A DNA stretch of 64,000 bases from Vitrella brassicaformis CCMP3155 (GCA_001179505.1 CDMY01000553.1:1-64000); one strand, 5' to 3'. Counted from the first letter of the stretch, positions 1-64,000 are shown. Translations and numbers: made by a program. The notes: generated by a model from the sequence alone, not told the origin.

Positions 1-2351
1 ACGACGACTCGTTTGGCTTCGAGGACGTCGATGATGGGCATGCCGGCGAGGGGACCCGCCGCCTCCTTGGCCGACGGATTCACCGTGTCGTTGGCACCAA
101 TCACTGCCGAGGCACAGAGAGAGAGAGAGAGAGACATACACGAGCAGATGTGTATGTGTGTGTGTATGTGTGTGTGTGTGTGGTCGCGCTGACTGACCGA
201 GAGCGATGTCGACGGGGTTTTGTGAATCAGCGAGTATGGCGTTGATGTCGTCTATCTCCTTGACGGCCTCGTAGGGCACGCCGGCCTCGGCCAGTATCAC
301 GTTCATCTGTCCCGGCATGCGGCCCGCCACTGGGTGGATGCCGAACAACACCTCCAGGCCGTGCGCAGTCAACAGCTCGTACACCTACATCACAAATCGA
401 TGGAAAAATGGACACACACAGATGGATGGATGGATGGATGGATGGCGGGCGTCTGTCTCATGTGGGTGGCGTGGTGTGCACAGCACACTGACTGACCTCT
501 CCGACGGTGGCTGCTGCGCGTGCGGCCGCCATTCCGTAGCCCGGCACGATCACGATGCGCTTGGCGTCGGCGGCGACGAGCAATTCGGCCACCTCGTTGG
601 CTGTCGTCTCGAGCACCATCCCCTCTGCCGCCACGTCGGCCGCTCCGCCCTCCGCACCGAAGCCGCCCACGATCACACTGATGAACGAACTGCACACACA
701 CACACACAGACATGCACACAGACATACAGAGATGTGTGTTGGTTGTGTATGTGTGTGTGGGGTGGTGGTCAGAGGGGCCACACACTGACCGACCGGTTCA
801 TGTTTTTGCACATGACGTATGAGAGGATGGCGCCGGACGATCCGATGAGTGCCCCAGTGATGATCAGCAGATTGTTGTCCAGCATCCTGTTCGTTCCCCA
901 CACACCACACCACACACATTTCTGATGTCTGTCGACATGTGTGTGGTGTGTCTCTCCCCCCTCCCTCCTCCCTCTCTGTGTCTTTGTGTCTTTGTGTGTG
1001 TTAGTTACCATCCGAGTGCGGCGATTGCGAATCCGCTGTATGAGTTGAGCATGGAGATGACCACAGGCATGTCGGCGGCCCCAATGCCCATGACCAGCAG
1101 AAACCCAAACACGACCGAGAAGACCGCATTCAGCACCAGCGTCATCAGGTTGACCTCGAAGTCCACCGACGTCGCAAAGGCCACGCCCAGCCCGGCGATG
1201 AGCAGCAGCATCAGGGCGTTGGTGGCGTGGCGGAATGCTGTCCGCCCGAAGGACAGAGGGGCCGAGGGCAGCAGGTCCGTCAGCTTCCCGCAAGCCACCA
1301 CACTGCCAGCGAACGTCACGGCCGCGATGAACTCGCCAATGTAGGTCTCCAACTTGTGACTGACAGACAGACAGACGGACAGAAAGAAATGTCAACACAG
1401 ACACTCATCGATGGTCTGATGGATGGACAGGCTTACTTACGCGAGGTGTTCTGTCTTGATGTCGAGTTCAGGTCCAAGGAGGTTGCCGAAGGCCACGAGC
1501 ATGGCCGCGAGGCCGACGGTGGCGTGCAGTCCGGCAATGAGCTGTGGCGTCTGGGTCATCTGTGTGCGCCTGGAGAGCAAGACGCCTCCCGCGAAGCCAG
1601 GCAGGGCCAGGAGGAAGAAGAGGACGTATTGGCCGCCGAAGCCGATCTCGGTGAAGGTGACGAGGATTGCGGCCGCCATGCCGACCATGCCGACGATGTT
1701 GCCGTGCATGGCCGTGGAGGGGTGACTGAGGCCGTACAGGGCCGCGATGAAACACACAGCCGAGAAGATGTACACCTGCAATCAAGCAAGCAACCGATGG
1801 AGTCAGTCCGACCCACAATGATCCATCCATCCATTCATTCATCCATCCATCCATTGCAATCAATGAGAGAGACTGACCGCCATGAGCAGTGAGGGCATCC
1901 GCGAGACGGCGATGGGCTGCACGGGTGGCATCTCCTCCTTTGGCGCTTCGCTCGACGGCGCACGACTGACACAGACACGGACACTGTGAGTGATGGCAAC
2001 TTGTGTCTCCGTTTGTTGTAGCTGGTCCCTCACGGGTGTGGTTTGACATGTTTGTGGTGCTTTGGGTGTCTCGGCGAGTTGACGGGGAAGTGCGTGTCTT
2101 CGTCAACGGCAGTCTTCAACGCTGGCATCACTCCCTGCAAATGTGCAGGCATCGAGACACGCAAACAGACACTCAATGAATGAATCACTGACTGTCGTGT
2201 CTCCTCTGAGTGGCTGACTGACGATGGTGGCCGGTTTCTCGACGAGACCGTCACCAGTATGCAGCGCGATCACCCGCAGCCTCGCCGTGGAGGCGATCAA
2301 GGTGACCAGGCATGACAGCAGCAGCACGAGCATTGCAATTGACTTGCCCAT
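1..2351 (-). CDS. NNT: NAD(P) transhydrogenase, beta-alpha fused type, copy A (5' part; runs off the left window edge)
   Basis: Spliced exons give a hydrophobic leader ([21 protein letters not shown]), dII helices [19 protein letters not shown]...[16 protein letters not shown] and [16 protein letters not shown], then dIII motifs [30 protein letters not shown] and [13 protein letters not shown] introns. Confidence 0.95.
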
Positions 2352-2689
2352 GCAGACCCACATTGCTTTGCAGAACAATGCGCTTGCTGTGCAAGACAGT
2401 CAAAGTCAATGCCGGTCAACAAGCCTCGATCTTCGATCCTCCGTACACAGATATCATACACATTCATGCAGACGTTTGATCGAAGCTCACACATATTGAA
2501 AAATGACGAGCACAGTGCGGCACTCGAGGAGGGATCTAGGGGGATTCGGATAGACAGGGAGGTTCAGACTGATGTGAGCGTGCAGATACGGTGTGCTGGA
2601 TGGATCGAATAACAGTCAATCGAATCTGCACGCTATATTCAGACAGAGTCAGTCGATCACACTCAAGGCACATTCACGATTCACTCTCA

Positions 2690-4710
2690 TCATTCAATGT
2701 CCATGTCATTCTCGCCCTGCACCGCGCTCGACAACTCTCGGCGAACCTCAGGAGTGATCTGACAGACAACAGGCATCGTGCAACACTCCAACGACGACAC
2801 TTTCAATGATGTCATCTTCACTCGCCGGACCTGATAGTGTGTGTGTGCCCGCATCACTTGCTTGAGCTTCTCACGGTGGTGGTCCTCCAACTCACCTGTC
2901 GCACACAGAGCCAACACTTCCACACACACACACACACACTCTCACACAGTTTGGCTTCTCCCATGTTTGTCGTAGCTCACATTTGTATCTCTGCGCGAAG
3001 ACGAGAAGCGATCTGTGCCACAGCACGGGGAGGGTGCGAGTGTCGCCGACGAAGGAATGGAAGTGGTCCACCACCTCATCCAGCGCCTTGTAGGGCAGGG
3101 CGTACTTCTTGTTGAGCAGCACCGTGATGAAATAGCTCGTCGTGCCGTACCTGACACAACACGCACACACACGCAAAAAAGCCATCCATCAGTCCCTATG
3201 CGTCAAATGAACTGCCTACCATGGCCTCATGCGGCACAAGAGTGTGAGGGCAGCGGCAGAGTGGATGACGGGCATCGTCACCTTGGCCAAAATGCTCCCA
3301 ACTATCACCGCCTCGCGAAGTGTGCAGTTCTACACCACCGAGTAAACAGACATAAAGGATGGTGTGACTGGGTGGCCGGCGCCTGTGCCACTTGCTTTGC
3401 CGGCGCTTGTGCTTACGTCCTGTGCGAGCGGCAACAAGATGCCCTTGAACCACGCTGCTGGCTTGAACACAGCCTGCACAACACACAGACACACAGCAAG
3501 CCAGGAATGCGACGAGATTCGCTTATCCCCTTCCCTCTCTGGTACATTTGGCATTTGTGACCTTTTTGAGCGCCTCGTAGTAGTGGAAGTTGAGTCGCCT
3601 GTTGGCCTGTATGTCCTCCCTGACGGCCGGCAGCAGCACCAGGTTGTAGAAGCGCTGGGCCATGGCCGGCGTCATGTTGGAGGCGAAGATCTTGGTGGCG
3701 GCGAACATGGCGCTGGGCGACCAGTTGACGGGGTCCGTCAGGTAGATGAACTCCTCCCACGCCTTGAGACGAGGTATCACCTTGAACGCCTTCGGAAGCT
3801 TCCCAGACTTGTACTGGCTCATCCACTTGCCGATCGCCGTGTAGACCTCCACGGCCTTGGGCGGGATGCCAGAGGGGGTCTCCATCAACGCAGCCGCATT
3901 CATCATCGTCCCTTCCGGCGGTGCCGGCCTGTCTTTGTTGGCAGCCGGATCGTCGACAGCATGGCCGAATCGCTCGATCTCCTTCTCCCTGATCTTCTGC
4001 AAGATGAGCTCTGCTAGGGTGCGTGGCTCAGTGTCGGTGTCATCGCGTCCAGGTGCGGGGAGGAACACCTGCATGGCCCGCTCCTCCTCCTCGGTGACGG
4101 CATCGCCCATCACGTAGCCGTCCGCATCGCGGGCCACCGATGCCGTGTCGTCGAACCTGACCTCACTGGCTCCTTTGATGCGTGGCTGCTGCTTCTCCCT
4201 CTCCTTCTGCTTGAGCTTCTGCAGCGTCTGCTCCAGCCGCCGCACCCGCGCCCTCTTGCCTTTGGACAGGCTCTCCCTGTCGACGCCAGCTGATGCAGCA
4301 GCAGCAGCAGCGGGGGCGTCTTCCTCTTGGTCGCCCGCATCCGCCATGTCCGCCTCGTCGTCGTCCTCATCGACCCATTCATCCTCCCCATCTTGCTCGT
4401 CCTCGTCGTCCTTCTGCTCACGGGCTATCTTGAGGAGCTTGTCCGACAGCTTGACGGGCACATCTTCCTCCTGCTCAGGCGCCTGTCGCTGGTGCCTCTT
4501 GCTGGCCTTGTCGCGGGGCTGGACGCGCAGATGGCGGGTGGACTCGTCCTGGAGAAGGTCCGAGTGGAGGGGATTGTGACGCAGGGACGCATTCACGCGC
4601 TTCTTGTTCTCTGCCTTCGGCCTGACACGCAAGCACGGAAAACCATCAAAATCATGAGTTTCTTCATGCGGATCCTCCCTCTACATCTGTTCCACCTGCT
4701 GTGCTTACAT
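2690..4710 (-). CDS. BYSL: Bystin (Enp1), 40S biogenesis factor
   Basis: Exons encode [80 protein letters not shown] and LPVLWHRSLLVFAQRYK, ending ITPEVRRELSS...DIE*. Start codon AT|G is split by intron 4622-4708. Confidence 0.95.
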
Positions 4711-4787
4711 TGTCAGAGCAGTTCGACCTTTCTGTTTCGCAGCACCCTAGGCCACTTGCGAGCTTTGGGCATCCGTGGGTGAATTGG

Positions 4788-7364
4788 ATGATGTTTTCGA
4801 GTGTATTCAAGCCGTTGGCGTTCGAACTCCCAGTGCTGCGGGAGCTGCAGAACAGCCATCTGAAGCTCTTGCAGGATGCCGTGCTGCTGTTGAGCTACAT
4901 CCTGCTGTGGATTTTGTCGCTATGTCTGTTGTGGGTGCTGCCGATACCACGCTACCCCACTGTGGAGGACCGTGTGGAGTTGGCCTACTACGAGGTGGCC
5001 TGCTGGGTGCTCGGCACTGTCCTCTTTGTCGAGGTGCGGACCACTCACACACGCAGTGACACGGCACAGACACACACGGCGGGACGATATCTTATCTGCT
5101 TCTTTGGATGTGTGTGTGTCAGTTCTTTCCGATGTTGTTTTCGGTGTTGAATCTGCTCAAGTTTAGGGGTCACCGTCACCAGCACTTCAAGCTCAAGGTG
5201 TCGCTCATCATGTGCACCGTCGAGGGAGTCATCCTGTGCTCCTACATCCTACTCTCGAGGGACCTACTGCCCGTCCACATCGACCCAGTGACTGGTAGAG
5301 AAGGCACACTAGTCAGGCAGTGTGGCTGATTGAGAGAACGGATGGCTGGTTACTGATTCATTCTCTGTCTGCTGTCGTGTTTGTGTGTCGTGTTTGTCGA
5401 TCAGGTCGGGCGGTGTACAGCGCTCGTTTTATGGAGTGGACTGTGGCTGCCCCGATGCTGGTGTATCTGTCCGGCCGTTATGTGTTTGAGGTGCCCATGC
5501 GGCACGTCCTGCCCGCCATGATCATCACTGGAATGTACATGCAGGCGGGGCTCTGGTAAGAAAGAAAACACACACAGAGAAGCGCATTTGCGTAAGCTGA
5601 GCTGAGCTCCTCATACTCGTGTGTTGTGTTACAGGTCGGCTGTGAGCAGCCACTGGTTGCTTCGGTGGGGTTTGGAGGCTCTTAGCTACATTGGCTACTT
5701 CGCCGCCTCGTGGCTAATGCTCCAGTTTCTCAGATACCAGCACACGGGCGACACATACACCTACACACGGGCTAGGCGACCGAATGCCCTCCACCCATCA
5801 TCGCCCTCCAGCTCTTCAAGGCGGCCGTCGGACATGTCGTCATCCACAGAGCTGCGTCAGAGGCGGCCCAGGACCGACAGCAGCCAGAGTGCTGAGCGGG
5901 ACGCCCCTCCAGATGGGCTGCAGGAGCCGGTGGTGACTCATTATCCTGACGTCCGTCGGCCGCAAATGCGGGCGTGGCAGCAGGTCATGTTTGGGTGGAC
6001 GCTGCTGGCTGGTGGGCTGGGCATCATCTCGCCCACCACGGGGGCCATGGTGGCCGACATGAACGGACAGACCGCCGAACGAACAACTATCGGCGCAGAC
6101 GGACGATCGGGTAAGAAAGGAAAGCACAGAAGACCCTGTCTGTCCCAATGCCAGCATATATACTCACGTGTAACGTTTGATGTGTGGTTTCTTGTCTGCA
6201 GCCCCTGTACGTCGCTTTCTATTGTATTTTAACGTGATTTGGTGGGGGCTATACGGCGTGTGGTTCCACCTGGCCCACGTGGGTGCTCTGCCCGGCTGGG
6301 CGGAGCAGCTGGCGTACACCTTCATGGACAGTGGCGCCAAGACGATGCTGACCATCTGCCTCATCTCACTGCGGAGCTACGAATTCGAAGTCGCCATCAC
6401 CCAGGCCAGACAAGAGGTGTCGAAAGACAGACACAACAGACATCCACATGCGCGTCAACGCGAGGTGTGGTGTTTCTGTGTTCGTGCGTCATTTTAGGCT
6501 GAGCGCAACAGAGTCGAGTACGAATTCGATAGGCGGCTGCAGCTGCTCAAGGTCCAGCTGCGGCACGAGATCATCTCGAGAACACTCCTACAATACGAGG
6601 AGCGAGAGCGACTCGCAGCCGAGAGAGCAGCCGCCGAGGCTGCACAGCAACAGCCAGCCATCCAGCCCCCTTCCAGCCAGGCGATACCAGCCGCACCGAC
6701 CGCCTCCCGCTCTTGCTGCCAGGAGGAGGGCGGCGGTGTCTGGACGCCCGCCACAGTGCCCGTGTCGGTTCGTGATGTCCCACAATTGGCTGGCCGGCCG
6801 TCGCTGAGGCGTCTGCTGGAAGAGGGGATTGATCCTGTTCCCGCCCTCCAGGGCCACTGGTACAGCTTGGAGGGCAATGAGGGCCAGACGACGGACAAAC
6901 CAGACCCCCCGCAGGAAGGGCCGGCTCATGGCCCACCTCCCCAGCACTCTGCGCCCGCACCACTGTCTCGCTTAGAGGTCAAGCGTCGCTCGCTCAGTGA
7001 CCCCGGCCTCTCAGCCGTCCTCGCTGGTGGCCTTCCTCGCTCCCCCCTCCCCACAGAGATTGCGACCATGCCGAGTCCGGTCATCAGTGCCTGTGCCCCT
7101 CCCGAGCTGCCGTCCGACATCCCTCCAAGTATGTCATCGAGCAATAATGGTGGGCGGTGGCGGCACTACAGCCGTGGGATGGACGAGGCCGAGTTGTCTG
7201 ATGACGAGGAAGATGGGGAGAGCGATGGCGACGAGGGTTTGGATTGGATGGACGATTGTCACCTTCAGGAGGAGATAGAGGTGGAGTGGCTCACAGCCAC
7301 GCCAAACGCATCACCGTGCGGCCTCCCAGGAAAGGCGGCGGGAGGGGCACTAACTACTAACTAG
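4788..7364 (+). CDS. Microbial (type-1) rhodopsin with an extra N-terminal helix, long E-F loop and C-terminal coiled coil; 708 aa
   Basis: Exons 4788-5033, 5123-5294, 5405-5555, 5635-6110, 6202-6416 and 6498-7364 join in frame (2127 nt). Helix C motif ARFMEWTVAAP and helix G motif YTFMDSGAK (Lys codon 6339-6341). Eight hydrophobic segments aside from the loop insertion. Confidence 0.85.
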
Positions 7365-8743
7365 CAAGGGGCTGACGAGAGGCCATGCGGTCGTGATGAG
7401 TTTTGAGTGGATGACCATGTGTGCGGTCGTGCACACACTGGGTGAACTGACATGGGGAGGGAGGATCAATTATCTCTGAGTGTGTGTGTGTGTGTGTCGC
7501 TGCTGTGTGTCATGGATGTTGGCCGTGGCTCTTTTTCATCCATGATGAGGGGCTCTTTTTCCCTGCGAGCGCTATAGCCGCGGGCCGACTCTGTGTGTGT
7601 GTGTGTGTGTCTGTGAGATGGGCGAATGGATAACGATAAGGACCAATGCTGCTGCGTGCATAGACATGCATCCATGTCTCGGGAACATAGTTTTTGCGTC
7701 GGCCGCTCTGTTTGCGAGAGCACATACACAGATGGGACCGACATAGCCGGGACAGACGAAGACGCCGCCTCACGGTTGGCTGGCTGGCTGGCTGGCTGTC
7801 ACAGCGCACTTGCTGCGGTTTAAATGGAATGACTCACTCACTACTGCGAAGAGGGGAGAAGACATTCATAGCTGTGATGATGGCATTAGCCACGTGCCTG
7901 TCAACTTGCTGCCCGCCCGCCTGCCTTGCTTCTATCTACCTCTCTATCTGTCTTGGGGATGCGTGGCTGTCGTGTGGTGAGTTGCTGCTCTGTTGTGCTG
8001 ATTGTTGTTGTGGGCTCACTCCCCGGAGCATGAGCGACACACTAATGGGATGAGACGATGGGGTAACGGATTGGCTGACTCCGCTCACTGATCCCGATTC
8101 TGTACAGCGGTGTCGCTTGTTCCCGCTGTTCTCTCCCCCTCGCGCCTCTCGTTGTGCCCTTCCACACATGAAGGTCTACCGCACTCATCAGCTACGGTTG
8201 AGTTCGGCAGTTCGCCATGTGTTGGCGAGCTGACGGGGGGCAGAGGCGGGGAACACAGCTTATACCAGGGGACATCACGTGACTGATGGTCCAACTGACT
8301 GTTGTGCGATGCGATGCTCATCCTTGCTTTGGGCCGTTCATCTGGTGGCCGTGTGAGGGTGCGTCACGCCACATGTCTGACTGTCTGTCTGTCTTTTTCA
8401 TCACCCCTATTGGGAGACATCCGTCCCCGACCCACTCGTCCATGTGCATGGGGGAAGATTGAGATGCGTGCAGTGCCTGTGCGTGAGGTGCCTGCCTGCT
8501 GATGAGAGGGAGAATTTCTGGTCAGTGCGTGGTGGGAGTAGAGAGTCACTACTTGTCGTGTGTGGTGATGACATTCATCTGTCGTGTGCCGTACTCTGCT
8601 TTGCGGCGCCAAGCTTCACGTCACAAGACGACGTTGAAGGTCCAAAGCACTTTCGGTGAGAGCATAAACAGTCGTATGTATCACATCACAAGTCACGAAG
8701 GCGCATCCCCCATCCCCTCCACCGCAGAGCCGCCTACAGCTGC

Positions 8744-9203
8744 TCAGTCGTCACCCTTCCCTGATGCATCCATACACAGGCAGCACCTCGCCGGCAAGTG
8801 TGGCAAAGGAAGGCCCTCTATGTCCCGTGTGTGATGTGAGAGTGTGTGGTCAGCGCACCTTCCGCCTTTTGTAGCATCCCCTTCTTCGCAAACCGCTGAT
8901 TGCGAAGGAACTTGGGACACATCTGACACAGCGCATGACAACACCAGTGAGTGAGGCAACAGCGACTGTAGGCCGAGTTGAAACCGGATCTCTCCTGTCG
9001 TGGGGTGTCGTGTGTTTGTGCGTGCCTCACCCCCTTTGTGGACATCTTCTTTTGGCGCTTGGCCTTGTGGATGCCGTTCTTGTGATCTTTCTTGTTCTGA
9101 TGAGCGGCACGCGCGGGCACAAAACGAGATGGTGGCAGATTCCTCTCGGATCTCGCTTTTTTCTCACCTGATTATGGTTGGTGTGGTTCTTTGACTTCGC
9201 CAT
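8744..9203 (-). CDS. RPL29: 60S ribosomal protein L29 (eL29)
   Basis: Exons: MAKSKNHTNHNQ / NKKDHKNGIHKAKRQKKMSTKG / MCPKFLRNQRFAKKG.... The last micro-exon (GKGDD*) is tentative. Confidence 0.95.
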
Positions 9204-9263
9204 GGCTGCTACGGCGAGGGAGGAGCCACTTCGTGAATTGCGAGCTGAAACCCCAAATCTTGT

Positions 9264-9276
9264 CAGGGTTTAGGGT
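9264..9276. promoter_or_regulatory. Telo-box-like motif (CAGGGTTTAGGGT) upstream of RPL29
   Basis: Lies 60 nt upstream of the RPL29 ATG; similar tracts occur at 11253-11285, 30967-31005 and 56303-56324. Confidence 0.4.
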
Positions 9277-9757
9277 CCATACCCTACCATGTGTGGGGGT
9301 CAATGAAAGCTGTGCAGAACCTATTCTGTCTATCGTACAACCGCCGTCGCCTCATTGATGCGATCCGTGGGCGGTGCTGTCTGTCGAACATACCTGCATG
9401 CAATGGTTCATCTATACACATATATGAAGTGTCCATCGACCGACGTGTCAATCCATGCATGCATCATGCACCAGCTAGAGTCCCCCTGTCGCCCTCACAC
9501 CACACGCCACGCCAGCCACCATGGACTCACAGGCCAATCAACTGAGGCACACACATGTGTATATGTGTGTATGCCCAGACTACCCTCACACCCGTGTCGT
9601 TCATACCCTCCCTCCCCCATTCACCAGTCCCTTCCCACCAGGCGTCGCGTCACCTCACCTCGCCCACCTACATAGAGCACAGCACCCACAACACACACAC
9701 ACACCCAACACAGAGAGATCGATGGAGCACCCATTTCACCCCGACACTCACCCACCT

Positions 9758-11177
9758 TTATTGCCTAGTTGCCTCTTTCTGGTTGACCACCATGTTTGCT
9801 ATGGCATCCCTCAGGGGGCCGCGCACCACAGTCGCGGTGGTGGGCCGGCGGTCCTTGAAGGCATCCGATGGATCTCCCACTGGCGGCTCGGTGGTGCCGA
9901 CACCCACACCCACTGCACTCAGCGATACAGCACACGTCAACAATAGATCAATCAGCAAAGGATCTCTTATCCGCTCCTCACCCATGGTCGTATTGGCGTT
10001 TGCGACCAGAACGATCGATGCGACGAATGGGCTTTCGAAAGGCGTCAGCAGCAGATGCCGAATCCCTACAGGGAGATCCCTATCGTCCAACCTACTCGCC
10101 ACGACGGCGGTGCATCGGTTGGGGGGCTGGTGGGGCGAGTGGGTCAGGAGGCCGTCCAGCACACCACCGTGGGCATGCCTGAAGAAAACAGAGGGAAGCG
10201 GCCGTCATGGGTCGTTGTGTGTCTGTCTGATTGTGGTGTTTCCTGCGTACCGGTTCACGGCAACGCAAGGCGTCGGCGTCCACCCTTCATTGGCCAATGG
10301 AGGGATCATGATGGTATCCATGATGAACGCCGACGTCGAGGCAAGAGTGCGCACCTCACCACCGGCCGTCCTGCTGTCCCCTGCCGATGGATTGAGGATC
10401 TGAACGGGCGGGTTGTCGTCGATGATGTGAGTGTGGTATGGGTGGGCGGGGGGGAGGGGGGGGTTGATGTCCAGCTCAAAGCCCGGCTCGTCCTTGATGG
10501 CACGCACACCGCCGCCCGGCTGGTCGAACAGCTCAAAACGGCCGTAGCTGCCGCCGAAGTTGACGTGTCTGCCGACCATCTTCCACAACGCAATCACACG
10601 CACATCCGCCAAATACGCCTACACAGACAGACAGACAGACAGACAGACCGATGAGTGCCACCCACCCACCCGCCCCGCGCTCATCTGCCCACCTGTTTGC
10701 TATCGTGCCGCTGCAGGTCGGCCACAGCCAGTGTGATGGGCAGCTGACAGTAGCCCCTCTGCACCGCCAATTTCAGCGCATTGGTCACCTCGGTCCACTG
10801 CTGCGTGTCCACCAGCCAGATGGCCTTCAGCAGCAGAGGCCGGTCAAGCTGAGCGTCGAAGGCGATGATGGCGTGCAGTCCCTTGGCCGCCAGGCAGCGA
10901 TTGAGTCGGTTGCTCAGGACGGCGGCCGAGAAGTCGACTTCCTAGAGGAAGTGCGCCGTGGCTCTGAGGCTGCCGACCTCCGACCGGCTGCACACACACA
11001 CAGATAGCCAACACACACAGACACACACAGCTGTCAATTGCCGCTCTCCCTCCCTCATGTCATTTCTGTGTGGTTTGCATACGTGTGGAGGGCATCTCTG
11101 TCGTCTTTGTGAAGAAAATCCAGCGTGTGTTCGTCGATAACGGCACCATGGCGGTCCGCAGTGTGGTTGTTGCCCAT
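9758..11177 (-). pseudogene. Lineage-specific uncharacterised family, copy 1; in-frame TAG
   Basis: Inverted paralog of 25178-26988 with the same intron positions. The codon that is TGG (Trp) in copy 2 reads TAG at 10942-10944. Confidence 0.7.
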
Positions 11178-11323
11178 CTTGCCCTCTCTACGCAGGGCCG
11201 ATCAACTTCATGCCATGGATGAAAGCCAGCTGTTCCATGGGATCTCCAACTCAAGGGTTAGGGTTGGGGTGAAGGGTTGGGGTTTGAGCCAAAGATCGCC
11301 ATTCGCTTCCTTCCCCCGCCATC

Positions 11324-12350
11324 ATGAAGGACGACGGCCTCCGCCACACGAGCGCCTCTATCGAGCCCCTGGCTATGCAGCTGGACGCACCGCAATCAGC
11401 CCGCCCGCGATGCAGAAGTGACCAGCATCAGCACTCACACAAGGCCCCATCATCTCCGGGCAGGACCGCAAGGCGCAGGCAGAGGAGCGGAGGAAACAGT
11501 TCAATGCAGGTATGTCATCACCGACCATGCAGCACAATGAATAAATGGCGGTGGGTGCAATGTCTGTGTTGCAGTGTGTGCTGCCGAGGTCGATGCCTAC
11601 TCGTCTTACTGCAGGCTCAAGCGTGTCCAGAAGAAGAGTCGGTGCTCCACCTCCGGGCACTCCAAGAATGAGTGGCTGGCAGGCATTGTGCCGAGCGAGC
11701 TGCGGAAGAGCTCCTGGCGGCAACTGACGAAGGACCAGGTGGCGCGGGGCTGATCATGATGGCCTACGTGTCGGTGCTGGTGGAGATTGTGGAGCTGGCG
11801 TCGACACTCGTGGCAAACGAGGCGGGGATGCTGATGGTGACTGTCGTGTACATCTTCTGGTTCGTCTACTCCCTGGTGACGACCATTGACTGGCTCACGC
11901 TGCCATCAGGGGAGGGGCCGACCATCATTTACCCCCTCGGCAACCTGGGGGCCATCTGCGGGTGGGTTGCAAAGCAATGGATGGATGCCACAGGCACACA
12001 GGGGTGCTTTGGTTCTGGTTTGGTCGGTGTGCAGGTATCCTCTGTGGTCGTTGTGGGCGTTATCGCTTCGGTTCTCTGTGGGGACATCAGAGATGGAGTG
12101 CAGCCTGGCTCATCCTCCTCGAGAGCGAGATAGAGTTCTTGCCGCCATGGTGGAGGCTACACAACTACCCAACCATAGCGCGTATTCTCCTCTTCACTGG
12201 TGAGAGAGAGAGGGAGGGAGGGAGGTGCATCCGTTTGAGGATTGTTTTCACTTTTTCCTTGCTTCAGGGATCGTGTCGATGAGTGTCAACGCCCTCATCT
12301 TCAATCTGGACGACCAGGGGCTCATGAACGACCATCATACGTCTGACCAG
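11324..12350 (+). CDS. Putative multi-exon membrane protein of unknown function (model uncertain, near a gap)
   Basis: GT-AG-flanked blocks with hydrophobic translations (AYVSVLVEIVEL...VYIFWFVYSLV; YPTIARILLFTG/IVSMSVNALIFNL). Reading frames across exons are ambiguous. Confidence 0.35.
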
Positions 12351-12509
12351 CCACCCATCCATCCATTCATTCATTCATTGTGTGCATATGTATGTATGTA
12401 TGTGTGTGTGTGTCTGGCTGCCTGCGCATGCATGCAGGTGGGTGGGTGAGTGAGTGACTGGGGGGATGGGTGTAACGAGGCGACCTCGGTCGTAACAGAA
12501 TCGGGCTCG

Positions 12510-12545
<36 letters not shown>

Positions 12546-12845
12546 NNNNNNNNNNNNNNNNNNNNNNNNNNNNNNNNNNNNNNNNNNNNNNNNNNNNNNN
12601 NNNNNNNNNNNNNNNNNNNNNNNNNNNNNNNNNNNNNNNNNNNNNNNNNNNNNNNNNNNNNNNNNNNNNNNNNNNNNNNNNNNNNNNNNNNNNNNNNNNN
12701 NNNNNNNNNNNNNNNNNNNNNNNNNNNNNNNNNNNNNNNNNNNNNNNNNNNNNNNNNNNNNNNNNNNNNNNNNNNNNNNNNNNNNNNNNNNNNNNNNNNN
12801 NNNNNNNNNNNNNNNNNNNNNNNNNNNNNNNNNNNNNNNNNNNNN
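12546..12845. other. Scaffold gap (300 N) preceded by a poly-C run
   Basis: N run; C homopolymer at about 12509-12545. Confidence 1.
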
Positions 12846-12914
12846 CCCCAGCTTCCCCGGGGTCCCCCGGCAGGATGAGGGCCACGATGCCACCCGCATC
12901 CGTGTCTGTGTCAG

Positions 12915-15366
12915 TCGTGCGCCGTCGAGCGAAGCGCCACCCCCAGCTGCCAAGGAGGAGGTGCCGCCCGTGCAGCCCATCGCCGTCTCGCGGATGCCCT
13001 CACTGCTCATGGCGGTCAGTCAGCCAGCACATTTGTGTGCCCTCTCTCTCTTTGATTGCAATGGATGGATGGATGGATGGATCATTGTGTGTCGGACTGA
13101 CTCCATTGGTTGGTTGCTTGCTTGATTGCAGGTGTACATATTCTCGGCTGTGTGTTTCATCGCGGCCCTGTACGGCCTCAGTCACCCCTCCACGGCCATG
13201 CACGGCAACATCGTCGGCATGGTCGGCATGGCGGCCGCAATCCTCGTCACCTTCACCGAGATCGGCTTCGGCGGCCAATACGTCCTCTTCTTCCTCCTGG
13301 CCCTGCCTGGCTTCGCGGGAGGCGTCTTGCTCTCCAGGCGCACACAGATGACCCAGACGCCACAGCTCATTGCCGGACTGCACGCCACCGTCGGCCTCGC
13401 GGCCATGCTCGTGGCCTTCGGCAACCTCCTCGGACCTGAACTCGACATCAAGACAGAACTCCTCGCGTAAGCATCGATTGGTGTCTGTCTGTGTTGGAAT
13501 TCCTTTCTCTCTGTCCGTCTGTCTGTCAGTCACAAGTTGGAGACCTACATTGGCGAGTTCATCGCGGCCGTGACGTTCGCTGGCAGTGTGGTGGCTTGCG
13601 GGAAGCTGACGGACCTGCTGCCCTCGGCCCCTCTGTCCTTCGGGCGGACAGCATTCCGCCACGCCACCAACGCCCTGATGCTGCTGCTCATCGCCGGGCT
13701 GGGCGTGGCCTTTGCGACGTCGGTGGACTTCGAGGTCAACCTGATGACGCTGGTGCTGAATGCGGTCTTCTCGGTCGTGTTTGGGTTTCTGCTGGTCATG
13801 GGCATCGGAGCGGCCGACATGCCTGTGGTCATCTCCATGCTCAACTCATACAGCGGATTCGCAATCGCCGCACTCGGATGGTGAGTTGGTAACACACACA
13901 AAGACACAAAGACACAGAGAGGGAGGAGGGAGGGGGGGAGAGATACATGTGCACATGTCGACAGACATCAGAAATGTGCGTGGTGTGGTGTGGTGTGTGG
14001 GTAACAAACAGGATGCTGGACAACAATCTGCTGATCATCACTGGGGCACTTATCGGTTCGTCCGGCGCCATCCTCTCATACGTCATGTGCAAAAACATGA
14101 ACCGGTCGGTCAGTGTGTGGCCACTCTGACCACCACCCCACCCCACACACATACAACACACATCTCTGTATGTCTGTGTGCATGTCTGTGTGTGTGTGTG
14201 TGCAGTTCGTTCATCAGTGTGATCGTGGGCGGCTTCGGTGCGGAGGGCGGAGCGGCCGACGTGGCGGCAGAGGGGATGGTGCTCGAGACGACAGCCAACG
14301 AGGTGGCCGAATTGCTCGTCGCCGCCGACGCCAAGCGCATCGTGATCGTGCCGGACTACGGAATGGCGGCCGCACGCGCAGCAGCCACCGTCGGAGAGGT
14401 CAGTCAGTGTGCAGTGCACACCACGCCACACACATGAGACAGACGCCCGCCATCCATCCATCCATCCATCTGTGTGTGTGATGTAGGTGTACGAGCTGTT
14501 GACTGCGCACGGCCTGGAGGTGTTGTTCGGCATCCATCCAGTGGCGGGCCGCATGCCGGGACAGATGAACGTGATACTGGCCGAGGCCGGCGTGCCCTAC
14601 GAGGCCGTCAAGGAGATAGACGACATCAACGCCATACTCGCTGACACGCAAAACCCCGTCGACATCGCTCTCGGTCAGCATGACCACACACACACACACA
14701 CACATCTGCTCGTGTATGTCTCTCTCTTTCTCTCTCTCCGTCTCTCTGTGCCTCGGCAGTGATTGGTGCCAACGACACGGTGAATCCGTCGGCCAAGGAG
14801 GCGGCGGGTCCCCTCGCCGGCATGCCCATCATCGACGTCCTCGAAGCCAAACGAGTCGTCGTCTTCAAACGCGGCGGCACAGGTGTGTGCGGCAAGGCAA
14901 CATAACAGCCCTCGTGCTTGTGCTGTCAGTCAGTGTGTGTCATTCATTGATGTGTGTGTGTGTGTGTCAGGAATGGGTTACGCGCGTGTGGACAATCCGC
15001 TCTTCACCCACCGCAAGACGCGCATTCTCTTCGGCAACGCCAAGGACACGCTGACCGACGTGCTGGCGACACTGCAGCAGCGGGCCCGGCTCGAGGGCGA
15101 GATGAGGCGCCACCCGGCCGAGACCTTCGTCGCACGACTCGAGGACGCCCGACGACAGGAGGCCGATGAGGACCAGAGGGAGCAGCAGGACCAGATGCCC
15201 ACACCAGCAAAGACACTCGGCGTCGTCAGAGAGACCACCGGCAACCTCATCGCTGTCGGTACGTGTGTCACTAAACAGAGAGAGAGGGAGACGGAGCCGT
15301 CGATGTGTGTGTGTGTGTGTGTTTAGTGCCCAAGACAGTGCCCAAGCTGCGTCGGATGGGCTTCGC
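12915..15366 (+). CDS. NNT: NAD(P) transhydrogenase segment B (beta dII, dIII, linker, start of alpha dI), bounded by gaps
   Basis: Exons nearly identical to copy A but in the opposite orientation. Continues through [19 protein letters not shown] and [13 protein letters not shown]. Confidence 0.9.
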
Positions 15367-15666
15367 NNNNNNNNNNNNNNNNNNNNNNNNNNNNNNNNNN
15401 NNNNNNNNNNNNNNNNNNNNNNNNNNNNNNNNNNNNNNNNNNNNNNNNNNNNNNNNNNNNNNNNNNNNNNNNNNNNNNNNNNNNNNNNNNNNNNNNNNNN
15501 NNNNNNNNNNNNNNNNNNNNNNNNNNNNNNNNNNNNNNNNNNNNNNNNNNNNNNNNNNNNNNNNNNNNNNNNNNNNNNNNNNNNNNNNNNNNNNNNNNNN
15601 NNNNNNNNNNNNNNNNNNNNNNNNNNNNNNNNNNNNNNNNNNNNNNNNNNNNNNNNNNNNNNNNNN
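15367..15666. other. Scaffold gap (300 N)
   Basis: N run. Confidence 1.
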
Positions 15667-15715
15667 GCATCCATCCATCTGTGTGTGTCCATTTTTCCAT
15701 CGATTTGTGATGTAG

Positions 15716-18259
15716 GTGTACGAGCTGTTGACTGCGCACGGCCTGGAGGTGTTGTTCGGCATCCACCCAGTGGCGGGCCGCATGCCGGGACAGATGAACG
15801 TGATACTGGCCGAGGCCGGCGTGCCCTACGAGGCCGTCAAGGAGATAGACGACATCAACGCCATACTCGCTGATTCACAAAACCCCGTCGACATCGCTCT
15901 CGGTCAGTCAGCGCGACCACACACACACACACATACACACACACATACACATCTGCTCGTGTATGTCTCTCTCTCTCTCTCTCTGTGCCTCGGCAGTGAT
16001 TGGTGCCAACGACACGGTGAATCCGTCGGCCAAGGAGGCGGCGGGTCCCCTCGCCGGCATGCCCATCATCGACGTCCTCGAAGCCAAACGAGTCGTCGTC
16101 TTCAAACGCGGCGGCACAGGTGTGTGCGGCAAGGCAACGTAACAGCCCTCGTGCTTGTGCTGTCAGTGTGTGTCATTCATGGATGTGTGTGTGTTGTGTG
16201 TGTGTCAGGAATGGGTTACGCGCGTGTGGACAATCCGCTCTTCACCCACCGCAAGACGCGCATGCTCTTCCGCAACGCCAAGGACACGCTGACCGACGTG
16301 CTGGCGACACTGCAGCAGCGGGCCCGGCTCGAGGGCGAGATGAGGCGCCACCCGGCCGAGACCTTCATCGCACGACTCGAGGACGCCCGACGACAGGAGG
16401 CCGATGAGGACCAGAGGGAGCAGCAGGACCAGATGCCCACACCAGCAAAGACACTCGGCGTCGTCAGAGAGACCACCGGCAACCTCATCGCTGTCGGTAC
16501 GTGTGTCACTAAACAGAGAGAGAGGGAGACGGAGCCGTCGATGTGTGTGTGTGTGTCCAGTGCCCAAGACAGTGCCCAAGCTGCGTCGGATGGGCTTCGC
16601 TGTGCTGGTCGAGACTGGTGCCGGTGAGTCGGCTGGCTACGCTGACGCCGACTTCACGCGATGGGGGGCTGAGGTCGTGGCGACCAAGCAGCAGACCATC
16701 CAAAGGGCTGACATCGTCATCAAGGTACCTACCGACACACATAAACACACACGACACACTACACAACATTCACACGGCTGTGTTGTCTGTGTGCAGGTTG
16801 GGCAGCACCGCCGATGAGGTGCAGCAGATGGGCTCGCCTGAGAACGGACAGAAGGTGAGTGAGCTGCCAGCGACAGGAAGACGACCGCCCCATCCATCCA
16901 CTGGTTGCTGTGTGTGTTTGTGTTGTGTGCAGGTGTTGGTGTGTATGATGAGCGCCGCCCGCAATGGCGACCTGCTGCAGTCCCTCGCCTCCCGCCAGAT
17001 CACATGCATCGCTGTCGACGAAGTGCCGCGCACCACTGCCGCCCAGTCGATGGACGTCCGCTCGGCTTTGTCGTCGCTCGCCGGCTATCGAGCCGTCCTC
17101 GAGGGCTTCAGTGCGCTCGGGGCGCTGAGCGGCACGTCGACCTTCGCTGTGGGCCGAGTGGACATGGCCAAGGTGCTCGTCATCGGCACGGGCGTGGCGG
17201 GACTCCAGGCCATCTCAACAGCAAAACGTACACACACGCATCAAACATCAATGGCACGCCGTTCTTCATTCCTCTCTGTCTGTACGTGTGTGTGTGTGTG
17301 TCATTCATTCGTTAAACAGTGTTGCAGGCTGACGTGGATGCGACTGACATCCGCCCCGACACCAAGGAGCAGGTCGAGTCGGTCGGCGGCAAGTTCATCG
17401 ACCCAGCTGCCCTCGCCCCCACACCGGCAGCCGCCGCAGCGGGAGTGGAGGCACCGACTGGCTACGCAACTGAGACCCCAGAGGAGCTGGCGCGGGCGCA
17501 GAAGGCCATGCTCGAGCGTGTGCTGCCGTCGATGGATCTGGTCATCTGCTCGGCCGCCAGGAAGGACAGCGCCCCTCTCATTCTCGACGCAGCACTGGTC
17601 AGTCAGCCCCATGCTTATGACAACAAGCAAAGCAAAGAGGAGGGGGAGGCAAGTGATGTGATGTGTGCACGTGTGTGTGTCCTTGCTTGCCTTGCATCAG
17701 GTGCGTGTGATGGGTCGCGGCAAGTGCATCGTCGACCTGACCACGAACTTCCCCCGCAGCAACTGCGAACTCGCCAGAAACGGTAAGTCGGTCACACTCA
17801 CACGGCCCAGCCGACCAAGAGAGGCCAACCAGCCACCAAGAGCGATGTCTGTCTGTCTGTCTGTGTGTGTCTGCCTGTGTGTGCAGATGAGTTGGTGGTT
17901 GACGGTGCATCTCGTGTCAAGGTTGTGGGCCTCAGCTCGCCGTCCGACCGCATGCCCGGCCAGGCCTCCCTCCTGTACTCGTCATGCGTCGCCAACCTCC
18001 TCAAGGCAAGCAGCGGGCTGCAGCCACCCGACACGACAAACACACACAGACAGACAGACAGACATGAGTGTGTGTGTGTCGATATATCTATGGGTCAGAG
18101 TGCGGGTGGCGCTGAGGGCTTCAGTGTGCAGGCGGATGCCGACGTCCGTGCCATGCTTGTCACGCATGAGGGGGCCGTCGTGTACACGGCCGAGCAGCCG
18201 CCCTCTCCCACAGCCATCTACGAGGGCGTCGAGGTAGCCGTCGAGGTGCCCGCCGAGCC
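15716..18259 (+). pseudogene. NNT: NAD(P) transhydrogenase segment C (dIII to alpha dI), frameshifted
   Basis: Repeats exons of segments B and D. The exon at 16797 is 2 nt shorter than in D, giving TGA at 16815-16817. Confidence 0.7.
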
Positions 18260-18559
18260 NNNNNNNNNNNNNNNNNNNNNNNNNNNNNNNNNNNNNNNNN
18301 NNNNNNNNNNNNNNNNNNNNNNNNNNNNNNNNNNNNNNNNNNNNNNNNNNNNNNNNNNNNNNNNNNNNNNNNNNNNNNNNNNNNNNNNNNNNNNNNNNNN
18401 NNNNNNNNNNNNNNNNNNNNNNNNNNNNNNNNNNNNNNNNNNNNNNNNNNNNNNNNNNNNNNNNNNNNNNNNNNNNNNNNNNNNNNNNNNNNNNNNNNNN
18501 NNNNNNNNNNNNNNNNNNNNNNNNNNNNNNNNNNNNNNNNNNNNNNNNNNNNNNNNNNN
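18260..18559. other. Scaffold gap (300 N)
   Basis: N run. Confidence 1.
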
Positions 18560-18610
18560 CACACACGACACACTACACAACATTCACACGGCTTGGCTGT
18601 CTGTGTGCAG

Positions 18611-20875
18611 CTTGGGCAGCCGACGGCCGATGAGGTGCAGCAGATGGGCTCGCCTGAGAACGGACAGAAGGTGAGCAGTGCTGCCGGGGAGAGGAGAGAG
18701 GGAGACGACCGCCCCATCCATCCACTGGTTGCTGTGTGTGTTTGTGTTGTGTGCAGGTGTTGGTGTGTATGATGAGCGCCGCCCGCAATGGCGACCTGCT
18801 GCAGTCCCTCGCCTCCCGCCAGATCACATGCATCGCTGTCGACGAAGTGCCGCGCACCACTGCCGCCCAGTCGATGGACGTCCGCTCGGCTTTGTCGTCG
18901 CTCGCCGGCTACCGGGCCGTGCTCGAGGGCTTCAGTGCGCTCGGGGCGCTGAGCGGCACGTCGACCTTCGCTGCGGGCCGTGTGGACATGGCCAAGGTGC
19001 TCGTCATCGGCACGGGCGTGGCGGGACTCCAGGCCATCTCTACAGCAAAACGTACACACACGCATCAAACATCAATGGCACGCCGTTCCTCATTCCTCTC
19101 TGTACGTGTGTGTGTGTGTGTCATTCGTTAAAAAGTGTTGCAGGCTGACGTGTATGCGACTGACATCCGCCCCGACACCAAGGAGCAGGTCGAGTCGGTC
19201 GGCGGCAAGTTCATCGACCCAGCTGCCCTCGCCCCCACACCGGCAGCCGCCGCAGCGGGAGTGGAGGCACCGACTGGCTACGCAACTGAGACCCCAGAGG
19301 AGCTGGCGCGGGCGCAGAAGGCGATGCTCGAGCGTGTGCTGCCGTCGATGGATCTGGTCATCTGCTCGGCCGCCAGGAAGGACAGCGCCCCACTCATTCT
19401 CGACGCAGCACTGGTCAGTCAGCCCCATGCTTATGACAACAAGCGAAGATCGAGGAGGGGGAGGCAAGTGATGTGATGTGTGCACGTGTGTGTGTCCTTG
19501 CTTGCCTTGCATCAGGTGCGTGTGATGGGTCGCGGCAAGTGCATCGTCGACCTGACCACGAACTTCCCCCGCAGCAACTGTGAACTCGCCAGAAACGGTT
19601 AGTCGGTCACACTCACACCGCCCAGCCGACCAAGAGAGGCCAACCAGCCACCAAGGGCGATGTCTGTGTGTCTGTCTGTGTCTGTGTGTGTGTGCAGATG
19701 AGTTGGTGGTTGACGGTGCATCTGGTGTCAAGATTGTGGGCCTCAGCTCGCCGTCCGACCGCATGCCCGGCCAGGCCTCCCTCCTGTACTCGTCATGCGT
19801 CGCCAACCTCCTCAAGGCAAGCAGCCAGCGCAGCGCAGCCACCCGACACGACAAACACACACAGACAGACAGACAGACATGAGCGTGTGTGTGTCGATAT
19901 ATCGATCGGTCAGAGTGCGGGTGGCGCTGAGGGCTTCAGTGTGCAGGCGGATGCCGACGTCCGTGCCATGCTTGTCACGCATGAGGGGGCCGTCGTGTAC
20001 ACGGCCGAGCAGCCGCCCTCTCCCACAGCCATCTACGAGGGCGTCGAGGTAGCCGTCGAGGTGCCCGCCGAGCCGGCCCCCGAGCACCCCACCGCCACAA
20101 GTGAGTGAGCAAACGCATCCAAACCACACAGACAGACACACAGACAGCGATGGATGACATATAATTAATGGTGTGGTGTGGCTGCGATCAGCGATTGAGA
20201 GTGTGTTGAAGCGTTTGCTGGCCAACGAAATTGTCTTCGCGGTATGTATGTCACATGGATGGATGGATGGATGGATGGATGCGTGTGTGTGTGGGCTGCT
20301 GTATGTGTGTGTGTGTGTGATGGGTGTGCAGTTGTTGGTGTCGGTGGGTGCGGTGTTGTTCTTTCTGCTGGGTTTCGTCATGGACGTGTTGGAGCTGTGC
20401 CACATGCTCTCCTTCACACTCGCAATCATCGTCGGATTCTTCTGTGTCTGGAGGTACATAAGCCACAGAAGCAGGGAGGCAGGGAGGGAGGGAGGCAGGG
20501 ACACACACATCCATTCACTTCACTCACTCGTGTGTATCTGTGTGTGTGTGTGTGTGTGGATCATCAACCAATCCATCAGCGTGACGCCGGCTCTGCACAC
20601 GCCACTGATGAGTGTGACCAACGCCATCAGCGGCATCGTCATCGTCGGCAGCATGATACAACTGGACCGAGTAAGTCATTAAGCTGCCAGACACACACAT
20701 GCGATGCGATCGATGTGTTTGTGCGCCTGTGGATGGATGGATGAATGTGTGTGTGCAGTGTGTGGCATGTCCGTCGTCCGTGTGCGGCGAGCTGGGCATC
20801 CTGCTGGCCAGCTTCAACATCGGCGGCGGCTTCACCATCACCACACGCATGCTGCAAATGTTCAGAGCCAAGTGA
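18611..20875 (+). CDS. NNT: NAD(P) transhydrogenase segment D (alpha dI and alpha dII, C-terminus)
   Basis: PRTTAAQSMD (RQD loop), LAGYRAV, KVLVIGTGVAGLQAI, DRMPGQASLLYS, VTPALHTPLMSVTNAISGIVIVG and NIGGGFTITTRMLQMFRAK*. Confidence 0.92.
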
Positions 20876-22402
20876 AGTCAACGACCGACCCACAAACCCA
20901 ACCATCGACACATACATTCGCACATGGATGGATGGATGGATGGATGGATGGACAACTGAGTGAGGAGTGAGTGGACGACAGAGACAGACAGACAGACGGA
21001 GAGACGACACGCTGACTGACTGACTGATCATGAACGAGTGAATGAATGACAAATCGACAGACACGTTAATTGCCATCGCTGTGTGTATCTGGGCTGAATC
21101 GCTGCCCCGCATTCATCCATCCGCAACAACAAGCATATAGACGGTGACCGATCTAGCTACTCGTGTGCCCCGCCACTCAACAGGCACTCCGCCGCTCTCT
21201 CGTCATCTCAGTACGTGCAAAATCAAGCCCACGACCCATGGGCCGCCAAACTCTCACAGCGTCTCATAGACAAGACACACCTGCTTATCAGATCAGACTG
21301 CTTTTCGTCCAAGAAAGGCCAAAATCTCATCATCAGCCAGGATGCGTCGCCCAGGATGAGAGCCCCAGTGCAGTGTGCAGTCAGAATGTTCCGGAAACTG
21401 CAGCATGTCACGCCTCAAAAGCCTCAGAACACTCCGTTGAGACGCAAGAGCCCCCAGGATTGCCAGTTCACATCGGCAAGACCTCTGGAGGGGGTTGGCA
21501 ATGCGCCTCCCCTCTCAGAGGTCCGACCCTTCCTCCTTCCTCCTAGGGCCTCGCCCCGCGGGTTGGTTCTTATACCGGACGTCTCCGCGAACCGAACCCG
21601 CGCCCTTTATAAAGGGACAGGGAAGCACCGGGTCCCCCGACTGGGCTGTGCTTGGACTGACCAAAGAGGAGGCCACTTCGGCTACACTCCGCCACTCGGC
21701 ATCTTCCATCTTTCAAATGGCCACCTTTCGCAGCCAAAAGCTCACAGACCCCTCACAAGACCCATACCATTAGGTTGGGGGCTCCAATTTCGCGAAAAAA
21801 AGCTAAAATCTCGCTGGGGCCGCTGGAGACGGGCCCCATTGCAGAGGACACTTCCCGATAGTAGTGTGTGCTGACAGACGCCTTATCAGCATGCCCATGA
21901 TGCAACCGACTGCTTCCTGATGCTTCTTGATCAAAAACGAGCCGAACAGAGACGGTTTTGAACCACACAGTGGTGTCACGGATGTGAGCCCCATTGCATT
22001 GTGCGCACGCAGCGCACCTTTGCAGCGCACCAGAGAGCTTGTGAGAAACACAGACGGTTAGGCAATGCACATCCGTGTCGAGAGAGAGGGCCGACTACCG
22101 TCGACCATGTACGAATCTTTTTTATTCATTCATTCATCGCTGCCTGTCTGTCTGTCTGTCTGTCTGTGTGTCTGTCTGCTATCTCTCTGCAGACGGGGGA
22201 GACATACATACGTATCCATGTGAGTTAGCATGAGGCGAGTGAAAGAGTGAGTATGCATCGAGTATGCAGGCACCTACATACATGAGTTTCATTCGAGTGA
22301 TTTGAGACGACAAAGTTTCATTCGTCATGTTGACTCATACGGCGCTCATTCGACATGGGCGTGGAATACATTCGTCTCTCGGTTGTGTGTTGACTCAGCC
22401 AC

Positions 22403-23635
22403 TCATTGCTCTGCCGACTTCTCCGTGTACACGCCTGCCTTCCTCGTCTGCCCACCATCGACGACAGATGCTGATGCGCCTGCTGTCACCGTGGGGACGC
22501 CAGGCGACACGGCCGACTGCACATAACACACACAAATCACCTATACAGACTGTGGTTGTGCGTGTGGCTGCCCGTCGTGCCTGTGTCATGACCGGCGAGC
22601 GTGTCTCATCCCACTCGACGCGCGTCTTTTGCTGGGCAAATCGTGAGCCAGCGCCAACCTGACGCAAGCAGCAGCAACACACACACAAAACATCGACCGA
22701 GAGACACACACAGAGCATCGATGCATCATCCATACCTTAAGTGGGTCTCCGATGCGCGAAACCGCGTTTAAGGGGAGCGCTGATGAAAGCACAGCGCTCT
22801 TCTTCTCACCCACAGGCGGCGGTGGTGTCTCTTCCTCGATGTGAGTCTGCTCGATGCTGTGTGCCTTGGCCGACGACTCCTCGATGGGTGCTGCTGCCGG
22901 CTGTGGCGGCGCCGCCGCCGCTGCCTCTTGTGTCTCTGCGGCATGTCTCTTGGCTGCTGCGATGTGCTTGCCCCACTCAGCTGTTGCGGCCATGTTCCTG
23001 ACTGTGCGCTCCACCTTGCCTAACCGCCGCTCACGCTCCACACTCGACTCCTCCATGTCCAGCATCTCTACACACAAAGACATCCATAGATCATGTCATG
23101 TGTGTTCGACACTGTGTGCACACGTGCCTTGTATCTGGTCGGCAGCTGATCGCATCGCGGTGAGTTTCGCCTGGTCGGTGAGTTTGTTGGTGTCCTCGTC
23201 TTCGGTGACCATGATGCCCATCATCGGCGGCCGCATTAGCTGTGTCACATACTGACCCCGGTGGAGCATAGCGGGGTCCAGCCGGCTGCGAGACTGAACG
23301 AAGCGGGGCAGGCCAGCCGCTGCTGTCCTCCTGCTCCTCACACCCTGACACACACCCATGCACACATACGTAGAGAGAGAGAGTGTCAATCGACGCCTCC
23401 GTGTTTTCAGTTTTGTGTGCTTCTCGCTCACATTGACTTCTCTCATGTCGTTTTGGAGACGTGTGTATGTTCGCTGAAATGCCTGCCACGTGTCCTTGAG
23501 CTCTGCCAGCTGCTTTTGGAGTGATTCATTGTCGGTCTGAGCGTCAGCAGTGGCCTCTGCTCCCTCGGTCGGCGGCAGCGAGTGACACACCACCAGCTGG
23601 CATGTCGCAAAGACAACAGTCAACAGGTGCGACAT
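22403..23635 (-). CDS. Hypothetical secreted coiled-coil protein
   Basis: MSHLLTVVFATCQLVVCHS leader, coiled coil ESLQKQLAELKDTWQAFQRTYTRLQNDMRE, and further GT-AG exons (EMLDMEESSVERERRLGKVERTVRNM). Confidence 0.55.
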
Positions 23636-23954
23636 TGGTGTGGTTGAGTGTTTGCTTGCTCTCAGAGTGAGCCAGAGGGCGTGTACACTATGTGTCAATG
23701 TGTGTACACTATACACGTCAACACGTCAACAATACATGTATGTATGAATAATGAATGCATAATTAACGGAAAACGGCCGTCATTCAACAATCCTTCAACA
23801 AGCCTTCATTCACTCGATCCTGTCACGCGGCGTCGTCCATCGACATGGCCTGCCTGCACACAGATACGCACACAGATACCCACACGAGATGCCTCGTTCA
23901 CGTGTGAGCTGTAGTGGGCGGTTTCGCCTTACTTAAGGACGTCGCCACACACGT

Positions 23955-24943
23955 TCACACCCACCCTGAGTCGTCCAACAGAGAAAGGAACCTCAGGCTG
24001 TGTTGTGGTCGTTTGCCTTTTCCGCTCACTCACCCTCCTTGTTGGCACTTGGCCAACACCTTCTTGATCTTGATGTACTTGTCCCGCCTCGGCGAGTCAT
24101 CAGACGCAGACGGGAGCAGGGTGAAAGGGGCGACTTCAGCTGGCTCAGCTATGAGCTGATTCGCCAGCCGCATGTACGTGTTGATGTCTTGTCTTCCCGA
24201 CTCCCCTGCACAACGAATGCATCGAGACAAAGCGAGAGATGACATCCGTGTCGCGTGCACGCTCAGGATTCGGGTCCCTTTCCTTCCTTCTCTGTCTGTC
24301 TGTTGTCGGCCCACGTACATGCGTCCTGTGCTTCTTTCTTGAGCTCCTTCGTGACATCCCCTCCTACCCCCTTGGCGACACTCTGCAGCCTCCTCATCGA
24401 ACTCTCAAACCTCTCCGTGACCTGCTCTAGGTCGGAACCGCCCTCATCCTCTGGTACGGACTTAGCCAACAACCGCATGGGCGAGAAGAAGTCCCTGTCC
24501 ATCCGCGACACGGACACAAACCTCGCCGACCCAGAAACTTTGAACTGATCCAGAACGTCGTCCCAATTGCTCGTGCGGATGTCCTCGGCCAAATCGAACA
24601 GATAGAAATCACCACTCAGCTGAAGCTGCGGGGCATACTGCCTGAAGCTCTTGATGGATGACGGCAGGGGAGGCTCCACGGCTACTGCATCGTCGAGCAA
24701 GAGAGCGTTGCTGACTGCCAGTGCTGCAGCTGGGAAGAATGCAAGAGCATCACGACGAGATGCCGCCTCAAGCTGCCCGCTCTCCGCTGACAGGGATGAG
24801 CGCCTTGGACTTCTCAAGACGGGCGGCACGAATGCACTCCGATAAGTCGCCCAGGCAGCAGCAGATCGGATGGCGTAGGGGCCATAGCATAACTCACCAA
24901 GATAGATCGTATGAATAACAGCGACAAGGATGATGATCCTCAT
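23955..24943 (-). CDS. Plastid thylakoid-lumen protein, possibly PsbQ-like
   Basis: Signal-like MRIIILVAVIHTIYLG, then SAF plus a basic transit-like stretch, twin-Arg SRRDALAFFPAAALAV and AVA cleavage motif, followed by a helical domain. The 3' end is tentative. Confidence 0.65.
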
Positions 24944-25177
24944 CGAATTCCCGATTTGCTGCCCCGCGCGCGGTCTTCCTCAGAACTCCCTCGGTCGTAG
25001 CTCGCATTTTTTTAGGACATTTCGTGAAACCGCTCTCTCCTGGATCCAACACACGAGAAGGTGGTCGCAAGTCGGCAGCGGCCTCCTGCGGTGTTCGACA
25101 ATCGAAACCATCGATTTCATCCATGACATGAGTCACTCATGAGTGTGAAGATCATCTGTTAGGAGCGTAGAGGGGAG

Positions 25178-26988
25178 ATGGGCAACAACCACACTGCGGA
25201 CCGCCATGGTGCCCTTATCGACGAACACACGCTGGATTTCCTTCACAAAGACGACAGAGATGCCCTCCACACGTATGCAAACCACACAGAAATGACATGA
25301 GGGAGGGGGAGCGGCAGTGAACAGCTGTGTGTGTCTGTGTGCGTTGGCTATCTGTGTGTGTGTGCAGCCGGTCGGAGGTCGGCAGCCTCAGAGCCACGGC
25401 GCACTTCCTCTGGGAAGTCGACTTCTCGGCCGCCGTCCTGAGCAGCCGACTCAATCGCTGCCTGGCGGCCAAGGGACTGCACGCCATCATCGCCTTCGAC
25501 GCTCAGCTGGACCGCCCTCTGCTGCTGAAGGCCATCTGGCTGGTGGAAACGCAGCAGTGGACCGAGGTGACCAATGCGCTGAAGTTGGCGGCGCGGAGGG
25601 GCTTCTGCCAGCTGCCCATCACACTCGATGTGGCCGATCTGCAGCGTCACGATAGCAAACAGGTGGGCAGATGAGCGTCAGGCGGGTGGGGGGGTTGGGC
25701 ACTCATCGGTCTGTCGGTCTGTCTGTCTGTCTGTCTGTCTGTCTGTGTAGGCGTATTTGGCGGATGTGCGTGTGGTTGGCTTGTGGAAGATGGTCGGCAG
25801 ACACGTCAACTTCGGCGGCAGCTACGGCCGTTTTGAGCTGTTCGACCAGCCGGGCGGCGGTGTGCGTGCCCTCCGCGACGAGCCGGGCTTTGAGCTGGAC
25901 ATCAACCCCCCCCTCCCCCCCGCCCACCCATACCATCCACACGCCATCAACGACAACCCGCCCGTCAGATCCTCAATCCATCGGCAGGGGGACAGCTGGA
26001 TGGCTGGTGGTGCGGCGTTCACTCATGCCTCAGTCTCGGCGTTCATCATGAATACCATCATGTTCCCTCCAGTGGCCAATAGGGGCAGGACGCCTTGCAT
26101 TGCCGTGAACCGGTACGCAGGAAACACCACAATCAGACAGACACACAACGACCCATGACGGCCGCTTCCCTCTGTTTTCTTCAGGCATGCTCACGGCGGT
26201 GTGCTGGACGGCCTCCTGAACCACTCGCCCCACCAGCCGCCCAACCGATGCACCGCCGTCATGGCGAGTAGGTTGGACAGTAGGAATCCCCCTGTAGAGT
26301 TTCGGCGGCTGTTTCTCACGCCGTTCAACGGCCCATTCGTCGCATGTATCGATCTGTGTATCTTCCCCGACACGGACATAAGTGAGGGAACAAGATAGCA
26401 GATTATCTGTGTTAATTGAGCCATTCTTGTGTGTTGTTCTGCTGAATGCAGTGACTCTTTGTGTCGTCACCAACGAGCCGCCAGTGGGTGATCCATCGGC
26501 TGCCTTCAAGGACCGCCGGCGCGCCACCGCCCCTCTGCTGCCTGGCCTGGTGGGGCAGCCCATCGCAGACATGGTGGTCAACCAACAGGAAGCCGCTGAA
26601 GGTGAGTGTGCAGCCGGCCGCCTCCATCTCGGTGTGTCGGTTGGATGAATCGGCGTGTGTGTGGTGGTGTGCAGAGGAGGGTGCGGATGACGACGATGGC
26701 GATGGTGGTGAGGGTAGGTGGTGTGTGTGTGGTGTCCAGCCCGCCTTGCTAGGTGTCTTACTCCTATGTATGTGTGTGTGTGCAGAGGATGACGATGACA
26801 GTGCGGATGACGGCGACAGCGATGAGGGTGAGTGGGAGGAGGATGAGTGTGCAGATGTAGATGGCGACATCGAGGGCGAGGGCGATGGCCAGCAGCAGCA
26901 GCAGCAGCAGCAGGGCAAGACATCCTTCAAATCGAGAGAGTGTCTGGACGCAGCCATGACACAGGGGATGAGGGTGAGATCAGCGTGA
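25178..26988 (+). CDS. Lineage-specific uncharacterised family, copy 2 (apparently intact, acidic tail)
   Basis: MGNNHTADRH..., LKAIWLVETQQWTEV, WKMVGRHVNFGGSYGRFELFDQPGGGVRALRDEPGF and DNPPVRSSI. From memory this resembles a large expanded Vitrella hypothetical family; not database-checked. Confidence 0.75.
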
Positions 26989-27433
26989 CATACACGCACT
27001 CATTGTGCGTCATGGCTGTTGTCGGTGATGTATGCAGGTTGATGGATGGATGGAGTGTGGACAGCAGGCCGGGCGTAGCTACGTGTGCACACAGCCAGCT
27101 CAATTGCCTCTCATGACATGATGCAGACAAAATCCATGCAGCTTTGCAGCAGACGTTCATGTAATTAATGCATTGATTGATCTATGGTCGTCAGTCACTG
27201 AGAACCCTTTTTCTGTACACGTATGGCATGCATGCGTTCTTGACGGTGAAGCTAAGCTGCTTTCCGTTTGTTCTTCCCACCACATCTAAAGAGGGATTGG
27301 AGAAACGATCGCCGCTTTTTCGAGCTTGCATTGCGAGCTAAGCGCGAAACCCCGCGTCTTTTTCCCGGACCGGTGGTGTGTGTTGCCCTCGTCCCCTGCG
27401 AGTTTTGCAAGCACATTCCCAACAGCTGGTGCA

Positions 27434-29780
27434 ATGGCGTACCATCGAATGCAGGACGTCGCTTGTTTCTGCGGGGGCGTGCCCCGACTGGGATTCCCGG
27501 ACGCAGCCTCCGAAGCGGTGCTCGATGAAGCAGAGATCATGGTGGGGGGCGGCCTCGTCTTCAACGCGGCAGGGGTGTCAGCCCAGCATTCACTCAAAGC
27601 CAGGAGGGGAGAGAGCAACGCGGATGCTTTTCTCTGCAATCATACTCTGCTAGGTGTGGCAGATGGTGTGTCGTCTGTTGCGGAGGACGGTAAGCTGCTC
27701 GAGGGAAGAATCCGTCCTCCGCAACGTCAGGCAGGGATATCCAGGGATTGAAATGGCATTGCGTTTCTGTTGTGCTGCAGGAGTCAACCCATCCCATTTG
27801 CCGAACGAGCTGTTGGCTCGCTGTGAGGAGCTGTGGGAGACACGTCAAAAGGATTCAGACGCCTTTGACAGTGAAACGCACGCCACAGTGCGTGCCCTCA
27901 AAGGAGACATAGAGACGTCTGCCAGCGATGTGGTCGAGAAGGGGCTCCTCGGCCGGTCTTTCGTCGGCTGTAAGCATCTCGGGGCGACCACGTGTGTCCT
28001 GACCTTTATCTTTGGAGAGCAGCTGCGGATCATCAACATCGGCGACTCGATGGTTCTGCACCTGCGCCGGAGCGAGCTGAGGCGGTCCTCAGGAGAGGGC
28101 AAGAAGAGGACGCTTACGAGCCAGACCGAGGACGAGACGCTTCCATCGACCGGCATCAGCAGCAGCCGCTTGGACACCACCGCCTCCCCTTATTTCGTGC
28201 TCACATCGTCCACGCCGCAGCACCACTTCTTCAACTGCCCCTATCAGCTGACCCGCATGTATGATGTCCTCATGGACGACGAGTCCCTCTTTCGGAGCGT
28301 GCTGAGTTCGGCGGACTGCTTCACGTCTCCTGCACGCCCCGGAGACATCGTCATTCTGGGCAGTGATGGACTTTTCGACAACGTAAAGGATGGACCAGCA
28401 AATCACTTCATGGGATTGATATCATGGTTGTACAACGTTCGTTTCCTTCAGTTGTTTTTGAGTGACATTCTGGATCTTGTCTCGCGACACTGCCACGACA
28501 GGTCGTCGCATGGCATCCCCAGATGCCCACCGAAGGTCATCGCTACAGCCCTTCTCCACGTGAGAAAAAACCGCCCATGTAGCGCCACTCCACGCGCTTC
28601 GATATTTCATGTCTCTGGCTTTACTTCACAGGCTGCTCTCGATGCGGCTGGGCCCGCTCCCTGCAATGGCACCGGGTCGAGGCCGGCCCGGGCGGACACC
28701 TTTACCCGTGACTGGTCCCTCCTCTGCGGCAATATGAAGCCCCGCAGCCCTGGGTACCCCCAGCTCCCTCCCACCAAGGGGGTGACCCGGCCCTACGCCA
28801 CCCCCTTCTCAAAGGCAGCCAAAGAGGAGCTCGGCAAGCAGATCAACGGCGGCAAGCCCGACGACACGTCAGTGGTCGTGGGCTTCATCGTCCGGGGCAA
28901 TAATGAGAGATCGCTCGGCTTCAGTGTGCCGGGGATAGCGGACGAGAAGGCAATCGAGCTACTGCATGACGGCAAGAGGCAACCGGCTGCCGCTCAGGGA
29001 GCAACGGTTACGGCTGCGGGCTCCGGCCGTCGGGGTGGGGCTTTGGCTGCTCATCAGTCTGTCTTGGTTGGCGTCGACCCCGCCCTGGCGGACATGAAAA
29101 GCTGTGCACTCCGTGACGCCGCCGCAGATGAAGGGCCCTTCCGCAAGTCGGCCGCCTCCTGCAGAGAGGGAGACATCGGCATTCCTTCTTCCCCGCTTTC
29201 CGCTGTGACGCCTCGCAAGGCGTCGGCTGCCAAAGGCTCCAGCGCCAGCAGCAGGGGCCCCGGAGCGATAGAGAGCAATCGGAGACAAAACTCACTCAAC
29301 GTGAGGGTCCCTCCCCTGCCAATCAAGACAGCGAAGCCGGCCCTCCCGCCGATGGGGCCCCTGGCCAAATCAAGGACCCAGCACAAGGGGAGAAGAGGGG
29401 GAGACACCAGGGGAGGGCCTTTCAGGCCGAAGAAACCAGCCAACCTTTCCAACCATCCGACACACAGCGCGGCTCCTCCATTCATGTGCCCCCTTACCGA
29501 TGGCCCTGCCGACCCGGCACCACCCAGCACTGACTCTACCATCCCTGTCATGCAGGACCTCTTTCTCGTCACTCCGCGATCGCCAGCGCGAGACAAACAG
29601 CCGCCGGCTGTGGCAGCGGCCGCTCGGTGCATGTTGCCGAGCAGCAGTAGCAGCAGCTCGAGCAGCTCGAGCGGCGGGAGAGAGAGAGGTGCAAGAGTGG
29701 ACAGGGATCCGTGTTTGGTGTTGAGCGAGAGCGACCTGAAGGACATATACAGTTCGGTGAGAGAGGAACTGGACAAGTGA
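27434..29780 (+). CDS. PTC7/PPTC7-like PPM (PP2C) protein phosphatase with a long low-complexity tail
   Basis: NADAF, LGVADGVSS, GATTCVL, INIGDS, QHHFFNCPYQL, DIVILGSDGLFDN and GGKPDDTSVVV. Confidence 0.88.
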
Positions 29781-30257
29781 ATGAGTGAGTGGGCAGGAAT
29801 TCAGAGAGAAAGTGTTGCTGTATGTACGATATATAGCTGCCTCTGCCGATACCCACTACCTTGGCAAAGAAGCGTGTCACGATGGACGGACGCATCCAAC
29901 GATGTATTGAATCAATGATGCACTCATCATTTGCTTTGACAACACGTCACATATCGGCCGATCGATGTCGTTCGATCAATGTCCATGCTCATGTCGGCAC
30001 GGGATAAGGAAGCAGCGTATGCAGGTGCACAGGAACGTTGGGAAAACGGACCTATCTGCAGATTGGTCACTCACGTCACGAACTCTGCAGACTGACTCCA
30101 TACTTACTATACAACAACCCCACAACCGACCGCTGCGCTCTGCACCAGTCGTCGCAACAACTGCTCCACACCAACTATATATACGATGCAGTCCGTCCTC
30201 GCGTCTTGGTCCCACGAGCCGAGACCAAAACAAAGAGGACTCAGTGCTTGCCTTGCA

Positions 30258-30921
30258 TCAGTGCTTGCATCCGCAGCCCTTCTTCGCAGCAATGGTCTCT
30301 CGCCACTCGGCATTCTCCCGCCACTCTGACCCGTCGGCATAGATCTCTCTCTTCCAGATCGGTGCGCGGGCCTGATGCACACACACAGACAGACATGCAG
30401 GCAGGCACAAATGGTTGATGTCGGCTGGCTGATGGTTCTGTCGCCTACCTTGATCTCGTCGATGACGTATCGGCAGCAGTCCATCGCGTCGGCACGGTGC
30501 GCAGATGACACGGCAATGTTCACACCTGCACACATACACAGACGGCATCTTCATCCTGTTGTGTGCGTTGTGTTGTGTGTGACCCTCTCTCCGCTCACCC
30601 ACCTGACTGGCCGATAGGGCACGAGCCGAGCTTGTGCTCCACGGCAATTCGACGCACCTGCGGCCACTTGGCCTGCGCCTCCGCACACACCTCTGCAATG
30701 GTCTTCTCGGCCATCGGCGCATAAGCCTCGTAATCCAGCGCCGTCACCTCCTTGCCGCCAGAGTGGTTGCGCGTGGTGCCCATGAAGGACGCCACAGCGC
30801 CGCACGAACCATCCTCCACCTGCTGGATGACACTCTCGAGGTGGAGCGGATCTTCCCGCAGACAGATGTGGGGAGGCAGTTGTGCACCAGTGCCGTTGGT
30901 GACGCTCTCTGCAGCCGACAT
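30258..30921 (-). CDS. MOCS2: Molybdopterin synthase catalytic subunit (MoaE)
   Basis: GAVASFMGTTRN, LDYEAYAPMAEK, VEHKLG, IAVSSAHRADAM and APIWKREIYADGSEWRENAE. Confidence 0.95.
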
Positions 30922-31036
30922 CGAAAGAAGTTTGGCGCTCGCCAGGCGTCGGCGAAGGGTTTGACTGAAACCCTTTCACCCCTCAAACCCTTCACCCCCA
31001 AATCCTGTAGGTTTCTTTGGAAGGAATTAGAGAGCG

Positions 31037-34000
31037 ATGGATGGCGCTGTCACGGCTGCGGAGGTGCAGAGGAAGGCAACGGAGGCGAGAAGGAAGGCGT
31101 ATTACAAGCTCAAACAGAGAGCCCAGCAGGATGTCCATCGCAGGTCAGTCCAGATGCAGGCTGAAGGACTGACTCATCACCAAGGCAGCATGTCACGCAC
31201 ACACGCCGCCAACCGGCAGGAACAGACAGACGCACGACGCGCCATCTGTGTGTGGTTTGTTTCTGTGGTTAATTGCAGAGTGGCTCGGTGGCGCACCGTG
31301 ACGAGGGACGGTAGCCGCTCTATCTTCTACGTCACCCTCGGAGGAGATCTGCACATCAACAAGGTGCTCACAGACAAACAAGAGAGAGAGAGAGAGAGAG
31401 AGAGAAAGAAGAGAGAGAGGGGACCCAGATGAGAGAGGGGACCCAGATCAATGCACTCACTCACTCACTCACTGCACGTGGGTGAGTTGGGTTCAGCGTG
31501 ACGGCAATGATGCGGCCAGAGAGGACTCCTTCTACCTGCGACAATACGGCATCAAAGGTGTGGCCAGCGCAACAAGTGCATTGCACCATTCATTGCCCCC
31601 CACCCGTCAGACGATGGACGGTGTTTGTTTCTGTGACGTTTGTCAGACCGTCAGGAGGGTTCGTGTCTGCCCTACCCGGAGTGGTTTGAGCCCTACTGCA
31701 GCAACCGCAGCGACAACCCTCGCGACCTATCGCACTGGAACATCCCCGAAGGGCTCGTCGAGTAGGCACCCCACCCGGCTGGCCAGCTGGCCATCTCTGC
31801 TGTCAACCATTCCCTCGTGTGTGTCTGTCAGGGAGTACCGTCGTCATTCGAAGATCGAGCAGCTGTACGAGTGGCAGGCCGAGTGTCTGCAGGTGATCTG
31901 GCCGGCGACCCCTGGCCCGTGCCCACCGCCAGGGCAGGTGCACATGGTGCAGGGCGAGAAGCGCACCAGGATGAAGGTGGTGGGGAGCCCCACCATGGCC
32001 GACCCGCCCGTGTGGCGGAACCTTGTCTACTGCGCACCCACGGCCGGGGGCAAGTCGCTTGTCGCCGAGATCATCATGCTCAAGTCAGTCACTGCAGAGC
32101 CCCACCCCACCGATGGATGATGAAGTCGATCTGTCTGTGTGTGTGTTTTGTCCGTCGTGTGGCGCAGTCAGCTGGTGTTTCAGGGGCGTCGTTGTCTGAT
32201 GGTGCTGCCCTACGTCGCCCTCTGTCGTGAGAAGGCGCGGGACCTGCACAGCCTGTGGGGCGACCGGCTCGGTCTGAGGGTGCAGGCCTTCCACGGCGGA
32301 GAGGGTAGACAAATGACTGACTGACACACAAGCAAGGACAGCAGCAAATGCAGCCAGGTGAATGAATAGATTGATGTTGTATGGTTGGTATGTTCAGGTG
32401 GTGGGTGGAACGAGGGCATTGATGCGGCGATATGCACGATAGAGAAGGCCAACCAGATCGTCACCAGCCTCATCCGACACAGACGGCTGGAGCGCGCCAT
32501 CGGGGTGCTCGTCGTCGACGAACTCCACTCGCTGTCAGACAGCCACAGGTGGGTGGGTGGGTACGCAGGCAGCACCAGACATTCATGCATGCCGTCGTTA
32601 CTCACATGACATGCTTCTCTTTGTTTGTGTCAGGGGCTACCTACTTGAGGTGATGCTGATGAAGGTGCAGGGGTACCTCGGCTCTCTCCCGCCCGACTCG
32701 CCTCCCCACCTCCGTACCCAGGTCATCGGACTCTCGGCCACACTGCCAAATCTAGACCAGGTTGGTGCGGCAGTCGCGACGCCTGGATGCACTCCCTCCC
32801 TCTCCACTTCTCTCCACTTGTCTCTCTTTCATCTTCACCACTCGCTAGCTGTGCTCTGGTCATGCGCCTCCGTGTGTGTGTGCAGATCTGCTCGTGGCTT
32901 GATGCCGAGCAGTATTCGAGCGACAGGCGACCGACGCCCGTCGACACCTTCCTCAAGATCGAAGAACGGGTCACACACACACACACACACACATACATAC
33001 GCAGATGGACCACTCACTCATCTGATACACCACACCACACCCACTCATGGCTCTTGTCCCGTCTCTCTCGTCTCGTGTGCTGCTTTGCAGATCTACCAGT
33101 ATAACCCCTCAGCTGCAGCGCAGATCGGCAATAGCAACCTTCAGCCCCCGCCCAACCCACCCGCTCCCAAGCCACAGCGACCCACGACCGTCACCCTGAA
33201 TCCAGCCTTCCGACTCTTCCGCACATTCTCCCGGCCGCCACCCTCCCTGCCCCTCCCCGTCCCCCCGCCGCCACGTCAGCCCAACCGGCCACGGGGTCCT
33301 CCGCCGCCCGAGATGTTCTGTGGTTTGGCTGACGATAAGGAGCATGTGGGTCTGCTGGTGTGGGAGAGCGTGAGGGTCAAGAGGCCGGTGCTGCTTTTCT
33401 GTCATTCCAAGGACATGTGCCAGCGGATGGCGCAGCAGCTCGCAAGGTATATATGGGGGAGGGAGGCGGAAAGGACAGGTGTCGAATGTACCTGCCTGCC
33501 TGCTAACACTGTGTCCCCGCCTGTCTCTCTCTCTCTCCCTCTCTCTCTCTCTATTGTCAGGACACTGCCCCTGTACAAGTCTCGCGACATGTCCGTCCTC
33601 GCCCCGGCCGAGGATGCAGACATCGCCAATGCGCGTCACAGCCTCCTCCAATCGCTGCGTCGGGCAGCATCGGGGGTCTCGGCACGCACACAAACCCCCA
33701 CAGCAGCAGGGGCAGCCGATGAGGCGGCCTACTGTCCCGATATGAAGGCGGCGATCCCTCATGGCGTGGCATACCACCACGCAGGCCTGACGATCGACGA
33801 GCGGCGGCTGATCGAGGAGGCCTATCGGGCGGAGGTGCTCAGTGTGCTGTGTGCGACGTCGACACTGGCCGTGGGGGTCAACCTGCCGTGTGCAAGGGTG
33901 ATTCTGAGGTCCCCGCGGCTGGGCAAAGACCTGCTGGACGTGTCGCGATTCAGGCAGATGGCGGGGAGGGCGGGCCGGAGCGGCGAGAGGGGCAGGTACG

Positions 34001-37000
34001 TGACTGACGGGAGGGAGGGAGGCAGTGATGGGATGGGTATCTATGGGCATTTGGTCGTATGCTTCTGTGGTGTGTGGGTATGTGTGTGTTTTGTTTTCCA
34101 GAGGGGAGGCGATGATCATATCGGACAAGAAAGATGCCCAACACGCTCAGGTAAGGCAGGCTTGACTGAGCGCGGTTGCACCGGACCGGCTGCAGTACGA
34201 CTGACTGTTCGGTTGTCCAGCGTCTGCTGACGGGTGAGGTGGAGCGGGCCGACAGCTGTCTGCACGGCATGAGACTCGCTAAGGCACTGCTCGAGGTCAG
34301 ACAGAAACAACCAAACAAGTGTCCCTATTGCCCCTTGTTCTCTTACCCTTGTGTGTTCCCGTCAGATATTGCTGGTGCGTCAGGCGGCCACCAAGAAGGA
34401 TCTCGTCGACTACCTCGCCGCACACTCGCTCAGAGCCAAACAGGTCCGCCAGACAGACAGACGCACACGCATCACTCGTTGACGATCTGCGGGTCTGTCT
34501 GTTTAAAACAGGCGAGCATCGCTGACATTGCCAAGGAGGTGGCGCCGGCGGTGGACTACCTGTTCCACATGGACCTCATCTGCGCCAATAAACCCAACCC
34601 CACCATACAACGACACCACACATACCCATCTCCATCACCATCGCCAGCCGCTGCTGCTGCTGCTGCAGCAGCTGCCATGCCGGCGCTCCCACCACCACCC
34701 ACACACCCGTCAAGACCGCCTGCTGCTGCCTCGCCATTTGTCCGCCCGGCTGCTCGCCCTGCTGCTCGCCCCGTGATCCGTCCACCACCACCACCAGCAG
34801 CACTAACACGGCCGCCCATGGCCACACCGGGCTCGTCAGGGGGCGCGGGAGGCAGCGGCAGCGGTGGGCAGGTGGCGGCACCTCTTCCCGCTGGCACCGG
34901 GGCGCTGCAGCGGATGATGAACACCATCCGCCGTGAGGTGGGGAGGCTGCAGGACCTGCGGTCCCCGGTGATGCTCAGCCGTCTGTGCACCTACGGGCCC
35001 ATGTACAGCAGCGGAGAACTGAACCTGGCCCCGGCCACAGAGTGCTGCCGCAAACGACTCACCGAGATGCTCGAGTGTGCGGCAAGGGACCGGCCGCCAC
35101 CCCCCTCACGCAGCCCAGCGGCGCCCGCAGACACTGTGGCTGAGGGCGAGAGCCAGCAGTCCAGCGTGTCTGTGGGGTCTGTGTCGGGGAAGGTGGCCGT
35201 CAGGCCCGTCGGTGCGGGGCCGTCGGGTGGTGGTGGCGCGCAGGTGGGAGGCGATGGGGCGGTGCTGCTGCCTGGGCTGCCGAGAGTCAAGGATGACCAT
35301 GTGCTCAGACTCACGCCACTCGGTGAGTGGGGGCGGCACTGCAGTGGGAGCAGATCGTGGTCATGTTGGTGCGTCCTGTGTGTGCGTGTGTGCAGGTGAG
35401 GCAGCGCTGCAGTCGCACTTTCACCTGGGCGAGGCGTGCGAGCAGTCTGCCGACATCATCAAAGTCTACCTGCAGGGTGGGGTGGGCCACACACGACCGA
35501 CCCCCCGATTGTCTCGTCTATGTCTCTGCCTTGTTTTTTAAATGTAGGTCTGAACCTGCGCAGTGACTTCCAGCTGCTCTATCTGCTGACACCCCTGGAG
35601 CCGTCGATCGACATCGACTGGGGTGTGATGGGCAGGCTGTTCGAGCAGGAGGTGGACCCCGACGGCCCGCGGAAGACCATCAGCGACCACAAGCGGCTGG
35701 CAGAGTTCCTCGGCATCACCAAGGGCATGGTGCATCGGGAGGGCCAAAGACGGCCCGCCATACCCTCACCACACACACTGCACGAGGGCCTCCTCGCCGG
35801 CAAGTGGGTGCAGTCTGAGCGAGAGCAGATTTCATGTCAGTACGGATTTGTGTTTGTGTGTGTGTTTGTGTCTGTGTAGGAAGAGTATCACGTGTCTGAA
35901 GCGCGACCACCTGTTGATGAGCCTGAAGCGGTTCTATGCCGCTCTGGTCCTGGAGCAGCTGCTGCGAGAGAAAGGACAAGAAGACGTACGCAGCCGGTAG
36001 GTAGGCACACCAGTGGCTGACATGACCCAGAGAGGGCGGACACATGAGCTCTGCTCAGTCAGTGGTGCTGTGCATGTGTTGTGTGTCAGGTTTGGTCTGT
36101 CGGTGAGCCAGCTGCAGGCCTTCCAGAGCCAGGCCACCATCTTCCAGGGCCAAGTCGGATCGCTCACCGAAAACCTCGGCCTGTAAGCAAGCACCACAGA
36201 CAGTCCGACAGACAACATGGGACAGTCAGTAGTCTTGATCCTTGGCTGCCTGCCTCTGTGTCTGTCTGTACGATTCTTGACTGACGTGTGTGCAGGTCTG
36301 GTCTCGCAGCGGCGATGCGTCAGTTGGGCGACCGTTTGTTGCGGACGCTCGAGGTGCCGCTGGAGCTACTGCCGCTGTGCCAGATAGAGGACGTCCAGGT
36401 AGGTACACGTGTGCACACACAGGCTTTCGAGCCGAACGACCTACCGATGCCTGTCTGCCTGCGTCTGTCTGGCTACATCACAATCACATCCTACAGGGCC
36501 GTCGGGCTCGTGCGTTGGCTGACAGCGGTCTCGACAGTGTGGAGAAGGTCGCACACGCTGACAACACACACATCTTCATGGTCAGCCAAACCATACATTA
36601 ATGCATTGTAATGGACACACACACGCACACACAGCACTGTGTTCCATCTGACGGGTGCATGGCATGGCATGGCATGGCATGCAGGCCTTAGGGACGGTGG
36701 AGGGCAGCGAGGTGGCCCCCAACATGGAGATGATGGCGCAGCAGGCACGACTCAAACCCATCCAGCCCCCCGACGCACCACAAACCAACTCCCACACCCA
36801 CCACCCCACAGCCCAGCTGCAGCTGCTGGAGGGTCGGACGGGCCGGGAGGAGGCCATCCGGCTGCACAACATACACATGGTCAGGCGAGATCGGCTGCGG
36901 ATGGACACCGCACAACGCATCAAACGGAGCGCACTCGAACTCGTCGACCAGCGCACACAGGCAAGTAATGGATGGCTACACACCTACACACACATGCTGG

Positions 37001-37523
37001 TTTGCTCATTTATTTGTGTGCCTGCCACGGTGCGGTGCAGGAGCTGTTTGATCGCATGGACGGGGTGCCGACTGAGCAGGCGGAGCCGCCCCCCGCCAAT
37101 CTCATCGACCTCGACCAAGACCTGCACCTCCTCGGCAGTGACGACGACCTCAGCGATGACGACACTGACAACGACTCACCCACAGCAGCACCCAACAATG
37201 CCCAACCGGCAGCAGCAGCAGCAGCAGCAGCGGCCGGACAAGAACCACCACATGCACCCCAAGCCGACACAGGCGAGCCTCAGGCCAAGCGCGCCAGGGT
37301 GGAAGGGCTGAGCGGTATCGGTGGTGAGGGCGGGCTGGTGCTGAGCCGCCGATGTGATGAATTCGATGCTCAGCCCCAGCAGTTGGTGCGGCGCAGGTAT
37401 CGGCGACACCACGTGCCCCCTGCTGCCCAGAGGGAAGACCGGCGGCAGGAGAGGCTCAGGAGGGCCATTCATATCGACAGTAGGGCTGGGGGGGCCGGCA
37501 GGCAGTGGAGCCCACAGAACTGA
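31037..37523 (+). CDS. Ski2-like SF2 DNA helicase of the POLQ/HELQ group, with no polymerase domain
   Basis: LYEWQAECL, NLVYCAPTAGGKSLVAE, CTIEKAN, VDELHSLSDSHRGYLLEVML, GLSATLPN, GVAYHHAGLT, ATSTLAVGVNLP, FRQMAGRAGR and GRARAL. Confidence 0.9.
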
Positions 37524-38180
37524 CTGATCGATGGCCGGCCGGGTGGTGTGTGTAGCGAGAGGGACAGTGGTTTTCGGTGGTGTGGTGTGGTGTAGAATGA
37601 CTGACTTGCATGTGACTGTGTTCTTCTCAGCCCCGCACCATGTGCTGTGCATAGACGCATTGATTCGCGTGCGTGGGATACATGTGGAAGTCTCTCTCGA
37701 CGGGCAGACACGTGTTCACATCTTCAATCCCCCAGTCTGACATCCGTGAGGCGTCCGTCCGTCCGTCCGTCAACGCGAATGCAGCCAGCCCACCGCGCCC
37801 ACGCGTTCACCGACAAAATGTGTCCCTGTCTGTTTCGCTGCTCCCACCGGGAGTATGCCAAGGAGAGGTGCGATCGCCCGCCAGCATACGAGTGGAATGC
37901 TGGTCAGGTGATCATCCCACGCCCTGCACATGTGCCCGAGAAAACCAACGAAACACACTCAGATATCATATATTTCGTCACACCGCGAATGGACACTCGT
38001 CACAAGGAGAAACATAACAAACAGGCTAATGTCACTCTGGCTCGCTGTAGGCAGGCTACTGGTTCGCCGTGACCGCTGGGCCGTCCTCTTCCCCGACCAC
38101 CCTCCGGCGTCACTTCACTCACAAGGCAGAAGCAAGGACCACTCAGAAGGACGACAAGCTGGCCAGCCAGCTATCAATCC

Positions 38181-39490
38181 TCACCATCGATCGATCACCT
38201 CTCTAGTGTCTTCCATAGTGGTAGTAGCCGCCTCCTGTCTGGCCGGCATGCTGCTGCTGCTGCTGCTGCTGTCGCCATGGGGCGAGGCCAGGGATGCCGG
38301 GCGGCGGCAAAAGGGGCGGCAGCCAAGCTTGCGCCCTCTCGTCACTTGGCGGAGGTGGAGGTGGTGGGGGTGGTGGGGGTGGGGGTGGGGGAGGCCGGTG
38401 CGGGTCGACGGTCCCGTCAGATGGCGGCGGGACGGCTGCAGGGAACCGTGGCGGGGCGGGGGGCGGGGCTGGNNNNNNNNNNNNNNNNNNNNNNNNNNNN
38501 NNNNNNNNNNNNNNNNNNNNNNNNNNNNNNNNNNNNNNNNNNNNNNNNNNNNNNNNNNNNNNNNNNNNNNNNNNNNNNNNNNNNNNNNNNNNNNNNNNNN
38601 NNNNNNNNNNNNNNNNNNNNNNNNNNNNNNNNNNNNNNNNNNNNNNNNNNNNNNNNNNNNNNNNNNNNNNNNNNNNNNNNNNNNNNNNNNNNNNNNNNNN
38701 NNNNNNNNNNNNNNNNNNNNNNNNNNNNNNNNNNNNNNNNNNNNNNNNNNNNNNNNNNNNNNNNNNNNNNNNGGCGGGGCTGGCGGAGGAGGTGGCGGGG
38801 CTGGCCGGACCATGCCGTACGCCTGACGAGGAGGTGGGCTGAGGGCATACGCCTGCTGCAGCGACGCCATCAGCCAGGCATCCGGCGCACCCACACTGAA
38901 ACAAAGACAAACACGCCCCCACATGCAGTCAGTGACAAGTTCCTGGTGCTCTCTTCCTCCACCTACTGTGGAGACATGTCGCTCATCATCCATGGGGCAG
39001 GTGGGGGAATGGGAATGTTCTCTCTGGTCTCTCTGGACCGGTGCGGCCTCGTGAAAGACCCAATATACTGCCTCGGTCGCGCCTCGATGCAGCACTCCTG
39101 GGTGTGGCCCTCTGCGGCACAGTTGCAGCACCAGGCCTTGGTGAAGCTGTCGCCCTGCGGTGCCTCGCTACACGTCAGGTGACCCGGATTGCCGCACTCG
39201 ATGCAGGTCACCATGGTGTCCCGGTATGGCCACACGTTGGGCGGCAGGACCGCTGAACGCAGCACCTGACGCATGCATGGGGAAACAACACAACACATAG
39301 ACATGTGTAAATATGTTCAACGGCGAGAGCACGCAAAACCTGTGCGCAGAGGAGATGCAGACAGACATGACATGCATACATACCGTTTCTTTTCTGGAGT
39401 TGGCCTTGTCGATGTCGAATCCGCTGACGGTGCACTCCGAGATCATGTGACCAGGGCCGTTGCAGCGAAAACACAGACGAACTGATATCA

Positions 39491-39529
<39 letters not shown>

Positions 39530-40241
39530 GCCAGCCGCATGCGCTTCATCCGACAGACAAGTCCCTCTCCTCCGATGTTTCCTGTCTACCTGGGCAGTAT
39601 TGTCCCTCCACGGGTCTGTTGGCCCTCTCCTCAGCCCCCTGCAGCCCCCCCCCATGGGCCCCCGCCTCGCCACATCTATGACAGCACACGAACCTCGCCC
39701 GCTCCACTCGCCAGAAGAAGGCCCGCATGTGCTTCGCCTGCCGCCTCTCGTCCTCCTCTATTTCATCTGCCGGTGACGCAGCAGCGGCTGCCATGGGCCC
39801 TCGAACGGGGGGAGTCTCGAATTCCTCTCTCGAACGCTTGTTGCTGATGGGCCTGGCCCGCGGAGAGGCCTCGCTTGGGCCCTCCTCCTCGTCCATGGGC
39901 GCGGCCTGGTCCGGCCGGTCGTCGTCATAGTAGTATCTCGACGCCTCCTGCCGCACCGCATTCATTGCCAGCGCCGGCACACGCAGCGACCTGGGCCACG
40001 TGCGCCTGTTCTCCTGGTACAGCTGCGCCAGCTGCATGTCGAGCTCATCGCTGATGCGGTCCATCTCCCTTGCTTGCGCCAGCCTGTCTTCATCTGCAGC
40101 TTCGGCTTCCTCCTGATCTTCATCTTGCCCGTTGTCTTGTAGGCTGCTAGAGTCGATGCCGGTGGTGTCAAAGGTGACTGGAATGAAGCCGTCCATGAGG
40201 TCATCATCGGACGCATCCTTCTTCTTCCTCTGTTCTGCCAT
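38181..40241 (-). CDS. CCHC zinc-knuckle protein (Air1/2- or ZCCHC-like) with a Pro-rich C-terminus spanning a gap
   Basis: CFRCNGPGHMISEC, CIECGNPGHLTC and CCNCAAEGHTQECC, with an acidic N-terminus. The 3' end is uncertain. Confidence 0.7.
38473..38772. other. Scaffold gap (300 N)
   Basis: N run. Confidence 1.
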
Positions 40242-40348
40242 GCACTCGTGTGCAAACTGTTCTGCCCGGCTGTTGTTCGTTCCCGATTGAGCTCGCAGTG
40301 ACCATTCAGCCAGGGTCATCCGCAGACTTGAATGAGGAACTGAGGAAG

Positions 40349-41901
40349 ATGGCCGACAACCCCTCGGCTGTCTTCCTCAGCAAAGAGAGGTTTAGCCGTC
40401 ACCTACAGAGTGTGGCAGCAGAGGCCCGCTTGACCTCACTCATCAACAACGGACACACGCTGCAGGTAGGGAATCACAGCGCTGTATTGATGCATCCATC
40501 TCGACACTTCCAAGCGGCCGCGTGTGTGTGCGCTTGTGCGTCATACCAGGTCTTGACCTCGCGTGCCATATCGCCGATGCTCGAAAACTGGGACCACCTG
40601 AGTGATCAAGTGAGCACTTGGCTGTCGGAGAGGGGATGATGCCGACAGCAGATGCAGTGGCAGAGTTGGTAAGCGATGCAGTGTGGTCATTCTCCCTTGT
40701 GCTCAGATGTGCGCGCGTGTGTGTGTGTCTTTCTCGTGCAATCAGGTTCCTTGGAGTCAGGACAGGGATGGCTGCGGACAGCATGGAGGGTTCGTGCGGC
40801 TCGTGGTGGATGTCTTGGTGGATCGTCTTCATGGGCATCGAACGTGTAAGGATCCATCTCGAGACGTCGTCTGTCATCGTCCGCCGGTGAGCAAGCACAC
40901 AGAGGAGGGAGGGAGGGAGGGAGGGTGGGAGGGTNNNNNNNNNNNNNNNNNNNNNNNNNNNNNNNNNNNNNNNNNNNNNNNNNNNNNNNNNNNNNNNNNN
41001 NNNNNNNNNNNNNNNNNNNNNNNNNNNNNNNNNNNNNNNNNNNNNNNNNNNNNNNNNNNNNNNNNNNNNNNNNNNNNNNNNNNNNNNNNNNNNNNNNNNN
41101 NNNNNNNNNNNNNNNNNNNNNNNNNNNNNNNNNNNNNNNNNNNNNNNNNNNNNNNNNNNNNNNNNNNNNNNNNNNNNNNNNNNNNNNNNNNNNNNNNNNN
41201 NNNNNNNNNNNNNNNNNNNNNNNNNNNNNNNNNNGGGTGGGAGGGAGGGTGCGAGGGACACCCAACACACATACACACGGACCACACACTTATGCCGGCC
41301 GCTGATTGTGAGAGAGAGTGTGTGTGTGTGTGTCTTGCAGCCTGCCGATATCTCTGAGGCGCACCCCGACCAAGTCATAGACGTGACGGGAGGTAAACAG
41401 ACGTCAAATGGAAAGCACAGGCAGAACTTCCGCAGATGAGACGTGTGTGTGATGTGTCTTGTGTCATGCGTCAATCAGGTGAGTCTGAGTCTGTACGGGT
41501 GTGTCAGTGAGTCTTGGCAGGGCAAGACGACGGTCGCCGACCTCAAGGCATTGCCATACACACCATCCACACCATACACACATATACACACACACATCGG
41601 CGACGTGTTGTGTCGTGTTGTGTTGTGTTGTGTGGTTGTGTGTGCAGGGTGTCGAACAAAGAGTATTTGAGTTGATGCAAGACGGCGGATACACCACACA
41701 GAAGTACTGGACCGTAAGCAACCGTCCATCCATCCATCCATCCATCCATCCGCCTGCAATACACAGACAGGCAGGCCCACGCACACACGCTCTCTTTCTG
41801 TCTCCCTGTACGTGTGTCCGTATGTGACTAAGTCTAAGGGCTGGCAGTGGGTGACGGACATGACATTGGGACATGAAGGTCACCTCAATTGGGTCACCTA
41901 G
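40349..41901 (+). CDS. Hypothetical protein interrupted by a gap
   Basis: MADNPSAVFLSKERFSRHLQ... followed by short GT/GC-AG exons (VLTSRAISPMLENWDHLSDQ; GKTTVADLK; GVEQRVFELMQDGGYTTQKYWT). Confidence 0.5.
40935..41234. other. Scaffold gap (300 N)
   Basis: N run inside a (GGGA)n tract. Confidence 1.
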
Positions 41902-42318
41902 CGGATGGCGGCAGAGGGGAGAGAGAAAGCGCGTGGGCTCTGTCATGTGTTAATCAGGTGTGTGCACCGTAGGAACAGGCGGGTGCATGTAGCGCCTTTT
42001 GAGTGCTCCCTGCGCTCGTTGTGTGTCTCTAGTCGCTCATCGATGTGTGTCACTGCAATGCATTGAATGTGTATCGTCGTGTGTGTCATCCACTCAGGCG
42101 TTAGCCAAATGGAGAGACAGATGGCTGACCCATTGCCGGCTGGCACAAACTGATGAATGAACGAGACATTTGCATTCACAGGCAGAGCGTCTTACATCAA
42201 TGTCACGTCTCCCTTCAAAGTCTCAATGCTGTATCTCCCACTCCCCCAAATCACACAGACGCCACAAAGACATCTCTCAGACCAAATTGTCCCAGACCCC
42301 CACAGTTGAGTCCACTTT

Positions 42319-42926
42319 CCGCCGCCGCAGCAGCAGCATCGCCGCCCACCACGAGGCCTTCAGCAGCGCGAGGCTGCTGAACGTGCTGAAGGCCGAGGCG
42401 GGAGAACTGAAGACAACCAGCGAGACGAGAGGGCGCGGCCTGCGGCTGTTCACCGTCGACAACAGCCTCCAGCGCCGCGCCACTCAGTACCACATCGACC
42501 CACACACGCCCATGTCAACATCAACGGTCAATCGCGTCATCTCGGAGGCCAAGAACGCAATCTTCCCGAAAGACTACTTCGTGAACGGCTTGCACCAGGT
42601 AAGATGGCACAGAAACTGCATGCCTTCAAGATAATGAATGCCGTCTCCCTTTCAGCCCGGGTCGTGAAGTGGGATGGGACGGGGGCGGGAAGGGCAGGGG
42701 AGTGTGTGACGCCATTGACCGTTTGTCTTGACATGGGCGTGTGTGGGTCGATGTGGTACTGAGTGGCGCGGCGCTGGAGGCTGTTGTCGACGGTGAACAG
42801 CGCCAGGCCGCGCCCTCTCGTCTCGCTGGTTGTCTTCAGTTCTCGCGCCTCGGCCTTCAGCACGTTCAGCAGCCTCGCGCTGCTGAAGGCCTCGTGGTGG
42901 GCGGCGATGCTGCTGCGGCGGCGGCG
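42319..42926. repeat. Inverted repeat with ~210-bp arms (42319-42535 and 42713-42926) and a ~180-bp spacer
   Basis: Both arms translate, on opposite strands, as SSIAAHHEAFSSARLLNVLKAEA(G/R)ELKTTSETRGRGL(R/A)LFTVDNSLQRRATQYHIDPHTPMS; only a few mismatches. Confidence 0.95.
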
Positions 42927-44299
42927 GCGAATGTCTTTCAAGGAAAGAAACAGATCCAGAGAGCAGTTCATCAAGCATGGATCAATTCTTTGTGTGGTTT
43001 ACTTTGGGTGTTCATGGTGCTGGTGACAGATCTGCAAACCCAAGAGGCGTTAGGCTTTCGGCCCCGTTTGCCTGCACGCAACCAATAACAAGCTGAAAGC
43101 ATGTGTTTCTGCGGGCCATCTTGATCACTGGAGAGAAGGCCTTGAGTCTGCAGGCTCTCGTGCATGCGTACATGCATGGACTGGTTCCGACTCATCGTGT
43201 TTTCATGCACTGAGACAGCAGTTCCGACTCATCGGGGGGGAAGCCTAGGAGCGATGCCTTTTGGCGCCGTGCCATCTTGCCGCAGCGGGTCGGCAGGCAG
43301 AAGTGATTGCAGCTCATCGATTGAAACGCATGTCAACGTTGCTGAAGTAATTGTGCTGAAGTTTGCGGTCCTGAGTAAGAGAGCAGTCATGGCGTAGTGT
43401 TGGGGCGACGGACGCGGTTGGGGTGTTCAGAACACCGTGTTCTCATCGGATGAGTGAGCGTGACCTTTGTGCATGGCATGTGTGGATAGATTCATGGGGA
43501 CGATGTGTGGACAAGCGAGTGCATGGATGCGACGGTCAAATATATATTCTCTCTCTCTGAGTAGGAGAGCAGGGGCGATGCAGGGCCACCCTACGTAGCC
43601 CTCGTTGCCCAGCGAGACTAAGCACCAGACTGGTGGGCGTCTCGTCTCAAGGCCGGCTGCTGCATGCTGGTCTAGCTCAGAGTCTCTGTCTTTGTTTGCA
43701 TCGAGCAAGCATACAGAGAAGTAGGAGGGAAGCGAATCAATTCAGTCAGCCGCACAGTGTTCCCAGCACTCACTGCCGTGGACAGCCACAGCATGTCGCT
43801 TTGCGGAATTCAGTATGTCAATCACCGAACCCAACCACAACACACCCACACCCGCACAAACACAGAACGACCCAGGGCAACCACCCCCCACAGTCCACAG
43901 AGAAACGCCTTGGTCCGCTGCCGCACATATGCTGCATCCGATAGACCGTCATCTTCTGATTTCCTGGCTGTAGAGGATGTGCAGCTCCAGAGAGACACGG
44001 CCGCATGGACCCTCGACCAAATCGGATTCCCACGCCCGCCATCGCCCACACTGCCGCCATCACGCCTGGAGCGATTGCTGTCTTCCTTCATTCTGCGTCT
44101 GTGTGACATCTTCGGCGAAGGGCTTCGGCACAGAAGCATGCGCACCTGCACACAGACACATGCAAACATGCACACATACACATACAATACCCGAGTCTGC
44201 ATGTTTTTGTTGCGTGAGAGTGTGCGGGCTCACCAAGGGATGGACCATTGAGTGTGGGGAAGAAGAGAGCGCAGCTGCGATAGAGCCAGCAGCAGATGT

Positions 44300-45860
44300 C
44301 ATGAAAGCAACACCACGTCTGTGGGCGAACATGTCAAGTGTACACTGTCCCGTGTGCAGTGCTGTTTGAGCCGCTGACCATGTCCACTCGCCGAGTAGAG
44401 ATGAGAAGTCGTCTGACCGAGTGTGAGCAGTCGCTGCACAACGTCCACGTGTGGGTGGTGTTGGCATCGCACGGCCCAATGCGACCACGATGTGCTTGCC
44501 TGCAGGCAGGCAGGCACGCACCATCAGGCAACCCACCATGTGTGTCCTGATACACACAGCGTACCCGAAAGCGATTTCGATCGTCCTCTCTACGACGTAT
44601 TCTCCGTATCGGTCCCACATCATGGCGTACAGAGGCGCGCCGGTCACATAGGCAAAGTAATGGTGACTGACTGCATAGCCACGCACATACACACACACAC
44701 ACACACACAGAGAGGCACAGGTGTGTGTGTGGATGCATGGTGCGTGGCGTGTGTGTGTGTGGAGGGTCCTAGTGTACCTGGCGAAGAAGCTGGTGCGCAG
44801 CACGAGCAATAACACACAAACAAGATACACTTGTCCATATGTGTCCTCGTGTGTGTGTTAGGGGGTGGGGGAGGAGGGCTGACCCTCTTCGCTCCGCTTT
44901 TCCGTGCTGCATGACGTGTTGGATGATGTAGTTGCCGTACTGGTCGGCACACAGCTTGCAACGGCTCCTGTGTGTCAGCCAACATCCCACACAGGGAATG
45001 GCCGTGTTGTGTTGTCCAGGTGTGTATGGGGGTGTCGGGCGCCTGTGCATGCCATTTGGGAGGGGCTCTGGATCACCGACTTTCGCTGCACCTGCACCCC
45101 CCAACCCACACACAGACAGGGAGGGAGGGAGGGAGAGAGAGGCAAGGATTATCTGTTGCGTGTGTGCCGACCGACCAACCGTTTGTTTCTTGTTGGCTGA
45201 TCCGATGCTCACGGCGATGCTGCCGCCGTCCATGGGGTGAGGGGCTCCGCCATACTGGTGCTGGTGGTGGTTGGTGTAGTAGGGAGGGGTGGGCGGGCGA
45301 GGCGGCCAGCCTGACGAAGATGCCGCTTGTGTGCCTGCACCGCAGGGCTCGCCATGCTACCACCCTGTTGCTGCTGTTGCGGCTGATGGCCGGCACTGCC
45401 CCCAGACTGATGTGGCTGTGGCTTCACTCGCCTCTGCTGGGCGCTTGGACGGCGAGTGAGTGGTCGTGATGGTGGTGGTGTGGGCTGCCGACTGTCGCTA
45501 CTGCTGCTGCGTGAGTTGGAGCATGTCCATGTGCTGGAGTGGAGGCTCATCATGCTGGAGTGGACGTGTGGGCGTGCTGCTGCTGATGGGGATGGGAGTG
45601 CTGGTAGTTCTGCGCCTGTGCGGCCAGCTGCTGCTGCATTGCATCGAATTGCTCCTGCAGGATGCATCGACGAGGGCCTTGGGGTCGTTGATGCTCGTCG
45701 TGTCCATCCCGCCCATGATGCGCTGCATCGCCTTCTCCCAGCCGCTGAGGGGGGTCGATCGGGTCTGTACTGCCGTCGGGGGCGCTGTGGTCAAAGCACT
45801 CAATGGCTGATGAATAGACAGACAGGTGATGTGTGTGGGGGCTGTCGGGAATTAGCCGCA
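44300..45860 (-). CDS. PUF/Pumilio-like repeat protein (partial or degenerate)
   Basis: LCADQYGNYIIQHVMQHG, PLYAMMWDRYGEYVVERTI and GKHIV. Gln/His-rich upstream exons. Boundaries uncertain. Confidence 0.55.
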
Positions 45861-46073
45861 CTGACGGTCGTTGCCGTGGTTGAAGTCTTGCTCCACATCA
45901 CGACTCCTCTACCGAGACCAATGCTGCTAAACGGACAAGCACCCAGGATGGACGCCACGCCGTCACATTCACAGTTACACTCTCCCCTTCCCAGCAGCAC
46001 CATTAGTAGTCGGTGAGGGTGTGGCCATGTTGGGGACGATTTGGCGCCGTTGGGGACCTCTACGGTGGCTTCG

Positions 46074-48009
46074 TCATACAGCAAATGAAATCACAGAACC
46101 TCTCGCACCACGGCCGTTCCACCGGCTGCATACAGCCAACCACACACAACAGACAGAGACACACATGCCAATGCAATCTCGCTCCCTTGGTTGCTCCCCA
46201 CACGTGTCTGCCTGCCTCCAGGCCTTCTGACCTCTCGTTCCGCAGCGCTCCATCCCGAGTCGCGGTCGGCAGGGGGGAGGCTGTGCCAGGGGGGCTGTAA
46301 GGGGGCCGGGGCGAAGAAGCGGGGCTTGTGCGGCACGGAAGCCTCCAAGAGCGGCGCTTGGTACACAACGGCTGTGGCTGGCACTTGCCCGGGCCTGCAT
46401 GGAAAGGAAACGAACATTCTTGGATCCACACATGTGAAGTCGGGCGGATGACCGGCACGCCGCTGGTGGCTTCCACGTCTGGTCTGCCGCAAGATGAACA
46501 TCTTGAAGTGCTTCCTCGTTCTTCTTCAGGAGGCTCCTTCGAAAGGATGCATTCTGCGACAGCGGGGCCGCGTCTCGCCTGCGTAGATAAGCACGCCGCA
46601 GAGAAACCACAGACGGACGGTAAGCGTGCAAATGGATGTGGCAGACAAACTTTTGCCGTCTCACGTGTCTGAGTCCGGGGTCTGTGTCGATGGCCTCTGA
46701 GGCTCTCCAAACCAGGGGTGTTGGAGAGCCTCAGAGGCCGACGGTCTCTTGCTGGGGTCCACGTGCAGCAGGCGGCGGACTAAGTCAACGGCGTCGGGGA
46801 AGCGTTCCTTGGTTCGCTTGCGAAACGCGAAGCCCTGACAGACAGACAGACAGACGCACAGAGAGCACACCACTTACTTGTAAGCTCGCTGAGTGAGTGG
46901 CTGCGTACCTTGTTGATGGCCTTGATGGATTCCTTGGAGTTTCGGCATTCCGTCAGTCGGAAAGGGGCACGGCCCTCGAGAAGCATGTAGCTGCACAGAT
47001 ACACACATGGATGGCCAGAGAGTAGGTGAGCATGGCCGCCTCTCTGCGTCCGTGTTTCACGTACAGCGCAACGCCACAGGCCCAGATGTCCGAGCTCTGG
47101 GTGAATCGCCCTCTGAAACACTCGGGAGACTAACAAAGAAATATATGCGGCGAATGAAGAGATGAAAGCCGCGCACGGTTCTTTGCTGATTATTGTGTCA
47201 GTCAGTCTTGGTTCACCATATAGGCGTGTGTGCCCACGACGCCCAGCTTGTCCTCTCTGCCGAGCGGAGTCGCGAACTCTAGGTCGATGAGCTTCACCTT
47301 GAATTCATCTCGAGAGGGCTCTTGGTTGGCAAACATGACGTTGTCAAGCTTGACGTCACGATGGACTAGCTGCAATCAACGCACACAAAGACATCCACAA
47401 GTCTGCATCTCGCCGAGTGCAGCCAGCAGCCACGTACCCCGTGCTGATGCAAATGCTCCACACCGCCGAGGATGCCGGCCATCACTTTCTTGAAGGCTTC
47501 CTCGCTCTCCATCGCCTTCCCCCCCTCGTCGAAATAGTCGCACACTGTGGGCCCCCAGATGCGCTCCATCAGCACGCAGACACACTTGCTGTCCTCGGCC
47601 AGCTGCTCCACGGTCACGATGTTGGGATGAGGGTTGAGCCGCACACGGTCAAAGGCCTCGCAGGCCGTCTTGACCGAGAACCTGCAGATGTTCATCCATG
47701 TGTATGCAGCTGCTAGTGTCCAATTGAAAGCGATGCCTACCCTTTGGGCCTTTTTGTCTTCTTCCAGAAGGTCTGGAGGACGTATGGCTGCTGATCTCGG
47801 CTCACTCGTTCCAACACCGACCTGGTTACGCTGCACACAACAAGCACCTGTGTGACGCCGCCCGCCGTTGTCTTTCATCAAGCTTACTCTCCGATGTGCA
47901 TGAAGTCATCGTCATCATCCCACTTGAAGAGCTTGTTCGTGTCCTCCACCTGCTCGGCGAAGCTCACCATAGGCCCGCTCGCCTTCCGTCCCTTCCTCTT
48001 CACAACCAT
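46074..48009 (-). CDS. CAMK-like protein kinase domain with degenerate N-lobe motifs
   Basis: PHPNIV, VLMERIWG, LVHRDVKLDNVMF, VKLIDLEFA, GTHAYMSPE, SDIWACGV, DLVRRLLHVDPSKRPSASEALQHPW. The C-terminal extension is tentative. Confidence 0.85.
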
Positions 48010-48040
48010 TTTCCCCGTCGACAAATCTCTCTGCTGTGTT

Positions 48041-48050
48041 GATCTCCAAC
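48041..48050. promoter_or_regulatory. Candidate promoter motif GATCTCCAAC (also at 11241 and 56288)
   Basis: Exact 10-mer found in three head-to-head intergenic spacers. Confidence 0.45.
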
Positions 48051-48164
48051 ACGTGGTGTTGCTGCAGCGCACAGATCTTTGGGGAAATCCAAAAAGCTCG
48101 CCAAAGAGCTCGCAAATGAGAAGGAGGAAGGAAAACATCGGACTTGGATGAGAATTCGAGGAAG

Positions 48165-51100
48165 ATGGCAGACAACCCCTCTGCACCGTGCTTTGGTGAT
48201 TTCGTCTTCAATCCGGCCCGCAGCCCCTTCAAGCCTTCGCGGCCCAAGCCGCTGCGTCCAAGAGGGGCAGCGGAGAAGAGGAGACCGGCTGGAGGTCAGA
48301 GTGCAAGCAGCGCGCCAGATGCAGCACGCGGCTTTGCAGGAGAGAGGGGGAGGGCGGCCGCTGGGAGTGCGGCAGCTCCATCTATGTCACAAGAGGACCC
48401 GATTGAGGAGGTCGGCAACGGGGAGCCCAGCGATGATCCGATCGATGACGCCACGCAGACTCATCGCCCGTCGGAGCCTGTGCACTTGTCTTCGCGGCAG
48501 ATGCGTCAGCTCTTCTATGCGCCACTGAGAGCCCGTCCACCACGGGCACCAGTGCCTGCCCCTCGTCCCTCTGATGCCGACAACCAGGGCGACACTGTGT
48601 CGACATCTCATCGTCACTCGGCCCCCTCTGTGCAGCCGCCCATCCATCACCCGTCCCCTCCCATGCGGCCTGTCCCTCGCCCACGCCCTCCCCAAGCCCA
48701 CCGCCCTCCCTCTGCCCCCTCGCAGAGCTCGGCGGGCCCATCGCAGCCACGTGACTCACGCCCAGAGGTGGATGACCAGACTCCTGCTAGCGGTCATCTG
48801 CCATTCGCCCAGCGGTCTCACTCGATGCGGCCGCCCCCGATTCACCGCTCCCAATCGCCCGTCCATGAGGCGGGGGGGCTCGCTCGCGGCGTGTCGGCTC
48901 CTGACGTGTGGCATGATGAGGAGGGCATGGACATGAATCTTGAGGGCGATTGGGAGGGTGGTGGCTATGACGGGCTGCGTGAGGACATCCGGTGCCCCGT
49001 GTGCTTCGGCCCCTGCATCGAGCGGGCAGGGAGGTATGGGATCTTCTACCCATGCGCCAGGCCCACGTGTGACGGCAAGGGCAGGGAGCCCAAGGCCGAC
49101 AAAGGGCCGCGGGTCATCCTCGAGATGGAGGACGCATCGCACTTCCGCGTGTACCCCGACACTTCGGGCGAGAGCCTCCTCGGTGACCAGCTGGGGGCTA
49201 TAGTAAAAGGGCTGTCACAGTGGGGCGTGAGGTGGACGAGTGACGGGCAGCGGGGCGACTGGGTCAAGGGTGGCGAGGAGCCGAGGCGTAGCTTCGTGTA
49301 CCCCCTGAGGCTGTACACACGTGTGTATGAGACGCTGAAGCAGAGGGTGGACGTGGCCGCCATCCCCAAGCACACGCTGCAGTACTTCACACTCCACCAT
49401 GGCCGACTCATGACCGAAGAGGTCAGCCAAACACACACACGTGGACAAACTTACGAATGCAGTGTGCTGTGGTGTGGTGTGTTGCTGTGTCGTGGGTTGC
49501 GTCAGGCGGCTGCGGCGTATGTGGATGAGCGGCTGTCTGCCCGGCTGAAAAGCACGCTGCACCCATTCCAGAAGGAGGGGCTCAAGTACGCCGTCCGGCG
49601 AGACGGACGGGTGCTCATAGGCGACGAAATGGGACTCGGTGGGGGACAGAGACAGACAGACAGACAGACAGGCAGACGACACGACCCTCCCACCCACCCA
49701 ATCTGCCATTTATGTGTATCTTCCTTCCATCTCGCAGGCAAGACTCTCCAGGCCATCTCACTGCTGCAGGTCTTCCAGGCCTACCCATGCCTCATCGTGG
49801 TCAGTGGATACAAAGGGGAGGCTCGCCCAGTCTGTCTGTCTGTCTGTCTGGCTCTTCACGCATATCTGTGTGTGCGTGTTGTCAGGCGCCGGCGTCAATG
49901 CGTCACGTGTGGGCTGACGAGCTGGAGCGTTGGCTGCCCGACGAGCTCGTTCCCCGGGACCTGCTCGTCGTCATGGGGCAGGACAACGCCGCTGACTGCA
50001 AAATGGGGTCTTACAGGGTAGGCCACACACACACACACTTGCGGCCGGCCATATTTGTGTGTGTCTATACGGTGTGTTGGTGGGGGTGGTGTTAGGTTGT
50101 CGTGACTTCATATGACATGGCCCGCAATCTCGAGGAGCGGTACAGCAGCGCCATCTCGGAACGGACTGAAAAGTTCCAAATGGTCATCATGGTCAGTCAG
50201 AGCCCCGAGCCGCCGCAAACCGACCTTCTCTCCCACCAAGATGTGTGATTGTTTGTGGTTGTCAGGATGAGAGCCACCGTGTGCGGATTCCCGACCAGGT
50301 TGGGCAGGAGCCAAGCTTCGTCAAAGTCTGCAAAAGGCTTCTCTGGAAGTCGTCATGCAAACGGTACTCACTGTGAGTACTCGTTGTGCTGATCAGATAA
50401 CTCTCTTGATGTGCCTGCCGTGTTTATCTGTCTGTCTGCAGGGCGGTGTGTCTGTCTGGAACGCCCAGTGTCACCAAGCCGTATTCCATCTACGCGTAAG
50501 CAGAGCAGACAGACAGACAGACTGGCATCCCACCCACCGATGGATTGATTCATATCCACACATCCAAGTCTCTGTTGGAACCGGCAGGCAGGTGTGTTCT
50601 CTCAACAACAACGTCTTCGCCAGCCAGGGAGGCGCACAAGGATTCGGACGTAAAAAGGGGAGGACACCACACAGAAAACAAAGGAAAGAAAAGGCACCCA
50701 GGTGACGTGCTCCCTGTCGGTCGGTCGGTGTTGTGTGTGTGCAGGTCTGTATTGCGAGGCGTCCCGTCGCTTCGGTAACCACAAGCGTTACGGGCGGTGC
50801 ATCCGGCCATGGGAGCTCAACCTGCTGCTGCGCGAGGGGGTCATGATTCGCCGACTCAAATGCGACGTGCTCACCGAGCTCACACCATTCACCAGACAAA
50901 TCGTCCGAGTCGGTCGGTAGCCAGCCCAACAACACATCTCATCTCATCTCACCTCGCCCCGCCTCGCCCATATCCTTTTCCCCTCCTCTCTCTGTAGGTC
51001 TTGACGGCGACACTCTCGAGGCGATGGCCGCCAGCCAGCACGACGAACACGGCACCGATGCCGCCAACATAGACAGAGACATAGAGGAGGGAGAGCACCA

Positions 51101-54100
51101 GGATGTAGAGGGGAAGGGGCACCATGACGAGGACCATGCAGCTCAGCAGGAAGAGAAGGATGGGTGGTCGGGCGACGAGGAGGTGTGCCTGGGCGGCGTC
51201 GACGAGGGCCCTGCTGCACGGAGGCGGCGTGAGGAGGCGGCCAAGAGAGAGGAGCAACCGCAGAAACCGAAACGCAAAGAAGACAAGGTGACGTGACCAA
51301 AGGGCCGGGTTGGCTTCGTGAATGGAATGTGTGTGCATCCCATCCATCGATGCATCTGTGGGTGTGTGCCTTGCGTTGCAGGTGTGGTACAACAGTCGGA
51401 GCGTGGAGGACGTGTTGTTAGAGGTCAAGACCGACTGGGAGCGTGTGGGCATCGCCAAGCTGAGTGCGGCGGTCGACTGGACAGAGGACAAGCTCCGCAA
51501 CAGCGACGACGGCATCAAGTTTGTCATCTTCGCACACCACCTACACATACTCGACAAACTGAGTGTGAGCCAACACACACGGGCCGACGGAGGGAGGGAT
51601 AGCCAAGTAAGTGCATGTGTGATGCTGTTTGTCGGTCGACAGTGTTTGCTGCGGAGGGTGTTGGATCGCCTCAAGAGCGAAGAGGGGCCGGTGCAGATGA
51701 TACGCATTCAGGCGAGAGAGATACATACCTACCTAAAGCCATTAAAGCCATGCCATGCACTGTCTAACACACTTCTTCACTTCACTCACCGTGTCTGACT
51801 GTGGTGTGGTGTGTGCAGGGTTCCACTTTGTCAGAGGATCGGTTCAAGCTCCTCGACGACTTCAAGCGCAGACCCAACGTGAGGCTGGCACTCATCTCAA
51901 TCGGAGCCGGCAACGAAGGGGTCAGTGAGTGACCACACCGCACCGCACCGCACCACACATATATATTACAATCCAACCATGCCCTGCCCTCTCTCCCTCT
52001 CTCCCTCTCTGTGTGTGTCAATCAGATTGACCTGTCGGCTGCCTCAGTGGGCATCTTTGTGGAGCTGCCCGATGACTCCCACGTGCTGGGCCAGGCAGAG
52101 GGCCGGCTGCACCGCCGTGGTCAGAAGCGCAACGTCAACATCTACTACCTCATGGCTGGCGAGGTCGATCCCACGGTCGAGTCGCTGGACACCAAGGCGG
52201 GGCTGAGCAAAAAGGCCAGCAAGCGGGGCACCGGCAAGCGGCGTAGGGGCGATGCGAGTAGGGATGATGAGGGGGACCGGCTGTCACTGGAGGTCGACCG
52301 CTTGTCATTCAGATTTCAGAATATGGACATAGTGTAAGCCAGGCATCAACACACACACACACACACACACACACAGAGATGGTTCAAAAAGGAATGGATT
52401 GTGTGTGGGGCTGTGCCCTTCAGCCGTTGGCAAACGTTTGGGCAGAGCATCGACGACGTGTCAGCCGCGGTGGACGGCCCCGAACGGCACTTCGACGGGC
52501 TGAAGGCGCAAGCGCCCGACCAGCCCGACCAGCCTGACGTGCCAGAGCAAGAGCAGCAAACCGAGGACACCAACGCCGCACCCAAGGAGGAGGAGGAGGA
52601 GGAGGAGGAGAAGGCATCAGCAGCAGCGGCGGCCCAACCAGCACCAGCCCCAGCTGCAGCAGCCTCTTCTGATGTGGCCAAGGACAGCAAGGGTGATGAT
52701 GACGAGACTGAGGAAGACGTGCGCAAGCACTATTTCGAGATCTCCCCACACACAGGTCGGGTCGGTCAGGCAGACGGCTCAGCCAGCCAACACATGGCCG
52801 GCCACCTGCTAACACAGTGCTGCTGTGTGGTCCCTCCCTGCAGGTCGTGTCCACGTGTTTGGTTCGCCCGACGAGTCTGACGCCATCGGCCTCAACTTCA
52901 CCCGGGCTGAGCTGCAGCCGGATCGGGCTAACATGGGTCAGTCAGTCAGATATTTGCGGCAGATGGATGCTACCATGATTACGCTCCATCAGCTGCGTGT
53001 GATGTGATGTGTGTGCAGAGTGCACCAAGGCGGTGCAGCGTGAGGCAATCCAGTTCGTCAAGGAATACGAGGAGCTTCGGCCGGGCGAGCGACGACTCCT
53101 CAAGTGAGTGAGGCACTCACTAGCTAGCCACACACGAGACGAGACGCGCCAATGGTCGAGCCCTTTGTTTGCCTGGATGGATGGCACAGGTACGTCCCTG
53201 CGTGTCTTCCCCTGCGTGAGTTTGTGGATGATCTCAAGGAGGAGGGCGCGTCGTCGCAGGCACGGTCGCCAACGAGCGGCAGCACCAACCGATTCAAATC
53301 CAGGTAGATACCTATGTGTGGATGGTATGCACTTAGCTAATAACGAGTGAGTAACCACACACATACACGCTTACAACGCAGGATGGAGCTGGACAAGGAG
53401 ATGCCCGAGGGAGCCCACCGCGTGCTGTCGGAGGTGTACCTGCCCAACAGGAAGCGCACCGTCCACTACATCCAGGGCCGATTCCCCGACGGCACCTACC
53501 TCTGCGTGTCCTGCCACGGGCCGCTACCCTCTCAACGCAACAAGCCCCCCCAGCCCCCCCAGCCCCCCCAGGCAGCCCCCGCTGCGGCAGCAGCTGCTGC
53601 TGCTGCAGATGACGGTGGCCCTGCGCCGATGGATGTTGACGAGGAGGCATCGCAGCCTCCCGAGCAGAGGCATCGTGATGAGGGCTGGGAGGAGGTCCGT
53701 CAGTGCAGTGAGGCGGACCTCTTCTGTTGCGGGGAGTGCCGCGCTTCTTACTTCATCAAGAGGAGCCACTTCAGCCTCAGGAAACAGGTAAGTACGGATG
53801 AACAGACAGACAGACACCGCGAGTGACTGTCTGTCTGTCTGTCTGGGTGACTTGACTTTGTTTAAATGTCAGTTGTTTGAGCTTGAGAAGGGCGTTTGCA
53901 ACCACTGCATGCTCGACTGCCACTCCTTGGTGGTCGACCTCAGGACAATGGTGAGTAAGTGAGCACACACATACACCCAGAACCCCATCCTTCCTACCTC
54001 TGGTCGGTGCCGTGCTGTGTGCGTTTGCGTGTCAGTCTGGCACCGACCTGAAGCGCCGCGAGGACTTCGTCATTCAGCAGGCACCCGAGGTGAGTGAGTA

Positions 54101-55324
54101 CGACACACAGCACGACTGGCGTGACATAACATCAATCTTGTGTGTCTGTGTGTTGTGTGGTTTATGTCCATAATCAGTGGAAGGGCACGGCTGCGTTGAT
54201 GGCGCTGATCCAGAATCCGATGGACGGCCGGTGCTGGGAGGCCGACCACATCGTGCCCGTCAGCCGCGGAGGCGGCGAGTGCTCCATCGACAACCTGCAA
54301 ACACTATGCAAGTCAGCGTCGGAGGGAGCTTCACACATAGACAGACACACTGACAGACCGTCCGTCCGTCCGTCCGTCCATTGCAATTCTCACACTTGTT
54401 TTTCTTTTGTTCAGGGTGTGTCACCAGCGCAAGACATGTCGTGAGGCGAAGGAGGCGGCCGCCGCACGCCGCCGCCCCAAGAACCAGCCACCCATCACCA
54501 TCTGGGCACAACAACACGGCCACAACGCCGATCCACCCCTCCCACCCAAGCAGCGTCGAAGGCGGCCCCAGGGCAGGTCAGACGACCAGCAGCACCAGGC
54601 GGCGAAGGGCAAGGCCAAAGGCAAGAAGCGCGCCAGGACCAGTGCAGCCAAGAAGGCCGTGCAGGTTGATAGCGACTTGGAGTCGGATGAGGACGATGGT
54701 CAGGCCCCGCGGCCAGCGGTCATGATTGATCTCGCGGAGGACTCCCTGGGGTCGTCGGCGTCGGCCAGGCCCCCACCCCAGAGGAGGACGGTGGGTGTGA
54801 AGAAGGAGCAGAAGGAGGACATGGTCATCGACCTGCTCTCACATGGGCCGGCCTCTGCTGCACCGCCCACCAGGCAGAGGAAGAGAGCGACCAAGCGGCA
54901 GAAGCAGCAAGGTGGCGATGGGACAGAGGGAGGGGGCGACGGCGAGAGCTTCCTCTGCGTGCGGTGCGGCGAGAGCTTCTCCACCCAGCACCAGCTCCTG
55001 GAGCACACGATCGACCGGCTCCTCGGCGCAGATCACCGTATGCTCAGCGAGCTGGAGGGAGGGGTGAGGGCCCGACCAACACCAACACCAACAGCAATGG
55101 CCGAGCAGCAGCCGTCGACATCTGTCCGGTCTGGGCAGGTGGTGTGCCCTGTGGCTGGCTGTGGTGTCCGTGGGTCTGTGGAGAGTCTGGTGCGTCATGC
55201 CCTGCCGTCCCACTATCGTGGTCCGCTCGAGTATGAGCACCAGCGGTGGCTGGGCAGGGTGGCATTGGCCTTCATTGAGGGGAGGAACAATGAGGCCGTC
55301 AGAGAGTTTGTGGGAGGGGGGTAG
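48165..55324 (+). CDS. ZRANB3: ZRANB3-like SNF2 annealing helicase with C-terminal HNH endonuclease
   Basis: LHPFQKEG, VLIGDEMGLGKTLQAI, DESHRV, MIRRLKCDVL, FVIFAHH, QAEGRLHRRGQ, FEISPHTGRV, LFELEKGVC and WEADHIVPVSRGGGECSIDNLQTLC. Confidence 0.88.
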
Positions 55325-55642
55325 GCAGCCAGGCGGGCGGCCAGGGAGGGGGGCGTGCGCGCCATCCTGGTAGGAGACTCTTTTCTGTGTATTTGTGTAT
55401 TGTCAATAGGAATTCATCATCCCCTTAATGGCACATCGGCCATTCATACGCGTGCGACACCAATGTCCTTGAATTTGCTGCCTCTGCCCCTATGCTGCCT
55501 TCGCCAGCGGCACTCAGGCTTGACCGTGGTCACGGTGGGCCCCAGTGCCACCGAGGAAGTCAAGCAAGATGCAGCGGCAACCGAGTCCGTCGTAGGCGCA
55601 CATCAACACCATACACGCCACCCCACATCAGAATGTGGGGTG

Positions 55643-55700
55643 GCGATCGTTCACAGATATCTGCGATCGTTCACAGATATCTGCGATCGTTCACAGATAC
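55643..55700. repeat. Tandem repeat, 20-bp unit GCGATCGTTCACAGATATCT, about 3 copies
   Basis: Read directly from the sequence. Confidence 0.95.
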
Positions 55701-55890
55701 ATACGTCAACTCAAAACAGGCAGCAGACCACTCACTACTGCACTGCAAAGGTGCCAACCCTCGCATCGGACCACTGTGACAAACACACCGCTTCACTCTG
55801 ACAGCCCCGTGCTCGATCAATCAGCCACATACATACAGACAGCAAGTCTGACAGCGGGCAACTCCAGCACTTGTAAGCTCCACAGCTGGC

Positions 55891-56241
55891 TCAGAATCGG
55901 TAGTAGGGGTCGAGCTTCTGAAAGGGCAGTCTTGCCGCCACCGGGTCATACTCCTGCACATAGTCCACCATGGCTGCATTCTTGAGCGCCGCGTCCAGCT
56001 CCGCCTCGTGGCACCGCTGCTTGTCCTGGTACCTCTTGCGGCTGGCCAGGGCAATGGCCTCTGAGTCGAACCATGCCGTCTTGACGAACAGGTAGCTGAG
56101 CTGCAGGGGGTAGATGGCGAGGCCCAGCCCCGCGCCGAAGAGGATGGAATGAGCGACGGAGGGGCCTCGGAAGATGTTGTTGAAGATGGCCACGGCGCCG
56201 CTCTGCAGCCGACTGGCGAAGGTTGGGGGAGGCGTCGCCAT
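55891..56241 (-). CDS. Small myzozoan-specific mitochondrial ATP synthase subunit (Toxoplasma ATPTG-like), 116 aa, intronless
   Basis: MATPP...RGPSVAHSILFGAGLG...WFDSEAIALASRKRY...EYDPVAARLPFQ. Recalled as matching a Toxoplasma ATP synthase accessory subunit; subunit number not asserted. Confidence 0.7.
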   Translation of the reverse strand: MATPPPTFASRLQSGAVAIFNNIFRGPSVAHSILFGAGLGLAIYPLQLSYLFVKTAWFDSEAIALASRKRYQDKQRCHEAELDAALKNAAMVDYVQEYDPVAARLPFQKLDPYYRF

Positions 56242-56385
56242 ACTTGGGCAGCGCAGCACAAACAGAGGCAGATCTGCAGCGGATGTGGATCTCCAACACG
56301 ATCAGGGTTTCTGAGGTTTAGGGTATGGCTGGCGTCTGGCACGAGTGAGGGCTTCCTCCCAACCCGAGGCTGAACCCGACTGAAG

Positions 56386-58125
56386 ATGGACACAGGAGGG
56401 CTTGACAGCTGGAACTTGCTCAAGCAGAGGCTGCGGCACCTACAAACTGAGCTCGAGGCCAAGCTCCAGGAGCTATCGCAGCTCAACACCTCTGTGGCGC
56501 AGCACAGACAGCAGCAACAGCAGCAGCAGGCGGCCTCATCAAGCAGGTAACTAAGTAGATACAAGGGGGGCACACACGGCAGGAAATGACGACGACAAAC
56601 AAACAGCTCTTGTGTGATGTGGCTTGGCTGTTCAGTGGCGCGTCGAGCAGCGGCAGCCGTGCAGCTATTCTGGAGAGCCAGATCCACATCGTTGCCGACA
56701 TCAAAGAGGACATCGAGAGGGGGCTCAAAGAGGTCGCACCGCACCCAGGGAGCTCCCTGGTTCCATACATACGTTTCATGCCCCATCTGTCTGTCTGTCT
56801 GTCTGTCTGAACGTGAATGTGGGCGTTCAGGCGACCGATTTGGTGTCGAAGCTCCCCCGTCATGCGCAGAATCCGCAGCAGACGGCGCAGATGGAGCGGT
56901 TCCGCGACATATTCCAAGACCTCTCACGAAGCTACAGAAAGACAGCCGTACGCACTGCACACAAAGCTTTGTGGACACTGATGGATGGGCCAAAGAGGTT
57001 GGGTGGGTTGGAGTGTTTGTGTGCCTTTCTGTCTGTATGTATCATGCATTGTGTCTTTCAGGGCAGCCTCGAGTACCAGTACCAGCACATCAACCTGATG
57101 GGCAACGCTAGGTAGGTAGTAGAACCCAACACACTGCTGGGGCGCCCAAGAAGAGACGAGACGACACAACACAACACGCATCGCGTCCATCCATCCATCC
57201 CGTGCTTCAGAAACCGCCGTCAGGACTCGTCGGACGCGTCCGCCAATCTGATCCGCGAGAGGACGGCGCTCGACACCTCCCTCACCATGCTGGATGACAT
57301 TCTCGGGTAAACCAAATGCACACACACCAGACAACACACACACACACAGGCAGGCAGGCAGGCTGGCTGGGAGGAGCGGTTGCAACCTTAGAGTAAGGCT
57401 TGACCCCGTCGTCGTGAGTGACCGATACCCTTTGCTCATAGACTTCCATCGCAAGCCGACACACACACATCCACACACATGGCATGTGCTGCTTGCTTCT
57501 CCGAGTCGGCGGGGCCCTCGCTCATGCCTCCCCTACTATCGATGCGAGTGGACACTCACACACGCACTCACTCTTGTCTGATGCCGTGTCGTGTCTTGTG
57601 TGATGTGATGCAGGCAGGGCACGTCCACTCGTGATATGCTGGCGTCGCAGCGGGCACGGTTCAAAAACATCGGCGAAGGCGTCGGGAGACTAGGTGGGCG
57701 GGTGGGCGGGCAGGAGCAAACAAGACACCCACAGATGGTCAGCGTGACATCTGTATGGTTGGTTGGCTGTCTCGTCGTGCAGGCCAGTACTTCCCAGACG
57801 TCGACCGCCTCCTCCATCGCATAGGTAACTCTCACACCAGAATGACAACACCACACCCACCTTCCCTCCTCCCACCCGTCCTTGCGTGTTGCCATGTCTG
57901 TCTCTCTGTCTGTCAGGTGTCCGGCACATCCGTGAGCGTCTGATCCTGGGCCTGACGATCGGCCTGTGCCTGTGCTTCATCATCTGGTGGATGCTGCCCG
58001 CCACCGAGGCTCCCTACGGGCAGACCATGGACTCATTCGACGCCGCCGGGGAGAAGTTCGCGGCCGCTGATGCTGATGCTGCCGCTGGGGGTGCCGATGC
58101 AGCACAACAGGCGGGGGGCGGGTAG
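56386..58125 (+). CDS. GOSR1: Golgi Qb-SNARE GOS1/GOSR1
   Basis: SWNLLKQRLRHLQTELEAKL, MERFRDIFQD, LIRERTALDTSLTMLDDIL, MLASQRARF, FPDVDRLLHRI and C-terminal TM LILGLTIGLCLCFIIWW. Confidence 0.85.
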
Positions 58126-59007
58126 AGCTCCACGTCGCTGAATTGATGGATGACAGATGTTTGGTTGCGAGTCGTGATCTTCCTTGCATTGCGGTTTTCG
58201 GAGACGCTAGGGGAATCCCATGATGCTCCACGGCACGTCTTGAGTGACGTGTTGACAGAGTTTTTTGGGCGGCCTCTTGCGGCTCCGGAACTGGGTGCAA
58301 GGACGGACACATGTACACGAACGTGTGTGTGTAGATGATAGAGGATGATCGATGTGACTTGATTACTGACGGACTCTTTGCGTGCGCTTGATGCGAGGTA
58401 TGCGATTAAGTCTCTTCCGACGAAAGATGAAGTGTTGTCGCATCACACGACACATGCAGTGCAGCTACGGGTGGCCACTCGGATCGCCCTGCAGCTAGCC
58501 CATCGAGGGCGCCGTTCTGATCGATAGCAGTGGCAACCAGTGGCAGGCGTTTCTTGCCAGTTCCGTCGACCAGAATGACGCCCTTTGATGGGCGCCGCAG
58601 GGCAGGCAGATTCAGCAGCAAACACAACACAATAAGCCCCATACCGATGGCGTCTGTAGTGACTCTGAGCTGGTCTGCAGCTCTCATCACTTCGTTGACA
58701 AGCCACGCACGAAATCACACATCACTCTACCTGCCACTCACCGACCAGAATCCATCCATCCATCCCACCCCTCATGGCCATGCGTGAGGACTACCCCCGC
58801 CCGCAGCCCATCCGTCCGTCTGTCTCATCTCCTCTGTGTACCTCTACAGAGCACCGCCGTGTCTATCGTACATTCGCACTCGTTCTCACCCGCCCGCATC
58901 CGTGGAAAAATCTCTCGGGCATTTCCCTCTCTCTCCTCCCTCCCTCCCTCTCGGCCTCTCTCTGCCCCTTGACCAATGAATGCACCCTTCCTTCCCCGTC
59001 TGTCAAA

Positions 59008-61624
59008 TCATCCAAACTTCTGTTTGGCGAGTGAGTACAGGAGTGTGCCGAGGATGGCCACACCCGAGCCGATGGCCCCCAGTGGCGTGATGGGGTTGCG
59101 GAAGACCACGATGGACGCCAGGATGATGACGACACGCTTCATCGTGTTGCCAACGGCGTGAGTCACCGGGTTGACGCGACTCAGCGCCAGGAAAGCAACC
59201 TCGTTGTAGAGGTAATAGCTAAGAACAGACAGCGGCAAACAATGCAATCATACACATGGCATGTGTGAGGTGCTGCAAACTGCTGCGGTTAGCGCTCACA
59301 AGATGCCGCTGAGGACCACCAGTTTGGCGAGGGCCAAGTCGGTGACGCCATTCGCCACGGCCGCCTGCCAATTGGGCACGAGCGTCTTGTACTCGAAGAA
59401 CTACATGAACAGACAGACAGACAGAGTGACCAACGATGCGGTGAGAGACGGCCGTGACTGATAGGTCTCGTATCTCTGTTCGCTCACTGCCGAGAGTGGC
59501 AGCAGAGCGATGCAGCTGATGATGGTCAGCAGCGAATACTGGTTGGCTGCCGTGAGGTTCTCACCTGAAGGCGCCAAGAGAAAGCCAAGATGCATCCGTC
59601 CAGTGTTGAGGCATGCATTGTGTCTGGCGGGTGGCTCGTGCAGGCAGGCCTTTGCTGCGTCCGTACGTACCGACTGCTTTGGGGTCGCTCATGGTCTTCT
59701 TGCCGAAGATGCCCCGCAGACTCGACGATATATTTGACAGCATGGCGAAACCTGCACACGCGGCACGGCAGACAGGCAGGCAGGCAGGCAGGAGTGGCGC
59801 TGAGCGTCCGGTGTTCTCTCTCCCTCTCTTCCTCTTCCTCTCCCTCTCTCTGCCCGCCTACCGAATGAAGTCCAGGTGAATGAGAGTTCCTTTGCCGACG
59901 CCAGGCCGACACCAGCCACCACAGGAATCAGCGCACTGTACGTTATGGGGCTGCACACACCACACACCACACACCACACACACAGACACACAGACAGAGA
60001 GAGAGAGACAACAACCCAAACAAATGGATAGATAAGCGGGAAGGCGGCGTGTGAATGTACTGGAGTATCCCTGTTGCCCTGCCCTGCTGCGCTGCGTACC
60101 TACCTGAGGTATTGTCCGAGGACCGCTGCTGAGAGCCCGGCAGTGAAGACCGGCTCGGCGGCCTTGACGATGTGGGCAAACGACACCGCACCAGCGCCCT
60201 ACACACACAATACGAACAAAGAAAGACGAGAAGAGTGAAAGATGCACTCGCAGCTTCTCTCTTTCTTCTTGCCTTCTCTCCTCCGTACCAGTGCGACGAC
60301 GGCGCCGACGTGGGTGCCGGTGTGGAAAAGCCCCTGTGGGATGAGCGTCTTGAGTGCGCCCTCCTTGAGCTTCGGCGCCTTCCTGATGCCCGTCAGCCAC
60401 AGCGGCAGGAACAGCGGAATGCCGATGAACTGACGACACAGACATACACACATACATAAAGGTACACAAAGGCGCACAGCACATGGTGTGGCTGGGCTGG
60501 CTATCATCGGTCTCTGTCGGCTAAGCTAACCATTTGTGCCCATGCGACGGACCAGGGGTTGGGCAGGACGTTGAGCGCCTGCTTGTTGTAGATGTTGTAC
60601 AGAATGTTGAACGCATACCTAACACAAGTCAGTCAGCAAACAAACAAACAAACAAACAAGCAAACAATCCGTCGTCGACGCACAAATCAAATCAGCCTCC
60701 CGGCGTCAGCAGTCAGTGCTCACCATAGCGCGAAGTATGTGCCCGTCTTGAGCGTCTCCCCGAGGTCGCTCTTCTTGCCAGGTGCCGTCGAAACTGACAC
60801 ACAGCACAGCACAGCACAGCACAGCACAGCACACACACCAGCCAGGCCAACGATCGCCACTCATCAGGGCCAGCGTGTGCATGCCTATGCCTTTCACACT
60901 AACTAACATGTTTTGGGTATGTCGACTTTATCAATGGTGGTGGCGCTGTCGCCCGTCTCAGTGGACATCAGCAGAGGGCGCATCCTGCAGCACACCAGAC
61001 AGACACACGACAGACTTCCACACAGACAGACTACCAGAAAGACAATCGGTCCTGTCCTGTCCTGTGAGCTCCCTCCCTCCCTCACGCGTCAGCATGTTTC
61101 CTCAGTGGGCTCATCTGCGTCCTTCTCAGCACCTTGGCAGTGGCGCCATACTGCCCGCCGCCGCCCACAAAGCCCTCAGCCGACCTCAGCAGCTGCTCGA
61201 GCCCCTCATTTGCACCGTCATTGGCACCATCCATGACCTGTGCCTCCAGTCTCTCCCCGGCCTCTTCAATGGCAGGCAGCACTCTTGTCGCGAACACCTC
61301 GCCCATCCGCTGATACGCACCCATGATGGTCGGATCTGCCTCCAGCACATCGACGAAGGCCTCCGCTGCCTCCTTTTCACTGCTTCTTGCATTGAGGGCG
61401 GTGTGGAAGGCATCAGACACTGCTGCGTTGCTGTCGAGGGCGGTGGTGAAGGCTGCGACGGCCTCTGTCACATCAGGGTTGGTGAATGGGGCGAGGAAGG
61501 GGCTGCCTTCGTCAAGGGCGATGTCCTGCAGCGCTGCATCGGGATCTACGGATGGCGGGCGGTGGCTGCAGACAAGGGGCAGCGTATGCGTCAAAACAAA
61601 GATCCAACAAATGCCTCGACTCAT
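59008..61624 (-). CDS. Plastid triose-phosphate/phosphate translocator (TPT/PPT family) with an N-terminal leader
   Basis: YAFNILYNIYNKQALN, GAVSFAHIVKAAEPVF, LIPVVAGVGLAS, YNEVAFLALSRVNPVTHAVGNTMKRVVII and GSGVAILGTLLYS. Confidence 0.9.
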
Positions 61625-61870
61625 CGTTCACCACCACAGAATGTTGGGGTCTGATTAGCAGGGTTTGTGCACGCTCAGCTTGCAGACTTGCAAGGTTTCT
61701 CATTCCGTGAAACTGCCCGTTCTGAAGGTCTCTTCTCTTTGGGCTGATTGTGGCTCGTGTGCAGCACCAGAGAAGACTGTTCAGAACCACAGACGACAGT
61801 CGTATACAGACCGCTTTCATCGGCGGCAGCGGGTGAGAGGGAATGCATTGCAGGCAGCGAATGCATCACC

Positions 61871-63688
61871 ATGGATGCATCAGCCAGCCAGCACAAACAG
61901 CCAGGCATTCATGAGATGCAGCATGACCCCCTCCATGTGCTTCTGTCGGCCGTGCATGCGCCTCATTTATTGTATTGTTTGCAGGCTGAGCTGTTGGAGG
62001 GGGAGCAGCAGGGTGGTGACCAGGAGCCCGAAGACCAGCACGACGAGGAGGGTCAGCATGACGAGGAGGGTCAGCACGACCAGGAGGGCGGTCAGCTTGC
62101 TGCTGCTGCTGCTGCTGCAAAAGATTTGGTGATGGACGGCATTTGGCTGTCGCGACTGGTGTGGCCCTTAGCGATGCTGGTCACCCTCTACGACGCCATC
62201 AAGGGTACGTTTGGCTGCGTGCCGATGCGATGCCGCCTTGCATCTCTGTGTGCCGATGCATTCATTCTTGATGTGTGTGTGTGTGTGGGTGTGTGTGGGT
62301 GTCTGTGCGCGTGGGTGTTTCCCTCGCTGCTGCAGACCAGCTGTGGCAACACATCTGGAGGGACAGGGTCAAGCTCTACGGCGAGGGCCCGGCACACACC
62401 ATCCCAGCAGACAAGCAGTGCTGCATTTGGCTGTGGCGGCCCCACATCAAGGTGCGCATCCCCATGGCAAAGCCTGGCAATGCCTCCCGCCTCACGCCCG
62501 ACCGGTGGCTCAAGATGGTCATCATTCTGGAGAAGCTTCACTCCGTCCAGGCCTTGCCGGCCAACGTGCTGACGCACTGGGGCAAGTGGGGCCTCCTCAA
62601 GTCGCTGCATTTCCACAAAGGGATCATCACCATCGAACACAATCACCTGGTATGTGCACACGTCTGCACAGCACAGCACAGCACAGCACAGCACAGCAGA
62701 GAGAGAGGGAGAGAGGGAATGTTTGGGCGTGGCTGACCTGACGTGATGTACATGCCCTCGGTGTGCTCTGCCTGGCTGTGCGTGTGCGTCTGTCTGCAGG
62801 ATAAGTTGTTCAAGAAATACAGCAAGAGCGAGCTCCTGGCCATGCCGCTGGCCCTGGTGGAGTACGAGCTGCTCGCGCTGGCCGGCATGGCCGCGCCGCT
62901 GGACTCCATCGTGTGGAACGCCCCGGCCAATCCTGGTGCCGAGCCCACCATCGATGAGATCACCTTTGCCGCCCATGGCCGTCTGCGTCACTGCAGCATC
63001 CGGCTGGCGCCAGGCGCCAACAACCAGCCCGCCAGCCAGCAGATCGACCCGCGCCTCACCATCTCGTACCATCAGCAGCCCATCCCCCTGCAGCTGTCCA
63101 ACGCCGCATTCATCAACGAGATCCATCGGCACAAAAGGCAGCCCATCTTTAGGTGCTCAGTGCGCCGCACCGAGCAGGGGACGGCGGCAGATGTGGAGGC
63201 GTGCCGGGAGTGGGTGTGTGGGTGGGTGGGGGGATTGGGTGGCGGGCTGGCGGCCATTTACCGATGCGGCATCCAGGAGCCCAACACCCCGCCGCAGCGG
63301 CCGCCCACCCTCTACTTCGTCCTCTGCGTGGACCCCTTCATCGTGGTGACATCGACCGACATTCTGCCGGCCGATGACGGCTTTGATGCTGAGGTATATA
63401 CATAGTGGGATGGATTGGATCCCATTGGGATGGGTGCAGTGGAGTGCGGTCATTCATTCGTTCGTCGCTGTGTGTGTTTGTGTGTCTTCCCCTTAGGTGC
63501 GGATTGCCGGCGAGGCCGAGTCGCGCTGCCATGTCAGATCACTTGCTGACCTGAACCGCGTGTTGGACCACCGCCAGTCGGAGAAGTACGCAGCGTTCGT
63601 GCGCCGCCTGCGGGGACTCGCCGATTTCCCCGGCGTCACCTTCACCGCCACGACAGCCCACAAGTTTCTCAACATGGACCTACAGTAG
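61871..63688 (+). CDS. Hypothetical lineage-specific protein
   Basis: Four or five GT-AG exons with open, non-repetitive translations; N-terminal acidic repeats (EGQHDE); no recognised domain. Confidence 0.6.
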
Positions 63689-64000
63689 ATAGAGGCCGTG
63701 ACAGACAGACAGACAGACAGACAGACAGAGAGGGAGGGCGGGAGGGAGGGATGGCGGGCTGGGGTGAATGCAATGCATGCTGCACACACTACTCTCCGGT
63801 GGGCAAGGAGAGGTGAGCCGAGGTGACGTGATGGCGGGTACTGTACATGGTATGAGGTGACAGTTGGAGAAATCCGTCCGTCCGTGAAGTGACCAATTCA
63901 ACCCATGGCATGAACCGTGTCTGTGCATGCAATGCATTGCAGCACATCAAGTCGCACCACATACACAGAGAGATTCAAAATGACCCCCCCACACACGCGT

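What the first reader, a model, noticed from the sequence alone, without database searches (positions are those of the whole stretch)
4788..7364. Orphan 8-helix microbial rhodopsin with intact retinal pocket and no effector domain
Seen: an extra N-terminal helix (AVLLLSYILLWILSLCLLWVL) before seven rhodopsin-like helices. Helix C R-F-M-E-W-T-V-A-A-P places Glu, Ala and Leu at the bacteriorhodopsin 85/89/96 positions; helix G is D-S-G-A-K. Known: the 8-TM layout with a Glu counterion is typical of enzyme rhodopsins (HKR, Rh-GC, Rh-PDE); bestrhodopsins also carry the extra helix. Here the C-terminus is only a coiled coil plus ~230 aa of low-complexity sequence. Inference: a non-pumping photoreceptor that signals through partner proteins, possibly an undescribed class of alveolate light sensor.
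Basis: partly seen in the sequence, partly recalled or inferred. Interest (0 to 1): 0.9.

Follow-up and report, generated by a model that had tools for sequence, protein, structure and literature searches.

The report
Pore-less bestrhodopsin-like light sensor gene
This alga (Vitrella brassicaformis) has an expressed gene for a light-sensor protein whose closest studied relatives are the sensor modules of light-controlled "bestrhodopsin" ion channels, but it has no channel or enzyme part, so how it passes on its signal is unknown.

Summary
A six-exon gene (4788-7364, +) encodes the 708-aa protein CEM22193.1 / A0A0G4G281 of Vitrella brassicaformis. Public RNA contigs confirm all five introns, and the transcript is not spliced to anything downstream. 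The protein passes Pfam's Bac_rhodopsin threshold. Its model has eight membrane helices and superposes on solved rhodopsins (Z 17-19, rmsd 2.4 A). It keeps Arg147, Glu150, Asp391 and the retinal lysine Lys395.

It is not an orphan. Its closest solved relative by far is the rhodopsin module of bestrhodopsin 7PL9 (E 2e-40; clade profile 3e-67; next best 8e-5). It belongs to a small chrompodellid clade with short stand-alone relatives in Vitrella (352 aa), Chromera (354 aa) and the non-photosynthetic predator Alphamonas (377 aa). None has a bestrophin domain.

Unlike bestrhodopsins, the clade has Ala, not Asp, at the third counterion site. The window protein alone adds a 123-aa insert in the cytoplasmic E-F loop and a 237-aa disordered acidic tail.

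Most likely it is a retinal-binding sensor that pairs up through the conserved helix after TM7 and signals through partner proteins. That part is inference.

This scan had already noted related pore-less 8-TM rhodopsins elsewhere in this genome (s1-235819). I class it as a new variant of a known kind, of moderate interest.

The parts
4788..5033 (+). Exon 1 (aa 1-82): first in-frame ATG, TM0 (aa 21-50, nt 4848-4937) and the start of helix A
   Evidence: Model. The joint 5033/5123 is seen in RNA contigs. Transcript contigs L001/L002 begin at 4779/4778. Helices.
5123..5294 (+). Exon 2 (aa 83-140): rest of helix A, the positively charged A-B loop, helix B (aa 100-127) and the first strand of the B-C hairpin
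5405..5555 (+). Exon 3 (aa 140-190): helix C with R147 (5425-5427), E150 (5434-5436, BR D85 site), A154 (5446-5448, BR T89 site; Asp in bestrhodopsins), P156 and L161 (5467-5469, BR D96 site); most of helix D
   Evidence: Alignments; joints
5635..6110 (+). Exon 4 (aa 190-349): end of helix D, helix E (aa 197-224, with E204 at 5675-5677) and the whole 123-aa E-F loop insert (aa 225-347, nt 5738-6106), which includes a hydrophobic stretch at aa 303-330 (5972-6055)
   Evidence: RNA contigs and transcript L001 cover 5634-6110 without a break, so the insert is coding sequence and not an intron. It is absent from all relatives and has pLDDT below 50.
6202..6416 (+). Exon 5 (aa 349-420): helix F (W363, Y366, G367), helix G with D391 (6327-6329) and the retinal lysine K395 (6339-6341), and the start of the helix after TM7
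6498..7364 (+). Exon 6 (aa 421-708 plus stop): continuation of the long helix to aa 471 (nt to 6650), then a disordered Pro/Ala/Glu/Ser-rich tail (6651-7361) with an RSLSDP motif (6987-7004) and an acidic end (7182-7286); stop codon at 7362-7364
   Evidence: The transcript is unbroken from 6496 to 8762, with no + strand splice after 6497.
5034..5122 (+). Intron 1 (89 nt, GT..AG). The other introns are 5295-5404, 5556-5634, 6111-6201 and 6417-6497.
   Evidence: Joints in RNA runs X1 and X2 that are absent from DNA runs X3 and X4. The first three intron positions are shared with the paralogue's gene.

Best explanation
The gene encodes a real, expressed, retinal-binding 8-TM microbial rhodopsin. 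It belongs to a small chrompodellid clade whose nearest characterised relatives are the rhodopsin modules of bestrhodopsins, but it has no bestrophin channel and no enzyme domain.

Shown: the gene structure and its transcription; the rhodopsin fold with TM0; conservation of R147, E150, D391, K395 and of the W363/Y366 pocket residues; the absence of any recognisable output domain; and the family relationship.

Inferred: light isomerises retinal bound to K395, with E150 and D391 as the counterion pair. With Leu at the proton-donor site and Ala at the BR T89 site, the protein does not pump protons. Instead, movement of helices F and G would be passed to the cytoplasmic side.

Three cytoplasmic elements could carry that signal. 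The first is the amphipathic helix after TM7 (aa 405-471), conserved across the clade, which probably pairs two subunits as in enzyme rhodopsins and in the R1-R2 linker of bestrhodopsin. The second and third are specific to this protein: the 123-aa E-F loop insert and the 237-aa acidic disordered tail, which would serve as docking or phosphorylation surfaces for soluble or membrane partners.

The partner could be another 8-TM paralogue or a separately encoded channel.
For: Gene and transcript.

Rhodopsin membership: Pfam PF01036 above its cut-off. VIA-align gives Z 17-19 and rmsd 2.4 A over about 190 residues against LR, SRII and BR. With the better model, Foldseek's top hits are the two solved 8-TM rhodopsins, Rh-PDE and bestrhodopsin, followed by BR at TM 0.76-0.79.

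Kinship: 7PL9 at E 2.4e-40 for this protein and 3.4e-67 for the clade profile, against 8e-5 for the next family.

Conserved pocket and helix after TM7: invariant across the four clade members are R147, E150, W151, P156, Y184, W190, W363, Y366, G367, D391, K395, and A417, R418, F430, L434, L437, K438, L441.

No output domain. No bestrophin gene and no second rhodopsin gene in the window.

The charge distribution of the loops fits a cytoplasmic insert and tail: a positive A-B loop and an insert with net charge +3.
Against: No spectrum, retinal binding or signalling has been measured for any member of this clade. Foldseek E-values are modest (about 1e-5), and the structural models rest on shallow alignments of 6 and 9 rows.

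The insert and tail are found in this protein only and are low in complexity. They could be neutral expansions of the kind common in this lineage rather than signalling surfaces. The heptad pattern of the helix after TM7 is only moderate (50-62% core residues at a/d positions).

A buried Glu (E204) at the site of BR W138, present only in this protein, might disturb the ionone-ring pocket.

RNA coverage is low (word depth about 4-8). The contigs are unstranded, and the 5' end is covered only by the two full-length contigs.
Confidence: 0.55

Rival explanations
1. It is one subunit of a split or hetero-oligomeric photoreceptor. It would act in trans on a separately encoded bestrophin or other channel, or pair with another 8-TM paralogue, as NeoR pairs with RGC subunits. 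This reading overlaps with the best explanation but makes a specific claim about the partner.
For: In the nearest relatives the same module regulates a bestrophin pore through contacts within one complex (7PL9; PMC10962995). Vitrella has at least two further paralogues, the 352-aa P0008 and a 720-aa Bac_rhodopsin gene head-to-head with it. The dimerising helix is conserved. A scan note reports bestrophin genes elsewhere in this genome (s1-248751; not tested here).
Against: There is no bestrophin or rhodopsin neighbour in this 64-kb window. No co-expression or interaction data exist. Gene adjacency means little in eukaryotes.
Confidence: 0.2
2. It transports ions by itself, as a light-gated channel or an unusual pump.
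For: It has a complete 7-TM rhodopsin core with a Glu/Asp counterion pair, as in channelrhodopsins. Extra membrane-embedded carboxylates are present (E82 conserved in the clade; E116 and E204 only in this protein).
Against: No channelrhodopsin or pump chain in the PDB matches by sequence better than E about 1e-3, whereas bestrhodopsin matches at 1e-40. The proton-donor site is Leu and the T89 site is Ala, so the DTD-type pump motif is absent. In bestrhodopsin the conducting pore is the bestrophin domain, not the rhodopsin (PMC10962995).
Confidence: 0.12
3. It is a degenerating or light-blind paralogue. The short 352-aa copy would do the sensing, while this copy, loaded with low-complexity insertions, has lost or changed its function.
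For: It has the longest branch in the clade (0.85 against 0.28-0.48). It has a unique 123-aa insert and tail of low complexity. It has Glu at the ionone-ring site where the others have Val.
Against: The reading frame is intact across six exons, and the mRNA is spliced and present in two RNA data sets. All catalytic and pocket residues shared by the clade and by bestrhodopsins are kept, including K395.
Confidence: 0.1

Closest known systems
Bestrhodopsins (rhodopsin or rhodopsin-rhodopsin fused to a bestrophin channel; PDB 7PL9, Phaeocystis antarctica)
   Same: Both have an 8-TM rhodopsin module with TM0 and clear sequence homology from TM0/TM1 through TM7 and into the helix that follows (E 2e-40 to 3e-67). 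They share Arg, the Glu counterion, Asp and Lys in helix G, Tyr at the BR M118 site, Gly at the BR P186 site, and Leu at the BR D96 site.
   Different: This protein has no bestrophin domain. It has a single rhodopsin module. The third counterion, Asp at the BR T89 site in bestrhodopsins, is Ala here. Pro is kept at BR P91, where bestrhodopsins have Cys or Thr. Helix G reads D-S-G-A-K rather than D-V-V-M-K. A fully supported long branch separates the two groups. The E-F insert and the long tail are unique to this protein.
Short chrompodellid stand-alone 8-TM rhodopsins: Vitrella CEL91947.1 (352 aa), Chromera A0A0G4GEQ8 (354 aa), Alphamonas edax EP00386_P001128 (377 aa); all uncharacterised
   Same: They share 40-44% identity, the same helix C and helix G motifs, and the same helix after TM7. 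The first three intron positions are shared with the Vitrella paralogue's gene.
   Different: They end shortly after the conserved helix and have a short E-F loop. They have Val where this protein has E204.
Enzyme rhodopsins (Rh-PDE, Rh-GC, HKR, NeoR)
   Same: They share the 8-TM layout with a cytoplasmic N-terminus, a Glu counterion and a helical linker after TM7. The Rh-PDE TM domain is the top Foldseek hit.
   Different: This protein has no enzyme domain. Sequence similarity to Rh-PDE is marginal (E 0.03-0.05, helices B-C only).
Haloarchaeal sensory rhodopsins (SRII-HtrII)
   Same: Both would be non-transporting rhodopsins that signal through a separate partner. Structural superposition is good (Z 18, rmsd 2.4-2.5 A).
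   Different: Sensory rhodopsins have 7 TM helices, an Asp counterion and a dedicated transducer. Sequence similarity is not significant (E 0.4-0.9).

Membership tests
Microbial (type-1) rhodopsins | Seven-helix rhodopsin fold and a sequence match to the family model | tested here: met
   Pfam PF01036 scores 35.3 bits against a cut-off of 24.6. VIA-align Z 17-19 and rmsd 2.4 A. Foldseek TM by target 0.76-0.79 to BR.
Microbial (type-1) rhodopsins | Schiff-base lysine in helix G, with Asp four residues before it and Arg plus a carboxylate in helix C | tested here: met
   K395, D391, R147 and E150 align to BR K216, D212, R82 and D85.
Microbial (type-1) rhodopsins | Covalent retinal binding and a photocycle | not testable with these tools
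   Needs expression and spectroscopy.
Bestrhodopsins | 8-TM rhodopsin module homologous to R1/R2 of bestrhodopsin | tested here: met
   7PL9 matches at E 2.4e-40, with both modules aligned. The clade profile scores 3.4e-67.
Bestrhodopsins | C-terminal fusion to a bestrophin channel domain | tested here: not met
   No Pfam family in residues 425-708, whereas a control bestrhodopsin ORF scores Bestrophin_2 at E 6e-51. tblastn with bestrophin domains finds nothing in the window. The transcript ends without further + strand splicing.
Bestrhodopsins | Counterion triad (Glu, Asp, Asp at BR 85/89/212), as described in PMC12875766 | tested here: not met
   E150 and D391 are present, but the BR 89 site is A154. 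It is Ala in all four clade members and Asp in all bestrhodopsin modules aligned.
Enzyme rhodopsins (HKR, Rh-GC, Rh-PDE) | Fused kinase, cyclase or phosphodiesterase domain | tested here: not met
   No such Pfam domain is found, and the tail is disordered.
Enzyme rhodopsins (HKR, Rh-GC, Rh-PDE) | Extra N-terminal TM0 helix | tested here: met
   The helix at residues 21-50 precedes helix A. The alignment to Rh-PDE 7cj3 starts at model residue 25.
Outward proton pumps (BR-like) | DTD/DTE-type motif at BR 85/89/96 | tested here: not met
   The motif here is E-A-L (E150, A154, L161).
Channelrhodopsins | Sequence membership in a channelrhodopsin family | tested here: not met
   No channelrhodopsin chain appears among the PDB sequence hits at E up to 1 for this protein or up to 10 for P0002. 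Function was not tested.

The most novel reading that the evidence does not exclude
Chrompodellid alveolates, including the non-photosynthetic predator Alphamonas, carry a distinct class of stand-alone sensory rhodopsins built from the bestrhodopsin-type 8-TM module. This module may share the unusual bistable, 11-cis-forming photochemistry of bestrhodopsins. It would signal not through a fused pore but through a dimerising helix and, in this 708-aa member, through large disordered cytoplasmic scaffolds in the E-F loop and C-terminus. That would amount to a microbial-rhodopsin counterpart of loop-and-tail signalling in animal opsins.
Probability: 0.3. Interest if true: 0.75.

Novelty: new variant of a known kind. 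Interest (0 to 1): 0.55.

Why it matters
Bestrhodopsin modules are valued for far-red absorption and an unusual, bistable all-trans/11-cis photochemistry. So far they are known only as parts of giant channel complexes. A naturally free-standing relative would do three things.

- It would provide a small, separable module in which to study that photochemistry.
- It would show what the module did before, or after, it was joined to a pore.
- It would point to an unknown signalling route from a microbial rhodopsin to cytoplasmic partners in the closest photosynthetic relatives of apicomplexan parasites.

The presence of an orthologue in a heterotrophic colpodellid suggests a sensory role, not a photosynthesis-linked one.

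Tried and rejected
- Pfam on single exons found nothing. Only the full-length protein passes the threshold, so the exon-wise negative result was uninformative.
- The three word-indexed protein searches found only the protein itself plus P0008 and P0009.
- The exhaustive search with the 71-aa F-G exon gave 7 hits, three of them spurious repeat proteins.
- The metagenome scan returned only true bestrhodopsins of the Phaeocystis type and no further stand-alone relatives.
- An intron hidden inside exon 4 was rejected as the explanation for the insert, because RNA contigs are unbroken there.
- A downstream effector exon was rejected. The only joints after 6497 are CT..AC introns of a convergent minus-strand gene.
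- A bestrophin gene nearby was rejected by tblastn.
- The weak Opi1 hit in the insert (E 0.005, below the cut-off) was dismissed as low-complexity noise.
- The primary bestrhodopsin paper (Rozenberg et al. 2022) is not in the library. I therefore could not check whether its phylogeny already lists these chrompodellid proteins.
- No paper in the library mentions rhodopsins of Alphamonas or links bestrhodopsins to Alveolata.

Full report
**1. What is in the sequence**

The region 4788-7364 on the + strand holds a six-exon gene: 4788-5033, 5123-5294, 5405-5555, 5635-6110, 6202-6416 and 6498-7364. All five introns are GT..AG and 79-110 nt long.

The spliced product is 708 aa. It is letter-for-letter identical to a database protein found by searching with the 71-aa exon 5 alone (P0001). 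That protein is CEM22193.1 / UniProt A0A0G4G281, an 'unnamed protein product' of Vitrella brassicaformis CCMP3155.

**2.

Contigs of two RNA runs show each of the five introns as a joint, while two DNA runs do not (table 5). Two full-length transcript contigs (L001 from JGI 3300017148 and L002 from SRR646408) carry the whole CDS. They start 9-10 nt before the ATG at 4788, which is the first in-frame ATG after an upstream stop.

Exon 4 is unbroken in RNA, so the unusual 123-residue stretch is translated and is not a missed intron.

Downstream of 6497 the transcript follows the genome without a break to 8762. The only later joints are CT..AC, that is, introns of a convergent minus-strand gene. 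The stop codon at 7362-7364 lies inside that unbroken RNA. The scenario 'spliced to a downstream enzyme domain' is therefore not seen.

**3. Is it a rhodopsin with eight helices?**

Single exons gave no Pfam hit. The full protein passes the Bac_rhodopsin gathering score (35.3 bits against 24.6, E 1e-8).

I made two AlphaFold2 models. The first covered the whole protein with a 6-row alignment. The second covered residues 20-475 with 9 rows and gave mean pLDDT 71.5, with 80-95 in the membrane core. Both give the following elements:

- TM0 at 21-50
- helix A at 65-95
- helix B at 100-127
- a B-C beta hairpin at 133-144
- helix C at 146-166
- helix D at 171-193
- helix E at 197-224
- helix F at 349-374
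- helix G from 380, running on as one helix to 471

VIA-align superposes the core on LR, SRII and BR with Z 17-19 and rmsd 2.4 A over about 190 residues. The alignment to the 8-TM Rh-PDE begins at TM0. With the better model, Foldseek's first hits are the two solved 8-TM rhodopsins, Rh-PDE (7cj3, 7d7q) and bestrhodopsin (7pl9). BR follows at TM 0.76-0.79 by target.

HMMER alignments to archaerhodopsin-3 and Leptosphaeria rhodopsin fix the numbering. The equivalences to BR are:

| This protein | BR site |
|---|---|
| R147 | R82 |
| E150 | D85 |
| A154 | T89 |
| P156 | P91 |
| L161 | D96 |
| Y184 | M118 |
| W363 | W182 |
| Y366 | Y185 |
| G367 | P186 |
| D391 | D212 |
| K395 | K216 |

**4. What it is related to**

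Against all PDB sequences, the best match by far is 7PL9, the rhodopsin-rhodopsin-bestrophin complex of Phaeocystis antarctica. Both of its rhodopsin modules align to the N- and C-terminal halves of the core, on either side of the insert (E 2.4e-40). The next best hits are LR at 0.0035 and Rh-PDE at 0.03.

Searches recovered three close relatives, all short and uncharacterised:

- P0008, Vitrella, 352 aa, 44% identical
- P0002, Chromera velia, 354 aa
- P0009, Alphamonas edax, 377 aa, from a non-photosynthetic colpodellid

A profile of the four scores 3.4e-67 on 7PL9 and only 8e-5 on the next entry.

In a maximum-likelihood tree the four form a fully supported group (100/100). A long branch separates them from the bestrhodopsin modules R1 and R2, which were taken from two loci fetched from metagenomes plus P0006. 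The window protein has the longest terminal branch and sits outside the three short proteins with weak support (80/67). The tree is unrooted, so it cannot say which form is ancestral.

The first three intron positions are shared with the gene of P0008, which supports descent by duplication.

P0008 itself lies head-to-head with a third, more distant 720-aa Bac_rhodopsin gene (26-29% identity). The scan has therefore met this kind of protein before, on other DNA of the same genome.

A fold search of AlphaFold DB clusters also lists 8-TM-like proteins. By their accession ranges (my reading; the organism column is blank) they appear to come from the Chromera/Vitrella proteomes and from dinoflagellates. 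I did not follow these up.

**5. How it differs from bestrhodopsins**

- There is no bestrophin domain. The tail (425-708) and the insert have no Pfam family, whereas a genuine bestrhodopsin ORF (L003) run in the same call scores Bestrophin_2 at 6e-51. tblastn with two bestrophin domains finds nothing in the 64-kb window.
- The 'counterion triad' reported for bestrhodopsins and NeoR (carboxylates at BR 85, 89 and 212; PMC12875766) is incomplete. Position 89 is Ala in all four clade members and Asp in every bestrhodopsin module aligned.
- Pro at BR 91 is kept, where bestrhodopsins have Cys or Thr. Helix G reads D-S-G-A-K rather than D-V-V-M-K.

Features shared with bestrhodopsins and unusual elsewhere are Tyr at the M118 site, Gly at the P186 site and the conserved helix after TM7.

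Colour cannot be predicted safely. [quoted passage not shown]

**6. What is special to this protein**

Two things are special.

The first is a 123-aa insert between helices E and F (aa 225-347). Its first half is Ser/Arg/Pro-rich. Its second half holds a moderately hydrophobic stretch (aa 303-330) that is modelled as helical with low confidence.

The second is a 237-aa tail after the long helix. It is rich in Pro/Ala/Glu/Ser, has net charge -20 and is disordered. It contains one RSLSDP motif, which fits the textbook mode-1 14-3-3 pattern. A single such match can easily arise by chance.

By the standard topology of 8-TM rhodopsins, and by the charge of the loops, both the insert and the tail face the cytoplasm.

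The protein also has Glu at the site of BR W138 (E204), where its relatives have Val. This is a possible colour-tuning or destabilising change. I could not check it in three dimensions, because model coordinates are not returned.

**7. Mechanism**

Shown:

- an intact, expressed rhodopsin module of bestrhodopsin type
- no output domain
- a conserved amphipathic helix after TM7, with a moderate heptad pattern

Inferred:

- Retinal on K395 is isomerised by light.
- E150 and D391 form the counterion pair.
- There is no proton pumping, because the motif is E-A-L.
- The light-driven movement of helices F and G is read out on the cytoplasmic side by the dimerising helix and, in this protein, by the insert and tail through partner proteins.

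I put this at about 0.55. The rivals are:

- a split receptor acting on a separately encoded channel or paired with a paralogue (0.2)
- an ion transporter in its own right (0.12)
- a degenerating, light-blind copy (0.1)

**8. Novelty and score**

The protein is in public databases with an automatic Bac_rhodopsin tag but no name. The searchable literature says nothing about this clade. The primary bestrhodopsin paper could not be read, so prior mention there cannot be excluded.

The protein is best described as a new variant of a known kind: a bestrhodopsin-type module living without its pore, with an altered counterion site and, in this copy, large cytoplasmic additions.

That is of real but moderate interest. 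It gives a concrete and testable entry to how this module signals on its own. The claim of an orphan or a wholly new class does not hold.

Noticed in passing
window 3523-4632 (-): A bystin (Pfam Bystin, E 8e-48) gene lies head-to-head with the rhodopsin gene. The two coding starts are only about 150 nt apart, which suggests a shared bidirectional promoter region.
   Followed up: partly
window 6591-9251: A convergent minus-strand gene has CT..AC introns at 8760-8857, 8923-9030 and 9097-9167, and its product looks like ribosomal protein L29. RNA contigs run without a break from 6591 through the rhodopsin's last exon and 3' UTR into that gene's exons, at about 7-fold higher depth in one run. Either the 3' UTRs overlap in antisense or the unstranded assembly merged two transcripts.
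   Followed up: partly
window 8374-8505: This short stretch has 2-3-fold higher DNA depth. Many joints and loose ends occur at 8374 and 8394 in both DNA runs and RNA runs, which suggests a dispersed repeat inside the 3' UTR region.
   Followed up: no
window 13100-16630: A NAD(P) transhydrogenase beta-like gene has a segment of about 1.2 kb present twice (the ORFs at 14487-15326 and 15716-16627 are near-identical), separated by runs of N. This is either a tandem duplication or an assembly artefact at gaps.
   Followed up: no
L007 4160-6763 (-) and 7001-8816 (+) (CDMY01000033.1): The 352-aa paralogue P0008 sits head-to-head with a 720-aa Bac_rhodopsin gene. That gene's helix C reads R-S-M-E-W-A-C-S-F-P, and it is 26-29% identical to the window protein. 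Like the window protein, it is about twice as long as the core.
   Followed up: partly
AlphaFold DB cluster hits: The best fold matches are unnamed or misnamed proteins: A0A0G4HDQ8, labelled 'TLC domain-containing', and A0A812P7F1, A0A812MYL3 and A0A813KW91. By their accession ranges they appear to come from the Chromera/Vitrella proteomes and from dinoflagellates; the organism column is blank, so this is my reading. This hints at a wider set of 8-TM rhodopsin-like proteins in myzozoan alveolates.
   Followed up: no
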